DNA of 64,000 nt from Candidatus Latescibacterota bacterium (GCA_965217095.1 OZ244235.1:4488175-4552174); one strand, 5' to 3'; counted from the first letter of the stretch, positions 1 through 64,000 are shown. The notes: generated from the letters alone by a model not told the origin. Numbers and translations: made by a program.

Positions 1-2138
1 AGCGAGTTGATGTCGTAGGCCGAGCAGGTCTTGTGCGCGATGATGTTGGACGTCGCTAGTGCGCCCCACTCGTCTTTTGTCTGCCTCGTCGTAATAAGGC
101 CGACATTCTCCCCCGCGAGCAGATGCGGCATCGCTTCGGTCCGGGGCCTCCACACTACGGACGGATGCCAGAAGATGAACCGTTCGTCGAAGGGCCGATA
201 GAGAATCTTGGTGACGAAGTCCTCTAACCGCTTCCGCTTTGTGGCCGCGCGGAGTTCGCGCCGAGCCGCAGCGACTCGCCAGGCGTAGTTCTCTTTCAGA
301 CCGAGACGCTTCTTGACCTCGCTGTCACTCAGTCGGTTATCAAGAAACGTTTTGATGCGATCCAGCAGGGCACTCGGTTCGAGGTCGATGACGAAGCCAT
401 CGCGCGCCGTGACGATTCCGGTCACGTTGACGGCCATCAGCTCGTTGATTGCACGCCAGCCGTAGTAGGCGCCCGTTCCTGCGTCATCGAAGGGCTCGAA
501 CAGATGGAACGGCGGGCCTGGTTCCAGCCGCACCCATTCGGTGTCGGCAGAGCCGTGCTCCCATAGCCAGCGGTACTTCTGCTCCCGTTCGCCCCAGAGA
601 TCGGTGTGGCCTCGTGCGCCAGGGCGGGCAAGAAGTCGAGCATGAGCTGCTCGTCCCCCGCCGGCTCCAGCGCATTCGTGAGGTACACCCGTGCCCGCTC
701 GTCGCTTTCGAAGCGGTAGCCGGTCTCGAAAAGCTTGAGCCCGATCTTGAGGTGCGCGATGGCGTATGGGGCCATCAGCAGCTCGTAGCTTGTGGATGAG
801 GTCGATGACCTCGACGAGGAAGGTGCCGGTGGCCGGGTCGAGGATCTGAACGAAGGCCTGGGTGGGCGAGTTGCCTTCCGGGATCTTCAGTTCCTCGTGG
901 CGCTTCGCCATCTCGCCCCAGGTGGTGGAGTCGGCGAGGCCGTCGGTGAGGCCGAACTCGATCCGTAAGAGCTCGTCCACCGAGCGCACGATGTAGGAGA
1001 CCACCGGGCGTGGCGTGTAGAAGACGCCCCGGCTCACCTTCTGCTTCTTGTCGTAGGCGGCGAGGAAGTGCTCGTAGAAGTGGATGACCGGGTCTTCCTG
1101 GGGGTTGCGGTCGCCGAAGTCGCGGACGACGGCTTCGATGTTGGCTTGGTCGAGCAGCTCCACAACCTCGGAGACACCCAGCTCGTCGAAGTCGATGCCT
1201 GGCCCGCCGGCCTTGCCGCGGCGACCGCCCACGCGCAGGAAGGTTTCCATCAGCTCCCGGAGGAATGGGTTCGTCCGCATGTGTGCGGCGAAGTCGTCGG
1301 CGGTGCGCCGCGCGGGGTCGGTGATGCGGGCCGAGAGCAGACCGTAGGCGATGGTCTAGGCGTACATGTCGGCGAAGCCAGCCCCGTCCAGGTCGTGGAC
1401 GAGCGCGGTCTGGAACGCCTTCATGAGCTTCGTGAGCGGGCCGGTCTCGGTCTCGATGGCGAGCGCCGTCTGGATTCGGTCGCGGATCGCGCGGGCCAGC
1501 TCAGCCAGGCGCTCGGAGAGCTCCTTCGAGGTGGTGATGACCTCGCGGTGGCGCAGCTTAAAGGCGGCGCGCCAGCGCTCGCTCCAGGCGTCGGGGTCAC
1601 TCTCGTCGTCGGGCCAGGCGAGGTGCGTGGTCAGCTCGCTGGCCACGGCGTCCAGGTGAAGCGGCGTGTCGAGGTTGTCCCACCCGAGCACCTGGAGGGT
1701 CGGCAGGTCGTGGCCATCCCGGAGCTTCGAGAAGTGGGCGAAGGCGATCCGGCGTTCCTCACCCTCGCCGTAGTTGGACACGAAGAGCAGGTCGTCGGCG
1801 GCCCAGGCTTGACGCTCGGACTTGTTGGCCGAGGCGCGCCTCTTGAGCACCACCTGGCCGAGGATGCGGCGCAGCGCCAGCACGGGCAGGCGCTGCGGCT
1901 CGAACTTGACGAAGAAGATGCCCCAGGGTTGGCCCGGTACGAGCGGGCGCAGGCGCTTGATCTCCTGGATCTTGGCCGCGTTCTTCGCGTCGATGCCGAG
2001 CTCCTCGGGGGTATAGTCGAAGGTCAGCTCTTCGAAGTCGTCCGAGCCGATCGGCCAGCCCAGCTCGTCGCGGAGGTAGGCCACGAGTTGGTCGAAGCGG
2101 CGGATGCGGGCGAGGCGTTCGCGGTGGTCGGTCGACAT
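1..2138 (-). pseudogene. Type IIG / BREX PglX-like N6-adenine DNA methyltransferase. Disrupted by an in-frame TAG at ~1353-1355, at least two frameshifts (~780 and ~600) and probably an internal deletion of the NPPY region. Truncated by the window edge.
   Basis: Minus-strand N-terminus MSTDHRERLARIRRFDQLVAYLRDELGWPI…FDYTPEELGI. Downstream in the same frame: HFYEHFLAAYD, GVFYTPRPVVSYIV (motif X) and ILDPATGTGTFLVEVIDLI (motif I). After the shifts: PYAIAHLKIGLKL and ILYRPFDERFIFW C-terminal helper motifs. The ORF track shows pieces 1356..2138, 437..775 and 484..675 in three frames. Confidence 0.6.
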
Positions 2139-2142
2139 CGGT

Positions 2143-3544
2143 TCAGCCCTCGTTTAGCTCCATCCAGCAGCCAAGCCGCGGTTTGGCTCCGACGGGGGCA
2201 TCCACGCGCTTCAGGTAGCTGTTCTTGATGTGCTTCTCGATCCGCTTGCGGATGTCAAGGAGCGTCTTCTCCTCCGTGGTGCAGCGCCGGGGCGTCTCAG
2301 GCTTCGAGCGGACGCTGGCGACGACCTCGCCCGGCTCCTCGAGGATAGTCTCGCGGCAGAGGTCGTAGAGGTACCAGTGGGTGGTGCCGGCCTCCTCGGT
2401 GAATTCGTTCTTCTCCTTGTCGAGGGCGGGGAGCACGTAGCAGAAGAAAACACCGCGCACGCCCCTCACTGGGCGCTCGCGGCCGCTGAAGATCGCACCG
2501 GGGAAGCGAGCGAGGCGCGCCTCCAGCTCCGGGTCGGCCTGGAGCAGCGCCTGGTACTCGAGGTGCATGTCCTCCAGGGCCGTGCGCGTGCCCTCGTAGG
2601 CGTGATGGAACTCCTTCAGCGCCGTGTAATCGTCCTCCGGGGTGAGGAGCTTCTTGCCCTCGATGCCGAGGGTCTTGGAGATGAGGAGCGTCTTCTGCGT
2701 GACCTTCGTGTAGAGCGAGAGGATCTCGTTCAGCTCATCGGGCGGGAGGAAGTTCCAGAACCAGACCTTGCCGCGCGAGGCGGCCACCTCGGGATGGTCG
2801 GCGACGAGCCGCTTCTCGATTGCGGGATTCATGCGCCGGTCCACCCGGCCGATGCGCTGCATGAGGCGCACTGGGTTCCAGTGGATGTCGTAGTTGGCCA
2901 TCCGCGAGGCGTCCTGGAGGTTCAGTCCCTCGGAGAGGACATCGGTGGAGATCAGGACGCGGATTTCCTCGCGGCCCTGCTCGGCGCGTTCCAGTGCGTC
3001 TCGAACCACTCCTGGAGCTGCGCGACCTCGCGGGCGCTCTGGATCTGTACGTTCAGCTCGATGTTCTTCGTGAGACCCGGCCGCGTGAAGTTGCTGGAGC
3101 CCACCAGCGCCTGGGCACCCACGACCTCGAGCTTTGCGTGGGTGATGTAAGCCTTGGCGTGGAACTTGCCCTTGCCGTAGACACGGCATTCGATCTGCCC
3201 GGAGCGGAGCGCGTCGAGGATCCCAGGGACCCCGTGCAGAAAGGGGTTCGGCTCCTTGTCCTCCTCGATGCTTTCGTCGAGCCGGTCGAGCGCCTGCACC
3301 CGGACCGCTCCGAGAATGGCCTTCCGAGTCCGGTGGGTAGTCTCCGCGCCCATCAGGATCCGGACCTTGTCGAGCCCCTGCCATTTGCCGTCGAGGGTGA
3401 GCAGAGCGCCGATCTCGAAGTATCCGGTCGCGATGTCGAACGCCTTCGCGATGCTGGACCCTCCTCCAAGTACCGGAGCCTGGTCCAGCCGGAGACACTG
3501 TTGTCGACGATGAAGAGCCCGTGGCCCTTGGAGTCAACGGTCAT
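2143..3544 (-). pseudogene. PLD-family (HKD) nuclease domain fused to an SF2 helicase C-terminal domain (motifs V/VI only). Pieces lie in three frames. The RecA1/Walker domain is absent, so this is a remnant of a nuclease-helicase restriction/defence gene.
   Basis: Frame 2952..3353 contains KFHAKAYITH…LVGSSNFT (HKD motif). Frame 2143..~2950 contains VLISTDVLSEGLNLQ and YDIHWNPVRLMQRIGRVDR (helicase motifs V/VI). The N-terminal piece 3353..3544 is in a third frame. Start and stop overlap the neighbouring genes. Confidence 0.5.
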
Positions 3545-3941
3545 GACGCTTCCCTGCGCACCTCACCCGCCCGCGGATAGGGGCGTCCATATTCTTCCCC
3601 CCTCTCTGGGAGCGCTGGTAATGCGCGGCGCAGAGTCCGAGTGCGTGGTGCTTCCGCCGGCAATATCTGCACCCTGTGTGGTGGCCGTGCTCCTCGATGA
3701 CGGCCCCCATGTTGTGCGCCCCGCGCAACCAGCGCTTGTAGTGCATCTCACAATACCCGCGGGCAAGGTGCTCCCGGTCACACTCCTCGCCGGACTCGTA
3801 CACGTAAGAGCAGGTTCTTCTATTCGTCGTCACCGTAGCCCTCCTCTTCGAAGCGACCTCCGTGTGGGTGTGTGTGGACTGAGGACAGACATACTTTGAT
3901 GCGGTGTCAAGGGTTTTCTGGAGTGGCCCTATTCCTGTCAT
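3534..3941 (-). CDS. Small Cys/His-rich protein with two tandem zinc-ribbon-like repeats (C…C…GYCxxHYxRWxRG). First gene of the minus-strand operon with the PLD/helicase and MTase pseudogenes.
   Basis: CSYVYESGEECDREHLARGYCEMHYKRWLRG and CRYCRRKHHALGLCAAHYQRSQRGG repeats. Its stop overlaps the start of the downstream gene. Confidence 0.4.
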   Translation of the reverse strand: MTGIGPLQKTLDTASKYVCPQSTHTHTEVASKRRATVTTNRRTCSYVYESGEECDREHLARGYCEMHYKRWLRGAHNMGAVIEEHGHHTGCRYCRRKHHALGLCAAHYQRSQRGGKNMDAPIRGRVRCAGKRHDR

Positions 3942-4140
3942 TTGGAGGGGGAAAACCGGTGACGTTCAGGGGGCCGGGAGACGGCTGCGGCGGCGGCGGC
4001 GCGCGGCGCGGGAATGGAGGCTTTCGGGCGCGCTAGGCACCGCCTTCCGGCGCCGCGGAGACGGCGAGCGGATCCCCCCTTCCAGAGGGGAAGGGGGGTG
4101 CTGTCGAGGCGTCCCCGCGGGGGCTCTCCGACCGGGTTTG

Positions 4141-4170
4141 GACTAACGATAAGGGGTATTATCGTTAGTC
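4141..4170. repeat. Perfect 12-bp-arm palindrome GACTAACGATAA-GGGGTA-TTATCGTTAGTC, ~200 bp upstream of the minus-strand operon start. Possible operator or terminator.
   Basis: Inverted repeat read directly from the sequence. Confidence 0.4.
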
Positions 4171-5111
4171 TAAATCCGCTTTCGAGACCCCTGATTGACC
4201 CCGGTTGAGCATGGATGTGGAGCGCGGGACAGGTAGAGCGGTGAATCGGGACGGCGGCGGCGGCGCTGGACACGGAAGGAAGTGAGATCGGGACGCGATC
4301 GAGACCGGCGGCGGGACGGTGGGCACCGTGGGGCGGTATCCAATCCGGCGGGGGGGCGTGTTTCGGCGTCTGGTACTCAAGTGGGGTGTACGTAATATCC
4401 CCCAAAAAAATCAGCATGATACGCATCAATGGACTCGTCTGCGTTGCGAGACGAGCTTCAGAAGTTGAACGATAGTGGTCAGCTGCGAGCGAATCCCATA
4501 ATAATCGCTACCGTCCACGCAACAAGGAGAGATTCAAAAACGGGACTTATCACCATTCAAACATCTGACAGCTTTCAGTCCCCAACGAAGACTTTTCGGG
4601 CTGACCACCACGGCCATGCCGAGGCGGTGGCTCAGTAGGCGAAGTGCTGCCCGACCGAGTCAACGGACCAAGATCACGAATTACACGATGAGGGCGATTG
4701 GCCGGCTGGAGGATTTCGCCGCGCATCTCGCCCTGGTTTGCTGGGTCCGACAGAAAGGTTGGCGTGGACATTCGCCCAGGCCGCCGATCAGATAAACGAC
4801 GCCGATCAAGTCTTTCCAAATGCGAACTCATCCCGTGTCTACCCTGGCGCCGCTTCCGATGATGCGCGTTATCCCCGGCGGATGCGCCACGCCCTTGACG
4901 CGCTTTTCGGAGACCACGGGGCATGAAAGGCGGGACTGAATTTGGGACATTGCCCGCCGTCTGAAGCAGAACTGCCCGCACCTCTGACTCAGCCTCAGCC
5001 GGTAGAAGCCAACGGCTTCAGGCTCAACGAATGTTAGCGGGGTAGGCAGAGCGAGGCCGCCCGCGCCGCCACCGTCATTGCCTCGCGTTTTAGCCGACGA
5101 GGAATTGCGCC

Positions 5112-5669
5112 ATGTATGTTACGGCGCAGAGGCGTAAGTCTGTTAGGGACGAGGAGTTCCGCGCGTTTTTGCGGGGGGCTGGGTATTCCGATGTACAGAT
5201 TGACGCCGTTGGTCCCAGAGTGACCGAGCGCATAAAGCAGCTTGCCAAAGCCGAGTACGACGCGGGAGAACTGTCCACAACCATATCAGTTCCAGCTCAG
5301 CCGGTAGAAGCCAGACCACCCGCGCCGCCAGTTAAGCCCGAAACTGTTGAGCCTAAAGCTGTTGTGGATGTTGGCAAGGCCGACGTGAAAGTCCAGGGCT
5401 ACGAGGACACCTCCCTCCCCGACAACTATTTCGATCTGGCCATATCGAACGTGCCGTTCGGAGACTGCACCGTGCACGATCCGGCCTACCCGTCTTTGCG
5501 GCCGATCCACAATTACTTCTTCGAGAAAAGCCTCGATAAGGTCCGCTCCGGCGGCGTGGTCGCCTTCATAACCAGCCACTTCACCCTTGACAGCAAGGGC
5601 GCGGAGTTCCGCAAGATGTTAGCCCAAAAGGCCGACCTCCTGGGCTCTCTTTGCCGAACTTTTGCGTGA
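5112..5669 (+). pseudogene. Fragment of a PglX/Eco57I-family N6-adenine MTase carrying motif IV and the post-motif-IV region. Motifs X and I are missing. It ends a few hundred bp before the IS256 left end.
   Basis: YFDLAISNVPFGD (N-V-P-F variant of NPPY/F) followed by IHNYFFEKSLDKVRSGGVVAFITSHFTL…GAEFRKML, the typical PglX/type IIG pattern. A low-complexity Pro/Val-rich stretch sits upstream. Confidence 0.35.
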
Positions 5670-6589
5670 CCACCCTCTTGAAAGGCTCCTCCTCGACCTC
5701 TACGCCGGCCCCTTTTTTGGGTAATAACATAGTTGACTCAGTAAGCGAGCGCCTTTATGATGCTCCGCGATGACATGGGTCATCCAGCCCTCCATTCCCC
5801 ATATGAAACTTGAAAAACGCTTTTCAAAGGTGCCATAAGATGTTATTAGACAATATAATAACGATCGTTTCTGGCCGATGAATATGGGTCATCCAGAGGG
5901 TGAAAGCATGAGAATGGGAGTTATTGTCAAAAGTTGTGGATCTGGAGGGACAGGGCCACCAAGGCGATCGACGGCATAAAGGGAGAGAGCGTATCCTCAG
6001 GGTGACCACAAACACACCCGTACCCCGTAGACGCGGGGAGGAGGATACGCTCGTGGAAGAATCTACGATCATCATGGACCATGGCGCGATAGCGCGAGGG
6101 CAGTGCGAGTCGGCGTTGGAGACGATCCTGCGTGAAGGCGGTCGTCGCTTGCTGCAGGAGGCTCTGGAGCTGGAGGTTGAGCAATACATCGAGCGCTTTC
6201 AGCAGTTGAAGCGTGAGAGCGGCCAGGGCCTGGTGGTACGCAACGGCTACCACCAGGAGCGCGAGCTGGTAACCGGCGCTGGGAAGGTCCCGGTGCGCCA
6301 ACCGCGCGTACACGACCGCAGGCCAACGGAGCGCTTCACCAGTGCCATCCTACCACCGTATCTACGGCGCACGCCCAGCATCGACGCCTTGATTCCGGCG
6401 CTCTGCCTGAAGGGTGTTTTCGACCTCCGCCTTCCCGGAAGCGCTGCAGGCGATCCTGGTGACGGTGTGGTCGGTTTATCGGCGAACAACGTCGTGCGAC
6501 TCAAGCAAGTCTGGGAGCAGGAGTTCCAGGCCTGGTCGAAGCGCGACCTGCACGGCAAGCGCTACGTCTACCTGTGGGCGGACGGAATC

Positions 6590-8499
6590 GTGCGCCACGA
6601 GGCGCCAGAGAACCGGGTGGGATGCAAGGACCCACCAACGGGCTGTCGCAGCAGCCTCGACAACGACAGAGTGGAGTGGCACCTTCAGACACTCCACGTC
6701 TGGCAAGCAAGACGGAATGGTGTAACCCGAAGTGAACCAATGATGGAACCCCCTTTAGCGGCCCGCCAACCCAAACCTGGTGGATAAGGGTTGGTACGCA
6801 ACGCACGTGGTCGGATATATGACCCGACTGCGACTCTGGGGAGGTGTGATACCCACCGAAGCAGAGGCCTTGGAGAATGCCTGCGGCGTACCCAAGGCGA
6901 AGTTGCGGGGGAAAAGCTGGGCACCTCCCCCGTCAAACGGTTCATGGTGAACGTGGGAACCGAGCCGAGTCCGACCGTTATCGGAGCAGCGCGCTGTCCG
7001 CTGTGGGGTTTGGCAAGGGGCGGAGCCTCTGTAGTAGTCCGCGAGCGGGAAAGCCGCTTACATGGCGAAGGGAGGCAGCAAGTTGCGCAGTGGGGTACTG
7101 GAAAAACAGGAGGACGCCGGTGAATGCCAGCGCTTCGTGGCCCGAGGCAGAACAAGCCCGTAATCGAGTACTGGAAATCCAGACCAAACTGCACCGTTGG
7201 GCTGTAGAGGATCGAAGCAAGTGCTTCGACGACCTGTTCAACCTGGTGTGTGACCCGGCGTTTTTGAGTGTAGCCTGGCGTCGGGTGCGCAGCAACAAGG
7301 GTGCTCGTTCGGCCGGAGTGGACGGACAAACGGCCTACTCTGTGGAGACGGAACGCGGCGAGGAGACCTTTCTCGCCGAGGTGCAGGTTGATCTGAAGAC
7401 CCGCAGTTTCCGGCCTCTGCCCGTACGCGAGCGGTTGATTCCGAAGCCTGGCACAACGAAGAAGCGTCGGCTCGGCATCCCAACCGCTCGGGACCGAGTG
7501 GTCCAAGCAGCACTCAAGCTGGTGCTCGAACCGATCTTCGAGGCGGACTTCAAGCCGTGCTCCTACGGCTTCCGCCCGAATCGGCGGGCTCAGGACGCCA
7601 TCGCCGAGATTCATCAATTCTGCTCCCGCTCTTATGAGTGGGTGGTGGAGGGCGATATCCGTGCTTGTTTCGATGAGATTGATCACGCAGCCCTCTTGGG
7701 CCGCGTGCGTCGACGTATCGGTGATAAGCATGTTCTGAGGCTTGTAAAAGCGTTCTGCAAGGCCGGTGTCCTCACGGAACAATCGGTGTTGCAAGAAAGC
7801 ACTTCGGGCACTCCGCAAGGCGGTATTCTCTCACCGCTGGTGGCGGGCACCGAAGCTGCAGCGTATGACCTGCGCGACCAAACGGGGGTGACTCTCACCC
7901 CCATGGGTCTGCACCTGTCGGAGACGAAGACCGCCATCATGCACATTAGCCGTGGCTTCGATTTCCTGGGCTTTCGCATTCAGAAGCGACGGAAACCGGG
8001 CACGGTTGGCGCACGCATCTATACGTGGCCAAGAAAGGAATCTCTGGCCCGGTTGAAGAGCACGGTGCGCGCAGTCACGAGAACGGGTCGGCAGAGGCCG
8101 TTGAAGAGCCTTCTGGGCCAACTACTTTCACAGTACGGGGTGTCGAAGGCCACTTTCAACTACGTGCGGGGCTTCACTTGGCGCCGCGTAGTGCATTGGC
8201 TGCGCCGCAAGCACCCGCGCTTTAATTGGAGGAAGCTGAAACGCCGCTACCTGCCAGGATGGTGGCCCACCGAGGACGGGATTGCTCTTTACAACGTCGG
8301 CGAAGTAGCAGTGACTCGTTACCGCTATCGATCGGCGCGGATCCCTTCTCCCTGGCCTGCGACAACCGGATGAGACTCTGCGGTCACACGGCACCTTGTG
8401 GAGAGCCGGATGCGTGGTAACGCGCACGTCCGGTTCGGAGGGCGGGCCGGAGAAACCCACATCACGCGTGTGGCGCAGGGCGCTCCGGTCCGACCCTAC
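6590..8499 (+). mobile_element. Group II intron, copy 1 (1910 bp). Inserted in the IS256 transposase ORF between the codons for WADGI and YFNV.
   Basis: 5' GTGCG at 6590. Domain V GAGCCGGATGCGTGGTAACGCGCACGTCCGGTTC at ~8405-8440. 3' end …CGACCCTAC at 8499. Splicing in silico restores a canonical IS256 transposase junction (WADGI-YFNVRLQ). It encodes a reverse transcriptase/maturase. Confidence 0.8.
7120..8373 (+). CDS. Group II intron-encoded reverse transcriptase/maturase (IEP), copy 1. It reads through, but a 29-nt deletion relative to copy 2 removes the domain-X LNPVLRGWANYF motif, so it is probably non-functional as a maturase.
   Basis: RBS AGGAGGA then GTG at 7120. RLGIPTARDRVVQAALKLVLEPIFEADFKPCSYGFRP, SGTPQGGILSPL and YSVETERGE RT motifs. 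Copy 2 has LLRQLNPVLRGWANYFHSTG where copy 1 has LLGQLLSQYG. Confidence 0.65.
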   Translation: MNASASWPEAEQARNRVLEIQTKLHRWAVEDRSKCFDDLFNLVCDPAFLSVAWRRVRSNKGARSAGVDGQTAYSVETERGEETFLAEVQVDLKTRSFRPLPVRERLIPKPGTTKKRRLGIPTARDRVVQAALKLVLEPIFEADFKPCSYGFRPNRRAQDAIAEIHQFCSRSYEWVVEGDIRACFDEIDHAALLGRVRRRIGDKHVLRLVKAFCKAGVLTEQSVLQESTSGTPQGGILSPLVAGTEAAAYDLRDQTGVTLTPMGLHLSETKTAIMHISRGFDFLGFRIQKRRKPGTVGARIYTWPRKESLARLKSTVRAVTRTGRQRPLKSLLGQLLSQYGVSKATFNYVRGFTWRRVVHWLRRKHPRFNWRKLKRRYLPGWWPTEDGIALYNVGEVAVTRYRYRSARIPSPWPATTG

Positions 8500-8769
8500 T
8501 ACTTCAATGTGCGCCTGCAGAAAGATCGCCCTTGCGTGCTGGTCGTGGTCGGCGCCACCGAGGACGGCCACAAGGAGCTGTTGGCAATCCAGGACGGCGA
8601 GCGAGAAAGCCATCTCAGCTGGCTGCACCTGCTGCAGGACCTGAAGGCTCGAGGCCTGAAAGAGCACTCCTTCCTGGCCGGCGCCGACGGCGCGTCAGGT
8701 TTCTGGAAGGCTCTGGAGGAGGCGTTGCCTGGTGCCCGCGCCCAGCAGTGTTGGGTGCATAAGACGGCC

Positions 8770-9902
8770 TGGGGATATCCATTTAACCGGAGTGCGTCGC
8801 GACCCCCATCAGTGTTCGGCCGCCGACCGCCACGGCCGGTTTGCCCCTGGGCGTTCCAGGCTCGTGGGATGCCCTCGCCGTTTGGGCGGCTCGGGGGGCG
8901 GCTTCCTCGGCCGTCGGCTGGCAATGAGATCCTGGAAACGCATCGGCTCGTGGGCCACGGCCAGCTCGAGCACGCGATAAAACACCATGCCGCGGCTGCG
9001 GGAGCGGCGGCGATTGAAGCGGAACACGAACTCGTTGAGGTAGTGGCTCATGTGGGTACTGTCGGCGGCCCCTTGATGCGTTCCCAGCAGCCACCGCTTG
9101 GCCAGTGAGACAACGCGGTGCACGGCGGGCAACAGCTTGTTGGGATCATCGCCCCGAGCGCGGGCCGCGCCCTGGCTGCGCCGATCGTGCTCGTAGCCGA
9201 GCTGAGCCAGTCCCTGATAAGCGGGCCACCCGTCGGTGATGATCGTCGAGCCCGGCTCGACGTGATCCATCACGAACGCGTGCAAGGTCTCGGCAGAGGC
9301 ATCGGCCAGTGGCGACATGCGGCACCGCCCCAATCCTCTCGGCTCATGAACCTCAACTGCGATACCGGTCAGCACCTTCTTGCCCCTAAGCGCGGCCACC
9401 GGCCAGCCCAGGCTCGGCGCCGCCGATGTAGGTCTCGTCCACCTGTACCGTCCCGCTCAACAGATCCCGACCGGGACGTACCAACACCGACCGCAGGCGG
9501 TGCGGCATGGCCCAGGCAGTCTGGTAGGAGCTGATCTCCAGTACTCGCTTCAAGCTCAACGCCGAGATCCCGTCTTTACCGGTGGCGAACAGCCAGCAGG
9601 CGGTGTACCATATCGTCAAGGGTGTCCGCGTCCGATCGAAGATCGTACCGGCCGTCACCGAACTGCGTGTCGAACACGCCGGACACATGAAGCGCCCATC
9701 GCCCAAGCGCCAACCGCCTTCGTGGCCGCAACTCGGACAGACGAAGCCGTCGGGCCACCGCAGCCATTCGAGGTAGTCCAGGCAGTCCGCATCGGTTCGA
9801 AACCAGGCTTGAAACTCGCCAACCGAGCCCGGGTAGTGCTTGCCAGCGCGAGGATACGCCATGCACTGAACATATGGTAACTCCGGTTAAATGGATACCC
9901 CC
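8770..9902 (-). mobile_element. IS1595-family insertion sequence (~1.13 kb) inserted into the IS256 copy-A transposase gene. 9-bp target-site duplication AAGACGGCC (8761-8769 and 9903-9911). Terminal inverted repeats TGGGGATATCCATTTAACCGGAG and CTCCGGTTAAATGGATACCCCC.
   Basis: Inverted repeats and direct repeat read from the sequence. The transposase is in two frames (9386..9862 and 8809..9399): N-terminal zinc ribbon CPSCGHEGGWRLGDGRFMCPAC…VQVDETYIGG, then C-terminal IITDGWPAYQGL…YLNEFVFRFNRR. One frameshift near 9390. Confidence 0.7.
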
Positions 9903-10447
9903 AAGACGGCCAATGTCCTCGACAAGCTGTCCCAGCGGGTGCGCCTTGATGCCAAGAGTCTGTTGCACGAGATGTACCTGGCGCCCGCCCGAGAGGATGC
10001 CCTGGCGGCCTACGACCGCTTCCTGGGCCGCTGCCAGGACAAATATCCCCAGGCCTGCGAGTGTCTGCGCCAGGACCGCGACGAGATGTTTGCCTTCTAC
10101 GATTTCCCGGCCGCCCATTGGGTGCACCTGCGAACGACCAACCCGATCGAATCGACCTTCGCCACGGTCCGCCATCGCACGCGCCAGACCAAAGCCTGTG
10201 GCTCACGCGTCACGGCTTTGACCATGGTCTTCAAACTGGCAACCCAGGCCGAAAGGCACTGGCGTCGTCTCAACAGCTATCAACGCATCACCCATCTCGT
10301 CGATGGCGACACCTTCACCGACGGTGAACTGCAACTCAAAAAAGCCGCATGGAAATCAGCCACGGTCGCCCGGATACGCTCTCTTCCGCGGCCCCGTCAC
10401 GCCATGGACAAACGACCTTCATCCACAACATTTGACAATATCTCTGA

Positions 10448-10893
10448 GAATGGGTTTTGGGGGTGGAATAAAGCTAGAATTTCATGGTGCAAAGGTGACC
10501 TCTGACAGTGGTCTTTTAGCGTATCGTGAACGTGATGATGCGCGGGGATTATTCGATGCCGTGTCGACGGCTTTATCGGACCCACGTACTGGCCGTAACA
10601 TCCAACATGCGATGGCTACCTTATTACGCCGATCCATCTATAGCCGTCTTGCGGGGTATGAAGATGTCAATGACGCCGAGCGTCTCTCGGTTGATCCTGT
10701 CATGAGAGCGATCACCGGGAAAAGGGCGCCCAACAAACAGGCCGCCAGCGTCAACACGATGGGGCGTTTTGAAACGGAGATACTGACTCGGCAAGAGCAT
10801 CTCAGAAACTTGTCAGATATCAATGGCAAGTGGGTTCAAAAAGCGAGGGGGAAAAACGAATTCCTTGCCGAGATCAAAGGCATATTGCCCTGA
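10448..10893 (+). pseudogene. IS1380/IS4-like DDE transposase, N-terminal ~148 aa only. It starts inside the IS256 right inverted repeat.
   Basis: IKLEFHGAKVTSDSGLLAYRE…NIQHAMATLLRRSIYSRLAGYEDVNDAERLSVDP, characteristic of IS1380-family transposase N-termini. Truncated; full length is ~450 aa. Confidence 0.4.
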
Positions 10894-11287
10894 CAGTACT
10901 TGGAGCGCTGTCCAAATTTCATAGCTGCGTGTGGCGATATCCATGGTTACGGGTTCGATGCGGACGAAGCCCTGGGTGACTTGCCAGGGGGGGTGGAAAG
11001 TAATAAAAAGTTGGTTTCCGCCAAACCGTCCGCCGGCCAGAACACTTGTAAGCAATTGTCATGGAGTCGCCCAAAAAAGACAGTCAGACGGCAATCCGTC
11101 TGACAGCATGCGAGCCGCCCGGGCAGAATCCACAGAATGTGGGATCAAGAATTGGCGGTACCGGCCCGGAAAAACCCAAGATCCAGTGAGTTTGCAGGCC
11201 ATTCGAAAGGAAAATAATGCGAATTGAGGCTAATATCTGGTTGGCATCGGCATCCACCCGGAAGACACAGCATGGCCAGTCACGCCG

Positions 11288-11482
11288 TCATGTCCGGCGA
11301 GAGCCTGCCCCTGGTCGGCAAAGCTGCTCGGGCACCGACGCCATCGCACGACGGCAGGCTACGCCCACCTCCTCGCTCTCATGGTCGAATACCATCCGAA
11401 CCGCCCGCTCGCGTACCTCGGGGGAATACCTGTGTCGTTGTGCCATGACTCCAATCCTCTCAAGAAAAGGAGTCTCCGGCAA
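11288..11482 (-). pseudogene. IS3-family (IS6110/IS51-like) orfA N-terminal remnant.
   Basis: QRHRYSPEVRERAVRMVFDHESEE resembles IS3-family OrfA (…RRYPPELRERAVRMV…). Only ~60 aa, then degenerate. Confidence 0.3.
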
Positions 11483-11552
11483 GTCCGGGGAGATTCACTC
11501 CTTCATGTGAAGCGCTCGACACGAATGACTGCTGTTTTGTGGCTTGAAGAGA

Positions 11553-12530
11553 CTATGGCTGAGAGGACCATGGGATTTCCACGGTGTAGTGCCAGATACG
11601 GGAGACTCCGAGGCTAGTCTGTCGATCGTGCGTGGCGCAGATCGGGTAGAGCATGCTGACAGGAAGACCGTAGCACTCCGTCAGATAGAAGATCGTAAAT
11701 CCCAGAGCCTGAGCTTTCGTCGCCAGAGGACAGATATACATATTAGAGAACCTATGCTCCTTGGCTATTTCACTTAGCACGCCGGCTGTGATGAACGGGT
11801 CATAGGCCGGGGCAAAGAAGTTGCCAGGTCTATTCCCCACATCGACTCCTACGATCTCAGAAGCGCGGTACGCCCTCAGCACGTTCTCTTGGTACATCTC
11901 CGCTCTGAGTGATGGAAGACCAAACAGCATCAACTTGCGGGAGTTTTTTTTGTAGTCTGCGACCTGTGCTATGAGTTCGTCATCGTACCCTGCCCCGATG
12001 ATGAGCAGGTCGTTCGACGTATCAGCAGTGTGAAGGCCCTCGAACCCCACGACTTGGCGGACTTCCTTGACGACTGCATCTGAGAAGCGAGTCTCTTCCT
12101 TTCTGGCGTAGTAGGCCGGCTCAGCGAAAAGGACGTCAAATTTCTCCAGGCCGAGTTCCAGCAACCATCTTAATAGGAACATCATATACGGTTTGACAAA
12201 ACCGGTTATGTCTATACATACCCTATTGCCACTGACGTCATCGATGCCTGCCGAAGCGAAGCACTGCTTGATGAACTCTGCCTCGTCGGAACAAGGAATA
12301 GCATGGCATTGTCCACTTGGATGCTCGTGGTCGGCGTATTTATAGTCCGGGAGCATCAGCCAATGCTTGGAATCAGCGCGCACGTTGTCATATACCGTTT
12401 GGACTCTTTCACTAGAGTTGTATGCAGAAATGAACAAGTCCCAGTCCAGTTGCCACTGGGACTGCGGATCAAGATTACCCTTGTAGTAGATCGAGTAGTC
12501 AGCCATCGAAGAGATCTTTCTGCTCATCAC
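11553..12530 (-). CDS. Hypothetical protein (325 aa). Fourth and last gene of the lower-GC MTase–NTPase operon. Rossmann-like stretch NDLLIIGAGYDDELIAQVADY.
   Basis: Coherent, non-low-complexity ORF. Its start overlaps the stop of the upstream NTPase gene. GC is lower than the surrounding sequence. Confidence 0.55.
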   Translation of the reverse strand: MMSRKISSMADYSIYYKGNLDPQSQWQLDWDLFISAYNSSERVQTVYDNVRADSKHWLMLPDYKYADHEHPSGQCHAIPCSDEAEFIKQCFASAGIDDVSGNRVCIDITGFVKPYMMFLLRWLLELGLEKFDVLFAEPAYYARKEETRFSDAVVKEVRQVVGFEGLHTADTSNDLLIIGAGYDDELIAQVADYKKNSRKLMLFGLPSLRAEMYQENVLRAYRASEIVGVDVGNRPGNFFAPAYDPFITAGVLSEIAKEHRFSNMYICPLATKAQALGFTIFYLTECYGLPVSMLYPICATHDRQTSLGVSRIWHYTVEIPWSSQP

Positions 12531-14538
12531 CCGGCGTTGTCGTGGGCCTCTTCTCGATGCGCCGTCCGAACTCAGGAGCCGTCATCCTATCCACCCGCGA
12601 GGCCAAAACTTCGGGAAAACGATCACTGTGTGTTTCGTCAAATATGGCGTCTGCTTCGGAGGCTTTGAGAGCGATTGCCCCCCTCCGCGAAATTGGGAGA
12701 TCCCATCGCGGTGCGAGCATGGGAACGAGCTGAAGTTTCGCATCCACCCGGGGAGTGTTCCTGTCCTTCTGTCCTCCTGACACATCCACGAGGAGCGACC
12801 AGCTTATCGCGAGGTGGATGTTAGAGCGGCTGCGCTCTGAGATGCTTGCCAAATCGACGGAGAAGGCACACAGAGAGCACTCCGATGGCTTGTCTGAGAA
12901 CCGAATTGCTCTGAACAGTGTAGCTAGACGCTCCACACCCTTTAGAACCTCAGGAGATCTAGCACCAGGAACTCTGGCGTCGCGGTAAAACCACTCCGAT
13001 GCCTCACGCACCCCCTCAGTCTGTGTGGCATGGCCCATCTGTGTCGATGAGTAAGGATCCTCACCGTTGAAGATCGCCCAGCGATGTGTGTGCTTAAGAA
13101 TCGTGAGTAATGCACGCGGTAGCCCACAGGACATGTCAACGAAGGTCTTGAACCCAAGATACCTTTGGGGTAGCTGGAGTTCGCGCAGCAATTGGGCGAT
13201 TAGGTCCCTTTTGAAGTGGGCCAGGGCATGGTGATGTCGGCCCTTCGAGCCTGTGTCGTCGCGGTAGGCGTGTGCGCTAATAGCTATTTCACGGGCGGAT
13301 TCGCGCAGGTCCCTGTTGGCACTCCAATCCTTGTATAGCAAAAAAGTGCTAGTCTTCTCCAATAGGGGAGCCCCCGCTATGCGCAGTGCATCAATCACCA
13401 TGTCAGCGTCTCTAGCCTCAGTGAGACCCGGAGCTATCTGGAGCTCAATTCCTCTTAATAGCTTATCCCTCAGGGCCTCGAAGTACGGCTGCCTATCGGG
13501 CAAGCGTGTTGTACCGGTACCTTGTGCATCCCACCCACTTCCGGGCAAATAGAAGAGTCCCATGGCATCGACAGGATCTTCTTGCATTGGAGTGGGCAAA
13601 GCGACTCCAGACTTGAGAAGCCGTCTTGTGCAGAGCATTGCGGCAAACTTAGCGTAATTGGGCCTTTTTCTGACTCGATCGTCCAGCCGCATCTCCTCGA
13701 ACTCAGATCCCTCTCTGTTGACCTCTTCCGCACTCAATGTTTCGTACGTCCTGATTCCGTATCTCCGGGCACCTACTCTGAATGAACAGGGGGCCTCCCG
13801 CTCTCGGATTAGCGTGTTGACGTATCTCTGATGGTTAGCGGTTAGGTTCTCTAACTCGTCAATCAGGTATAAGAAAAGCACAGACTGGAGTCCGGGTATC
13901 TCCTCCGCCAGTATCTGCGGCACGCCATACACGAGTCGTCCAGGGCTAGAGAGGATCCTTGAGTTTATCTTGCCGGTGATAGGGGCGTTATTGACGGCCA
14001 AGTCGAGCTCCCGCTGCAGCGACTGAAATGCGGAGAGCAGCTCGGACAGGGCCTTGGGCTCCTGACCAAGCGGAGCATCGAAGCACGTGCCAATTATGCG
14101 GGAGACGATCCGCTCCTCCTGCAAATCAGTCTCAGTTTCTACTAGGGCCTCAGCTACCGCAGCAACGACGAGCTGAGAGAGCCACAGGTCGCTGTAATAA
14201 GCGAACAAGCTTGCCCATGCCTCATCTGAAAGCCCACGTCCAGAGAATCTGCTCGCATTCAAGCCCGTACACCGTAGATAGATTCCGATATATCCCTCTT
14301 TCGCGATGCCCTGTAACGCTGAGTCATGGCACCGCAGCCTCTGTAGGGGGAAAGAGAAGTATCGCATCAGGTGGGTCTTACCGCTTCCCTTGCCCCCGAG
14401 CAGCAGCATCGGCATCGGGGAGGTAGGCTTGAGGAACTCCTCGAATCCGCCTCCTGGCATGTCTACCCAGTAGTCATGGATCTGCTCGTCCGAGAAATCG
14501 ACTGCTTGAGTGACATTGAATGGATTGTCAACGCGCAT
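12499..14538 (-). CDS. P-loop NTPase (679 aa) with widely spaced Walker A and Walker B motifs, reminiscent of ABC/AAA_15-21-type or ORC-like defence ATPases.
   Basis: Walker A LLLGGKGSGKTHLMRY near aa 48. Walker B LFLYLIDELENL near aa 240. Translationally coupled to both neighbouring genes. Confidence 0.6.
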   Translation of the reverse strand: MRVDNPFNVTQAVDFSDEQIHDYWVDMPGGGFEEFLKPTSPMPMLLLGGKGSGKTHLMRYFSFPLQRLRCHDSALQGIAKEGYIGIYLRCTGLNASRFSGRGLSDEAWASLFAYYSDLWLSQLVVAAVAEALVETETDLQEERIVSRIIGTCFDAPLGQEPKALSELLSAFQSLQRELDLAVNNAPITGKINSRILSSPGRLVYGVPQILAEEIPGLQSVLFLYLIDELENLTANHQRYVNTLIREREAPCSFRVGARRYGIRTYETLSAEEVNREGSEFEEMRLDDRVRKRPNYAKFAAMLCTRRLLKSGVALPTPMQEDPVDAMGLFYLPGSGWDAQGTGTTRLPDRQPYFEALRDKLLRGIELQIAPGLTEARDADMVIDALRIAGAPLLEKTSTFLLYKDWSANRDLRESAREIAISAHAYRDDTGSKGRHHHALAHFKRDLIAQLLRELQLPQRYLGFKTFVDMSCGLPRALLTILKHTHRWAIFNGEDPYSSTQMGHATQTEGVREASEWFYRDARVPGARSPEVLKGVERLATLFRAIRFSDKPSECSLCAFSVDLASISERSRSNIHLAISWSLLVDVSGGQKDRNTPRVDAKLQLVPMLAPRWDLPISRRGAIALKASEADAIFDETHSDRFPEVLASRVDRMTAPEFGRRIEKRPTTTPGDEQKDLFDG

Positions 14539-15494
14539 CAGGGAGTGAACTCCATCTTTGGGTACCTCCGGAAGATAGGTACCCAGGGTTTATCTTCTTC
14601 ATCGTACCAGAAGATCGGAAGCGTGTTATCTGGCGTGTTGTGATGGAAGCCGAGGAGTAGCTGTCCGTTTTCAAATCCTAGGGCGTCGTCATCGGTGAAA
14701 AGGTCACTGCCGTACTTTCGACACATAGCCTCGGTTCGCTGACGGTCGACCATGGAAGAGGCTGCAGGGAAGTACCGAGACACTTGGCCAAAGCATTTGT
14801 AGGAAGAATCCAGTACATGAATAGCCCTAACCTCATCAAACAGGCTGTTGGCGATGATATTGTCACGCCCCTCCTCGGTTGCGAACAGGAGGTGGTAATC
14901 GACCGTGGCATCTGGGTTGGCGTGCTTAAGATCGGCCAATACTTCCTCGGAGTATGTGACTGCCTGTGTTCCACTTCCACAGAAGTCATCAATGAACACA
15001 TAATGCGAAACATCAGGGAATCGGACTTCTGCGACGCCCTGAGAACCGTACCGCCGGAACACCTCGTGCGTATGCACGAATAGCTCCTTTGGTAGTCGGT
15101 TCTCCTGTCGATAGTAGTAAAGGAGATGGCACCCGCTCTCCGACGGATTTCCCATTCCTAGGAATCTCGTTCTCTGCAGCTCATACTCATACTTCCCATC
15201 CAGGAAGGAGACGTCGACTGTGTTTGCGTTCTGACGTCGAGCGCTCTGCACGATCGGATACTTGTAAAGATCTCTGTGCATCGCTTGCAGTAACTCGCGC
15301 ACCTCGTGGCTACCAAAGTACATGAACTGGCTGAGCAAGAAGAGTGCGTGAAAGCGTTCACCCGGTTCGTTGGGGAGATCAGCAGAGAAATTGCTTAGCC
15401 ATTCAGTGATGCTGTTCTGAGTTGCTCTGTCTTCCCAAACGGTCTCGTTCAGAATCTTCAGCTTCCGCCTCAGGTCCTCGACATATGAGTCCAC
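14538..15494 (-). CDS. Hypothetical protein (318 aa) with a phosphoribosyltransferase-like / MTase-motif-I-like signature (YVFIDDFCGSGTQA).
   Basis: hhhhDD-x-CGSGT resembles the PRTase PRPP-binding loop. It also mirrors the DPFCGSGT motif I of the upstream MTase. Its start overlaps the NTPase gene. Confidence 0.5.
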   Translation of the reverse strand: MDSYVEDLRRKLKILNETVWEDRATQNSITEWLSNFSADLPNEPGERFHALFLLSQFMYFGSHEVRELLQAMHRDLYKYPIVQSARRQNANTVDVSFLDGKYEYELQRTRFLGMGNPSESGCHLLYYYRQENRLPKELFVHTHEVFRRYGSQGVAEVRFPDVSHYVFIDDFCGSGTQAVTYSEEVLADLKHANPDATVDYHLLFATEEGRDNIIANSLFDEVRAIHVLDSSYKCFGQVSRYFPAASSMVDRQRTEAMCRKYGSDLFTDDDALGFENGQLLLGFHHNTPDNTLPIFWYDEEDKPWVPIFRRYPKMEFTP

Positions 15495-15506
15495 GCTCTA
15501 TCGCCC

Positions 15507-16874
15507 TTACCCTTTCTGGTATACGGCTGTGAGCTCAACTGGAATCAGTGCGGCGGTGTGATTGCGCTTCGTCATGAGTTGGCGAGATCGGATCTTGTTC
15601 TCAAAAACACATGCGAGGTCAAAGCCCAGCGATTCCGCTATCTCACGGATGTACTCTGTGGCGCGGAAGCGGCGACCACAGACCAGGTTATCGCCCAGTG
15701 TCAGGACCAGATGGCCACCGGGACGCAGAACTCTCCACGCCTCCTGCAGGCTTGTTCGCATCTCGCGCAGAAAACTTCCGGCAATGTGGGCTCGCAGGGG
15801 GTACTCGGTATACACCTGAGCCAGCAGGTCATCGGCTGATACGACACCTGTTGGCAGGAAGCTCTCCAATTCTGATGTAGGGTAGTGCTCACAGCCGATA
15901 GTCTTCGACTCAAGTTTTCGCAAGCCACTGGAAGCGGCGAGGTCCAGCCATCCGAGGCTGAGGCTAGTAGACCTCACATATTTCTGAGCCCCCGCGTAGG
16001 GCGGCGAGGTGAGGATAAGGTCCACGGCTTCATCCGAGAGACGACCCGTTCCATTGGTTGAGAAAGGAGCTGGGAAGTGCAATTGTCGAGCATCCACAGA
16101 GATGTGACACGGCGGCGGGTTTGGAAGGACTCGGTAGAGTGCCGCCATTCGCTTGAGGTTGACCTCTACACACCGCCGGAACACTCCAAAGACATTGACG
16201 CGACGCAATTGGCGAATGTGACGATCAGTCCTTTCGCGCAAAGGATGCGCGGGAGGGTACTGTCCTTCGCGAAGCCTAACGGGCACCGAGAGCCGTGGAT
16301 CCGCAAGGCTGGTCTTTCGAGCGCAGGACGAAAATGCAACCTGAAAGAAGCGAATGTATGCATCACTCCGGAGCGACATGATACCCTCACGGATCCTGCA
16401 GAGCTGGCGAATCACATGCGGATGGTACCAGTAGTCGATGTTGACCACATCGGGTAGAGGCTGTGTGGCACGGTCGGGGATGTTCCGTTGCAGACAATTA
16501 AATGATCTCCTTAACGCCGAGGGAGACAGTGGCTGTGTCTTCGCGGCTGCCATTAGCCGGGCGAACGGGTTCGTGTCGGAGCCTAGAGCAGGTCTTCCGG
16601 AGAGTAAGGCTTCGAGGAGCACGGTCCCGGAACCACAGAAAGGGTCCAGCACGACACCCCCAGGCGGGCAAACCTCTGGGCACTTGAGAAAGAAGTGCGG
16701 GACATGTACGAGTAGTTTGGCCGGATAGGGGTGTAGGAGATGCGTATACCTGTCAGGCGACCGAAGACCGTCAACGGCTGACCGGAAATCAAAGGGCACA
16801 GGACTGCCCTCTGTCCTGTACTGCTCGACAGCGTTACGGAGTAGCTGATTTGTGCTGGGGCAAGGATCAGCCAT
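15507..16874 (-). CDS. DNA methyltransferase (N6A or N4C), alpha-like motif order X–I–TRD–IV. First gene of the four-gene operon.
   Basis: HPYPAKLLVHVPHFF (motif X-like). GVVLDPFCGSGTVLLEALLSG…SDTNP (motif I). VDLILTSPPYAGAQKY (motif IV, SPPY). Confidence 0.65.
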   Translation of the reverse strand: MADPCPSTNQLLRNAVEQYRTEGSPVPFDFRSAVDGLRSPDRYTHLLHPYPAKLLVHVPHFFLKCPEVCPPGGVVLDPFCGSGTVLLEALLSGRPALGSDTNPFARLMAAAKTQPLSPSALRRSFNCLQRNIPDRATQPLPDVVNIDYWYHPHVIRQLCRIREGIMSLRSDAYIRFFQVAFSSCARKTSLADPRLSVPVRLREGQYPPAHPLRERTDRHIRQLRRVNVFGVFRRCVEVNLKRMAALYRVLPNPPPCHISVDARQLHFPAPFSTNGTGRLSDEAVDLILTSPPYAGAQKYVRSTSLSLGWLDLAASSGLRKLESKTIGCEHYPTSELESFLPTGVVSADDLLAQVYTEYPLRAHIAGSFLREMRTSLQEAWRVLRPGGHLVLTLGDNLVCGRRFRATEYIREIAESLGFDLACVFENKIRSRQLMTKRNHTAALIPVELTAVYQKG

Positions 16875-16948
16875 CGCTCTCGTAAGAATGGGTCAGCCAA
16901 GGATACATAGTGACGGTGTCTGTCCGATGCGGCAATTCGACATTCGGA

Positions 16949-17167
16949 TTAGGCATCCGCTGCAATGTACGCCAAAACGGACCGCCTCGCATCCGTAGCT
17001 GTGCGGATGCGGAGGGTATGTTGATGCGTGAGTCTCAGGGTTGGCCTGCTGGTTGAGTAGCCGGGGCCAGTTGCCCAGCCCCGGCCCTCACCAGAGCCGG
17101 ACTTCAGGCTCAACGCCGAGATCCCATCCTTGCCCGTGGCGAACAACCAGCAGGCCGTGAACCACAC
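16949..17167 (-). pseudogene. Fragment of an IS1595-family transposase gene. Same family as the 8770..9902 element.
   Basis: WFTACWLFATGKDGISALSLK matches WYTACWLFATGKDGISALSLKRV in the 9386..9862 ORF. The local DNA is similar to 9540-9610. Confidence 0.45.
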
Positions 17168-17194
17168 GGTCAGCGGCCCCCTGTGTCAGGATAG

Positions 17195-17462
17195 TTGTCG
17201 CGTGAATTGTCCCGCCGAACTGAGATGGGGGCGAGGGAGAATTCCCCGATGCCATACACGGATGGTTTCAAATCAAGAATGATCCAGAGGCTGGCAGCAC
17301 CCGATGGCCCCAGCGCTACGCAGACTGGCGCGGGAGGTGGGTGTGCCGCAGAGTACCCTGTCGCGCTGGCTCCGGCACCAGCATCATCGCCGCCGAGCGC
17401 CAGAACCGCACCTGTTACGCTATGGAGATAGACCAAGGCGAACCATGATATGACCCGGGAAA
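17195..17462 (+). pseudogene. HTH transposase OrfA-like (IS3/IS481-type) remnant with a frameshift.
   Basis: MPYTDGFKSRMIQRLAAPDGPSA, then in an alternative frame LRRLAREVGVPQSTLSRWLRHQ (helix-turn-helix). Confidence 0.25.
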
Positions 17463-17909
17463 AGTGGACAGTGGTTGAAGCCGCTTTCTGCAGCGATAGC
17501 CGTTCAAAAAGGGCCGGGGAGGACTCTCATGAGAAAAACGGTTGAAACGATGCCCCGGACGGTCCTGGTGGCGGCCCTGTCGGTCCGCTACAAAGGCGGA
17601 GATGATCGGCAACCCCGGAAGCGGAGGAGTTCCGGGCGGTCATGACGCACATCCGCAGAGAGGCCCGGCGCCTCCACGCCGAGCGGCTCGCGGCGGGCAT
17701 TGACGACGGCTGAGCGAACACCGCCGTTTCTTGCACGGACATAAGTCCCGGTTCTTCCGCGACTTATAGCCTATAACACATAAATCCTTCCAAAGCATGT
17801 TAAGGACAAGATTCGCCTTGCTTTCCGTTCGGGAACGAGCATTCATGTGTGTGAACACAACAACCCGATTCCATTGCCGGACAAGGGATTACTGGAATCA
17901 AGGAGAACC

Positions 17910-18165
17910 ATGGACCTGCGCGAAATCGATTTCGGGGTCGAGATAGGGACGGTCAGACGAACACGCAAACGCGTGGTCCAGGCCATCCAGTCGGTGGTGG
18001 GCGGCGAGGTCGTCGACGAGCAGGGGCGGACATGGAAGGTGACTCGGCGTTCCGGAGCGGCAGACCGGCGCCCGAGGCGGAATCATCCACAGAGGCCGGG
18101 CCGCAAACCCGGCCTCCGGCTCTTGGGGAGGACGCCAACGCCCAAACCGAAGGAGAAACGGCGCA
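17910..18165 (+). CDS. Small hypothetical basic protein (MDLREIDFGVEIGTVRRTRKRVVQAIQSVVGGEVVDEQGRTWKV…). The 3' limit is uncertain.
   Basis: SD AGGAGAACC then ATG at 17910. The ORF runs to 18251 in an Arg-rich tail that overlaps the next gene. Confidence 0.25.
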
Positions 18166-18669
18166 ATGAGAGTGCGGATCAGGAACACCGCCCTGGACGG
18201 CAAACCGCTCCAGGGCGAAGGGGATATCTTCACCGGCAAGACCGACCTTGAGGTCGTCCGGGCCATGCGGGGAGCGACGCTCTTCTCCGATCAGAACACG
18301 CTCGAGGACTACGTCGACATGGTCCTGCGCAACACCAGGATGCTCGCCGGCATCGACCTGATCGTCAAAGGCGACACGCCCGAGGAGAAGGCTTGCACCC
18401 TCCTCGCCTCCATGATCGATCACGGCTTGGCCGAACACCTCGAAGACGAGCCGCCAGCGCCGGTCACCGTGCCCGCCGCCGTCTGGCACGGCCTGGAGGC
18501 GGTGAAGGACTCCGGAACCACCAACATGCTCGACCGGCCCGCGGTCATCAAGATCGCCGAATTCCTCGGCTTTCACGAGACGGCGCGATGGATCGAGGGC
18601 CATCACGGGCAATATTCCGAAGGGCTGTTTCGGGGCTTCGTGGTCGATTCCGAGGAAGGGAAGTTCTGA
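18166..18669 (+). CDS. Hypothetical protein (167 aa).
   Basis: SD AAGGAGA ~10 nt upstream of ATG. Coherent composition. No recognised motifs. Confidence 0.4.
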   Translation: MRVRIRNTALDGKPLQGEGDIFTGKTDLEVVRAMRGATLFSDQNTLEDYVDMVLRNTRMLAGIDLIVKGDTPEEKACTLLASMIDHGLAEHLEDEPPAPVTVPAAVWHGLEAVKDSGTTNMLDRPAVIKIAEFLGFHETARWIEGHHGQYSEGLFRGFVVDSEEGKF

Positions 18670-19485
18670 TGTACGGACAGGCGGGCATCATCCTGGGCGG
18701 GAAAAGGCGCCGCGCCGGCGAGCGCGACCATCTCCCCTGGCTAGTTCACACGGCTCCTCGCGTTCAGCGAGCGGAGGGGGCCGCACACACGCCACGGGCG
18801 TGGCCTGGCTCAAGCGCCACGGGCCGGCACAAGCTCTTCAAGCGGCCGGTATGGGCCGGTCGGTTCGTTCTCCGACAAGGCGTTCCACGAGGTCCTGGCC
18901 GGGATCGACAACCGCACCACGCTGCTCTTGGATCACACCCGCCGGCGCACGCGCGGCGACGAGAAGATCAACGAGAACAACCGCCCGATCTGGGCAGGCG
19001 ACATTCTCGGTACCCACAACGGCACCATCTACAACGCCAACTACCTGTTCCGGCGGTCCAGGCGTCACCGCTTCGCCGAGGTGGACAGCGAGCTGCTCTT
19101 CGGGCTTGCCGCCCGGGCCGGGCGAAACGGCCGAAACGACATGGAGCGCTTCAAGGGCCGCCTCAAGCTCTGCCGCGGGCAGATGGCGGCGGTCATGGCC
19201 TCGCGGCGCGATCCGGAGACCACCCTCGAGCTGCGCATCCATCGGCGGCATCGGGCCATCCTCTATGCCTCCGACGCAGCGTACTTGGACGCGGTCCTGG
19301 ATGACGAGCGCGGCTGGCGCGAACTGCCCGTTCCCCCCATGAGCCTGATGGCGTTCCGGCACCGCGACCTGACGGACTGCTCGATGGAGCCGTTCGAATT
19401 CGTTGCACAGGCGAAGCGGCGGAAGAAGCCCGCGCTGGCGGAGATCATCGATGACTGGGAGAGAACGGTCCACGGGACCGGGTAG
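18669..19485 (+). pseudogene. YafJ-type class-II (Ntn) glutamine amidotransferase-like gene. Nucleophile Cys2 replaced by Tyr, plus a frameshift near 18740.
   Basis: MYGQAGIIL start (canonical MCG…). After the frame change: FTRLLAFSERRGPHTRHGRG, LDHTRRRTRGDEKINENNRPIWAGDILGTHNGTIYN and VDSELLF. These match the YafJ/GATase-2 HTR…HP…HNGxIxN…SDSE pattern. Confidence 0.45.
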
Positions 19486-19502
19486 ACCCCGAAGGAGAAC
19501 AC

Positions 19503-20003
19503 ATTGGACCTGCTGAGACTCTTCGTCTATGGCATCCTAAAGCGCGGGTACTGGAACCACGACCCCTTCTGCGAAGGCGTGCTGGAGATCCGGGACGCGT
19601 AGATTCGGGGCCGGCTGTATGAGGGGCCGGGGTTCCCGCTCCTCGAGGTTCCGGACGAGGACATCCTTGCCTGTGGGACCGCCGAACCGTTAGCCGACGT
19701 GGCCACACAGGCGCGCCTGTCCGACCGGGTGGGGCGGATAATCCCCCCGGCCGGTCCCCGGAAGCGCGACACTGGGCGCCTGGGGCACCGTGTACGGGGA
19801 GCTGCTGACCTTCGACGACCCCGACCTCCCGCCTCCCCGCCATCGACCGCCTCGAGGGCTTCCGGCCGGGCGGCCACAGTCTCTACTGGCGCGTGCTGGT
19901 CACGGCGACGGTGAACGGCGCCCGCGAGCTCGCCTGGGTCTACACGGTCGAGACGACCCGCATCAAACGGCGTCGCATCGTGTCCGGCTGCTGGCCGGAG
20001 TAG
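19503..20003 (+). pseudogene. Gamma-glutamyl cyclotransferase (GGCT/AIG2)-like gene with an in-frame TAG (19599-19601) and at least two frameshifts.
   Basis: LDLLRLFVYGILKRGYWNHDPFCEGVLEIRDA*. Then RLYEGPGFPLLEV, VYGELLTFDDPDL and IDRLEGFRPGGHSLYWRVLVTATVNGARELAWVY in shifted frames. Confidence 0.45.
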
Positions 20004-20390
20004 CTCTCCCCGCCTCACCACGGCCGATGCCGGCCGGCCCCTTCCCGCGAATGTGATTGACGAGTCGTCTTCCGATATTTACTTACGGAACAACCGGTTA
20101 AGGGCTTTCCCTCAACTCTCTGTAAGCCTGGAGAAGCAAGAAGCTAATCCCTAGAAAAATTTGTTGTAGTAGGTTTTTATCTCTATGTTTAAGGCATCTG
20201 GCACTCAGGCAGAACCCGTATGTCGGGTAGCCTGCCTAATACAACAACCTATCAACCTGGATTAGAGGTCGCTCCTCAAATCCAGGTAAATAAGCAGGAA
20301 ATTCTCGCCTACTGCGTGAGCTACAGAACAACTACCCGGCACCCACATACCGGGTGCCGAATGCAGTTCACTCAGCATAGGAGGGATGCG

Positions 20391-20864
20391 ATGTTTAGGT
20401 TATTGAAGTTCAAATTAGTAGCAATATTACTGGTCTTAGCCATTTTAACACCTACTGCCTCAGCACTCGCACAAGTAGGAATCCAATTGGCTCAAGTCAA
20501 TCCGACTTCGAGTGAGAAATTAGCTCAGACCAGTATTCCGACCTTCAACGAAGAATTTGAAGGATTTGCTGACGGAAAAAGACAAGCAGAGATGACAAGG
20601 GCCAGCAAGTTAAGAACAGGATTTCTTGCCGGAGGGCTCTTTGGACTTGTTGGAACTGGCATAGGATACTGTATGGTCGGTCCGAATGACATAGAAGTAA
20701 ACATTCTGACACAGATTTCCGCCAAGAGTGTAGAATACCAATCAGGATTTAGAAAGGGTTGGGACAAAGAGACCGAGAAGGAGAAACGATCTTCATTCTT
20801 AAAGGGCGGACTATTAGGGAGTGTTGCCGGTGCCATCCTGGTTTTAGCCTTTCAGAGTGAATAA
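20391..20864 (+). CDS. Small secreted/membrane glycine-zipper protein (157 aa) in an AT-rich islet.
   Basis: SD AGGAGGG. Signal peptide MFRLLKFKLVAILLVLAILTPTASALA. Hydrophobic Gly-rich segments GFLAGGLFGLVGTGIGY and LKGGLLGSVAGAILVLAF. Local GC ~40%. Confidence 0.45.
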   Translation: MFRLLKFKLVAILLVLAILTPTASALAQVGIQLAQVNPTSSEKLAQTSIPTFNEEFEGFADGKRQAEMTRASKLRTGFLAGGLFGLVGTGIGYCMVGPNDIEVNILTQISAKSVEYQSGFRKGWDKETEKEKRSSFLKGGLLGSVAGAILVLAFQSE

Positions 20865-21365
20865 ATCATCAGCTTAAATAGTGGTGCGAGGGACTTTGAG
20901 ATCCCCCGCACCAGAGGTCCAATTCACCCCCAAACCAAGGGAAATAGCAAATTGGAACCTCATATTCCAGACATATGACTACCTCGATTAGCCGATGCAA
21001 TAGTCAAAGACTTTTGTAGGGAGGAGTGGTAGAAAGCTAGTACATTCCAAGTCCAACGAAAGAGGCAGCGAAGAACCACTGCCCTGCCGCTCTCCCACTT
21101 CCCCGACAGAGAGACGGTTACAAATAGAACCTTGGAATCCTAGTAGGGACATCAATGTCCGCCACTCCTCCCATATTTACCAACCCTCGCTTTAAGGAAC
21201 GCTTGAAGCAGCAAGTACTTGGATTTCAGTCTTGGTCGGTCAGAGTTCAAACAAAACAATCCAAGCGAGTTGTCCGAAGAATAAAATAGAGACAGTATAT
21301 CCACCCTCCCATAAAAGCGCGTTACCGGCGCAGAGGGGGTTAAAGGATATACCGTCTCTTCTATA

Positions 21366-21899
21366 TCAAGCCGCAACTTTGAAGCATCCTTCAAGGAAAG
21401 TTTCAAAAGCATTTGGATTGCGGCGACTATTGTATTTATAGCAGCATTCGGCAATATACAAAGGTGCGTATTTCTTGCAATAGCGGTGATGTGTCCCATA
21501 CCAGGCACGCTTAAACGAAGCCCAAAAGCCCTCCATAGTATTGGTGTGGATTCCCCTTTTGAAGACGCCTTGACTTCGGGTAAATACCGAGTGTCGCATA
21601 AACGGACGGACGGACCAGTATGATTTGAAGCTATCAGTTATCAAATGCGACCCCTCAGGGTTCACAGCCTCTTTGATAAACTTGACGATACCCTCTCCAG
21701 ACAAGTCCTCCGCAACACGGGCAACAACCTTTCCTCCACGTTGAACAACGCCTAAAACGGCCAATTTCGAGGTCCCTCTTCCACGTGGAGAATTTGACCT
21801 GTTCATATGAGGGTAGCGATTTAGAGGTTTCCCGCCAATGTAAGACTCGTCTGCTTCAACAATCCCGTGCAGCATGACGAAGCCTTGTTTAGAGGCCAT
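21366..21899 (-). pseudogene. IS1595-family transposase, C-terminal ~177 aa fragment. The N-terminal zinc ribbon/HTH is missing.
   Basis: GIVEADESYIGG…HLITDSFKSYW…HTNTMEGFWASFKRAWYGTHHRY…YIAECCYKYNSR aligns with the intact IS1595 transposase at 25245..26126. Confidence 0.55.
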
Positions 21900-21964
21900 T
21901 CCGGCAGTTTCTTACCACCCGTTTCGGCATCAGCCCCAAAAGTGGAAACTTTGGACCGAAATGG

Positions 21965-23107
21965 GTGGTAACTTTGCTCCGAAATACGCACGATCGATAC
22001 GATGCAGAAAAGAACTACATGGAGCACAGTCTGGGTGCCATCACGGAACTCACCGAGCAGGTCGGGAATCAACGTGAAACCTTCGAAGCCTTCACCGTCG
22101 AATTGTGGCAGCGGCTCTCGGACTTTGCTGAGATGTTGTCGAAATCAGCTACGGAACAGGTGATCAACGCGCTGAAAGAGGTTATTGCCGACTTCAACAA
22201 AAATCTCACCGAGCAGTTCGGTGAAAACTTCAAGGCGCTTGATGCCGCGGTGCAGCGCCTTGTCCAGTGGCAGGAAAACTACCGTGTGCAGCTTGAGCAA
22301 ATGGGCGAACAATACCGCCAGGGAGTCATAGCTATCACGCAGACTGAGGCCTCAGTCGCGCATATCAGCGAGGAGTCGAGACAGATACCACCGGCGATGG
22401 AGTCCCTCAGAGCAGTGTTGGAGGTCAACCAGCACCAGATTGACGAACTGGGCCAACACCTGCAAGCGTTCAAAGAAGTCAGGGACAAGGCTGTAGAGGC
22501 AGTACCTGAACTACAACGGCAGGTAGACGCGACGGTTACCAGTATCACCAATGCAACACAGCAGCTGGCCGCTGGCATGAGCGAGAGCACCGATCAGGCG
22601 AGAATCGCGATTGTCGCCGGCGCCGAGGCGTTAAATGCCAACGCTACTGCCATAAACAACAACGCCCGTGAGATGGTTCAAGTGCTAGTCGATGGCTCGA
22701 GGTCAATGACGGAGGAATCTGCCGGCATGAAGAACAATCTCCAAGAGACCGGTCGCCAAGTTCAGGCAGACGCGCAGGCGATTCAAGAAAGGGTCGCGGA
22801 CAGCATCGGGCAGATGCAAAGACGCCTTGAAAGTGCGTTGCAGGAAGTCTTCCAGGCACAGACCCGTGAAATGGACAGGATGTTTGCCGGGATCGACCAA
22901 GCTGTTACCAGGGTGGCTGAACGAACTGGAGAAAATGTCAACACTCAGCTTGGGCTTATTGACAGTACCATGACCCAGGAAGTCGAAAGAGTCATGACAG
23001 AGATGGGCCGAGCGCTCGCCGCGATCACGGAGAGATTCACCAACGACTATGCGAGACTTGTTAAGGAGATGCAGGCTGTCGTCAGGCAGGGGAATGACAG
23101 CGCATGA
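21965..23107 (+). pseudogene. Long coiled-coil protein, probably the C-terminal tail of a ZorA/MotA-like protein whose N-terminal TM domain was lost at the IS1595 fragment.
   Basis: 380 aa of heptad-rich sequence (…ALKEVIADFNKNLTEQFGENFKALDAAVQRLVQWQENYRVQLEQM…). No TM segments. Its stop overlaps the start of a MotB/ZorB-like ORF (ATGA). Confidence 0.35.
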
Positions 23108-23235
23108 GTGAAGTAAACACGGCTAATCCGACGTTTGAGCTCAACGGCGGCGAGGAGGAGGGCCACTGGATCTCAGTGTCCGATCTGATGGCCGGACTGA
23201 TGATGGTGTTTCTTTTTATCGGGTGTAGGTTCTGA
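23104..23235 (+). pseudogene. MotB/ZorB-like N-terminus (43 aa), truncated by the ISKra4-like insertion.
   Basis: GHWISVSDLMAGLMMVFLFI resembles the MotB/ZorB plug-TM segment (W..tyaDlmT.L..fF). The ORF stops just before the IS. Confidence 0.35.
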
Positions 23236-23254
23236 TTTACGTATTTGTGCATAA

Positions 23255-24795
23255 AAAGCGGGACCCCAATTCCAGGCACGGATGTACTTTGGGTGTAACG
23301 ACATACGCCCAAACCCGGAAGGAGGTCCCAGATGGAAAATACGCAGGATCTGAGCGCGTGTGTGACGAAATTGCAGGAGAATGTCCTCCAGTGGGAAAAC
23401 CGGCTGCAATCCGAACAAGGAGGACCGGCAGCGTTTCGCCTGGCGATGAACGAGCTGCGAGCTGCTTTGGATGAGATCGGTCGGACCGGTTTCCTGCGAT
23501 TGGCGCACGCCTGTGAGGTCGCCTCCGACACGTTGGGTAACGACGGTCGGCTGTACCGCTTCAAGCAAATGGTCGACAAGGAGTGGATGAGTCTGTGGGG
23601 CAAGGTCGTAGTGCCACGTCGGCTGTATCAGGAAGACCATGGCGGACCGAGCCGGGTGCCGCTGGATGAGCGTTGCGGCATGGTGAATCGATTCATGGTG
23701 CCGGAGTTGGAGCGTGTGACGGCGTTTTTGGGCGCCCGGTTGGTCCCGGCCGAAGTCGAGGACAGCTTGGGTGAAGTGCTGCCGGAGCCGCCATCGCGTA
23801 CGGCTATCCAGCACGTATTGACCACCGTCGGACAGTGTGCCGAGGACGGGGCCGAACAGCTCGAGCTGGCCTTGCAAGGCGCGGCGCCGCTGGACGCCGA
23901 GGGCGACACGCTCGTTGTGAGCTGGGACGGCGTCACCGTCCCCCTGCGAGAGCCAGCGCCCAAGCGCGGACGTCCGGCCGAGCGACCGATGGCCACGGCC
24001 ACCGACACCGCGCCCACCGCCTGGAAGGAGGCGGGTGTGGGCATGGTCGCCACCTACCTGACGCCGCTGGATCCAGAGGTCGAAGAGCCGGAACGAGTCG
24101 ATGTGCGCTATGCCGCGCGTATGCCGGAAGCGAAGATGACGACCCTGGTCAACGGCCTGGTGGAGCAGACGGCCCGGGCGTTGCAGCAGGGTGGCTACGA
24201 CCATCGTGTCGTTTTGGCCGACGGCAAACGAGAGATCTGGCGCATCGTCGACGAGCATGGTGTGTTCGAGGGTTTCACCCGCATTCTGGACTTCTATCAC
24301 GCGGCGCAGCATCTGTCGATGGCGGCGGAGCACCTTTTCGGCAAAAAGTCGGCGAAGGCGGATCGCTGGTATCGATCCTGGCGGCACAAACTGCGCCATA
24401 CACCCAACGCCGTGGCGGGCTTGATCCGCTCCCTTTCCTACCACCGTCGCAAACTCCGAAGACGATCGGACCGTTATCGCCAGGCGACCACCGAAATGGG
24501 CTACTTTCGCAACAACCGGGACAAAATGGAATACGCTGGCTATCACGCCTCGGGCTTGATCATCTCCAGTGGCCCTGTGGAGGCCGCCGCCAAGACCATC
24601 GTCGGCCACCGACTCAAACGCAGCGGCATGCGATGGACCCGCCACGGAGGTCAGCAAATCCTCAACCTACGAGTCCAGGTGCAATCGAAACGATGGGATG
24701 CTTTCTGGAACTGGTATCTCCAGCAGACCACGCCCATAACAACCCTGAAAAGGGCAGCGTAAAAACGAGGCTACACCCTTTGATTGAAAGGGAAT
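23255..24795 (+). mobile_element. ISKra4-family insertion sequence. Boundaries approximate; short GGGTGTA(A/G)C inverted repeats.
   Basis: Contains transposase ORF 23332..24762. Weak inverted repeats at ~23268 and ~24775. Confidence 0.45.
23332..24762 (+). CDS. ISKra4-family transposase (476 aa).
   Basis: C-terminal signature YFRNNRDKMEYAGYHASGLIISSGPVEAAAKTIVGHRLKRSGMRWTRHGGQQILNLRVQVQSKRWDAFW. Confidence 0.6.
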   Translation: MENTQDLSACVTKLQENVLQWENRLQSEQGGPAAFRLAMNELRAALDEIGRTGFLRLAHACEVASDTLGNDGRLYRFKQMVDKEWMSLWGKVVVPRRLYQEDHGGPSRVPLDERCGMVNRFMVPELERVTAFLGARLVPAEVEDSLGEVLPEPPSRTAIQHVLTTVGQCAEDGAEQLELALQGAAPLDAEGDTLVVSWDGVTVPLREPAPKRGRPAERPMATATDTAPTAWKEAGVGMVATYLTPLDPEVEEPERVDVRYAARMPEAKMTTLVNGLVEQTARALQQGGYDHRVVLADGKREIWRIVDEHGVFEGFTRILDFYHAAQHLSMAAEHLFGKKSAKADRWYRSWRHKLRHTPNAVAGLIRSLSYHRRKLRRRSDRYRQATTEMGYFRNNRDKMEYAGYHASGLIISSGPVEAAAKTIVGHRLKRSGMRWTRHGGQQILNLRVQVQSKRWDAFWNWYLQQTTPITTLKRAA

Positions 24796-25244
24796 ACAGA
24801 TGAAAAACGGATATCTACCCACCTCGAATGCCGACGGCTTGCCTATCGTTCCGATGACGGCGGCGCAAAAGTACCCCTCAGATACGATCCGGAGTATTTG
24901 ACCGTCTAAACCGCACGCCGAGGTTCATCAGTGCCACGGGTCCTCGGAAGCGAGCCTTCCCGAAGTGGTTCGGTAGATGAGCAAGAAACTGAAAGCGCCC
25001 TACTACTCCTACTGGTTCGCGTGAGGCGCGGGCGGAGCCAGGTAGTCTGACCAGAGTCACTTTCCTTCCTGCAAGTTTTGAAATGGATCAATATAGAAAA
25101 GCCGCGTACCAGGTCCTTGAAGCCGCTGATCTCCCTCGCGTCGATCGCGTAATCAGGCAACGCAATTAACGCTTTAAGGCTTGACAATCACCCCCTTATT
25201 GGTTATCTTAAGGATGAGAAAAACAACCAAATAAGGGGCGGAGC

Positions 25245-26126
25245 ATGAACTTGATAACCGTAACAGAAAGATTTCCGACGCAGGAATCCTGCATCGCCCA
25301 TTTGGAGCTGGTTCGCTTCGGCGATGAGCCCTTTTGCCCCTTGTGCGGCACGGTCGGGGAGTGCGCCCGCAAGCGTGAAGGGTCGAAGATCGGGCGCTGG
25401 AACTGTCACGCCTGTAAATCCAGCTTCAACGTCTTATCCAAGACGATGTTTCAGGGAACACATCTTCCCTTGCAGAAGTGGTTCTGCGCCATCGCCCTGA
25501 TCGTGAACGCCAAGAAAAGCCTGTCCAGTTGCCAGCTTGCACGTGACTTGAACCTGAATCAGGGGTCCGCCTGGTACATGCAGCAACGCATCCGGGCCGA
25601 GATGGCTACCAAGCAGGGAAGGATCAGGTTAAGTGGAATCATCGAAGCCGACGAGACCTATGTCGGCGGACGCCCCAGGAAGCGCAATAAGCACGATGAC
25701 GACAAGCCCAACCCCAGAGGACGAGGAACACGCAAGACCGCTGTTATCGGCGCTGTGGAGCGTTCTGGGAAGGTTGTGGCCGAAGTCGCCGACGATCTCT
25801 CGGGCAAGGGCGTGCTCGCCTTTATCAAGCGCGCCATCGATCCTGACACCTCGACGCTGGTCACGGACGAATACGGGGCCTATAACGTGGTGCGGCGGAT
25901 CATGGATCACTGCGTGATTCAGCATTCCGAGCGCTATGTCGATGGCAGTATTCATACCAATACGATAGAAGGCGTCTGGTCCCTGCTCAAGCGCGCCTGG
26001 TATGGATCACATCATCACTACACGAGACAATACACGCCGCTTTACGTGGCCGAAGCGTGCTACAAGTACAATCACCGCGGCACCGACAATGGCTTCGAGG
26101 CGTTCCTGCACGGATGCTTCAAGTAG
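25245..26126 (+). CDS. IS1595-family transposase (293 aa), intact.
   Basis: Zinc ribbon CPLCG…CHACK. IEADETYVGG. LVTDEYGAYNVV. HTNTIEGVWSLLKRAWYGSHHHY. Confidence 0.75.
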   Translation: MNLITVTERFPTQESCIAHLELVRFGDEPFCPLCGTVGECARKREGSKIGRWNCHACKSSFNVLSKTMFQGTHLPLQKWFCAIALIVNAKKSLSSCQLARDLNLNQGSAWYMQQRIRAEMATKQGRIRLSGIIEADETYVGGRPRKRNKHDDDKPNPRGRGTRKTAVIGAVERSGKVVAEVADDLSGKGVLAFIKRAIDPDTSTLVTDEYGAYNVVRRIMDHCVIQHSERYVDGSIHTNTIEGVWSLLKRAWYGSHHHYTRQYTPLYVAEACYKYNHRGTDNGFEAFLHGCFK

Positions 26127-26137
26127 GAGCGCTTGTT

Positions 26138-26581
26138 CTACAGGAGGTCGTACTCCTCATCGGCGGTCACTACGACAAAATCCAAAATGTCTTTTGTTGG
26201 ACAGTAGTTCATGTCCCATCGCCTCAAAACATCACGCCCCAAAAGAGATGGGACCTCTATGAGATCGTCATTACAGTTTGCAGATATCCATAGTTCAATT
26301 TCGTACTTGTAAACCTTCGCCTTTTCAGAAAAATAGACGTGTGCCGGTTCAAGAAATGAACTGGATTTACCGCCTAAGCCTAGAGCGGACGCCTTTTTTT
26401 GGAATCCCGCAGACTGTAAGTTTATGCCTATCCTCTTACGATCTGCTGGCATTAACATGGTAGTGTCTGCGCCAGTATCTACCAAGAAAGAAATGTCGCT
26501 TACGATCCCAAGTCTTGGAATATGCAGCCGCGCCTCTACATAGGGAGCATTTGTGGTATCGCCGTAACGACCTTGTAGCAT
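26138..26581 (-). CDS. Retropepsin-like (clan AA) aspartic protease (147 aa), a passenger of the IS1595 unit.
   Basis: FLVDTGADTTMLMPADRKRIGI (DTGA catalytic motif). Confidence 0.6.
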   Translation of the reverse strand: MLQGRYGDTTNAPYVEARLHIPRLGIVSDISFLVDTGADTTMLMPADRKRIGINLQSAGFQKKASALGLGGKSSSFLEPAHVYFSEKAKVYKYEIELWISANCNDDLIEVPSLLGRDVLRRWDMNYCPTKDILDFVVVTADEEYDLL

Positions 26582-26859
26582 TACAAAATCATAGTCTTGG
26601 GTTCGGGGTCAACGTATCGAATGATAGATTGTTCGCGTGAAAACCCGTCGCAATCTAGCTTTTCGAGTACAGCCTGAAATGTTGGTTCGTGAGCCCTGAC
26701 ATGGCCTGTGCATATGGCAACCCACTCCTTGGGATACTGTTCGACCAAACGTGGATCACTAGAAGACAGACACTTTACGGACTCGCGAAAGGAGTCTAAT
26801 TCATTGGCAATTTCCCTAGGGTCGATTTGCCCCATATCTAAATCTTTAGTCATTATCAC
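26581..26859 (-). CDS. Small hypothetical protein (92 aa) translationally coupled to the aspartic protease gene. Possibly a DUF5678-like partner.
   Basis: Stop/start overlap at 26581. KEWVAICTGHVRAHEPTF motif. Confidence 0.45.
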   Translation of the reverse strand: MIMTKDLDMGQIDPREIANELDSFRESVKCLSSSDPRLVEQYPKEWVAICTGHVRAHEPTFQAVLEKLDCDGFSREQSIIRYVDPEPKTMIL

Positions 26860-27023
26860 CCCTCTTCTTATTGAGGATCTCCTGGAAAGTTTCGTATGAC
26901 ACCCCTTCCAGTTCTATCGGAATAATATAAAACATTCTGACCCTTCATCACGGATAGCGCGCAGGATGGACATTTGGGGGTCTTGCAGCGCGTGTTTTCT
27001 GCCTCAGCCTCGGGTGCCTATTT

Positions 27024-27398
27024 ATGTGTTATACTATAGGACAGGATAGGACAGGTCAAAAAGTTGCGGTCATGCGCCAGAATCAACGATGCCCATCAGA
27101 TAGTGTGATAGACCCCAACGTCGAGGCAATTGTGCGGGGATTGCAAAAAAACAACATCCACACTTTCGAGTCTTGCCAGGGCGGAGAAGGGCATTCCTTT
27201 CATGAGCCTACGGTGAGGTTTAGCGGAGGGCCAGCCGAGGGATATAGGGCCGTAGCATTGGCGATGACATATGGGTGGCCCATAACTGGCCTGAGGCGTT
27301 ATTGGACAGTACTTCGAGGAACTAATGAATTGGACGGGCCGAGATGGGAAATGACTTTCAATTCCGTTTTGCTCCCGGCCCTCCCAATTCCCGACTAG
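27024..27398 (+). CDS. Hypothetical protein (124 aa). Start uncertain.
   Basis: Coherent ORF inside the IS1595-bounded unit. Confidence 0.35.
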   Translation: MCYTIGQDRTGQKVAVMRQNQRCPSDSVIDPNVEAIVRGLQKNNIHTFESCQGGEGHSFHEPTVRFSGGPAEGYRAVALAMTYGWPITGLRRYWTVLRGTNELDGPRWEMTFNSVLLPALPIPD

Positions 27399-27404
27399 CA
27401 GGTG

Positions 27405-27565
27405 TCGTTGTCGATTAGGCGTTGGCATTCATCGCAAAGGCGTTTATTGCCGTCTCCCTCGCGGCGATTTTCCCGTTCGATATTATTCCCAGTATTGCAG
27501 TTCGTGCAAACGTGGTAAACATCTGCCAGCACTGAATGCCATGCTGAAGTTCTTGTCAAAATCAT
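27405..27565 (-). CDS. Small Cys-rich (4-Cys zinc-ribbon-like) protein, ~53 aa. Not in the ORF track (<60 aa).
   Basis: Reverse-complement translation MILTRTSAWHSVLADVYHVCTNCNTGNNIERENRREGDGNKRLCDECQRLIDNDTC. Confidence 0.25.
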
Positions 27566-27689
27566 CACCCCCTTTCTGGTACGGACCTTTTATTTGGATG
27601 TAGTATTGCTCCAGGTGCAGGTTGTATACCGCCTCTTGAATGTGGATGCAGCCGATCCCGGAATCGCACCCGGCCAGAAGTCAAGCGCA

Positions 27690-28298
27690 CTAATTCTTCG
27701 GACGGACATACGACCCACGACAGGTTTCGGCCCGGGGATCATATGTGACTGCATATTCCATAGGCTGCCACGCTCCGAAGCCGTTTTGAAATTTAACCTT
27801 ATTGCCATGATATCGTATTTTGCCGGTTTTTTTGTCCGCCCATCCGAATTGACCGAATTTGGTTTCATACCAAGAATCTGTCCATTTATGGTCGTATTGG
27901 GCATATGATTCTACGATATCACTACACCGAACGGACGCAGCAATCGAGTGTTTGTCGCCCCAGCATCGAAGGTCCTGGCGACACTTTTCCTCCCCAACTT
28001 TTTTGGTCGATGGGCCTGCCCGCAGGGATGGGCCGTCCTGCGGCCGGGTCGATGGGCCGGACGGCGGGCTGTTCGCCCGCGGATTGCCGTCGGTGGGACG
28101 TGGCGGCGGGAATCTGCTCATACCGTTGGGCAGCGGATCTTCTTCGTCGTTTCCTGCTATCATCCCAATGATGCACATTCCCATCACAAGACAAAGTCCT
28201 ACTCCTGCGATATTTAGGCAGCCTCCCACGTTGTTGTGCCCTCCTCGACTGGCATTCTCTGCCGCCGAAAGTGGCGGTCGGGTGGTGTCCCCAGACAC
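27690..28298 (-). CDS. Membrane-anchored protein with a Pro-rich linker and a C-terminal globular domain. Passenger gene.
   Basis: TM segment VGGCLNIAGVGLCLVMGMCIIGMIAG. Linker PPPRPTDGNPRANSPPSGPS. C-terminal domain WTDSWYETKFGQFGWADKKTGKIRYHGNKVKF. Confidence 0.45.
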   Translation of the reverse strand: MSGDTTRPPLSAAENASRGGHNNVGGCLNIAGVGLCLVMGMCIIGMIAGNDEEDPLPNGMSRFPPPRPTDGNPRANSPPSGPSTRPQDGPSLRAGPSTKKVGEEKCRQDLRCWGDKHSIAASVRCSDIVESYAQYDHKWTDSWYETKFGQFGWADKKTGKIRYHGNKVKFQNGFGAWQPMEYAVTYDPRAETCRGSYVRPKN

Positions 28299-29168
28299 GA
28301 CAGGGTAAAGATGGTTTGTTATGTGGGAAAGTCAAGCCTTAAAGCGTTAATTGCGAAAGTTTTTGGACAGCAAGCCCCTGAAGTCAGGGGCGAACAATCA
28401 CTATCGGCCGGCACGATGGTTCACAGAACATATCGACGACGTATGGCCAAAATTTGATATAGATACCAAGGAGCGCTTTGAAAAAGTATTTGTGAAGGTT
28501 AACTCGCTACTTTAGTACGGAATGAACCGGCAAGCGAGCTACCATTAATAGGTGTGGAAAAAGAGAAAGGGCGACCCTAACCTTCCTTTATAGAAGTCCA
28601 TCAACAACCGCCCGGTTGGCGCCGGGCATGGAAGGAGAGAGTCGCCATGAGAGAATCTACACTGGAATCCGCAGACTTGTCTATGCCGACGTGGGATACG
28701 CTGGAAGGCTGGGCTCGCTCGTCGATCCAATCGCTGTTGCAGCAGGTGCTGGAGGAGGAAGTGACGCAGCTACTGGGCCGTACGCGCTACGAGCGCCGGA
28801 CTTCAGTGGACGACAACTCGGGCTCGCGCAACGGACATGGCAAGCCTCGACGGCTGGCGTTGATGTCGGGCACCATCGAGGTGAAACGGCCTCGGGTTCG
28901 TGGACTGGAGGAGCGCTTTGAGAGCCGAATCCTGCCGCTGTTTATGCGCCGTACGAAGTCGGTGACCCAGTTGCTGCCCGAGCTCTACCTGCACGGACTG
29001 TCTCAGGGGGACTTCGAGCTGGCGCTGCGCGGCCTGCTGGGAGCGGGAGCGCCGCTGTCGCCGTCCTCTATCGCGCGTTTGCGGAATAAGTGGATCGTCG
29101 AATACCACGCCTGGCGCACGCGACGGCTGGATGACCGCGAGTTGGTGTACGCCTGGGCGGACGGGATC

Positions 29169-31107
29169 GTGCGCCACGAGGCGCCAGAGAACCGGGTGGG
29201 ATGCAAGGACCCACCAACGGGCTGTCGCAGCAGCCTCGACAACGACAGAGTGGAGTGGCACCTTCAGACACTCCACGTCTGGCAAGCAAGACGGAATGGT
29301 GTAACCCGAAGTGAACCAATGATGGAACCCCCTTTAGCGGCCCGCCAACCCAAACCTGGTGGATAAGGGTTGGTACGCAACGCACGTGGTCGGATATATG
29401 ACCCGACTGCGACTCTGGGGAGGTGTGATACCCACCGAAGCAGAGGCCTTGGAGAATGCCTGCGGCGTACCCAAGGCGAAGTTGCGGGGGAAAAGCTGGG
29501 CACCTCCCCCGTCAAACGGTTCATGGTGAACGTGGGAACCGAGCCGAGTCCGACCGTTATCGGGGCAGCGCGCTGTCCGCTGTGGGGCTTGGCAAGGGAC
29601 GGAGCCTCTGTAGTAGTCCGCGAGCGGGAAAGCCGCTTACATGGCGAAGGGAGGCAGCAAGTTGCGCAGTGGGGTACTGGAAAAACAGGAGGACGCCGGT
29701 GAATGCCAGCGCTTCGTGGCCCGAGGCAGAACAAGCCCGTAATCGAGTACTGGAAATCCAGACCAAACTGCACCGTTGGGCTGTAGAGGATCGAAGCAAG
29801 TGCTTCGACGACCTGTTCAACCTGGTGTGTGACCCGGCGTTTTTGAGTGTAGCCTGGCGTCGGGTGCGCAGCAACAAGGGTGCTCGTTCGGCCGGAGTGG
29901 ACGGACAAACGGCCTACTCTGTGGAGACGGAACGCGGCGAGGAGGCCTTTCTCGCCGAGGTGCGGGTTGATCTGAAGACCCGCAGTTTCCGGCCTCTGCC
30001 CGTACGCGAGCGGTTGATTCCGAAACCTGGCACAACGAAGAAGCGCCGGCTCGGCATCCCAACCGCTCGGGACCGAGTGGTCCAAGCAGCACTCAAGCTG
30101 GTGCTCGAACCGATCTTCGAAGCGGACTTCAAGCCGTGCTCCTACGGCTTCCGCCCGAATCGGCGGGCTCAGGACGCCATCGCCGAGATTCATCAATTCT
30201 GCTCCCGCTCTTATGAGTGGGTGGTGGAGGGCGATATCCGTGCTTGTTTCGATGAGATTGATCACGCAGCCCTCTTGGGCCGCGTGCGTCGACGTATCGG
30301 TGATAAGCATGTTCTGAGGCTTGTAAAAGCGTTCTGCAAGGCCGGTGTCCTCACGGAACAATCGGTGTTGCAAGAAAGCACTTCGGGCACTCCGCAAGGC
30401 GGTATTCTCTCACCGCTGGTGGCGGGCACCGAAGCTGCAGCGTATGACCTGCGCGACCAAACGGGGGTGACTCTCACCCCCATGGGTCTGCACCTGTCGG
30501 AGACGAAGACCGCCATCATGCACATTAGCCGTGGCTTCGATTTCCTGGGCTTTCGCATTCAGAAGCGACGGAAACCGGGCACGGTTGGCGCACGCATCTA
30601 TACGTGGCCAAGAAAGGAATCTCTGGCCCGGTTGAAGAGCACGGTGCGCGCAGTCACGAGAACGGGTCGGCAGAGGCCGTTGAAGAGCCTTCTGCGCCAA
30701 CTCAATCCGGTGTTGCGGGGGTGGGCCAACTACTTTCACAGTACGGGGTGTCGAAGGCCACTTTCAACTACGTGCGGGGCTTCACTTGGCGCCGCGTAGT
30801 GCATTGGCTGCGCCGCAAGCACCCGCGCTTTAATTGGAGGAAGCTGAAACGCCGCTACCTGCCAGGATGGTGGCCCACCGAGGACGGGATTGCTCTTTAC
30901 AACGTCGGCGAAGTAGCAGTGACTCGTTACCGCTATCGATCGGCGCGGATCCCTTCTCCCTGGCTTGCGACAACCGGATGAGACTCTGCGGTCACACGGC
31001 ACCTTGTGGAGAGCCGGATGCGTGGTAACGCGCACGTCCGGTTCGGAGGGCGGGCCGGAGAAACCCACATCACGCGTGTGGCGCAGGGCGCTCCGGTCCG
31101 ACCCTAC
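29169..31107 (+). mobile_element. Group II intron, copy 2 (1939 bp). Near-identical to copy 1 but retains the 29 nt that copy 1 lacks.
   Basis: 5' GTGCG at 29169. Identical domain V/VI. 3' …ACCCTAC at 31107. Flanked by WADGI / YVKAGLE transposase codons. Confidence 0.8.
29699..30981 (+). pseudogene. Intron-encoded RT/maturase, copy 2. The LNPVLRGWANYFHSTG domain-X motif is present, followed by a -1 frameshift in a G-run.
   Basis: ORF 29456..30799 stops after GWANYFHSTGCRRPL…. The remaining C-terminus (VSKATFNYVRGFTWRRVVHWLRRKHP…) is in ORF 30604..30981. Confidence 0.6.
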
Positions 31108-31791
31108 TATGTCAAAGCTGGACTCGAGAAGGACAAGGCGGCGTTGCTAGTTGTCCTGGGCGCCATGAGCGACGGACGCAAACAGGTGCTGGCGGTGAGA
31201 CCGGGACATCGTGAATCGACCGAGTCGTGGTTGAGCGTCTTGCGGGATCTGCGGGATCGTGGTCTGCGCGCACCGGTGTTGATGATGGCCGATGGCGCCT
31301 TGCCCATCTGGAGTGCCGTCGACCAAGTCTGGCCGGAGACGGCGCAACAGCGGTGTTGGACTCACAAGATCATGAACGTCCTCGACGACTTGCCCAAGCG
31401 TGGACAAGGAAAGCGAGGGCGCTGCTGACCCAGATCCCCGCAGCTGACACGCGCGCACAGGCCGAGGCCCGGCGCGACAAATTTGCCGCCCGCTACAAAG
31501 ACCGATATCCCAAAGCGGTCGCCACCCTCGAACGCGACTGGGAGCGCATGGTCACCTTCTATGACTTTCCCCAGCAGCACTGGAGGCATCTGCGCACGAC
31601 GAATCCCGTAGAGAGTCCCTTTGCGTCGGTACGCCTGCGGACCAACGCAGGAAAACGCTACAAGCGGGTCCAGAGCGCCACGGCATTGATCTGGCGCCTG
31701 CGGATGGTCGCCGAGAAACACTTTCGAAAACTTAATGCCTTCGAGTTGCTACCCGTCGTCTACGCCGGACAGAAGCACCAAGACGGAAAGC

Positions 31792-32493
31792 CTATACAGG
31801 AAGAGAAGATGTCAAACAAGCGAAGGATGAAGAGGGCCGCCTGATCTCATTTACACACCTATTGACGCAACCTCCGGCAAGCTGTACAGTGACGGTAATT
31901 ACCTGACAGTCGCCCCTGCTGGGCGCTATGTCATGCAGCCTTTTTCCCCGATGTATTCGGTGCTTCTCAGGCCGAGATTCCAATCCTTTCTTGAAGGCTG
32001 CCAGTGGTGTCGTTCCGTTCATATTCCTGCCCTGATGCGGGCGTTTCTCGTTGTATTTGACCAGGAAAGCATCCAGATCTTTTTGGATGTCGTCAACGGT
32101 CTCATGCCACGTCTTTCGACCGACGACGCGGAAATGCTCATCCAGGATGGTTCGGTGCAGGCGCTCGACGAAGCCGTTGGTCTGGGGTGATTTGATCTTT
32201 GTTTTACGGTGGTCGATATCCTTGAGCTGCAGAAAGAGCTCGTAGGGGTGCTGATCGTGACGACCACAGAATTCGCGGCCGTTGTCGGTGATCACGGGAT
32301 GCACTTGGGCCTGGTACTTTTCGAAGAAGGACAGGACATCGTTGTTGAGCACGTGGATGGCGGTCACCGGCAGCTTGGTGGTGTAGAGCTTGGTCCCGGC
32401 TACGGTTTCTGGAAAGCGTTGGTCCCACTCATCGAGCAGGGCTTTACTCTGACCATTCAGATGACGAGGGGTTATTAGCACACACAAAAGCAA
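31792..32493 (-). pseudogene. IS481-family (rve integrase-core) transposase, C-terminal fragment. Its 3' end runs into the IS256 copy-B right end.
   Basis: VITDNGREFCGRHDQHPYELFL…KIKSPQTNGFVERLHRTILDEHF. Confidence 0.5.
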
Positions 32494-32587
32494 ACACAGA
32501 AAAATCGTGTCGCTCCAGTTTCGCGTTGTGGGTATGGGATTAGTGCGTTAGGTTGGGTTTGCAGCATGGGGATCCTGTTCCCTCGCC

Positions 32588-32637
32588 TGCACCCAATAGC
32601 GCCCCCGTTCGTTCGGCGGGGGCGCTATTGGGTGCGG
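32588..32637. repeat. Perfect 18-bp-stem hairpin CACCCAATAGCGCCCCCG…CGGGGGCGCTATTGGGTG.
   Basis: Inverted repeat read from the sequence. Possible terminator or recombination site. Confidence 0.4.
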
Positions 32638-32859
32638 AACTGGGCTAGCTGATGTTCTCTTGCTTCAATGAGGCCGGGGCAACGAGGCCCCCGGAAAGTA
32701 GCGTCCTCTATCGTGTGGGGCCGGTGTAGCCTCCCGGGTTGTGGAAGGGTGTCAAGAGACAACGCCGGCGAAATTGGTCAATTCTTCCTTGCCCCGTGGC
32801 GCCTGTGTCGTGGCGCTCATGGAATCAATTGTTCAGACGGGGCTCATCACAACGACTGC

Positions 32860-33420
32860 TTCACCGCGCCCCAGATGGACGACGACGACGAGGTGGGGAT
32901 CAGGGCGTCTGCATACTCCACCGCAGTACCGCCCAACACGGCTCGGAGGGGTATTAGGCTGTTGGTGAAGAGGGAGTGACCGTCTCTGGAAATGAGCTGG
33001 GCGCCTTTTTCATAGCCGTAGCCGGCGCGGAAGCCGCTGCCCTGCCTCGCGTCTCCGTATGCGTCGGCATGGAACTCAAAGAAATACCTCGGCACGGGAT
33101 CGGCCCCCGCCTTCACCGTGACCCGGTTGTCCCCCTCGTCGGTGGAGATCGTGTAGCCGGTCTCGTTGGCGTCGAAGCGATACAGCCCCTGCTCGCCGCT
33201 GCCGCCTGCGCGCCGGGCCCGTCGCCACTCCGCCAGGTGCGAGGAATACAGACCCTCGCGCCCTCATCGGACACCCTCCCCTCTCCCGTCCTACGGGCCA
33301 ACAGCGACCGCTTCACCACACCCCACGACGAGGACGACGAGGTGGAGGTGGGGATCAGGGCGTCTTCATAACTCTATCGTAGCACCCCTACGCACCGCCC
33401 GCAGGGGTCTTATTCTGTAA
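32860..33420. repeat. Two diverged ~90-bp direct repeat units (32860-32960 and 33322-33420) sharing the core CGACGAGGTGG(AGGTGG)GGATCAGGGCGTCT…ACCGCC…AGGGGT.TTA..CTG.
   Basis: Compared by eye. GC-rich non-coding region with only spurious ORFs. Confidence 0.3.
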
Positions 33421-33755
33421 AATTGATTGTGTAAGTGGCTATAACACTCCACTGTAGAGGAACGCGTCGTCTCGCGCCGTGTCCCGGCGCACGATGGGCT
33501 CAGAAACAGTAGATGGATACCATTCCAAGGGATTGATGGCGGAACCGGACAGTCCGCCCGTGACGTTCTCAAAGGAGGAGCTATCTCCGCTTCCATAGCA
33601 GTCTTGGAAGGAGATGATCCCTGCTATAATCCGATGGATGAAGTGCTATCCTTCTCATCGTGTCCTTCCTCCTTCTCCTGGGTTCCGGGAGGCTCCACGG
33701 GCATCGATTACCACGACCCCCAGTCCTATGTGGAAAACGGGTGCCCATCGGTGGG

Positions 33756-35299
33756 CTACCTGAGGACAAGCAACCGCCGCGTCTGCACTCCGCCGGGGTA
33801 GAGTAGGTGCGCGAGATAGACTCCCGCTGCCGCCGAGAAATCTCCCTGGTCGCGGGCATCCCAGTGGACCTGGTATGAACCGGCGTTCTTGACTTCATCC
33901 ACCAGGGTGCGCACGGGTTGCCCCAAGACATTGTAGATTTCCAGCCGCACCGAACCATGGGTCGCTAAGCGGTAAGGAATCAGGGTAGTGCTGTTAAAGG
34001 GGTTGGGGTGATTTCGGTCCAGGCCGCTGGTGAAAGGCACCGCCGGCATCGTGACAGAGGTCGGGATAGTTGGCGCTGCGATGTAGGGCGACATATCCCA
34101 CAGTAGAATCACGCCGTGGTTACTCGCAGTGGTGGCCAGGGTGGACCTATCCGCCGAGAACGCCGCGAACCCGATAGGCTCTTCCCAAGTAGTCAAAAGT
34201 CGGCCGGTATCGACCTCCCATAACCGGATTGTGTTGTCGGGCCAAATGCCAACACTGACCAAGGTTCTTCCACCCGGTAAGAACGCAACGGGAGCAATCC
34301 CATCCGTATGTCCTTCCAGGGTAGCCTTGAGTTGGCTGGTCCCAACCTCCCATAACCGAATCTCACCATACCCTCCACCGGCTAAGGTCTGTCCATCGGG
34401 CGAGAAGGCGATGGAACGAACAGGCCCTTCCAGGGTGGCCCTGAGTTGGCCGCTGTGGGGCTCCCATAAGCGAACCATCTTGTTGTCCCAACTCGAACTG
34501 GCCAAGGTGGTCCCATCCGGCGAAAACGACACGCCAGTGACCGCTCTAGAATGGCCTTCCAGGGTGAATTTAAGCTGGCCGGTATCCGCGTCCCACAACC
34601 GAGCCATGCCGTCATAACTCCCACTGGCCAGGGTCTTCCATCGGGCGAGAAGCCTACGAAATGAGGCTCCCAATGGCCTTCCAGGGTGGCCTGAAGTTGG
34701 CGGGTATCGAGTGCCCATAACTGAATCCCGTCCCAGCCTCCCCGGGCGAGGGTGGTCCCGTCCGGTGAGAACGCCAGGGAAGTAGCATAGCTCGAATGCC
34801 CCTCCACGGTGACTTGGCCGTAGCCGGTCGCGGCATCCCACAACCGGAGGGTGTTTTCCCAACTCGTACTGGCCAAAGTGGTGCCATCCGGAGAAAACGC
34901 CAGGGAATAGATAGGGCCGGAATGGCCTTCCAGCGTGAATTTAAGCTGGCCGGTCTCCGCGTCCCACAACTGAACCATGCCGTCATAAAAACTCCCACTG
35001 GCGAGGGTCTTCCCATCCGGCGAAAACGCTACGGAACTGACGCCCCTCGTACGTTGGTTGATCAGGGCGACTTCGGCGCCAGTGTGGGCATCATAGAGCC
35101 AGGTACCTATGCTACTGGCCACCGCCAGCCGAGCGCCATCGGGTGAATACGCGATAGCCCCATTTATCCTTCCTTTGCCGAGACGCGCTTGGGCGCCGTC
35201 GGGCAAAGCCATTTGGGTGTGGTCTTGGGCGAAGCTGGCCGGTACACACAGGATACAGAACAACGAAAAAGTACAGTTCAACAGCAGGGACTTTGTCAT
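33756..35299 (-). pseudogene. Secreted WD40-repeat protein with a C-terminal T9SS (Por) sorting domain. Frameshifted.
   Basis: Signal peptide MTKSLLLNCTFSLFCILCVPASFAQ. Repeated FSPDGxTLAS…LWD…GQL…TLEGH units in frames 34382..35299, 34654..35016 and 33756..34862. C-terminal NHPNPFNSTTLIPYRL…GSVRLEIYNVLGQPVRTL…GSYQVHWDARD T9SS CTD. Confidence 0.55.
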
Positions 35300-35709
35300 T
35301 AGACCCCCCCTCCGTGCTTGTATCTTGGCTCTTACCCCGTCTGATCTTTTTGATCAGTTACATTGGGCAGTATTTGCTGGGGAGGCCGGTTTCGTCTTGA
35401 GGCTGAGACCTTGTTGTTTAGACCGGCCCCCGCCTTTCCCACCAATACCGAGGAGTATCCAACGGGTATTCCCCATATCAAAATCAGTTGGGGTTTAGAT
35501 TGAACTCGACTCTGTTTGATAATAAGGAATGGCCGTCCTGGCATGCGTTCGAGGCCGCCGTGCGTACCACCTATTTCAAGGACGACGAACCCGCCCTCTA
35601 TCGGCACCTCGCGGGAGCACCAGCGTCCCCGGATTGCTCAGAGGATACGCCACAGGGCAGCGGTTTCATTTGGCTTGACATGATCTGACTGGTCTCCAAT
35701 ACTAGTCAT

Positions 35710-35949
35710 ATGGAAACCATCAACGCATCCGGCTTCAAGGCCCGATGCTTGGCTATCCTCGATCGCGTGCAGGCTACCGGAGAGCGGGTGGTCATCCTGA
35801 AGCGCGGTCGGCCTGTGGCGGAGCTGCTGCCCGTAAGCCGAACTCATGCCGAGTATCCACAGTTGGAGCTCAAGGGTACCGTTATTGTGGTCGGCGACAT
35901 TGTTGAGCCAGCGGTTCTGGAAGAACACTGGGAAAGCCTCGGGCCATGA
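35710..35949 (+). CDS. Phd/YefM-family antitoxin.
   Basis: ASGFKARCLAILDRVQATGERVVILKRGRPVAELLPV. It overlaps the downstream PIN gene by 4 nt. Confidence 0.6.
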   Translation: METINASGFKARCLAILDRVQATGERVVILKRGRPVAELLPVSRTHAEYPQLELKGTVIVVGDIVEPAVLEEHWESLGP

Positions 35950-36232
35950 CGGCGCTGCTCGACACACATGTCCTGATCTGGTGGCTCAACGACAGCAATC
36001 GGCTCTCACCGGCCCAGCAGGAGGTTGTCGCGTCGGCCAGTGCAGAGTCACCGCTGCTGGTGTCTGATATTTCGCTCTGGGAAGTGGCGACATTGCACAG
36101 CCTGGGTCGCATTCAGCTAACCATTCCCCTTCGGGCTTGGCTGGACAAGGCGGCGGCGCCGCCTCTGGTGCGGCGGCACGGCATCTCCCCGGCCATTGCG
36201 GCGGAGCTGGCCACGTTGCCCGACTGGGGCGC
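35946..36232 (+). pseudogene. VapC (PIN-domain) toxin, C-terminally truncated at ~36232 where an hsdR fragment begins.
   Basis: MTALLDTHVLIWWLNDSNRLS…VSDISLWEVATL…LPDWG then unrelated sequence. The C-terminal PIN residues are missing. Confidence 0.5.
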
Positions 36233-36235
36233 GGC

Positions 36236-36470
36236 GCCGGCGACGGCTCCGAGCTGGGCCCACTTGGTCTTCAGCTTCTCCTTGCGCTCGACTTCCTCGC
36301 CTTCGGTCACTCCTCGAAGTCGGGATCGATCTTCGGCCGCTGGGCCTTGTCCAGTGTCAGCTTCGCCAGCCGGCTCTCGTAGTAGATCGGTACGGTTGCC
36401 TCGTCCTCAACGGATCGCTGGATGTCGTAGATGATCGACCGCGCTACACCCCGAGCACCACCTTCGAGAC
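36236..36470 (-). pseudogene. Type I restriction enzyme HsdR, internal ~75-aa fragment with a frameshift.
   Basis: Reverse-complement translation [48 protein letters not shown] / [26 protein letters not shown], matching the conserved HsdR …[14 protein letters not shown]…EE…TEGEEVE…KLK.KWA.LEA region. Confidence 0.45.
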
Positions 36471-36600
36471 GTTTCCGTTCCCCGACGGACTGACGCCGAA
36501 CACCCCCGCCGCCGACTATGCAGACGACCCGCGCGCCGTCGCCATCGCGGACGCAGTTCAGCGGCTGGTCGAGCTGCGCGACCGGTGGCTCAGGTGGCGT
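36455..36600 (+). pseudogene. Possible MmeI/PglX-family C-terminal fragment. Low confidence.
   Basis: [13 protein letters not shown]…[19 protein letters not shown] (the FETFPFP motif of the type IIG family), then degenerate. Confidence 0.25.
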
Positions 36601-36751
36601 CCGTTTCGCAGCGGGCGATGGCGACCGCTAGCATCACATCGGTGGTAGACGCGCCGCGTATCTTGAGCAGCCAGCAGGGCGATCCACTCCGCCGCGCGCT
36701 CGGTCCAGCCAAAAGGCTCGAGCGCCAGGTCGCGCTCGTGCAAGTGGGGGA

Positions 36752-37513
36752 TCAGAGCTCATACCGCAGAGACAGGTGCAGCCCGTGGCTCCGCAACGGG
36801 GCCTGTGTCGGCGCCAGATCGAGCCCCACCGGGTCGCGGCTGCCGTCGAGCCATTCGACCCGGCCCGGCCCGGCACCGGTCTCGATGACGCCGGCATTCG
36901 TGTACCGCCAGGCGAGATCGAGCGTCGCCCGCTCGCCCCACGACATCCCCAGGCCAGCCGTCAGTCTCCAAGTCAACCCCGTCCGGCGGGTGCCCGGCAC
37001 GAGGGTCCGCGTCTTCGGGAACGTCATGCGCGTCTCACCGCTGACCACGCGGGCCGCCCCGAGGCCACCGCCGACGAAGGGGCTCAACGGGCCGAGCGGG
37101 CGCACCCCCAAGCCGCGGAGATCCACATACACGGCCAGGATCCCAGACAGCGAGGACAGATCCACGGACACGGATTGCTCACGGTCGGGGGCCAGGAAGT
37201 TGGCGTGACCATCGAACGTAAATCGCGGCCGGTAGGTCAGAAGGGCCTCCAGCCGCACGGCGGGCGCCACGGCGTACCCGAGCCCAAACTCAACGCCTGC
37301 GACCGGGCCAACGTCCCCCACCGACCGGAGCGGCGCGCCATCACCGCCCACGCCGCAGCCGTACAGCGCGGCCGGGACCAGGCTCGCACAGTCCGCGTCG
37401 GTGAAGTAGGTGTCGGCCGGACGGCTCAGGTCGAGTCCGGTGCGCAGGTAGACGTCTTGCGCGACGGCCAGTCCGGGGAGCAGGGTCGCCGCCGCCGCCA
37501 TCACCGCCATGGC
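36752..37513 (-). CDS. Outer-membrane beta-barrel (OmpA/OmpW-like) protein. A serine-recombinase N-terminal remnant is fused in-frame upstream (37513-37711, MLIGYASVSKADGSQSLDLQRDA).
   Basis: Signal peptide MAVMAAAATLLPGLAVAQ, then alternating beta-strand pattern to …HLSLRYEL. The upstream 66 codons are resolvase-like. Confidence 0.5.
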   Translation of the reverse strand, partial: AMAVMAAAATLLPGLAVAQDVYLRTGLDLSRPADTYFTDADCASLVPAALYGCGVGGDGAPLRSVGDVGPVAGVEFGLGYAVAPAVRLEALLTYRPRFTFDGHANFLAPDREQSVSVDLSSLSGILAVYVDLRGLGVRPLGPLSPFVGGGLGAARVVSGETRMTFPKTRTLVPGTRRTGLTWRLTAGLGMSWGERATLDLAWRYTNAGVIETGAGPGRVEWLDGSRDPVGLDLAPTQAPLRSHGLHLSLRYEL

Positions 37514-37654
37514 CGCGCCTGGAACCCCGTGGTGCCACCGCTGCGCTGCGACCCGCGTCGGGGCATCAGTTATTGCGCGAGCGCCTGCGCCAGACGCGAC
37601 GTCGTGGTAGACATGGCCGGCGTCGACGCCATCGGCCCGCCGCGCGTCGCGCTG

Positions 37655-37735
37655 TAGGTCCAGCGACTGGGAGCCATCCGCCTTCGAAACGCTGGCGTAG
37701 CCGATCAACATGTGTCGTAAACGGTCGTTTGGGGA
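37655..37735. repeat. Direct repeat, copy 1 (~85 bp). It encodes a serine-recombinase 5' end with its upstream res-like sequence. The partner copy is at 38487-38570.
   Basis: CCAGCGACTGGGAG…CGTAGCCGATCAACATGTGTCGTAAACGGTCGTTTG versus CCAGCGACTGGGAG…CGTAGCGATCAGCACGTGTCGTAAACGGTCGTTTG. Confidence 0.5.
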
Positions 37736-37793
37736 ATTCTAATTACTTGGCTACCCAAGCCTCAGGCGCACAATCACAACAAGGGAAAGAATA

Positions 37794-38435
37794 ATGACCG
37801 ACACCGACCACGCAATGGCTGCAAACCCGTACTCGAAGTACGCCGATTGCATGGAAGAAATCAAGAAGCGAGCTGAGGTAGTCAATGGCTTTCTCATCGG
37901 AAAGTGCCATGCGATGTATGTCCAAACCACAGCCGAATCAGTATCCCTTCAGATTCGGAAGATTCTAGAACTCATAGTCTTGGCATCCTTGGCGGCGAAC
38001 AGATCGGAATATGCGAAACTCCGAAAGAACTTTCAAAAAGACTGGAACGCAAAGCGCATACTCGAAACCCTCGAAAAGGCAAATCCACAGTTCTATCCAA
38101 CACCGAACAGACAAGTAGTGGATGGAGAGACCGGCAAGGTCGTTTCGCTGGAGAACGTCAAGTCAGGCTTTTTGACAAAACACGACTATATGGCTCTTTT
38201 CGACACCTGTAGCGGAATACTCCACGCAGAGAACCCTTTCTCAACGAAACGAGACCCCAATGCGTTTATGAATTCGGTACCAGTATGGATGGAGAAGATC
38301 AGGCGTTTGCTAAACCACCACACCATCCAGTTGATCGACGACGATAAACAGCTTTGGGTGTTGATGAAGGCCGAGACCGATGGCAAAGCCCACGTTTGGG
38401 AGTTCGAGCGAGTTCCCGAAGGCGAAGTCGAATAG
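37794..38435 (+). CDS. Hypothetical protein (213 aa) encoded by a low-GC cassette between the two direct repeats. C-terminal Rx4H (IRRLLNHH), possibly HEPN-like.
   Basis: AT-rich coding sequence in a GC-rich context. SD GGGAAAG. Starts MTDTDHAM…. Confidence 0.5.
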   Translation: MTDTDHAMAANPYSKYADCMEEIKKRAEVVNGFLIGKCHAMYVQTTAESVSLQIRKILELIVLASLAANRSEYAKLRKNFQKDWNAKRILETLEKANPQFYPTPNRQVVDGETGKVVSLENVKSGFLTKHDYMALFDTCSGILHAENPFSTKRDPNAFMNSVPVWMEKIRRLLNHHTIQLIDDDKQLWVLMKAETDGKAHVWEFERVPEGEVE

Positions 38436-38486
38436 GGAGCTTATTGCGGTGGTTCCCGTCTTTTCTCGGCAGTTCCTGCGGCGCGT

Positions 38487-38570
38487 CGAGCTGCCAGGTC
38501 CAGCGACTGGGAGTCGTCCGCCTTTTGAGACACGGGCGTAGCGATCAGCACGTGTCGTAAACGGTCGTTT
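38487..38570. repeat. Direct repeat, copy 2 (resolvase 5' end / res-like). On the minus strand it reads VLIATPVSQKADDSQSLDLAARRAAG.
   Basis: See copy 1. It overlaps the 3' end of the RHH gene. Confidence 0.5.
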
Positions 38571-38790
38571 GAGACATACCGGAACCCACACAGCGTTGGC
38601 TGGCTCGCGCCGCGAGCATGCGGTTACGGACGGTAGTCTTGCGCTCTTCCTGCTCGAGCCAGTGCAGGAGAGCCGTGTGGATGGCTTCGGGCCGGTCCAT
38701 GCCGAGGTCGGACGCTACCGCATCAAGGCGACGGAGCAAATGAGCGCCCGTGGGAACCCCCACGGTGACCGTGTCTGGATGTCGTGGCAT
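38545..38790 (-). CDS. Ribbon-helix-helix (CopG/antitoxin-like) DNA-binding protein.
   Basis: MPRHPDTVTVGVPTGAHLLRRLDAVASDLGMDRPEAIHTALLHWLEQEE, the RHH pattern. Confidence 0.45.
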   Translation of the reverse strand: MPRHPDTVTVGVPTGAHLLRRLDAVASDLGMDRPEAIHTALLHWLEQEERKTTVRNRMLAARASQRCVGSGMSQTTVYDTC

Positions 38791-38989
38791 GTGGCAGCCC
38801 TCCCGGATGGCCCGACGATACACCCAAAGGTGGCTGTACCTCCACGGATGTATTGGATAGCCTGATGAGTGTGTTTTCGACCGGGCGGGCCTAATACTCC
38901 AGTCGGACGACCGTCAGGCACCAGGCCCGCTGAGGCCTCGGGGGCACCTCGTAAATCCGTTGCCGCCGCTCAAGGAAGAAACCGGTGTC

Positions 38990-39250
38990 CGAGGCCATTC
39001 GTCAGCTGTTGCTGCGAGTGGCTGATGAGAAGCAGCTCCCATTCACTTGGCGCCGAGTCGGTCTGCCGCAGCGGATCAAGCGCTGGTCGCTGATGAGTCT
39101 GCAGCACCGGCTCGTGAAGACCGGTGGACAGCTCGTGAAGCATGCGCGCTACTAACTGGTTACTCTTGGCAGAGGGGCATCTCCACCGGCGGCTGTTCAG
39201 CGACATGTTGCGCAGGCTTTGGGCGCTGCCCCTGCCGGCAGGATAGAGGG
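38990..39250 (+). pseudogene. IS1380/IS4-like transposase C-terminal fragment.
   Basis: SLMSLQHRLVKTGGQLVKHARY(*)LLLAEGHLHRRLFSDMLRRLWALPLP resembles the conserved C-terminal helix (L.LRLLKIGA.V.R.ARR…) of IS1380-type transposases. Confidence 0.3.
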
Positions 39251-39476
39251 CAACCGGCTGACCGACATCCGGCGAAGAGACGGCGACGAGCGCGGGAGTG
39301 TCGGCAAAATGTTTCCGAAAAACGGTTCCGGCGGCGACGCGGCCGGAGATTGCGGCGCGTGGGAGCTGGACGAACGTGCGACGAAGCAATCTGGCCATGC
39401 GGAGCGGGGATGGGTGTACAAGGGACCTGATGCAGGCAGCCAAAATGGAAATTCCGGTTAATTAGGGGAGGTAGTC

Positions 39477-40364
39477 ATGCGTCTCGCCTCACTCATTGCG
39501 TCAGCCGCCGGTATCCTGGTGCTCTTGTCGGCCTCCGGCGTGTCGGCCCAGAGCGCAGCCGAGAAGCCGCGCTCTGGGTGGTACGTCGGCGGCGGCATCG
39601 GGGCCACCTGGCCATCGAACCTCGCACAGAGCGGCTGGAATCGGGATCCGATCTGCTATCCGACCGACGCGTGCTTCGACCAGGATCCCAGGCCCGGGAT
39701 TTCCGGATACCGCTGGCACTACGACCTCGCCGCGGCCACCGGACCCGTGTTCGAGCTCTCGACCGGCCTGTTCGTCGATCGCGCGCGCGTGGAGCTGTCG
39801 TTCGGGCAGCGGTGGAACGACCTCGATCAGATGTTCCTCAGCGTCACCGACTACGAGGGGGTGGCCATGGCGGATCGGGTCAACAGTACGGTCACGTCTG
39901 ACACCCGGTCGTCGATCGACCATCTGGCCGTGCGCATGCTGACGGTCAACGCGTACTACGATTTTGCTGCCGGGTCCGTGGTCTCGCCGTATCTGGGCGC
40001 CGGGGTGGGGCCCGCGTTCGTCACGGTGGCCGGCGTGCGGTTCTCGGACGAGTACAGGGACACGGCCATCAACGGCGATGTCTACGATCCGCTCCTGTCG
40101 TTCTACAACGCCAGCCTGGACGCCGACCTGTCCGACACGGTGCTGGCGGGGCACCTGCACGCGGGCGCCGACGTCCGTATTGCCGACAGGACCTGGCTGG
40201 GGCTGAAGATGACCTACTCGATGCTGGACGATATCGAGACCCGCGGCGGATACGACCTGCACGCCGCTAACGCGCTGGACCCGGACTTCGAGTACCACGA
40301 CACGTTCGCCGCCTCGCGCTCCTGGACGCTGATGTTCACGGGCAAGTACGCCTTCGACAACTGA
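39477..40364 (+). CDS. Outer-membrane beta-barrel protein (OmpW/OmpA-like).
   Basis: SD GGGGAGG. Signal peptide MRLASLIASAAGILVLLSASGVSAQS. C-terminal …LMFTGKYAFDN. Confidence 0.6.
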   Translation: MRLASLIASAAGILVLLSASGVSAQSAAEKPRSGWYVGGGIGATWPSNLAQSGWNRDPICYPTDACFDQDPRPGISGYRWHYDLAAATGPVFELSTGLFVDRARVELSFGQRWNDLDQMFLSVTDYEGVAMADRVNSTVTSDTRSSIDHLAVRMLTVNAYYDFAAGSVVSPYLGAGVGPAFVTVAGVRFSDEYRDTAINGDVYDPLLSFYNASLDADLSDTVLAGHLHAGADVRIADRTWLGLKMTYSMLDDIETRGGYDLHAANALDPDFEYHDTFAASRSWTLMFTGKYAFDN

Positions 40365-40481
40365 GCCCGGAAAGTCCAGTATGGTCCCGTTCATTCCGTT
40401 AAAGAATGGAGGTAAAAATGAGGGGATAGAGTTTTCTTATCTTACATAATATTTTATTTATAAAGGGGTTACAGAACATAT

Positions 40482-40574
<93 letters not shown>

Positions 40575-40604
40575 CTAAGGTGTAACGCAAGCCGGGCAAT
40601 CAAT

Positions 40605-40692
40605 TGGCGGAGGGTGAGGGACTCGAACCCTCAAGGGCGTGAGCCCGGCGGTTTTCAAGACCGCTGCCTTACCAATTAGGTCTAACCCTCCA
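40605..40692 (-). tRNA. tRNA-Ser (anticodon UGA), class II. CCA encoded.
   Basis: Reverse complement GGAGGGTTAGACCTAATTGGTAAGGCAGCGGTCTTGAAAACCGCCGGGCTCACGCCCTTGAGGGTTCGAGTCCCTCACCCTCCGCCA. Confidence 0.75.
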
Positions 40693-40736
40693 CAAAGACT
40701 CAGCTTTACAAAATATATAAGGGCTGATTTTAAGCG

Positions 40737-43238
40737 TCAACCCGGTGGCGGCTCGACCTCTTCCTGGCCATTCGGGCTCGCAATCTCGTCGTCGGCATCA
40801 TCGTCCGCATCGTCGTTCTGAACCACGCGCGTTATGTCGATTACGCGATCGCCCGAGTCCAGATTAATGACGCGAACTCCTTGGGTGTTGCGCCCGATCG
40901 CCGATATGCCGGTAACCGGCAGGCGAATAACGATGCCGTTGGCGCTGACGATCATCACCTCGTCTTCCTCCTGCACCTCGAGACAGGCCACCACCCCACC
41001 GTTGCGATCGGTGGTCTTTATATCAATGACTCCCTTGCCGCCACGGTGGATCGCCGGGTATTCGGCGGTATCGGTGCGTTTGCCGTAGCCGTTTTCGCAG
41101 ACGGTAAGTAGCGCCGCATCTTTCTCGACCACAACCATATCCACCACCGCATCACGCGCGGCGAGAGAGATTCCCTTAACACCCGTTGAGGCGCGGCCTA
41201 CGGGCCGGACCTCCCCTTCGTTAAAGCGGACGCACATGCCGGTCTGGGTCGCCAGCAGAATATGCTGCGAGCCATCGGTGACCGACGCTCCAATCAGCGC
41301 GTCGTTTTCCTGGATGCGCAGGGCGCGGATTCCGTCTCGGCGAATATTCTTGTAAGCCGACAGGACCGTCTTCTTGACGATGCCGCCCCGCGTCGCCGTA
41401 AACAGAAAGCGATCGTCGGCAAACTCTTGCACCGGTACGACAGCGGCGATCTTCTCCTCGGATTCGAGCATCAACAGGTTTACGACACTGCGTCCCCTGG
41501 AGGCGCGCTCGCCCTCGGGAATACGGTATACTTTCAACCAATGGCAACGCCCGTTGGTGGTGAGGAACATGAGATAGGCGTGGGTCGAGGCAACGAACAG
41601 GTGCTCGACGAAGTCTTCTTCCTTAGGTTTCATGCCGGTGACACCCCGGCCCCCGCGGTTTTGGGTACGGTAGGCTTTGGGCGACATCCGCTTGATGTAC
41701 CCCGAACGCGAAATGGTCACTACCATTTCCTCTTCCTGGATAAGGTCTTCCAGGTCGAACTCTTCAGCGGAATAGACGATCTCGGTGCGTCGGTCGTCGC
41801 CGAAACGCTCCTTGATTTCGCGAATCTCATTCTTGATGATGTGCATCTGCTCGTCGCGGCTCGACAACACCGAGCGCAGCCGTTCGACGAACTTGAGCAG
41901 GCCGCTGTATTCGGTGTCGATCTTGTCCTGTTCGAGGTTGGTCAGACGTTGCAACGGCATGCTCAGAATCGCCTGGCTTTGAATCTCGCTCAGTTCGAAC
42001 CGCTGCATCAGGGCCTGTTTGGCCTCCTCTGGGTTACGCGAGGCGCGAATCAACCAAATGACTTCGTCGATTTCCCGCAAAGCGATGCGCAAGCCCGCTA
42101 GTACGTGCGCGCGCGCTTCGGCTTTCCCTAGCTCGAAACGGGTGCGCCGCAGTACGACCTGATGGCGATGGTCCACGTAGTGGTGGAGCATCGCCTTGAG
42201 GTTCAACACCTTCGGCTTGGCGTTGATGATCGCCAGCATGTTTACGCCGAAGGTGGTCTGCAGCATGCTGTGGGAGAACAGCTGATTCAACACCACCTCG
42301 GCGTGGGCATCGCGCTTGAGTTCGAAGACGATGCGCAGACCGGCGCGCCCCGACTCGTCGCGGATGTTGGAGATCCCTTCGACGGTCTTGTCGCGTACCA
42401 GATCGGCGATCTTCTCCAACAGGTTCGATTTATCGACCAGAAACGGGATTTCGGTTACGATCAGGTTTTCGCGCCCGTTCTTGAGGGTTTCGACCTCGGT
42501 CCGAGCGCGGAGGTAGATCATGCCGCGTCCACTCAGATAGGCCTGCTGGACGCCGGTTATTCCGTGGATAACGCCGCCGGTGGGGAAGTCGGGGGCTTTG
42601 ATATGTTCCATCAAGCCGCCGATGGTGATGTCGGGTTCGTCGATCAACGCGATTAGCGCATCCGCAACCTCGGAGACGTTGTGGGGCGGGATCTTGGTCG
42701 CCATGCCGACGGCAATGCCAACTGAGCCATTGCACAGCAGGTTGGGGAACTTGGCCGGCAACACGATCGGTTCGTTTCGAGTCTCGTCGTAGTTGCCTTG
42801 AAAATCTACCGTGTCCTTTTCCAGGTCCTCCAGAAGCTGCATCGCCGGCCAGCTTAAACGCGACTCGGTGTAGCGCATGGCGGCGGGCGGGTATCCGTCG
42901 ATGGACCCGAAGTTTCCTTGGCCGTCCACCAGGGGGTAACGCAAGCGGAAATCCTGCGCCATGTGCACTAGGGTCGGGTACACGATCATTTCGCCGTGCG
43001 GGTGATAATTCCCGGAGGTGTCGCCGGCGATCTTGGCACACTTGCGGAATCCACGGTTGGGGGCCAGGCTTAAATCGTTCATGGCAACCAGAATACGTCG
43101 CTGGGACGGCTTGAGCCCGTCCCGCACGTCCGGAAGCGCGCGCGCCATGATCACGCTCATGGAATAGTCAAGAAACGAGGTCTTTAGCTCGTCTTCGATC
43201 TTGACCGCTACGATCCGGGTTTCCGGTTGTTCCAGCAT
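40737..43238 (-). CDS. gyrA: DNA gyrase subunit A (833 aa) with an acidic C-terminal tail.
   Basis: [50 protein letters not shown]…. C-terminal [12 protein letters not shown]. Confidence 0.95.
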
Positions 43239-43278
43239 CGTTGTCTATCTCTTAGGTTCTAGTGGAGTTCTTCATGGG

Positions 43279-45228
<1,950 letters not shown>

Positions 45229-45246
45229 CTAGTGCTGTTCCTCCAC

Positions 45247-45639
45247 CTAACGGGCCTCGCGCGAGCCGCCGGTTGGTCTGCCGGCGGCGTTGACTCCGCG
45301 TCTGTGCGCAACGGTTACGAAGATCAGGTCTGTGACGATCTCCGACCCGGCCTCGGCGTTGATCCTCTTCAAGATTTCCCCCTTCATAAAGCTCAGTTGA
45401 CTGCTCCAAACCGGAGAGCTAACCGCAACCTCCATGCGCCCTCTTTTGATGCGCATCGGTTGTGCGTGCTGCGCCAACTGCTCGCCCACAGCCCTCTCCC
45501 AAGCCAGTTGCGCGCGGCATTCTGCCACCTTCTGCCCCAGTCCAAGTTCGGAGATTACGGCCTCGAGCAACCCCGAAAGCGCGACCGGCGCGCCGGCGGA
45601 ACGCTCATCCGGCGAGGCGGATTTCCGAAAATCGGTCAC
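45247..45639 (-). CDS. DUF721-domain protein (YaaA/DciA-like) between recF and gyrB.
   Basis: Size and position conserved in dnaA-dnaN-recF-gyrB clusters. It overlaps the recF 3' end. Confidence 0.6.
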   Translation of the reverse strand: MTDFRKSASPDERSAGAPVALSGLLEAVISELGLGQKVAECRAQLAWERAVGEQLAQHAQPMRIKRGRMEVAVSSPVWSSQLSFMKGEILKRINAEAGSEIVTDLIFVTVAHRRGVNAAGRPTGGSREAR

Positions 45640-46684
45640 GAACGGTAGGATCGAGCTGGTTGGGGGTGGTCAGCAGTACCTGGTCGAACTCGTCCAATTG
45701 AGTTAGTAGACGATCGACCCGCTGTTCGTCCAGTTCCGAAAACAGATCGTCGAGAAGCAGCACTGGTTTCTTGCCGGTGGACGCCTTGAGGTATTCGAAT
45801 TCCGCGATCTTCCAGGCAATCAAGGTTGTCTTCAGCTGGCCTTCCGAAGCAAAGTCGTGAGCGGCGGCCCCGTTAAGGGTGAAAACCAGATCGTCGCGAT
45901 GGGGACCGCACAGGGTGTGACCTTGGCGTCGTTCGGCCTCCCGCGTTTCCTGCAGTTGACTTTGCAGGCCATCTAGCTGGCTCCCGCTAGAGGCTAACGG
46001 ACCGCGATAACGCAGCTCAGCCACCTCCTCCGGGGGCGAAAAACGGCTGTAGGCATCGCCAAACGGAGCGGACAACTGCTCTAGTGCACGCAAGCGCCGT
46101 TGCCGAATGCCGGCTCCCAGTGCACAAAACTGCCCTTCCCACGCCTCGACCGCACTCGAGTCCGGGCCGGTTCCGAAGTGTGCGGTTCGCAACGCCCGAT
46201 TGCGTTGGGCTAACACCCGGTTGTACTGCTGCAAGTCATGTAGGTAAGAGGTCGATGCCTGAGAGATGAGGATGTCGAGGGCGCGGCGGCGTTCGGCGGG
46301 GAACCGCAAAACCATCGAGACATCTTCAGGAGCGAAGTGGACAGTCATGAACCTTCCCACGAGGTCCGATACGCGGGCCAACGGCAACTCGTCGCAAAAA
46401 CTCTTCTTTCCCGAGCTCTTGGCATAATAGATCCTCAGCTGGTGCTCACTCTCACCGTCGCTGCAAGAAGCTTCGACGTCAAAATGTTCACCGCCGTGGG
46501 GAATGGCCATCTGATCCCGCGATCCCCGCACCGATTTTCCAATCGACAAATACGATATCGCTTCCAGGATGTTGCTTTTGCCGATCCCATTGGCACCCGA
46601 GATAAGCAGGCGGTCAGCATCCACTGTAAGGCGTTTATCTGCGAAATTACGAAACGGCTTGAGGGTTATTTCGCGAATCCTCAA
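45605..46684 (-). CDS. recF: DNA replication/repair protein RecF.
   Basis: MRIREITLKPFRNF…ISGANGIGKSNILEAISYLSIGKS (Walker A). Confidence 0.9.
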   Translation of the reverse strand: MRIREITLKPFRNFADKRLTVDADRLLISGANGIGKSNILEAISYLSIGKSVRGSRDQMAIPHGGEHFDVEASCSDGESEHQLRIYYAKSSGKKSFCDELPLARVSDLVGRFMTVHFAPEDVSMVLRFPAERRRALDILISQASTSYLHDLQQYNRVLAQRNRALRTAHFGTGPDSSAVEAWEGQFCALGAGIRQRRLRALEQLSAPFGDAYSRFSPPEEVAELRYRGPLASSGSQLDGLQSQLQETREAERRQGHTLCGPHRDDLVFTLNGAAAHDFASEGQLKTTLIAWKIAEFEYLKASTGKKPVLLLDDLFSELDEQRVDRLLTQLDEFDQVLLTTPNQLDPTVRDRFSEIRLAG

Positions 46685-46698
46685 CGCGGCTGCGTATC

Positions 46699-47865
46699 CT
46701 AGCCACTCGGTCTCAGAGGCATCAAGAGACAGAAGTAGTCCTCGTCCGGTCCTTGGTCCACTGGTCGCAAGAGCGCTGCTGTAACGGGGTTGTTGAGCGC
46801 GAAACGCACCTCATTGGAATCTATCTTGCGCAAGATCTCCAGGAGGTAGGTAGCGTTGAACCCGATCTCCATTTCTTCGTCTTGGTAAACCGCCGGCAAT
46901 TGCTCCCTCGCTTCTCCTCCGAGTTCCTGGCTGGAGGCGGAAAGCTCGACGCTGCTGGCCCCAAGTCGCATGCGCACTTGGCGCGTGTAGCTGCTTGAAA
47001 GAATGGATACTCGGCGTACAGTAGGTAATAACTGTTCGTTTGAGATGCGAAGTTCCTTGTGGTTGTCTTTGGGGATAACCTGACCATAATCGACGTATGG
47101 GCCCTCGATAAGGCGCGTTAGCAGCCTTGTCTCTCCCATATCGAAGAGAACTTGGCTTCGATCCAGGGTCACGTGCTCTACCTCGTGCTGTTTACCCACA
47201 AGTTTCACAATCTGTGCCAGAGATTGCGGCGTCACGATAACTTCTGACGCCTCCTGACCCCGTAACTGGTCTTTGAGGTCGAGATTGCGGCGATAATAGG
47301 CCAAACGCGAACCGTCGGTGGCCACCATATCCATACCGTCTTCAGCGATGCGCCAGAACACGCCGTTGAGGACCGGCCGAGTATCATCCTTCGATACCGC
47401 AAAGGCTGTCTTTTCGATCATTTTGCTCAAACTGTCGCCATCAATGGCCGGTAGTTGGGTCCAATCAATGGAGAGGCCATCAAGGGACGTAGGCATTTCC
47501 GGAAATTCCTCAGCGGGAATCCCCGACAAGGTGTAAGCGCCTTCGCCACCTACATCCGTCCCCAACCGCCCCGAAAGCTGGATCCTATCTCCCTCGACGA
47601 GAACATCCAAAACGGTTTCTGGCCATTCGCGCGCTATCTCTGCCAGGGTTCGAGCTGGGACCGTGACGGTACCTCCCTGCTCAATGGTAGCCGCCACGCT
47701 GGTTTTGATCGAAAGATCCAGATCGGTCGCCGCCAATGAAAGTCGATCGCCTTCCGCACTCAACAGGAGATTGGAAAGTATAGGCATGGCCGGCTTTGCC
47801 GGAACTACATCTAGTACCGTTTCGATACCACGCCACAACTCGTTGCGTTCGACGGTCAATTTCAT
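46699..47865 (-). CDS. dnaN: DNA polymerase III beta sliding clamp.
   Basis: MKLTVERNELWRGIETVLDVVPAKPAMPILSNLLLSAEGDRLSLAATDLDLSIKT. Confidence 0.9.
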   Translation of the reverse strand: MKLTVERNELWRGIETVLDVVPAKPAMPILSNLLLSAEGDRLSLAATDLDLSIKTSVAATIEQGGTVTVPARTLAEIAREWPETVLDVLVEGDRIQLSGRLGTDVGGEGAYTLSGIPAEEFPEMPTSLDGLSIDWTQLPAIDGDSLSKMIEKTAFAVSKDDTRPVLNGVFWRIAEDGMDMVATDGSRLAYYRRNLDLKDQLRGQEASEVIVTPQSLAQIVKLVGKQHEVEHVTLDRSQVLFDMGETRLLTRLIEGPYVDYGQVIPKDNHKELRISNEQLLPTVRRVSILSSSYTRQVRMRLGASSVELSASSQELGGEAREQLPAVYQDEEMEIGFNATYLLEILRKIDSNEVRFALNNPVTAALLRPVDQGPDEDYFCLLMPLRPSG

Positions 47866-48383
47866 CGCTTGCCGCGCTGTCTAAATCCGAAGCTCAATTT
47901 GAAGGGGTGGGTAGGGAACCGTTGCAGTTATATAATAGGTATATAAACTTAGCCTGGGAATAACGCGATGTCAAGCAAGCATCAGGAGCGCCATACCTAG
48001 GAGAGACGCTGCATCAGTGAGTGTGGGGGCTGATCACATTTCGTTTGTACCACTTAAGTAGGTTATACACACCACTAGTAATTTTAGTACACAAAGATAT
48101 AGCTATGTTCTTTATCTAATAATAATAATAAGGCGCAAGAAAATGTGGATAACCCCGAGACACCCTAATTAGAAGGGCCTCAACCGCCTGATAATAATGA
48201 GTTTGTTTTGGGAACGACAAGAATATGGGGATGGGGGTCGATTGTGGACAAAGGGAGGTTTTCGAGGGTACCGGGATCACGCGACGAGAGATGGGAGAGG
48301 CTTTCCACATCTCCACAACGTTTCCACACCTTCACTAACGTAAGATGTGGATGAGATGTGAATAACATAGCGCAGGAGATCGG
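47866..48383. promoter_or_regulatory. Candidate oriC in the dnaA–dnaN intergenic region. AT-rich with several DnaA boxes.
   Basis: Perfect TGTGGATAA at ~48141-48149. Near-consensus TGTGGATGA, TGTGAATAA, TGTGGACAA and TTTCCACAC boxes. AT-rich stretch …TCTTTATCTAATAATAATAATAAGG…. A TGTGGATTC box also lies upstream of dnaA at ~49890. Confidence 0.5.
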
Positions 48384-49793
48384 CTATCCCAGGGAGTACT
48401 TTTTCTCAAGCGACTCGGAAAGCTGCTCTACGACCACGGCAAAGGAACGATCAGCTTTGCACTTCGCTTCCACCGTTTGCACGGCGTGGATGACCGTGGT
48501 GTGGTCGCGATTGCCAAAGTGAAGACCGATCATCTTTAATGGATTCCGGGTAAAGCGTTTGGCCAAGAACATGGCGATTTGCCGGGCTTGAGCGACCTCC
48601 CGTTTGCGGGTCCTGCCGATCAGCAATTCAGGGGTCAAATCGAAATGTCGGGCTACTTGCTGCTGAATGGACTCAATGCTAAGCTCGGTCGACTGACTCG
48701 GTCCGCGCTCCTGCGCTATCCGCCGCGCTGCTTCGACGGTCAGCTCGGCGTGATTTACCGAGCAGTATGCCATTAGGTGGATCAGTGCACCCTCCAGTTC
48801 GCGAATGTTCGAGCTCACGTTGTTGGCCAGGAAAATGGCTACATCGTCGGCGAGAGGAATGTTGTTGATCTCTGCCTTCTGTTGCAGAATGGCGATGCGC
48901 GCTTCCAGATCCGGAGCGTCGATACTGGTGACCAGCCCCCATTGAAAACGTGAGATGAGGCGTTCTTCCAAGCCCTCCAGCTGGCCGGGGGGGCTGTCGC
49001 AGGTCATGACGATCTGTTTGCCGTTTTGATGCAACGCGTTGAAGGTGTGAAAGAACTCATTGCGGGTTTGCTCACCTTTGAGCAGGAACTGAATGTCGTC
49101 GACGAGGAGAATATCGGCCGAGCGGTAGCGGCGTTGAAAGTCTGCCGTGCTCTGATTGCGGATGGCTTCAATGAAATCGCTCATGAATTTCTCCGAAGCC
49201 ACGTAGGTAACCTGATTTGCGGTTTTGCGGTCCAACGCGTCGTGACCGATGGCCTGCAGCAGATGGGTCTTGCCGAGACCAACGCCGCCGTAGATAACAA
49301 GCGGGTTAAACTGCGTCTTGCCGGGCGACTTGGCCACCGCCCATGAGGCCGCGTGGGCGAACCGGTTGAACTCGCCGATGACGAAGGTGTCGAAGGTGTA
49401 GCGTTCATTCAGCGAGCTTGACGTACCGCCGGCCGTTACCTGCGCGGGATGCAGGTGCGGCAGCTCCAGCTGCTCAGCGTCTAATTCTTGATCCGGGGTG
49501 TTTTCTGAAGGCTTTGATTCCGCCGTCGCCGAGGATTGATCTCTTTCGGAAACAATAAAAGAAATCTTTGGCTGCAGTTGTGTTACTTCGAGGACGACGC
49601 TACTAATTAGGCTGAGATAGTTGCTTTCAACCCAGTCCGCAAAGTAGGTACTTGAGACTTCGACTTCGAGACAGTCGCGGTCAAAACGGCGGGCTGTCGT
49701 CGGCCGAAACCAAGTATTAAAACTCTGCGGTCTGACGCGCTGCTCAACGCTGAGCAGACAACGAGCCCACAATTCTTCAGGATCTTGTGACAT
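48384..49793 (-). CDS. dnaA: Chromosomal replication initiator DnaA (469 aa).
   Basis: AAA+ motifs IYGGVGLGKTHLLQAIG and LLVDDIQFL. C-terminal DNA-binding domain. Confidence 0.95.
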   Translation of the reverse strand: MSQDPEELWARCLLSVEQRVRPQSFNTWFRPTTARRFDRDCLEVEVSSTYFADWVESNYLSLISSVVLEVTQLQPKISFIVSERDQSSATAESKPSENTPDQELDAEQLELPHLHPAQVTAGGTSSSLNERYTFDTFVIGEFNRFAHAASWAVAKSPGKTQFNPLVIYGGVGLGKTHLLQAIGHDALDRKTANQVTYVASEKFMSDFIEAIRNQSTADFQRRYRSADILLVDDIQFLLKGEQTRNEFFHTFNALHQNGKQIVMTCDSPPGQLEGLEERLISRFQWGLVTSIDAPDLEARIAILQQKAEINNIPLADDVAIFLANNVSSNIRELEGALIHLMAYCSVNHAELTVEAARRIAQERGPSQSTELSIESIQQQVARHFDLTPELLIGRTRKREVAQARQIAMFLAKRFTRNPLKMIGLHFGNRDHTTVIHAVQTVEAKCKADRSFAVVVEQLSESLEKKYSLG

Positions 49794-49998
49794 GCGTGTA
49801 AATTATATTCGGCGAGGAGCGCAAACCTATAGTCCGCAGGTGCGAACGTCAAGATATCTTTTGCCTATTTGTGCAAATCGCATCGTTTGACACGTTATGT
49901 GGATTCTCTATATTGTTTGGCTTCAATCTGATTGGGGCGATCGCTCCGACGAAATATTTTTTCGATGAAAACGCGCGTCCTTAGATAAGAAGAGCTTC

Positions 49999-50133
49999 GT
50001 GAAGCGAACATATCAACCAAGTAGACGCAAACGCCGCAACAAACATGGGTTCCGCAAACGCATGAAAACGGCGTCGGGCCGAGCTATCATAAACCGTCGT
50101 CGTCGGCGCGGACGCAAACGGCTCGCCGTATAA
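49999..50133 (+). CDS. rpmH: 50S ribosomal protein L34 (GTG start).
   Basis: (M)[43 protein letters not shown]. Confidence 0.85.
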
Positions 50134-50154
50134 ATCGATCGCCGCAGCGGATGT

Positions 50155-50418
50155 ATGGGCTGGATCAAGGGCCAACATCTGTGGATGCGCTCTGGGCGCG
50201 AATCCGAGGGAGTCGTGCTGGTTGTCCGGAAGAAGCTGGGCAATGCCGTGCGGCGAAATCGGTTGAAACGCCGGCTGCGGAGCATTCACCGACAGCTCAA
50301 ACCCCACCCGCTTGGCAGCGTTGTTGTTCTCGCCCAAACCAACGCCACAGAAACTCCCTACGATCAGCTCGAATCGGAGTTCGCGCGTTTGCTTTCCCAA
50401 CTCTACATCGCCCGGTGA
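50155..50418 (+). CDS. rnpA: RNase P protein component. Short form: the maximum N-terminal extension is limited by the rpmH stop.
   Basis: VVLVVRKKLGNAVRRNRLKRRLR motif. Position between rpmH and yidD. Confidence 0.75.
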   Translation: MGWIKGQHLWMRSGRESEGVVLVVRKKLGNAVRRNRLKRRLRSIHRQLKPHPLGSVVVLAQTNATETPYDQLESEFARLLSQLYIAR

Positions 50419-50421
50419 CGC

Positions 50422-50628
50422 ATGCTACGCTGTTTCGTTTTCCTCATTAGAATCTATTCGCTCTGTGCATCGCCTTTCCTACCACCCGTCTGTCGCTTTC
50501 AGCCAACCTGCTCCGAATACGCCGTTCAGGTGCTGGAAAAGTACGGGGTTGTACGGGGTGGCTGGCTAACCTGGAGGCGGCTGCTGCGATGCCACCCCTG
50601 GGGTGGTCACGGGTTCGACCCGTCCTAG
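50422..50628 (+). CDS. yidD: Membrane protein insertion efficiency factor YidD.
   Basis: [17 protein letters not shown]…W…RLLRCHPW. Confidence 0.85.
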
Positions 50629-50677
50629 AATCATGAGAACAGGGACCTCATGAAACCGAGCCAAACCAGGTAGATTC

Positions 50678-52375
50678 GTGGAAGACAAGAGGACGCTTCT
50701 AGCGTTTCTGCTCATCGGGCTGATCCTGCTAGTATTGCCGTACTATTACGAAATGGTGGGGCTTGCCCCCGGAGAAGACGAGGAGGAGTTGCCTCCCGTC
50801 GTCGAACAGTCCTCCGAGCCGCCCGCGAGAATCGTACCCCAGGAGACAACTCGACCTGATCCCCGCTTGCGGGAGAAGACTCCGCAAACCGAGCCACCGC
50901 CTCGGGAAGAGCTAGTGGGTGAGCCGTTCACGCCGCGGGAGGTATCGGTGCGGACCCCCTTGTTGGATCTGCTGTTTTCATCGGCGGGCGCAACCCTGGT
51001 TTCGGTTCAGCTACCGCAATACGAAACGCCGGATGGCCGGCCGGTCGAACTGATCAGCGCCGGACATCGCGGCTTGGGTTTGCGTTTGAAAACCCGCGAA
51101 GAGGTGATAGACCTGTCGAAGGTGGAATTCAGACCCAACCGGGAACAGGTGGTGTTGGATTCAAGCGACGTGGCGACGCTGCGCATGACGGCCGATCTCG
51201 GTAACGGCAGATCGGTGTACAACACCTACGAGTTTGGAGGTGATACCTACGCTGTTCAATTGGAGATAGAGGTGGTCGGCGTCGGCGACGACGCGGAGTT
51301 GTTTACCCAATGGGAAGGTGGAATCGCCAACACCGAGGGACAAACGGTGGAGTCGGCCCTGTTTTTTGCAGCTCCAACCGTACGCCGCATGATGACCTAT
51401 TTGAACGAAGAGCGGATCGACCACGAACCTGATGACGATCAGCCAACCTCCACCGAGGACAAGGGGCCGGTGAAGTGGGCGGCGGTACGGAACCAGTATT
51501 TTATGGTAGCGCTTGCACCCGAAGGCGAAGGCCCTTTCCGCGTCGGCCTTCACGCAGCGCCGGCGCGTAGCGCGGCGCTTAGGGACGAGGTGCGATTCGA
51601 GATCGGTGCTCGGGTCGTGCCCGGACAGGCCGCGAGGTCCCTTCTTTACTTAGGTCCGCTGTCGTACGACAGGCTGACCAGCTATGGGGCAGAACTGGAA
51701 GCGGCCTTGGACCTAGGTTTCCCGATCATTCGCGAAATCAGCAAGGTGCTGATGCTGGTCTTTGTCGCCACCTACGACTTCGTTCCCAACTACGGGATCG
51801 TCATTATATTGCTGGCAATCGCCATCAAAATCCTGGTTTATCCACTGACCCACAAGTCGTACGAGTCGATGGCCAAGATGCAGCAGCTGCAGCCGAAAAT
51901 GGCCGAACTGAAAGAGAAGTACAAGAGCGACAACCAAAGGTTAAGCCGTGAAACAATGAAGTTGTACAAGGAAGAAGGGGTAAATCCCCTCGGCGGTTGT
52001 CTGCCGATGCTTCTTCAAATGCCCGTATTCTTTGCGTTATACAGCGTCTTCAACAGTACCATCGAACTCCGACAAGCCCCGTTCTTTTCGTGGATCACCG
52101 ACCTCAGCAAACCCGACGCTCTGCCCTTGGGCGGATTCGAGCTTCACGTGCTGCCGTTGCTTATGGCGGGATCCATGTTCGTTCAACAAAAAATGACGAT
52201 GAAGGATCCCAAGCAGGCGATGTTGGTATACATGATGCCGGCCTTCATGATCTTCATCTTCTGGAACATATCCTCCGGGTTGGTCTTGTACTGGACGATG
52301 TTCAACGTCTTGAGCGTCGGCCAGCAACATCTGATCAATCGACTAAAAGAGTCTAAGGCAAATAAAAACAACTAG
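50678..52375 (+). CDS. yidC: Membrane protein insertase YidC (565 aa).
   Basis: N-terminal TM. Conserved C-terminal region with LYSVFN, MKLYKEEGVNPLGGCLPMLLQMPVFFALY…. Confidence 0.9.
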   Translation: MEDKRTLLAFLLIGLILLVLPYYYEMVGLAPGEDEEELPPVVEQSSEPPARIVPQETTRPDPRLREKTPQTEPPPREELVGEPFTPREVSVRTPLLDLLFSSAGATLVSVQLPQYETPDGRPVELISAGHRGLGLRLKTREEVIDLSKVEFRPNREQVVLDSSDVATLRMTADLGNGRSVYNTYEFGGDTYAVQLEIEVVGVGDDAELFTQWEGGIANTEGQTVESALFFAAPTVRRMMTYLNEERIDHEPDDDQPTSTEDKGPVKWAAVRNQYFMVALAPEGEGPFRVGLHAAPARSAALRDEVRFEIGARVVPGQAARSLLYLGPLSYDRLTSYGAELEAALDLGFPIIREISKVLMLVFVATYDFVPNYGIVIILLAIAIKILVYPLTHKSYESMAKMQQLQPKMAELKEKYKSDNQRLSRETMKLYKEEGVNPLGGCLPMLLQMPVFFALYSVFNSTIELRQAPFFSWITDLSKPDALPLGGFELHVLPLLMAGSMFVQQKMTMKDPKQAMLVYMMPAFMIFIFWNISSGLVLYWTMFNVLSVGQQHLINRLKESKANKNN

Positions 52376-52402
52376 TTACGGTATGTTTTATACTCGGCAG
52401 CA

Positions 52403-53773
52403 TTGCCGGCTATAGGATTCGTGGACCCTACCGAGACCATTGTTGCCATTTCATCGCCGCGCGGGGAGGGGGGTGTGGGTTTAGTCCGTCTCAGCGGTCC
52501 ACGGGCGATAGAGATCGGTCAAAGGGTTTTCCTCAGCAAACCGCCGTTGGGCTCACGGCCACGACACGTGGAGTATGGTCGAATTGTCGACGGCGGCCAA
52601 ATTCTCGATCGTGGACTTGCCTGGGTCTTAAAATCTCCCCGTTCCTACACCGGGGAGGACACGGTGGAGATAAGCGCCCACGGAAGCGCGGTGGTGCTGG
52701 AGGCGCTAGTCCAAGGTTCTCTCGCCGCCGGGGCCGTCTTGGCGGCCCCGGGCGAGTTTACTCGGCGCGCTTTTATGAACGGCAGGCTAGATCTGTTGCA
52801 GGCGGAGGCGGTCATCGACATCATCCGCGCCAGCAGCCGTGCGGGTCTCGACAACGCTTACGGTCAAGCCAGCGGTCGTCTTTCATGCCTCGTCAACGAA
52901 CTGAAACAGATTCTGGTAACCTGCATCGCGTTTCTGGAGTTCGGACTTGATTTCTCGGAAGAGGATATTGAAGCCGTGAGTGCCGACTCGATACGTCAGG
53001 AGCTCCAACGAGCAGTGACGATGGCAACTCGTCTCATCGATACCTTTGAAGGGACCCGCCGCCGCCAAATCGGGGTGGCCGTCTGTCTGCTCGGGCTTCC
53101 CAACGCCGGCAAGTCCACCTTGTTCAACAATATGCTCGGCGAAGAGCGAGCAATCGTAACGCCTCAGCCAGGTACCACCCGTGACCTTATCGAAGGGCGC
53201 ACCGTGTGGTCGGGAGAAACGGTCCGCTTGATCGACACCGCTGGTTTCCGCAGAACCGGAGGAGTTATAGAACGAGAAGGCGTCCGGCGCACGCTACGGT
53301 GCGCCGCCGCCGCCGATCTAGTTCTGGTTGTCGTGGACGGCTCCCAACCCTGGCGGGAGACCTATGAGGATCTGTTGGAGCTGGCGGGCGACAAAGAAGC
53401 CTTTCTCGTAATGAATAAATGCGACCTCCCGAACCGGCTTGGTCCTTTGCCCGCGCACATCTCGATGCCCGCTGTGGAGGTTTCGGGCCTTCAAGGGAAA
53501 GGCATCGCCGAGCTCCAGAATCTAGCGGTGCGTCGGTTCGCCCAGCCCAAGAGTCTAGATGGCATCGGACTGGTCCACGAACGCCACCGCGATTGTCTGC
53601 AACGCATGGCGAAGGCCACGTCCACAGCCCTGGGTGGCGTAACCAGCCAACCGCATGAATGCCTGGTAGTAGAGCTGCGCACGGGCTTGGCCGCCCTGTC
53701 AGAGATGCTGGGGGAAACCCTGGATGAGGAGATTCTCGATCGCGTGTTTTCCGAATTCTGCATTGGAAAGTAG
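52403..53773 (+). CDS. mnmE: tRNA uridine-5-carboxymethylaminomethyl modification GTPase MnmE.
   Basis: G1 motif GLPNAGKSTLFN. DTAGFR. NKCD. C-terminal CIGK. Confidence 0.9.
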   Translation: MPAIGFVDPTETIVAISSPRGEGGVGLVRLSGPRAIEIGQRVFLSKPPLGSRPRHVEYGRIVDGGQILDRGLAWVLKSPRSYTGEDTVEISAHGSAVVLEALVQGSLAAGAVLAAPGEFTRRAFMNGRLDLLQAEAVIDIIRASSRAGLDNAYGQASGRLSCLVNELKQILVTCIAFLEFGLDFSEEDIEAVSADSIRQELQRAVTMATRLIDTFEGTRRRQIGVAVCLLGLPNAGKSTLFNNMLGEERAIVTPQPGTTRDLIEGRTVWSGETVRLIDTAGFRRTGGVIEREGVRRTLRCAAAADLVLVVVDGSQPWRETYEDLLELAGDKEAFLVMNKCDLPNRLGPLPAHISMPAVEVSGLQGKGIAELQNLAVRRFAQPKSLDGIGLVHERHRDCLQRMAKATSTALGGVTSQPHECLVVELRTGLAALSEMLGETLDEEILDRVFSEFCIGK

Positions 53774-53847
53774 CTGTTTCACGTGAAACAGAGCACCCAC
53801 CGAAGCTGGCCACAAAACCGTTCGCGGGCGCCGCGCGTCCGTTTCAC

Positions 53848-54498
53848 GTGAAACAAATTGTGGAGCCATCCACCGATTCCATCCGCCTGTTGAAAGTTGA
53901 CCTGGTTCAGCTGCGGGATCGGTTGCGGGACACGGGAGCCTGTCTGGATGACCGATGGATGCCGCACCTTTGGCAGTATGCTTGTTTGTTATTGCGCTGG
54001 TCGCAGCGGATGAACTTGGTGTCGTCGGGAGACCGGGCGAGGATTTTTACCAAACATATCGGCCCAGCCTGCCTCATGGCCGAGTTGGTTAAATCGGTTC
54101 CGCATGCGACCGTGGTTGATTACGGCAGCGGTGCGGGTCTGCCCGGAATTCCACTCAAGATCGTTTTTCCGCATTCACACTTCTATTTGGTCGAAGCACG
54201 CCGCAAGCGCGCCTCCTTCCTGCAAACGGTTATTCGAACGCTCGAGTTGTCTCGGGTTACGGTGGTCCATCAGCGCCTTGAAGAGTGGAGGTGTCCCGCG
54301 GGTCCGGTAGATCTCGTGGTCTCCCGTGCGACTCCGGGGACCAACCTGGTGGAGCGGGTCCGCGCGCATCTGGCCCCGGGTGGATCGATCGTGACCACCG
54401 AGGCGAGCACCCGCGGGCACACCAAGGGGCTGTTACCGGACGCGCGCAAAGAATTTTCGGGCTTCCCCGCCATCGTCCTATTAACGCCCCCTGTTTAA
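53848..54498 (+). CDS. rsmG: 16S rRNA (guanine527-N7)-methyltransferase RsmG.
   Basis: VVDYGSGAGLPGIPLKIVFP (SAM-binding). Position after mnmE. Confidence 0.85.
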   Translation: MKQIVEPSTDSIRLLKVDLVQLRDRLRDTGACLDDRWMPHLWQYACLLLRWSQRMNLVSSGDRARIFTKHIGPACLMAELVKSVPHATVVDYGSGAGLPGIPLKIVFPHSHFYLVEARRKRASFLQTVIRTLELSRVTVVHQRLEEWRCPAGPVDLVVSRATPGTNLVERVRAHLAPGGSIVTTEASTRGHTKGLLPDARKEFSGFPAIVLLTPPV

Positions 54499-54834
54499 TT
54501 AGTTGTCCACACTTTTCCCCACCATTATGTTGATGACCGAAGCGCCCATAAAATATCATATAACTCTAATATAAACAATATGTAGCAGCGCATTGAGGAG
54601 AGTCCTAAGCGCGCTGGTTGGCGCGAATGTGTGGATAACTTCCCTGGCTTTACAGGTCGAGCGCGCGGACCGAGAGAAATTAGCTATTGCCACCCTGCCC
54701 GCCGGCACCGTATATTTTATACCCGAATTTTGTGTTGACCTTCGATTGGACCGTATCCCCTGCTTGATAAATTCCTGAAATCGTGGTTCGCCGATAAACT
54801 CAGACCGATCGCCCGCATATTCATTCGGCTCGGG

Positions 54835-55374
54835 GTGCGCCCGGACTGGCTGACCTTGTCGGGGTTGCTGTTGAACCTGGTGGCCACCGCCGCTTTTGCG
54901 CGCGGACATTTGCAGTGGGGCGCGGCCATCATGCTGCTGGCGGGCCTGTGCGATTTTCTGGACGGACAGGTGGCCCGCGAAGGCAGGAAGGAAACCAAGT
55001 TTGGCGCCCTGCTTGACTCGACCACGGATCGATACTCGGAAATCTTCATCTACTTTGGAATCGGCGCCTATCTCATTCAACAGGAAAAGTGGATCGTCTG
55101 CGGAATCTTGTTCTTTGCGTTGTCGGGGTCTTTGATGGTCAGCTATGTGCGAGCCCGAGCGGAAGGGTTAGGCGAGGACTGCAAGGTTGGATTCATGCAG
55201 CGCCCGGAACGCATCGTGGCCCTTGGCTTAGGCGGATTGGTAGGGCACGAAGGGCTGGTGTTGGTTCTTGTTGTTTTGGCGTTAACGACGAACTACACGG
55301 TCATCGAGCGCCTTGCCTACATCCGCAACAAGTGGAAGACGAGCGCCACATCGGCGCCGGCGCAGGGCTCCTAA
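54835..55374 (+). CDS. CDP-alcohol phosphatidyltransferase family protein (PgsA-like).
   Basis: DFLDGQVAR…GALLDSTTDR (D-x2-DG-x2-AR…G-x3-D-x3-D). Multiple TM segments. Confidence 0.75.
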   Translation: MRPDWLTLSGLLLNLVATAAFARGHLQWGAAIMLLAGLCDFLDGQVAREGRKETKFGALLDSTTDRYSEIFIYFGIGAYLIQQEKWIVCGILFFALSGSLMVSYVRARAEGLGEDCKVGFMQRPERIVALGLGGLVGHEGLVLVLVVLALTTNYTVIERLAYIRNKWKTSATSAPAQGS

Positions 55375-55412
55375 GTCGCGCCATCCCAACTCTCCCTCCG
55401 CCGTTTTGGTGG

Positions 55413-56066
55413 TTGTCTCCTTTGTCTCTTCCCCTCTTCATCGTGTTCGAAGGTATCGACGGTAGTGGAACCACGACCCAGTGCCGTTCTCTCCAGCGCT
55501 ATATCGAGCAGCACCTTCGCTGCCCGGTTGTCGCCACCCGAGAGCCGGGAGGCACGTCAGCGGCAGAGCAGATCCGGCAGTTAGTGCTCGACCCGGATCT
55601 GGTTGAACTGGACCCGCTCGCGGAGCTTCTCCTCTATGCCGCCGGCCGAGCCCAACATGTGCGCGAACGAATCAAGCCGGCGCTGGCAGCTGGAACACCC
55701 GTTCTCTGCGACCGGTACACGGCGTCGTCCGTCGCGTACCAAGGTTTCGGCCGCGGTTTGGCCATAGACCTCGTCGAGAAGGTCAACGCCATCGCGATCG
55801 GTGACTGCAGGGCCGATATCACGATCTTTCTCGATCTGCCCGTCGAAGAAGCGCAGGCTCGCTGTTCCGACCGCGGCGAGCCCCGCGACCGTTTAGAGAT
55901 GGAGGGGATCGATCTACAAAAGCGCGTCCGCGCGGCCTACCTAGAGATTGCCGAGCGCACCCCGAAGGTTTCATTGCTAATAGACAGCCGCCCGCCAGCG
56001 GGTGAGATCGGCGACGAGATTTTGCACGCGTTGAAGCACAGGTGGCCAGGTTTTCCATTTAAATAA
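55413..56066 (+). CDS. tmk: Thymidylate kinase. Probable TTG start; the longer ORF from 55089 is spurious.
   Basis: FIVFEGIDGSGTTTQ P-loop. LID region. Confidence 0.8.
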   Translation: MSPLSLPLFIVFEGIDGSGTTTQCRSLQRYIEQHLRCPVVATREPGGTSAAEQIRQLVLDPDLVELDPLAELLLYAAGRAQHVRERIKPALAAGTPVLCDRYTASSVAYQGFGRGLAIDLVEKVNAIAIGDCRADITIFLDLPVEEAQARCSDRGEPRDRLEMEGIDLQKRVRAAYLEIAERTPKVSLLIDSRPPAGEIGDEILHALKHRWPGFPFK

Positions 56067-57949
56067 TGAGAGATTCGAAGGTGAAAACGAGAGTAGCAGC
56101 CACGTTGATATGGCTGGGGCTTATCGCCCCGGGGTTGCTGGAGGCCAAGCCGGCGGATCGGTACGCTGAGACCAATGCCGGGTGGGACAGGTTTGGGGCG
56201 GTGTACGCACGCGTGGTTGACAGCTACTACGATTCGCTGAGCCAGGCCGATCTGCTGCAGGCGGCTATCCACGGGGTGTTGGGTGAGCTTGACTCCTACA
56301 GTCAGTTTTACGACCAGGAGGGGTTGCGCCAGCTGCGCCAAGACACGACCGGAAAATTCGCGGGCTTGGGAATTACAGTAGCCGTAAAAGATTCATACCC
56401 GATCGTCATTGCCCCGATCGAAGGGACACCTGCGGACCGAGCCGGGCTGCTACCTGGTGACCTGATCGTTGCGGTCGAAGACCAGGACACCTTCGGGATG
56501 AGTCTAGACACGGTCGTCGGCATATTGCGGGGGGAGCCCGGTACGACCGTCCGCATTGGGGTCGCCCACAAACGGGGTCAACCTCCCCGCCGTGTTGCCA
56601 TCCGCCGAGAGGTGATCAAGATCCGCAGCGTCGCGTTGGTTGAGCGGATAGATCCGGCTATCGGGTACATCAGCATGCGCCAAACCCGCTTCTCTGAAGA
56701 AACAGCCACCGAGGTGCAGAGTGGCTTGCAGGACCTGGCCGCGTTGGGCGTCAACAGTTTGATTCTGGATCTGCGTGGCAATCCGGGCGGTTTACTTAGC
56801 CAGGCCCAACAGGTGGCCGATCTCTTCTTGCCCAAAGGCGTGCCGATCGTCTCAGTACGAGAGCGCGACGGTCGCCGCGAGGATACCAAATACTCGTTGA
56901 AGACTCCCATCGCCGTTGACATCCCACTGGTAATACTGATCGATGAGGGCAGCGCCAGCGCTGCCGAGATCGTGGCCGGCGCCGTGCAAGACAACGACCG
57001 CGGCATCATTGTGGGAAACACTTCGTTCGGCAAGGGATCGGTACAAACCATTTTCGATCTCTACGAGGCCAGTGACAGCGCCTTGAAGCTGACCACGGCG
57101 CTCTATTACACCCCAAGCGGACGCAGCATTCACCGCCCGGGAGCGACACCGACCATCCGCAACATGAGCGCGCGCCAGATCGGCGGCCTGAACCTATCGG
57201 CTCAGGCCGTTGTCAGCAGTCTCCTCAGCGCCGAAACTCAATCTGCCGCCGTAGCCGCCCTCCGCGTCGCACTCGATGTGGATCAGACCCAGGCCGAGCG
57301 CATCATGGCCGAACCCCTCGGCGCGCTGGTCGGGGCAACGGTCGAGGGCGCTGTGACCGACAGTGGGGAAACCGCGGTGGAAAGAGATCGATTCTTCCGT
57401 ACGCGGCGCGGCCGAAAAGTGTTTGGTGGGGGGGGAATTACCCCCGACATCCTCGTCGAGCGAGATACCTGGCCGGGGTTTGCGCGACATCTCCAACGCA
57501 GTCGATTGTTCTTCGATTTCGTGGTCGACCAAGTTCCCGCCGACTCGATCTCGGCGCTTCGCGCCCGCGGGTACAGCGTCAACGACGACATGATCCTCTC
57601 TTTTCGGCGGTTTATCAACGCCTCGGAGTATGCTCGCGACGGACAGCTGAGAGCCGATGCCGAACTCGGACAGTTGCGACAGATCGCCGAGCAGATGGGA
57701 TGGACGGTAGAGACGATGGCCGGCATCGATCGCCTGGAGTCGGTTATCCGCCAGGAGGAAAAAACCGGGTTCGCGGCCGAGTTAGAGCCGTACATCCGAG
57801 CCGCCTTGGAACGCGAGCTCTCGCTGCGCTTGAGCGGTCGCAAGGCGCAGCTCAGATCAGCCCTCGAAAGCGATCGACAACTTAAGGCCGCTATAGAGAT
57901 TCTGGGCGATCCCGAACGCTATTGGAAGATTTTGGAAGGAACAACCTGA
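56066..57949 (+). CDS. ctpA: Carboxy-terminal processing (S41) peptidase with PDZ domain.
   Basis: Signal peptide. PDZ GLLPGDLIVAVEDQ. S41 motifs GNPGGLL and GSASAAEIVAGAVQD. Confidence 0.85.
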   Translation: MRDSKVKTRVAATLIWLGLIAPGLLEAKPADRYAETNAGWDRFGAVYARVVDSYYDSLSQADLLQAAIHGVLGELDSYSQFYDQEGLRQLRQDTTGKFAGLGITVAVKDSYPIVIAPIEGTPADRAGLLPGDLIVAVEDQDTFGMSLDTVVGILRGEPGTTVRIGVAHKRGQPPRRVAIRREVIKIRSVALVERIDPAIGYISMRQTRFSEETATEVQSGLQDLAALGVNSLILDLRGNPGGLLSQAQQVADLFLPKGVPIVSVRERDGRREDTKYSLKTPIAVDIPLVILIDEGSASAAEIVAGAVQDNDRGIIVGNTSFGKGSVQTIFDLYEASDSALKLTTALYYTPSGRSIHRPGATPTIRNMSARQIGGLNLSAQAVVSSLLSAETQSAAVAALRVALDVDQTQAERIMAEPLGALVGATVEGAVTDSGETAVERDRFFRTRRGRKVFGGGGITPDILVERDTWPGFARHLQRSRLFFDFVVDQVPADSISALRARGYSVNDDMILSFRRFINASEYARDGQLRADAELGQLRQIAEQMGWTVETMAGIDRLESVIRQEEKTGFAAELEPYIRAALERELSLRLSGRKAQLRSALESDRQLKAAIEILGDPERYWKILEGTT

Positions 57950-58516
57950 ACATGCTTGCTGGAGCTTTGAATCTGATGTATTTTACACGTATCGTGCGGC
58001 TTTCGGTTTAGACCGGGAACTGCATTCGGGCATAAAGCCATTAACTCGTGGAGCCCGACTTGGTGGCTCCAAATCAGGGAAATTTGTACCGTATCTGCCG
58101 GACGTGGAACACCGTATCTAATCCACGTGATTCAACGAATTTTAGCGCGCCAGGTGGGATTGAAAGGTAGACAACAGACAGAGGAGGGTGGCGCGCGTTG
58201 AAGCAAACCAAACCTACAGCCGCAGGGGGTGCATGTGCGCCCGCCAACCCAGTTGATATGCGGCCGAATTCGCGCCCCTCAGGACACGCCCTTTGCCGGG
58301 TCTAATGTCACTCGTAGGTCCGGCAATGCCCAGAGCGCGAACCGTCACGTAGCAGACCAACCGGTAGCAACACCCCCCTGATTTGACCTCGCCTATCCAG
58401 CGCAGTTGCTGGATTCCGCGCGCAACCGCCTCCGCGTACAGGTCCCTCATTTATCATCTTCCGCATCGTCCACAACGGACGTCTGCGGGATACATACCAT
58501 AGTATTTAAGGATTAT

Positions 58517-60049
58517 ATGCACACAGAAATTCTAATAAACGATGGCACGCACGAGTCGCGCATCGCCATCGTCGAAGACGGCACCCTCGCCGAGGTTTGG
58601 GTGGAGCGCCCAGAAAACGAACGCATGGTCGGAGATATATACAAAGGACGTGTAAGTGCCGTTCTCCCCGGATTGCAGGCCGCCTTCGTTGAAATCGGGC
58701 GGGATCGCACCGCGTTCTTGCAAGCTCGCGACATGATGGAAGAAGACAATAAGGATATGGAAAACGGCGGCGGCTCTCGCGGCGGCAGGCGGTCTCGATA
58801 TGCGCCAACCCCGGCGATCCAAAAACTCATCCGCAAAGGGGATGAGGTCCTGGTCCAAATCGCCAAGGAACCCATCGGCACCAAAGGCGCTCGCGTTACC
58901 ACCCATCTCTCCTTGGCTGGCCGTTTCATGGTGCTGGTACCGGGCGGCAACTGGGCGGGAGTATCGCGAAAGATCTCTAGCTACAGTGAACGTCGACGAC
59001 TACGGGATCTGGTGAACAGCCTACGGCCCAAAGGCTATTCTGTCATCGTGCGCACCGAAGGACGGGGGAAGACGGAAAAAGAGTTTCGCCGTGACTTGAA
59101 GAATCTCGTCAAGATTCATGAGCGGATAACGAAGTTGGAGAAAAGGACCGACACGCCCGCTCAGCTGCACAAGGAACTCGGCATGACCTCTAGCATCATC
59201 CGTGACTTGTTTACCGACAATGTCGATCGCATGGTCGTGGACACCAAAGAGCTCTACCGCGAGATCATCGCCTATTTGCGCACGGTGTCGCCCGAATTGC
59301 GCAAGCGGGTCGAATATTACCGCGATCGCAAGCCCATTTTCGACGCCTTCGGAATCGAAGAAACCTTGGAAAAGCTGACCGGGCGCAACGTGCGTATGAA
59401 AAAGGGAGGCAATCTCGTCATTGACCACGCCGAGGCTGGCACCTTTGTCGACGTGAACTCGGCAAGGTACGTCGGATCGGACGATCAAGAAACAAACAAC
59501 CTCAACACCAATCTGGAAGCGGCTCGGGAACTCGCTCGCCAGCTCAGGCTGCGCGACATAGGAGGCATCATCGTCGTTGATTTTATCGACATGAACGACG
59601 AAAAAAATCGCCGCAAGGTCATCGACGAGATGATCGACGAAGCCAAGAAGGATCGTGCGAAGATTTCGATCAGTCCGCAGATAAGCGAGTTTGGACTGGT
59701 CGAAATGACGCGCCAGCGGGTTCGTCCCAACCTGCTACACACCCATAGCGAACCCTGTCCTACCTGCCAGGGAACGGGGCGGGTAACCGGTCCGGACACT
59801 ACCGTCACCAAGATCGAGCGCTGGTTGCGGCGGTCGTACGCCGCCACCAAGGAACGTCGCTTCGTGCTCCGCGTACACCCCGAGGTGGCCAGCTACATGC
59901 TGGAGAATCGTGAAATCAGGCTGAAATCGATCCGCAAAGCGACCCGGGTGCGGTTGCAGCTAGAGCACGATGCAACCCTGTCTACGGATGATTACCGTTT
60001 CTTTTCTACCAAACGAAATCTGGATGTAACGGCAGAGTTCCAAATTTGA
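58517..60049 (+). CDS. rng: Ribonuclease G/E family (Rng/CafA-like), 510 aa.
   Basis: MHTEILINDGTHESRIAIVEDGTLAEVWVER…MVGDIYKGRVSAVLPGLQAAFVEIG S1 domain. SD AAGGA upstream. Confidence 0.85.
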   Translation: MHTEILINDGTHESRIAIVEDGTLAEVWVERPENERMVGDIYKGRVSAVLPGLQAAFVEIGRDRTAFLQARDMMEEDNKDMENGGGSRGGRRSRYAPTPAIQKLIRKGDEVLVQIAKEPIGTKGARVTTHLSLAGRFMVLVPGGNWAGVSRKISSYSERRRLRDLVNSLRPKGYSVIVRTEGRGKTEKEFRRDLKNLVKIHERITKLEKRTDTPAQLHKELGMTSSIIRDLFTDNVDRMVVDTKELYREIIAYLRTVSPELRKRVEYYRDRKPIFDAFGIEETLEKLTGRNVRMKKGGNLVIDHAEAGTFVDVNSARYVGSDDQETNNLNTNLEAARELARQLRLRDIGGIIVVDFIDMNDEKNRRKVIDEMIDEAKKDRAKISISPQISEFGLVEMTRQRVRPNLLHTHSEPCPTCQGTGRVTGPDTTVTKIERWLRRSYAATKERRFVLRVHPEVASYMLENREIRLKSIRKATRVRLQLEHDATLSTDDYRFFSTKRNLDVTAEFQI

Positions 60050-60116
60050 CAGATCACCGATCCACCCATATTTTGCGTGATCCAGCCAATTCTCACCACA
60101 TTGCAGGATCTGGCTA

Positions 60117-60434
60117 ATGTACGCGGTCGTCAAAATCGCCGGTTCCCAAGTTCGAGTAGAAAAAGGGCGCACCTTGCGGGTGCCCAAGTTGGCGTCGGAA
60201 ACAGGCTCGCAGCAACGTTTTCCCGATGTGTTGCTGCTCAGCGACGACGGCAAAACCAGTACTGGCAAACCGTTCGTGGAAGGGGCGGCGGTCGAAGCTA
60301 CCATCGTCGGCCACGGGCGAGGCGAGAAGGTAATCGTTTTTAAGATGAAGCGCCGCAAGAAGTACCGACGACGAAATGGCCATCGCCAAGACTTCACCGA
60401 GATTCGCGTTGACGAGATCACCTCACCCGAATAG
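60117..60434 (+). CDS. rplU: 50S ribosomal protein L21.
   Basis: MYAVVKIAGSQVRVEKG…. Confidence 0.9.
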   Translation: MYAVVKIAGSQVRVEKGRTLRVPKLASETGSQQRFPDVLLLSDDGKTSTGKPFVEGAAVEATIVGHGRGEKVIVFKMKRRKKYRRRNGHRQDFTEIRVDEITSPE

Positions 60435-60456
60435 CGGCAACTAGGTAAGCCCACAA

Positions 60457-60717
60457 ATGGCACATAAAAAAGGGGTTGGAAGCTCTAGAAACGGTCGCGA
60501 CAGCCATTCGAAACGGCTCGGCGTGAAGCGGTTTGGGGGCGAAAAGGTGGCGGCGGGCACCATCCTTGTTCGACAGCGAGGCACCCGGATTCATCCGGGC
60601 GTCAACGTGAAGAAAGGCGGCGACGATACCTTGTATGCCGTCAGTGACGGGGCCGTCAAGTTCGAACGCTGGGGCCGCGACCGAAAAAGGGTCAGCGTCT
60701 ACGCACCGGCCGAATAG
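60457..60717 (+). CDS. rpmA: 50S ribosomal protein L27.
   Basis: [16 protein letters not shown]…RQRGT…. Confidence 0.9.
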
Positions 60718-60885
60718 CGGTTCCGCCACACCCAGACAGTAAAAGCCACAGAGGCCGCGAGGACCCAACCTCAGCGGCCGTTTTTGTTTTTGACGCCGCC
60801 CACGGCGCAACCTATAATAGGGGGATCATTGGTCCCAGAGCGAACTTCCACCCCAAAGATTCATTTATAGACCCACCATGACTGC

Positions 60886-62589
60886 ATGAACGGGCTGGCT
60901 CACGATCTTCTAATCGTCGGTGGTGGCGGCGCTGGACTGCGGGCGGCCATCGCCGCCGCCGAAGCGCATCCGGATCTGACGATAGGTCTGCTTTCGAAGG
61001 TCTATCCGATGCGCAGCCACACGGTTTCGGCGGAAGGCGGGGCGGCCGCCGTTATGCGCGAAGAGGACAGCTTCGATTCCCACGCCTTCGATACAATAAA
61101 GGGGAGTGATTTTCTCGCTGATCAGGACGCGGTCGAAGCGTTCGTCCAGGAAGCGCCGGCCGAGATTGTCCAGATGGAGCATTGGGGGTGTCCCTGGAGT
61201 CGGGATCCCGACGGCAAAGTCAGCGTGCGGGCGTTTGGGGGAATGAGTACAAAGCGCACCGTGTACGCTGCTGACAAAACCGGATTCCACATGTTGCACA
61301 CGCTCTTTCAGACTTCTCTAAAGTATGACAGCATAGAGAGATACGATGAGTGGTACGCGACGGCTCTGTTGCTGGACGACGACCGGGTTCAAGGCGTGGC
61401 GGCGCTGAACCTGCGTTCCGGCGACTTCCACGCGCTGCCGGCCAAAGCGGTGATCCTCTGTACGGGTGGTGGTGGGCGAATTTTTCCGTTCACGACCAAT
61501 GCCGCCATAAAGACAGGCGACGGCGTGTCGCTGGCCTACCGCGCCGGATGTCCCCTAAAAGACATGGAGTTTGTGCAGTATCACCCAACCGGTCTTCCGG
61601 GCACCGGCATTCTCATGACCGAGGCTTCCCGGGGCGAAGGGGGGTATCTGACCAATAAGGACGGGGAGCGCTATCTCGAGCGTTATCTTCCCGAAAAAAT
61701 GGAGTTGGGACCCCGGGACATGGTGTCGCGCGCTTTCGTACACGAGGAAAAGGCCGGCCGCGTCTACGAGGGCAAGTACGGCAGTTACATTCACCTCGAT
61801 CTGCGTCACCTGGGGGAAAAGGTGATTGATGAGCGGATCCCTTTTGTCCGGGAGTTGGCCAAGAATTACGTTGGCATCGATCCGGTGCACGAACCGATTC
61901 CGGTGCGGCCGGTAGTGCATTACATGATGGGGGGCGTCAGCACCAACATCCATGGAAAAACGCCAGTCGATGGGCTCTACGCCGCCGGCGAAACCGCCTG
62001 CGTGTCCATCAACGGAGCCAACCGACTGGGATCGAACTCGCTGGTGGAGTGTCTCGTGTTCGGTGCCCGCGCCGGCCTAGCAGCCGCGCAATACACCATG
62101 GAGCAGGAGTTCGGGTCCTCCGGGGTGCTCGATCAGCTGGTGCAGTTCGAGGAGCTGGAGATGCGCGAGAAATTCAGCACCGACGGTTCGGAGAGCATCG
62201 CCGGCATTCGCACCGAGTTGCAGACGGCGATGGAAAAGGGCGCCGGCATCTATCGGGAAGAGACAGAGCTAAAGGCCGCGTGCGAGCAAGTTGCCTCCCT
62301 CCAAGAGCGATACCAAAATCTACGGGTCGAAGACAGCTCGGAGGTCTATAACACCGAGCTCATCTCCGCCATCGAACTGGGCTGCATGTTGGATGTGGCC
62401 GAAGCGGTGGCCAACTCTGCATACAAACGGCAAGAGTCTCGGGGCTCGCACGCGCGCTCCGATTTCGAGTCGAGGGATGACGATCGTTTTCTCAATCACT
62501 CCCTCGCGTTCTGGACCGAGGAGGGACCCCAAATCGAATACGCTCCGGTTACGATTACGCGTTGGCAACCGGAGGAACGGACGTATTGA
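60886..62589 (+). CDS. frdA: Fumarate reductase / succinate dehydrogenase flavoprotein subunit.
   Basis: [18 protein letters not shown] motif. HPTG. RSH…. Followed by FrdB/C/D-type genes. Confidence 0.85.
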
Positions 62590-62639
62590 CTTACCATTGT
62601 GCACCGCGCCGCGTCGGGCGAACAAACTAACGGGAACAG

Positions 62640-63386
62640 ATGAGCGAACAGACGATCGGACTGCGCGTCAGCCGATTCAACCCCCAAAAGGACAGCGAGC
62701 CGAGCGAACAGCGGTACGAGGTGCCGTACAACGAGGACTGGGTGGTGTTAGACGCGTTGAACCATGTGAAAGAACAGATGGACGGCACCCTTTCCTACCG
62801 CTGGTCCTGTCGCATGGGGGTATGCGGAAGTTGCGGAATGATGGTCAACGGGGTGCCCAAGCTAACCTGCGCGGTCTTTCTGCGCGATTACTACCCCAAC
62901 GAGATCCGCATCGAGCCACTGGCCAACTTTGCCGTCGTCCGCGACCTGGTGATCGAACTCGACGATTTTGTCGGTCGGTTGCAGGCGGTGAAACCATGGC
63001 TGATTCGCGACGAGGAAACGCCGGTAGAGCAGGGCGAGTACCTCCAGTCACCGGATGAACTGGACGAGTTCAAACAGTTCAGTATGTGCATAAATTGCGC
63101 TCTGTGTTATGCGGCTTGCCCGGTCTTCGGTCCGGATTCTGACTTTATCGGTCCGGCAGCACTGGCGTTGGCCCATCGCTACAACATGGATTCCCGCGAC
63201 CACGGCGAAGATCAGCGCAAAGAGGTGGTGGCCAGCGAGGAAGGGATCTGGAACTGCACCTTCGTCGGCGAGTGCTCCACCGTATGTCCGAAGGATGTGG
63301 ATCCCGCCGCCGCCATCCAACGAACCAAGGTCTCCACCACGGCGAACTGGTTCAAATCGCTACTGATGCCCCGGGGACAACAATGA
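62640..63386 (+). CDS. frdB: Fumarate reductase iron-sulfur subunit.
   Basis: CRMGVCGSCGMMVNG. CINCALCYAACP. Cys clusters. Confidence 0.85.
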   Translation: MSEQTIGLRVSRFNPQKDSEPSEQRYEVPYNEDWVVLDALNHVKEQMDGTLSYRWSCRMGVCGSCGMMVNGVPKLTCAVFLRDYYPNEIRIEPLANFAVVRDLVIELDDFVGRLQAVKPWLIRDEETPVEQGEYLQSPDELDEFKQFSMCINCALCYAACPVFGPDSDFIGPAALALAHRYNMDSRDHGEDQRKEVVASEEGIWNCTFVGECSTVCPKDVDPAAAIQRTKVSTTANWFKSLLMPRGQQ

Positions 63387-63811
63387 ATACCCACCGCCGC
63401 CGCCGCCAGAATGAGGCCGGCTACTACAAATACGATCTTTACAAACCTGAGAAACCGGCCACCTGGTGGCTGCGCAACGGCAAATATTTTCTGTTTATGA
63501 TGCGCGAAGTGAGCAGCGCCGTGATCGCCACTTTCTTGCTGCTTTACGTCTACGAATTCTTTCTCCTGAGCAAAGGAGAGACGATATTTAACACCTTTCA
63601 GGGGTCTCTGAGAAAACCTGCATTTCTGGTGTTCTACGGGGTGGTTTTTCTTTTTGCAGTGTATCACTCGGTAACCTGGCTTGCCGTGGTCGGCCGCGTT
63701 CAGGTCGTGCGTCTCGGCAATCTTACCGTGCCGCCATCTTTGGTGACGGGGAGTGCGTTCGCTGGCTGGGCGGTGGTTAGCGTGGTCTTGGCGATTTACT
63801 TAATGGGGTAG
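63383..63811 (+). CDS. frdC: Fumarate reductase membrane anchor subunit C (E. coli type).
   Basis: …KYDLYKPEKPATWWLRNGKYFLFMMREVSSAV… resembles E. coli FrdC (…[32 protein letters not shown]…). Confidence 0.7.
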   Translation: MNTHRRRRQNEAGYYKYDLYKPEKPATWWLRNGKYFLFMMREVSSAVIATFLLLYVYEFFLLSKGETIFNTFQGSLRKPAFLVFYGVVFLFAVYHSVTWLAVVGRVQVVRLGNLTVPPSLVTGSAFAGWAVVSVVLAIYLMG

Positions 63812-63814
63812 CCG

Positions 63815-64000
63815 ATGTACAAGATGGATAAAAAGGAACCGTTTTGGTGGGGCCTGTTCTCGGCCGGTGGCGTCGTCGCCGCTCTCTTCGTTCCCATTCA
63901 CGTCTTCGTGGACGGTCTGGCGGTGCCACTTGGATTGATGGATGAGAGCGCGGTTTCTTTCGAGCGCATGCGCGGTCTTTTGGTACACCCGGCAGCCAGG
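63815..64000 (+). CDS. frdD: Fumarate reductase membrane anchor subunit D. 5' partial at the window edge.
   Basis: MYKMDKKEPFWWGLFSAGGVVAALFVPIHVFVDGLAVPLGL…SFERM resembles E. coli FrdD (…[21 protein letters not shown]…LPLGL…SYERV). Confidence 0.65.
   Translation, partial: MYKMDKKEPFWWGLFSAGGVVAALFVPIHVFVDGLAVPLGLMDESAVSFERMRGLLVHPAAR

Follow-up and report, generated by a model that had tools for sequence, protein, structure and literature searches.

In the 64-kb stretch of Latescibacterota DNA studied here (the window, meaning the stretch at its full length), two direct repeats enclose a single AT-rich gene. Judging from sequence comparison, each repeat is a stub, of separate origin, of the junction between res and tnpR in a Tn5393-like (Tn3-family) transposon, and the pair is neither an in-situ nor a target duplication. 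The reading that we favor, with a probability of roughly 60%, is that such stubs of independent origin delimit units exchanged by a resolvase in related loci, that a dead two-unit remnant is left here, and that a separate element bounded by terminal inverted repeats (TIRs) was inserted into it and then partly deleted. The locus is an inactive, decayed graveyard of mobile elements beside a pair of tRNA-Ser genes; one gene in it is intact and has spread horizontally. An earlier note on this DNA had described the gene as a foreign cassette captured by repeated recombination at a res-type site. As a whole, that first reading is partly supported, and the observation behind it is confirmed.

The two repeats

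The starts of the two direct repeats are 840 bp apart. Copy 1 occupies ~37630-37731 and copy 2 occupies ~38470-38571, or extends to 38578 when its full left arm is counted. The copies are ~82-87% identical (~82% over 105 nt) and differ by three 1-nt indels, by which copy 2 is frameshifted. The 18-mer GTCGTAAACGGTCGTTTG has two exact occurrences in the 64 kb versus 0.01 expected by chance. The GC content is 0.47-0.52 at the enclosed gene versus 0.62-0.74 in the flanks; direct repeats do bracket a low-GC gene of 213 aa. The earlier note had given the repeats as ~85 bp long with a serine-recombinase 5' end; the recombinase start is indeed there, but the length is nearer 100 bp.

On the minus strand both copies contain CAAACGACCGTTTACGACAC and then a start codon with a typical serine-recombinase N-terminus (MLIGYASVSKADGSQSLDLQRDA... 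in copy 1, VLIATPVSQKADDSQSLDLAARRAAG... in copy 2). Stub A (37559..37711, minus strand) comprises 51 codons from the start of a Tn5393-like resolvase gene (MLIGYASVSKADGSQSLDLQRDARRADGVDAGHVYHDVASGA...), 78% identical to the full TnpR over 41 aa, and then passes via unrelated sequence into a gene of an outer-membrane beta-barrel protein (OMP). Stub B (38477..38551, minus strand) consists of a GTG start and ~27 codons, in a frameshifted state, of another resolvase 5' end that has diverged further. Full-length relatives of the stubs match PF00239 at E=5.8e-46; the window stubs lack the full catalytic domain and the C-terminal HTH of a serine recombinase. Apart from these 51 and ~27 N-terminal codons, the 64-kb window showed neither an intact recombinase nor further traces of a recombinase or TnpA, and neither tnpA nor a transposon inverted repeat (IR) is left in it.

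A 28-bp palindrome, TGTGTCGCAAACG-RC-CGTTTACGACACA (13+2+13), with the centre (G/A)C, precedes the stubs and ends with the A of the tnpR ATG. It is nearly complete in copy 2 (38551..38578, minus strand), with left arm GTATGTCTCAAACG, centre AC and right arm CGTTTACGACAC, and a degenerate stretch lies upstream. Copy 1 (37712..37731, minus strand) starts at the inner left arm CAAACG, followed by centre AC and the same right arm; in place of the outer left arm there is the terminal repeat of the inserted element. The resulting left arm, CCCCAAACG, is half-degenerate and resembles a pseudo-arm in one of the loci fetched for comparison (L034). Both repeats keep only the tnpR-proximal palindrome and the 5' codons of tnpR, and neither contains a complete res. 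The earlier suggestion of a res-type site thus holds for the resolvase start and the palindrome, but not for a whole site.

In each other's ranking of relatives the two copies occupy only the 45th-46th places of 73, and closer relatives are found in other genomes. Copy 1 shares 93% identity with L021/L025 and copy 2 shares 89% with several other loci, and the flank characteristic of copy 2 recurs in L059, a Vicinamibacterales locus. The low mutual rank therefore indicates separate origins of the window copies, which contradicts repeated recombination at one site.

The source transposon

The full tnpR is found in L070 and L013 within a compact 3.7-kb Tn3-family transposon with 38-bp IRs (CGGGTCGTTTGCGG...ACGCTAAG) ending in GCTAAG. 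This transposon encodes a 969-aa TnpA (PF01526 and PF13700) divergent from a 203-aa TnpR (PF00239), with the palindrome at the tnpR start, and the conserved region between the two genes is at the position of a Tn3-type res. The 203-aa TnpR is 80% identical to TnpR of Tn5393, which itself has a weaker form of the palindromic site in front of its tnpR. The consensus of the site, built from 30 unique full copies, includes a conserved block at -80..-32, a variable stretch, and one strong dyad (-7..+20). Within the block there are three direct half-site-like repeats with 12-bp spacing, at ~-74, -62 and -50. Alignment to the res subsites, a check proposed in the earlier note, thus found the palindrome dyad but no three-dyad architecture: the 30 full copies do not have the canonical three dyad-symmetric resolvase-binding subsites.

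The conserved sequence upstream of the site was also considered as a Tn3 terminal IR. This was rejected, as in one flavour it is the tnpA start (CAT is the M of MARRTVL) and the true IRs are at the ends of the 3.7-kb element. By its position, as in Tn3, the palindrome was also taken for site III, an assignment that was abandoned after the mapping of recombinants.

Several other observations concern the transposon and the palindrome. The outer end of the IR, GGGTCGTTTGCGG (L070:2506-2543), shares 11 contiguous bases, GGTCGTTTGCG, with the A-type arm (window 37719-37731, other strand); the match may be fortuitous, or the site may serve in place of a transposon end. The L013 transposon contains a 1.1-kb passenger (209-aa ORF; L013:6599-7225) between tnpR and the right IR, which is missing from the otherwise identical L070 element. 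In L059 (1397-3104) an insertion sequence (IS) with a 504-aa transposase ends no more than 1-2 bases from the palindrome centre (...CACGGCCTGG|GCCGTTTACGACAC). Together with the window element, this IS hints that the palindrome attracts insertions.

The AT-rich element

Positions 37732..38476 (plus strand) belong to a truncated non-autonomous mobile element that includes a left TIR (~37731-37760, GGGGAATTCTAATTACTTGGCTACCCAAGCC), a 5' region, the intact 213-aa ORF (37794-38435, plus strand) and a terminator-like hairpin with a T-run (38438-38470). L163 contains the same sequence at 93% identity and 47 bp more, which end in the inverted left end. The two ends in L163 (GGGAATTATATACTTGACTACCCAAGCC vs GGGGAATTATATACTTTACTACCCAAGGC) match at 26/28 nt and are 789 bp apart. 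The left end falls at the same point in four unrelated contexts, namely the window, L163, L002 and L001; the right end is degenerate in L002. The inverted ends in L163 and the coinciding left ends thus identify the 213-aa gene as a passenger of a ~790-bp element with TIRs, which bound the unit in independent contexts. The window sequence diverges after CAGTTCC, whereas L163 and L002 run on to the right terminal repeat; the window element is therefore without its last ~47 bp, right terminal repeat included.

The left TIR tip abuts the CAAACG of the copy 1 palindrome. The right side of the element is fused to stub B at tnpR codon 27 (38476/38477), with a 2-nt microhomology (CC). Since the left junction is at the TIR tip and the right junction is an internal truncation, the junctions argue for transposition and deletion rather than a crossover at the res core. 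The capture of a foreign cassette at res, as claimed earlier, is thus not what the junctions indicate, nor does the window contain an intact recombinase. The element also occurs without resolvase repeats (L163, L001 and L002), in flanks without CAAACG, and its other insertion sites are simply AT-rich. No clear target-site duplication was seen in L163, and no autonomous partner or transposase for the element was found among the fetched loci. The conserved 3' flank of the gene was at one point read as a convergent tnpR 3' end (in-frame GTAEKRREPPQ*); this was rejected, as L163 shows it to be the element's own terminator and right end.

In L039, a locus from a Latescibacterota metagenome-assembled genome (MAG), the left junction is as in the window and the 213-aa gene is broken after ~134 nt (L039:1563-3224, corresponding to window 37927) by an IS with a 488-aa transposase; a second transposase-like ORF is located beyond that IS.

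The 213-aa protein

The 213-aa protein has no match in Pfam, NCBIfam, PADLOC or the PDB sequences. Its AF2 model has a pLDDT of 88, and a fold search of PDB and BFVD with this model gave no significant match. The best matches to HEPN-toxin folds (7bxo_G, 5yep_C) have E 0.6-1.3 and TM 0.37-0.53, a weak resemblance. The earlier note had raised a possibly HEPN-like Rx4H motif. The motif is present in the window protein as RRLLNHH, but its arginine, R170, is I, M, K or V in homologues, and with this variability and the non-significant fold matches the proposal is not supported. Assignments to HEPN, Abi or defense found no support, as neither the databases nor the fold search gave a significant match. 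The invariant residues of the family are E21, E22, K24, R26, E48, Q53, R55, E59 and H176.

The family includes 180 close homologues, 156 relatives in JGI metagenomes and 2,450 clusters at 50% identity, and it consists mostly of stand-alone proteins of ~200 aa; N- and C-terminal extensions in relatives gave no functional clue. Close homologues with 75-93% DNA identity are located in unrelated contexts, and no conserved neighbor or operon partner of the gene was found in 92 loci. On seven contigs (L155-L161; e.g., L155:2501-3903) a homologue with 76% identity is separated by 15 nt from the 3' end of a gene for a 187-aa resolvase, which is full-length (PF00239 and HTH_7) and preceded by a DUF1902 gene, so that the three genes form a unit. 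This resolvase was rejected as a conserved partner; it is a different gene, specific to one element. From its sequence, the 213-aa gene looks like the only functional gene of the locus and like a member of a large uncharacterised family of stand-alone proteins.

Surroundings of the locus

The cargo of unit A is the OMP gene (36752..37510, minus strand; PF13505), which has its own signal peptide (MAVMAAAATLLPGLAVAQ). The gene and stub A share one 319-aa ORF, so the in-frame fusion reported earlier is confirmed, but in a formal sense only: the gene's own start is probably M68 at 37510. The junction between stub A and the OMP gene is the same in L009, L018, L021, L031, L046 and L071. Downstream of this cargo there is a remnant of an MmeI-type methyltransferase region (36434..36751, no strand assigned), a context common to the plasmid-like loci L009/L010. 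On the other side, the upstream flank of unit B (38579..38823, minus strand) includes a degenerate res-like stretch (~38579-38640) that is partly alignable to the family res. Copy 2 overlaps an ORF at 38545-38823, as noted earlier; the RHH match of this ORF is weak (E=0.014, under the Pfam cut-off).

The fragment-rich stretch of ~35.3-40.4 kb resembles an island abutting two tRNA-Ser genes (GCT and TGA, 40483-40691), which adjoin gyrA (40737-43238). It contains a Phd/PIN pair with a truncated PIN, the MmeI piece, two OMP genes and an IS1380-type piece (38985-39155). An Rfam scan of 33-43 kb detected the two tRNAs and nothing else. Near-identical translated stretches (AAFPLADYYRGS.PCQ.PQRTARC.DNGRTRLGSHVHHEPFDGGGAQLFPRNFALG) at ~7042 and ~29621 (minus strand) point to a repeated element elsewhere in the window.

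The strain variant L004 is 99% identical and has the structure of the window plus extra insertions. One of them is a 2.4-kb insertion (L004:2555-4933 vs window 36725-36732) with an 8-bp flank overlap; it encodes an IS1-like transposase ORF and a 301-aa ORF. Another is a ~185-bp element (...GTTACCACTCGTGTACCACGAG...) that adjoins the flank of copy 2 both in L004 (6820-7005) and in the Vicinamibacterales locus L059 (~6105-6205), with the insertion point at window ~38612-38617. As it is absent from the window, this element is a MITE-like insertion that is polymorphic. In L163 the 213-aa element is flanked by a similar motif.

The stub family and its arrays

A query with the 51-aa fragment returned mainly short recombinase ORFs within large contigs, in a match list that may favor short proteins. 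The fetched loci share with the window a module that begins exactly at CAAACG. A pattern scan of GTDB genomes gave 64 exact-pattern stretches, mostly in Vicinamibacterales MAGs, with more than 25 of them in a single assembly; further matches are from Bryobacterales, Latescibacterota, Terriglobia and one Rhodobacterales MAG. When the fetched DNA was searched under relaxed conditions, the total rose to at least 99 stub copies in MAGs of Acidobacteriota and Latescibacterota. In a minority of the copies a full gene of ~203 aa follows; in most of them the coding part breaks off after 3 to ~60 codons, with many different end points. The stubs are mutually 82-97% identical over 100-220 bp, and some are located on plasmid-like contigs with RepA_C, ParA and MobA.

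Adjacent stubs are invariably co-oriented (25/25 pairs from 20 non-redundant loci with at least two copies; binomial p=3e-8), in data that consist of 8-kb excerpts of MAGs and include some phylogenetically non-independent copies. The spacing is 0.8-6.4 kb, the shortest pair distance being 0.84 kb. Neither tnpA nor an IR was found between copies; only the part of the transposon from res to the tnpR 5' end recurs. Fourteen arrays hold a full-res copy, which comes first in 12 of them. In later copies res is truncated at -39, -35, -17, -12 or -5. The final copy of L033 and of L031 has a full or nearly full tnpR.

Many kinds of cargo lie between the stubs, most of it in their orientation, and among them are OMP barrels, TonB-dependent receptors, Cache, DUF4062, Fic, M48 peptidase, a GmrSD-like protein, CARDB/LRR, multihaem cytochromes and Calx-beta. 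In L031, L046 and L018 (e.g., L046:4933-6112) a unit of 51 tnpR codons and the OMP gene is followed by a common flank (...GGACCGTGATGCCGCTCGGAAGTGTCG) and another palindrome, which in L031 precedes a near-full tnpR. By its sequence, this layout matches a putative integration of the OMP unit into a resident res-tnpR.

Exchange at the centre of the palindrome

In at least seven groups of loci, identical units of stub and cargo are joined to different upstream partners. The exchanged units are 92-99% identical over 0.5-3 kb, and their unique truncation junctions imply a single origin of each. The boundary of similarity lies at -8..0 in at least seven groups, even where homology reaches +45..+144, and one upstream flank type precedes five different downstream units. 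The base at +6, the first of the central dinucleotide, follows the upstream class: 29 G and 9 A with a full res, 3 G and 44 A with other flanks (Fisher 1.4e-11). A polymorphism at +23, only 17 nt further, shows no dependence on the upstream class and goes with the cargo. Therefore the point of exchange is at or just to the right of the palindrome centre.

This is where a serine recombinase would cut, and the natural recombinants suggest cleavage by the resolvase, which would delete and possibly also re-integrate units at directly repeated sites. In canonical Tn3 and Tn501, site III adjoins tnpR and the crossover takes place in the distal site I (PMC7157771). The recombinants studied here switch at the tnpR-proximal palindrome instead of the tnpR-distal subsite. 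The apparent crossover position would thus be opposite to that of canonical Tn3 biology, which counts against the resolvase reading. On balance the family pattern points to resolvase-mediated shuffling of cassettes. Thus the idea of a resolvase-based, integron-like process has merit for the family, with its co-oriented arrays and re-assorted units, but not for the gene in the window.

A more far-reaching reading, which we put forward tentatively and regard as possible but rather doubtful, is that the Tn5393-like resolvase and the 28-bp tnpR-proximal palindrome work together as a cassette system. The units, circular or deleted, would be excised and re-joined at the central dinucleotide, each consisting of a half-site, a tnpR stub, cargo and a half-site, and co-oriented arrays would be built up. 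Such a system would be a serine-recombinase analogue of integrons with the full res as the resident (attI-like) site. Its arrays would hold outer-membrane, TonB-receptor, surface and defense genes in apparently sponge-associated Acidobacteriota and Latescibacterota. A literature search for resolvase-based cassette arrays or Tn3 elements of sponge symbionts returned nothing relevant.

If the family pattern holds, Tn3-type resolvases do more than resolve cointegrates. Resolvase sites would join the modules of re-assortable gene arrays in apparently host-associated uncultured bacteria, and the crossover site would be at the end of res opposite to that of the textbook arrangement. The 203-aa enzyme and the 28-bp site with GC vs AC cores would make a testable system. 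It would also offer a route to mobile cargo, such as a family with over 2,000 uncharacterised clusters, in genomes where integrons are not the vehicle.

Origin of the locus

According to the favored reading, each window stub would be the palindrome plus the first 27 or 51 tnpR codons. In relatives, units would be exchanged at the central dinucleotide, most simply by the serine resolvase of the transposon. The window would be a dead remnant of two units. Unit B would comprise the RHH-like flank, degenerate res, palindrome and 27 frameshifted codons, and unit A the partial palindrome, 51 codons and the OMP gene. Judging from the left junction, the ~790-bp element would have transposed into the outer left arm of the unit A palindrome. 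A later illegitimate deletion, suggested by the right junction, would have removed the right 47 bp of the element, the rest of the unit A res, and the contents of unit B back to codon 27. This order of insertion and deletion is read solely from the junctions. Nothing in the window would now be able to catalyse recombination. The search for alternative fillings of the site, also suggested in the earlier note, was successful in one respect: unit A is filled differently, with a full res upstream of the tnpR'-OMP unit, in L009/L010 (plasmid-like contig), L021, L031 and L046. Neither an intermediate nor an empty-site allele of the window locus was found.

The main rival is homologous recombination of RecA type between dispersed stubs of 100-220 bp, by Campbell integration of stub-carrying plasmids or by unequal crossing-over. 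The arrays would be its product and the window a by-product. Homologous recombination within a short conserved segment could mimic part of the pattern. Integration by homology likewise gives direct repeats only, stubs are found on plasmid-like contigs, and their mutual identity over this length is 82-97%. However, the linkage breaks within 17 nt, between the upstream-bound +6 and the cargo-bound +23; the boundaries cluster at -8..0 despite much longer homology; and the arrays have a polarity, with the full res in the first copy. We consider this explanation unlikely.

Less likely still, and in our opinion quite improbable, is that the resolvase captured the 213-aa gene here as a cassette, by a crossover between the res core and a secondary site, so that the repeats are hybrid sites. 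Exchange at the palindrome is seen at the family level, and copy 1 retains the CAAACG half-arm and the A-type centre typical of non-resident sites. Since the comparable non-canonical left arm in L034 resembles that of copy 1, a resolvase crossover with a secondary site beside the element is still conceivable. Against the capture, the left junction coincides to the base with the TIR tip kept in L163, L001 and L002, the right junction lies in tnpR codon 27, 47 bp short of the right repeat of the element, and the element is present elsewhere without resolvase repeats.

A chance assembly of unrelated decayed transposon fragments, with no site-specific process behind the family pattern, would agree with a region rich in fragments (the truncated PIN, the MmeI and IS1380-type pieces) and with strain variants that differ by IS insertions. 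It is made very improbable by the direct orientation of all 25 pairs, by the recurrence of the res-tnpR 5' part only, never of tnpA or an IR, and by the return of identical cargo units with different partners. Finally, a tandem duplication in situ, or a very long target duplication, of one stub around the gene could account for the left copy reaching further into tnpR and the right copy further upstream, but it is effectively refuted by the ~82% identity of the copies, which are not each other's closest relatives, and by the recurrence of the copy 2 flank in L059.

Comparison with known systems

The transposons Tn5053/Tn402 and Tn552 are res-site hunters. The insertions in or beside a resolvase site, namely the window element and the IS at the L059 palindrome centre, are reminiscent of them, but no TniABQ-type genes accompany these insertions and the other insertion sites of the 213-aa element are just AT-rich, so that any targeting of res would be hypothetical. 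The element is closer in form to TIMEs and MICs (PMC4133298, PMC4337579), being short, bounded by TIRs, without a transposase and with one passenger gene. Its TIRs, in contrast, are ~27 bp long (GGGGAATTATATACTTGACTACCCAAG) and not of the 38-bp GGGG...TAAG type, and they also differ from the IRs of the Tn5393-like transposon.

The arrays are similar to integrons in their small co-oriented cargo units, in the site that recurs between them, and in the distinct first site (a full res here, attI there); in both, the cargo genes themselves mostly have the same orientation. The differences are a serine instead of a tyrosine recombinase, a double-stranded palindrome with a 2-bp core instead of a folded single-stranded attC, and the tnpR 5' stub carried by the units; integration and an array-linked recombinase gene are putative here. 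Around the locus itself neither an IntI tyrosine recombinase nor attI or attC was seen, and the ends of the element are 27-bp TIRs rather than attC.

The pdif (XerC/D) modules of Acinetobacter plasmids depend on tyrosine recombinases, and the orientation of their sites alternates. As in the arrays, discrete cargo is bounded by copies of a site for a host- or plasmid-encoded site-specific recombinase and occurs in varied combinations. The hosts also differ from those of the arrays.

A further comparison is with the module of Tn5393 and the Tn3 family that resolves cointegrates. Between the 38-bp IRs of the L070/L013 element, genes for a DDE_Tnp_Tn3 transposase and a PF00239 resolvase diverge from an intergenic region of ~115 bp that has TGTC-type half-sites; this resolvase and TnpR of Tn5393 are 80% identical. 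Transposons are known to exchange modules at res (PMC7157771). Unlike the canonical res with three dyad subsites, the site studied here has one 28-bp dyad with three direct half-site repeats spaced by 12 bp upstream, and co-oriented arrays of res stubs lacking tnpA and IRs, which are found here, are not part of described Tn3 biology. As judged from the sequences, the family pattern appears to be a variant of Tn3-family res/resolvase biology with a previously undescribed arrangement of stubs.
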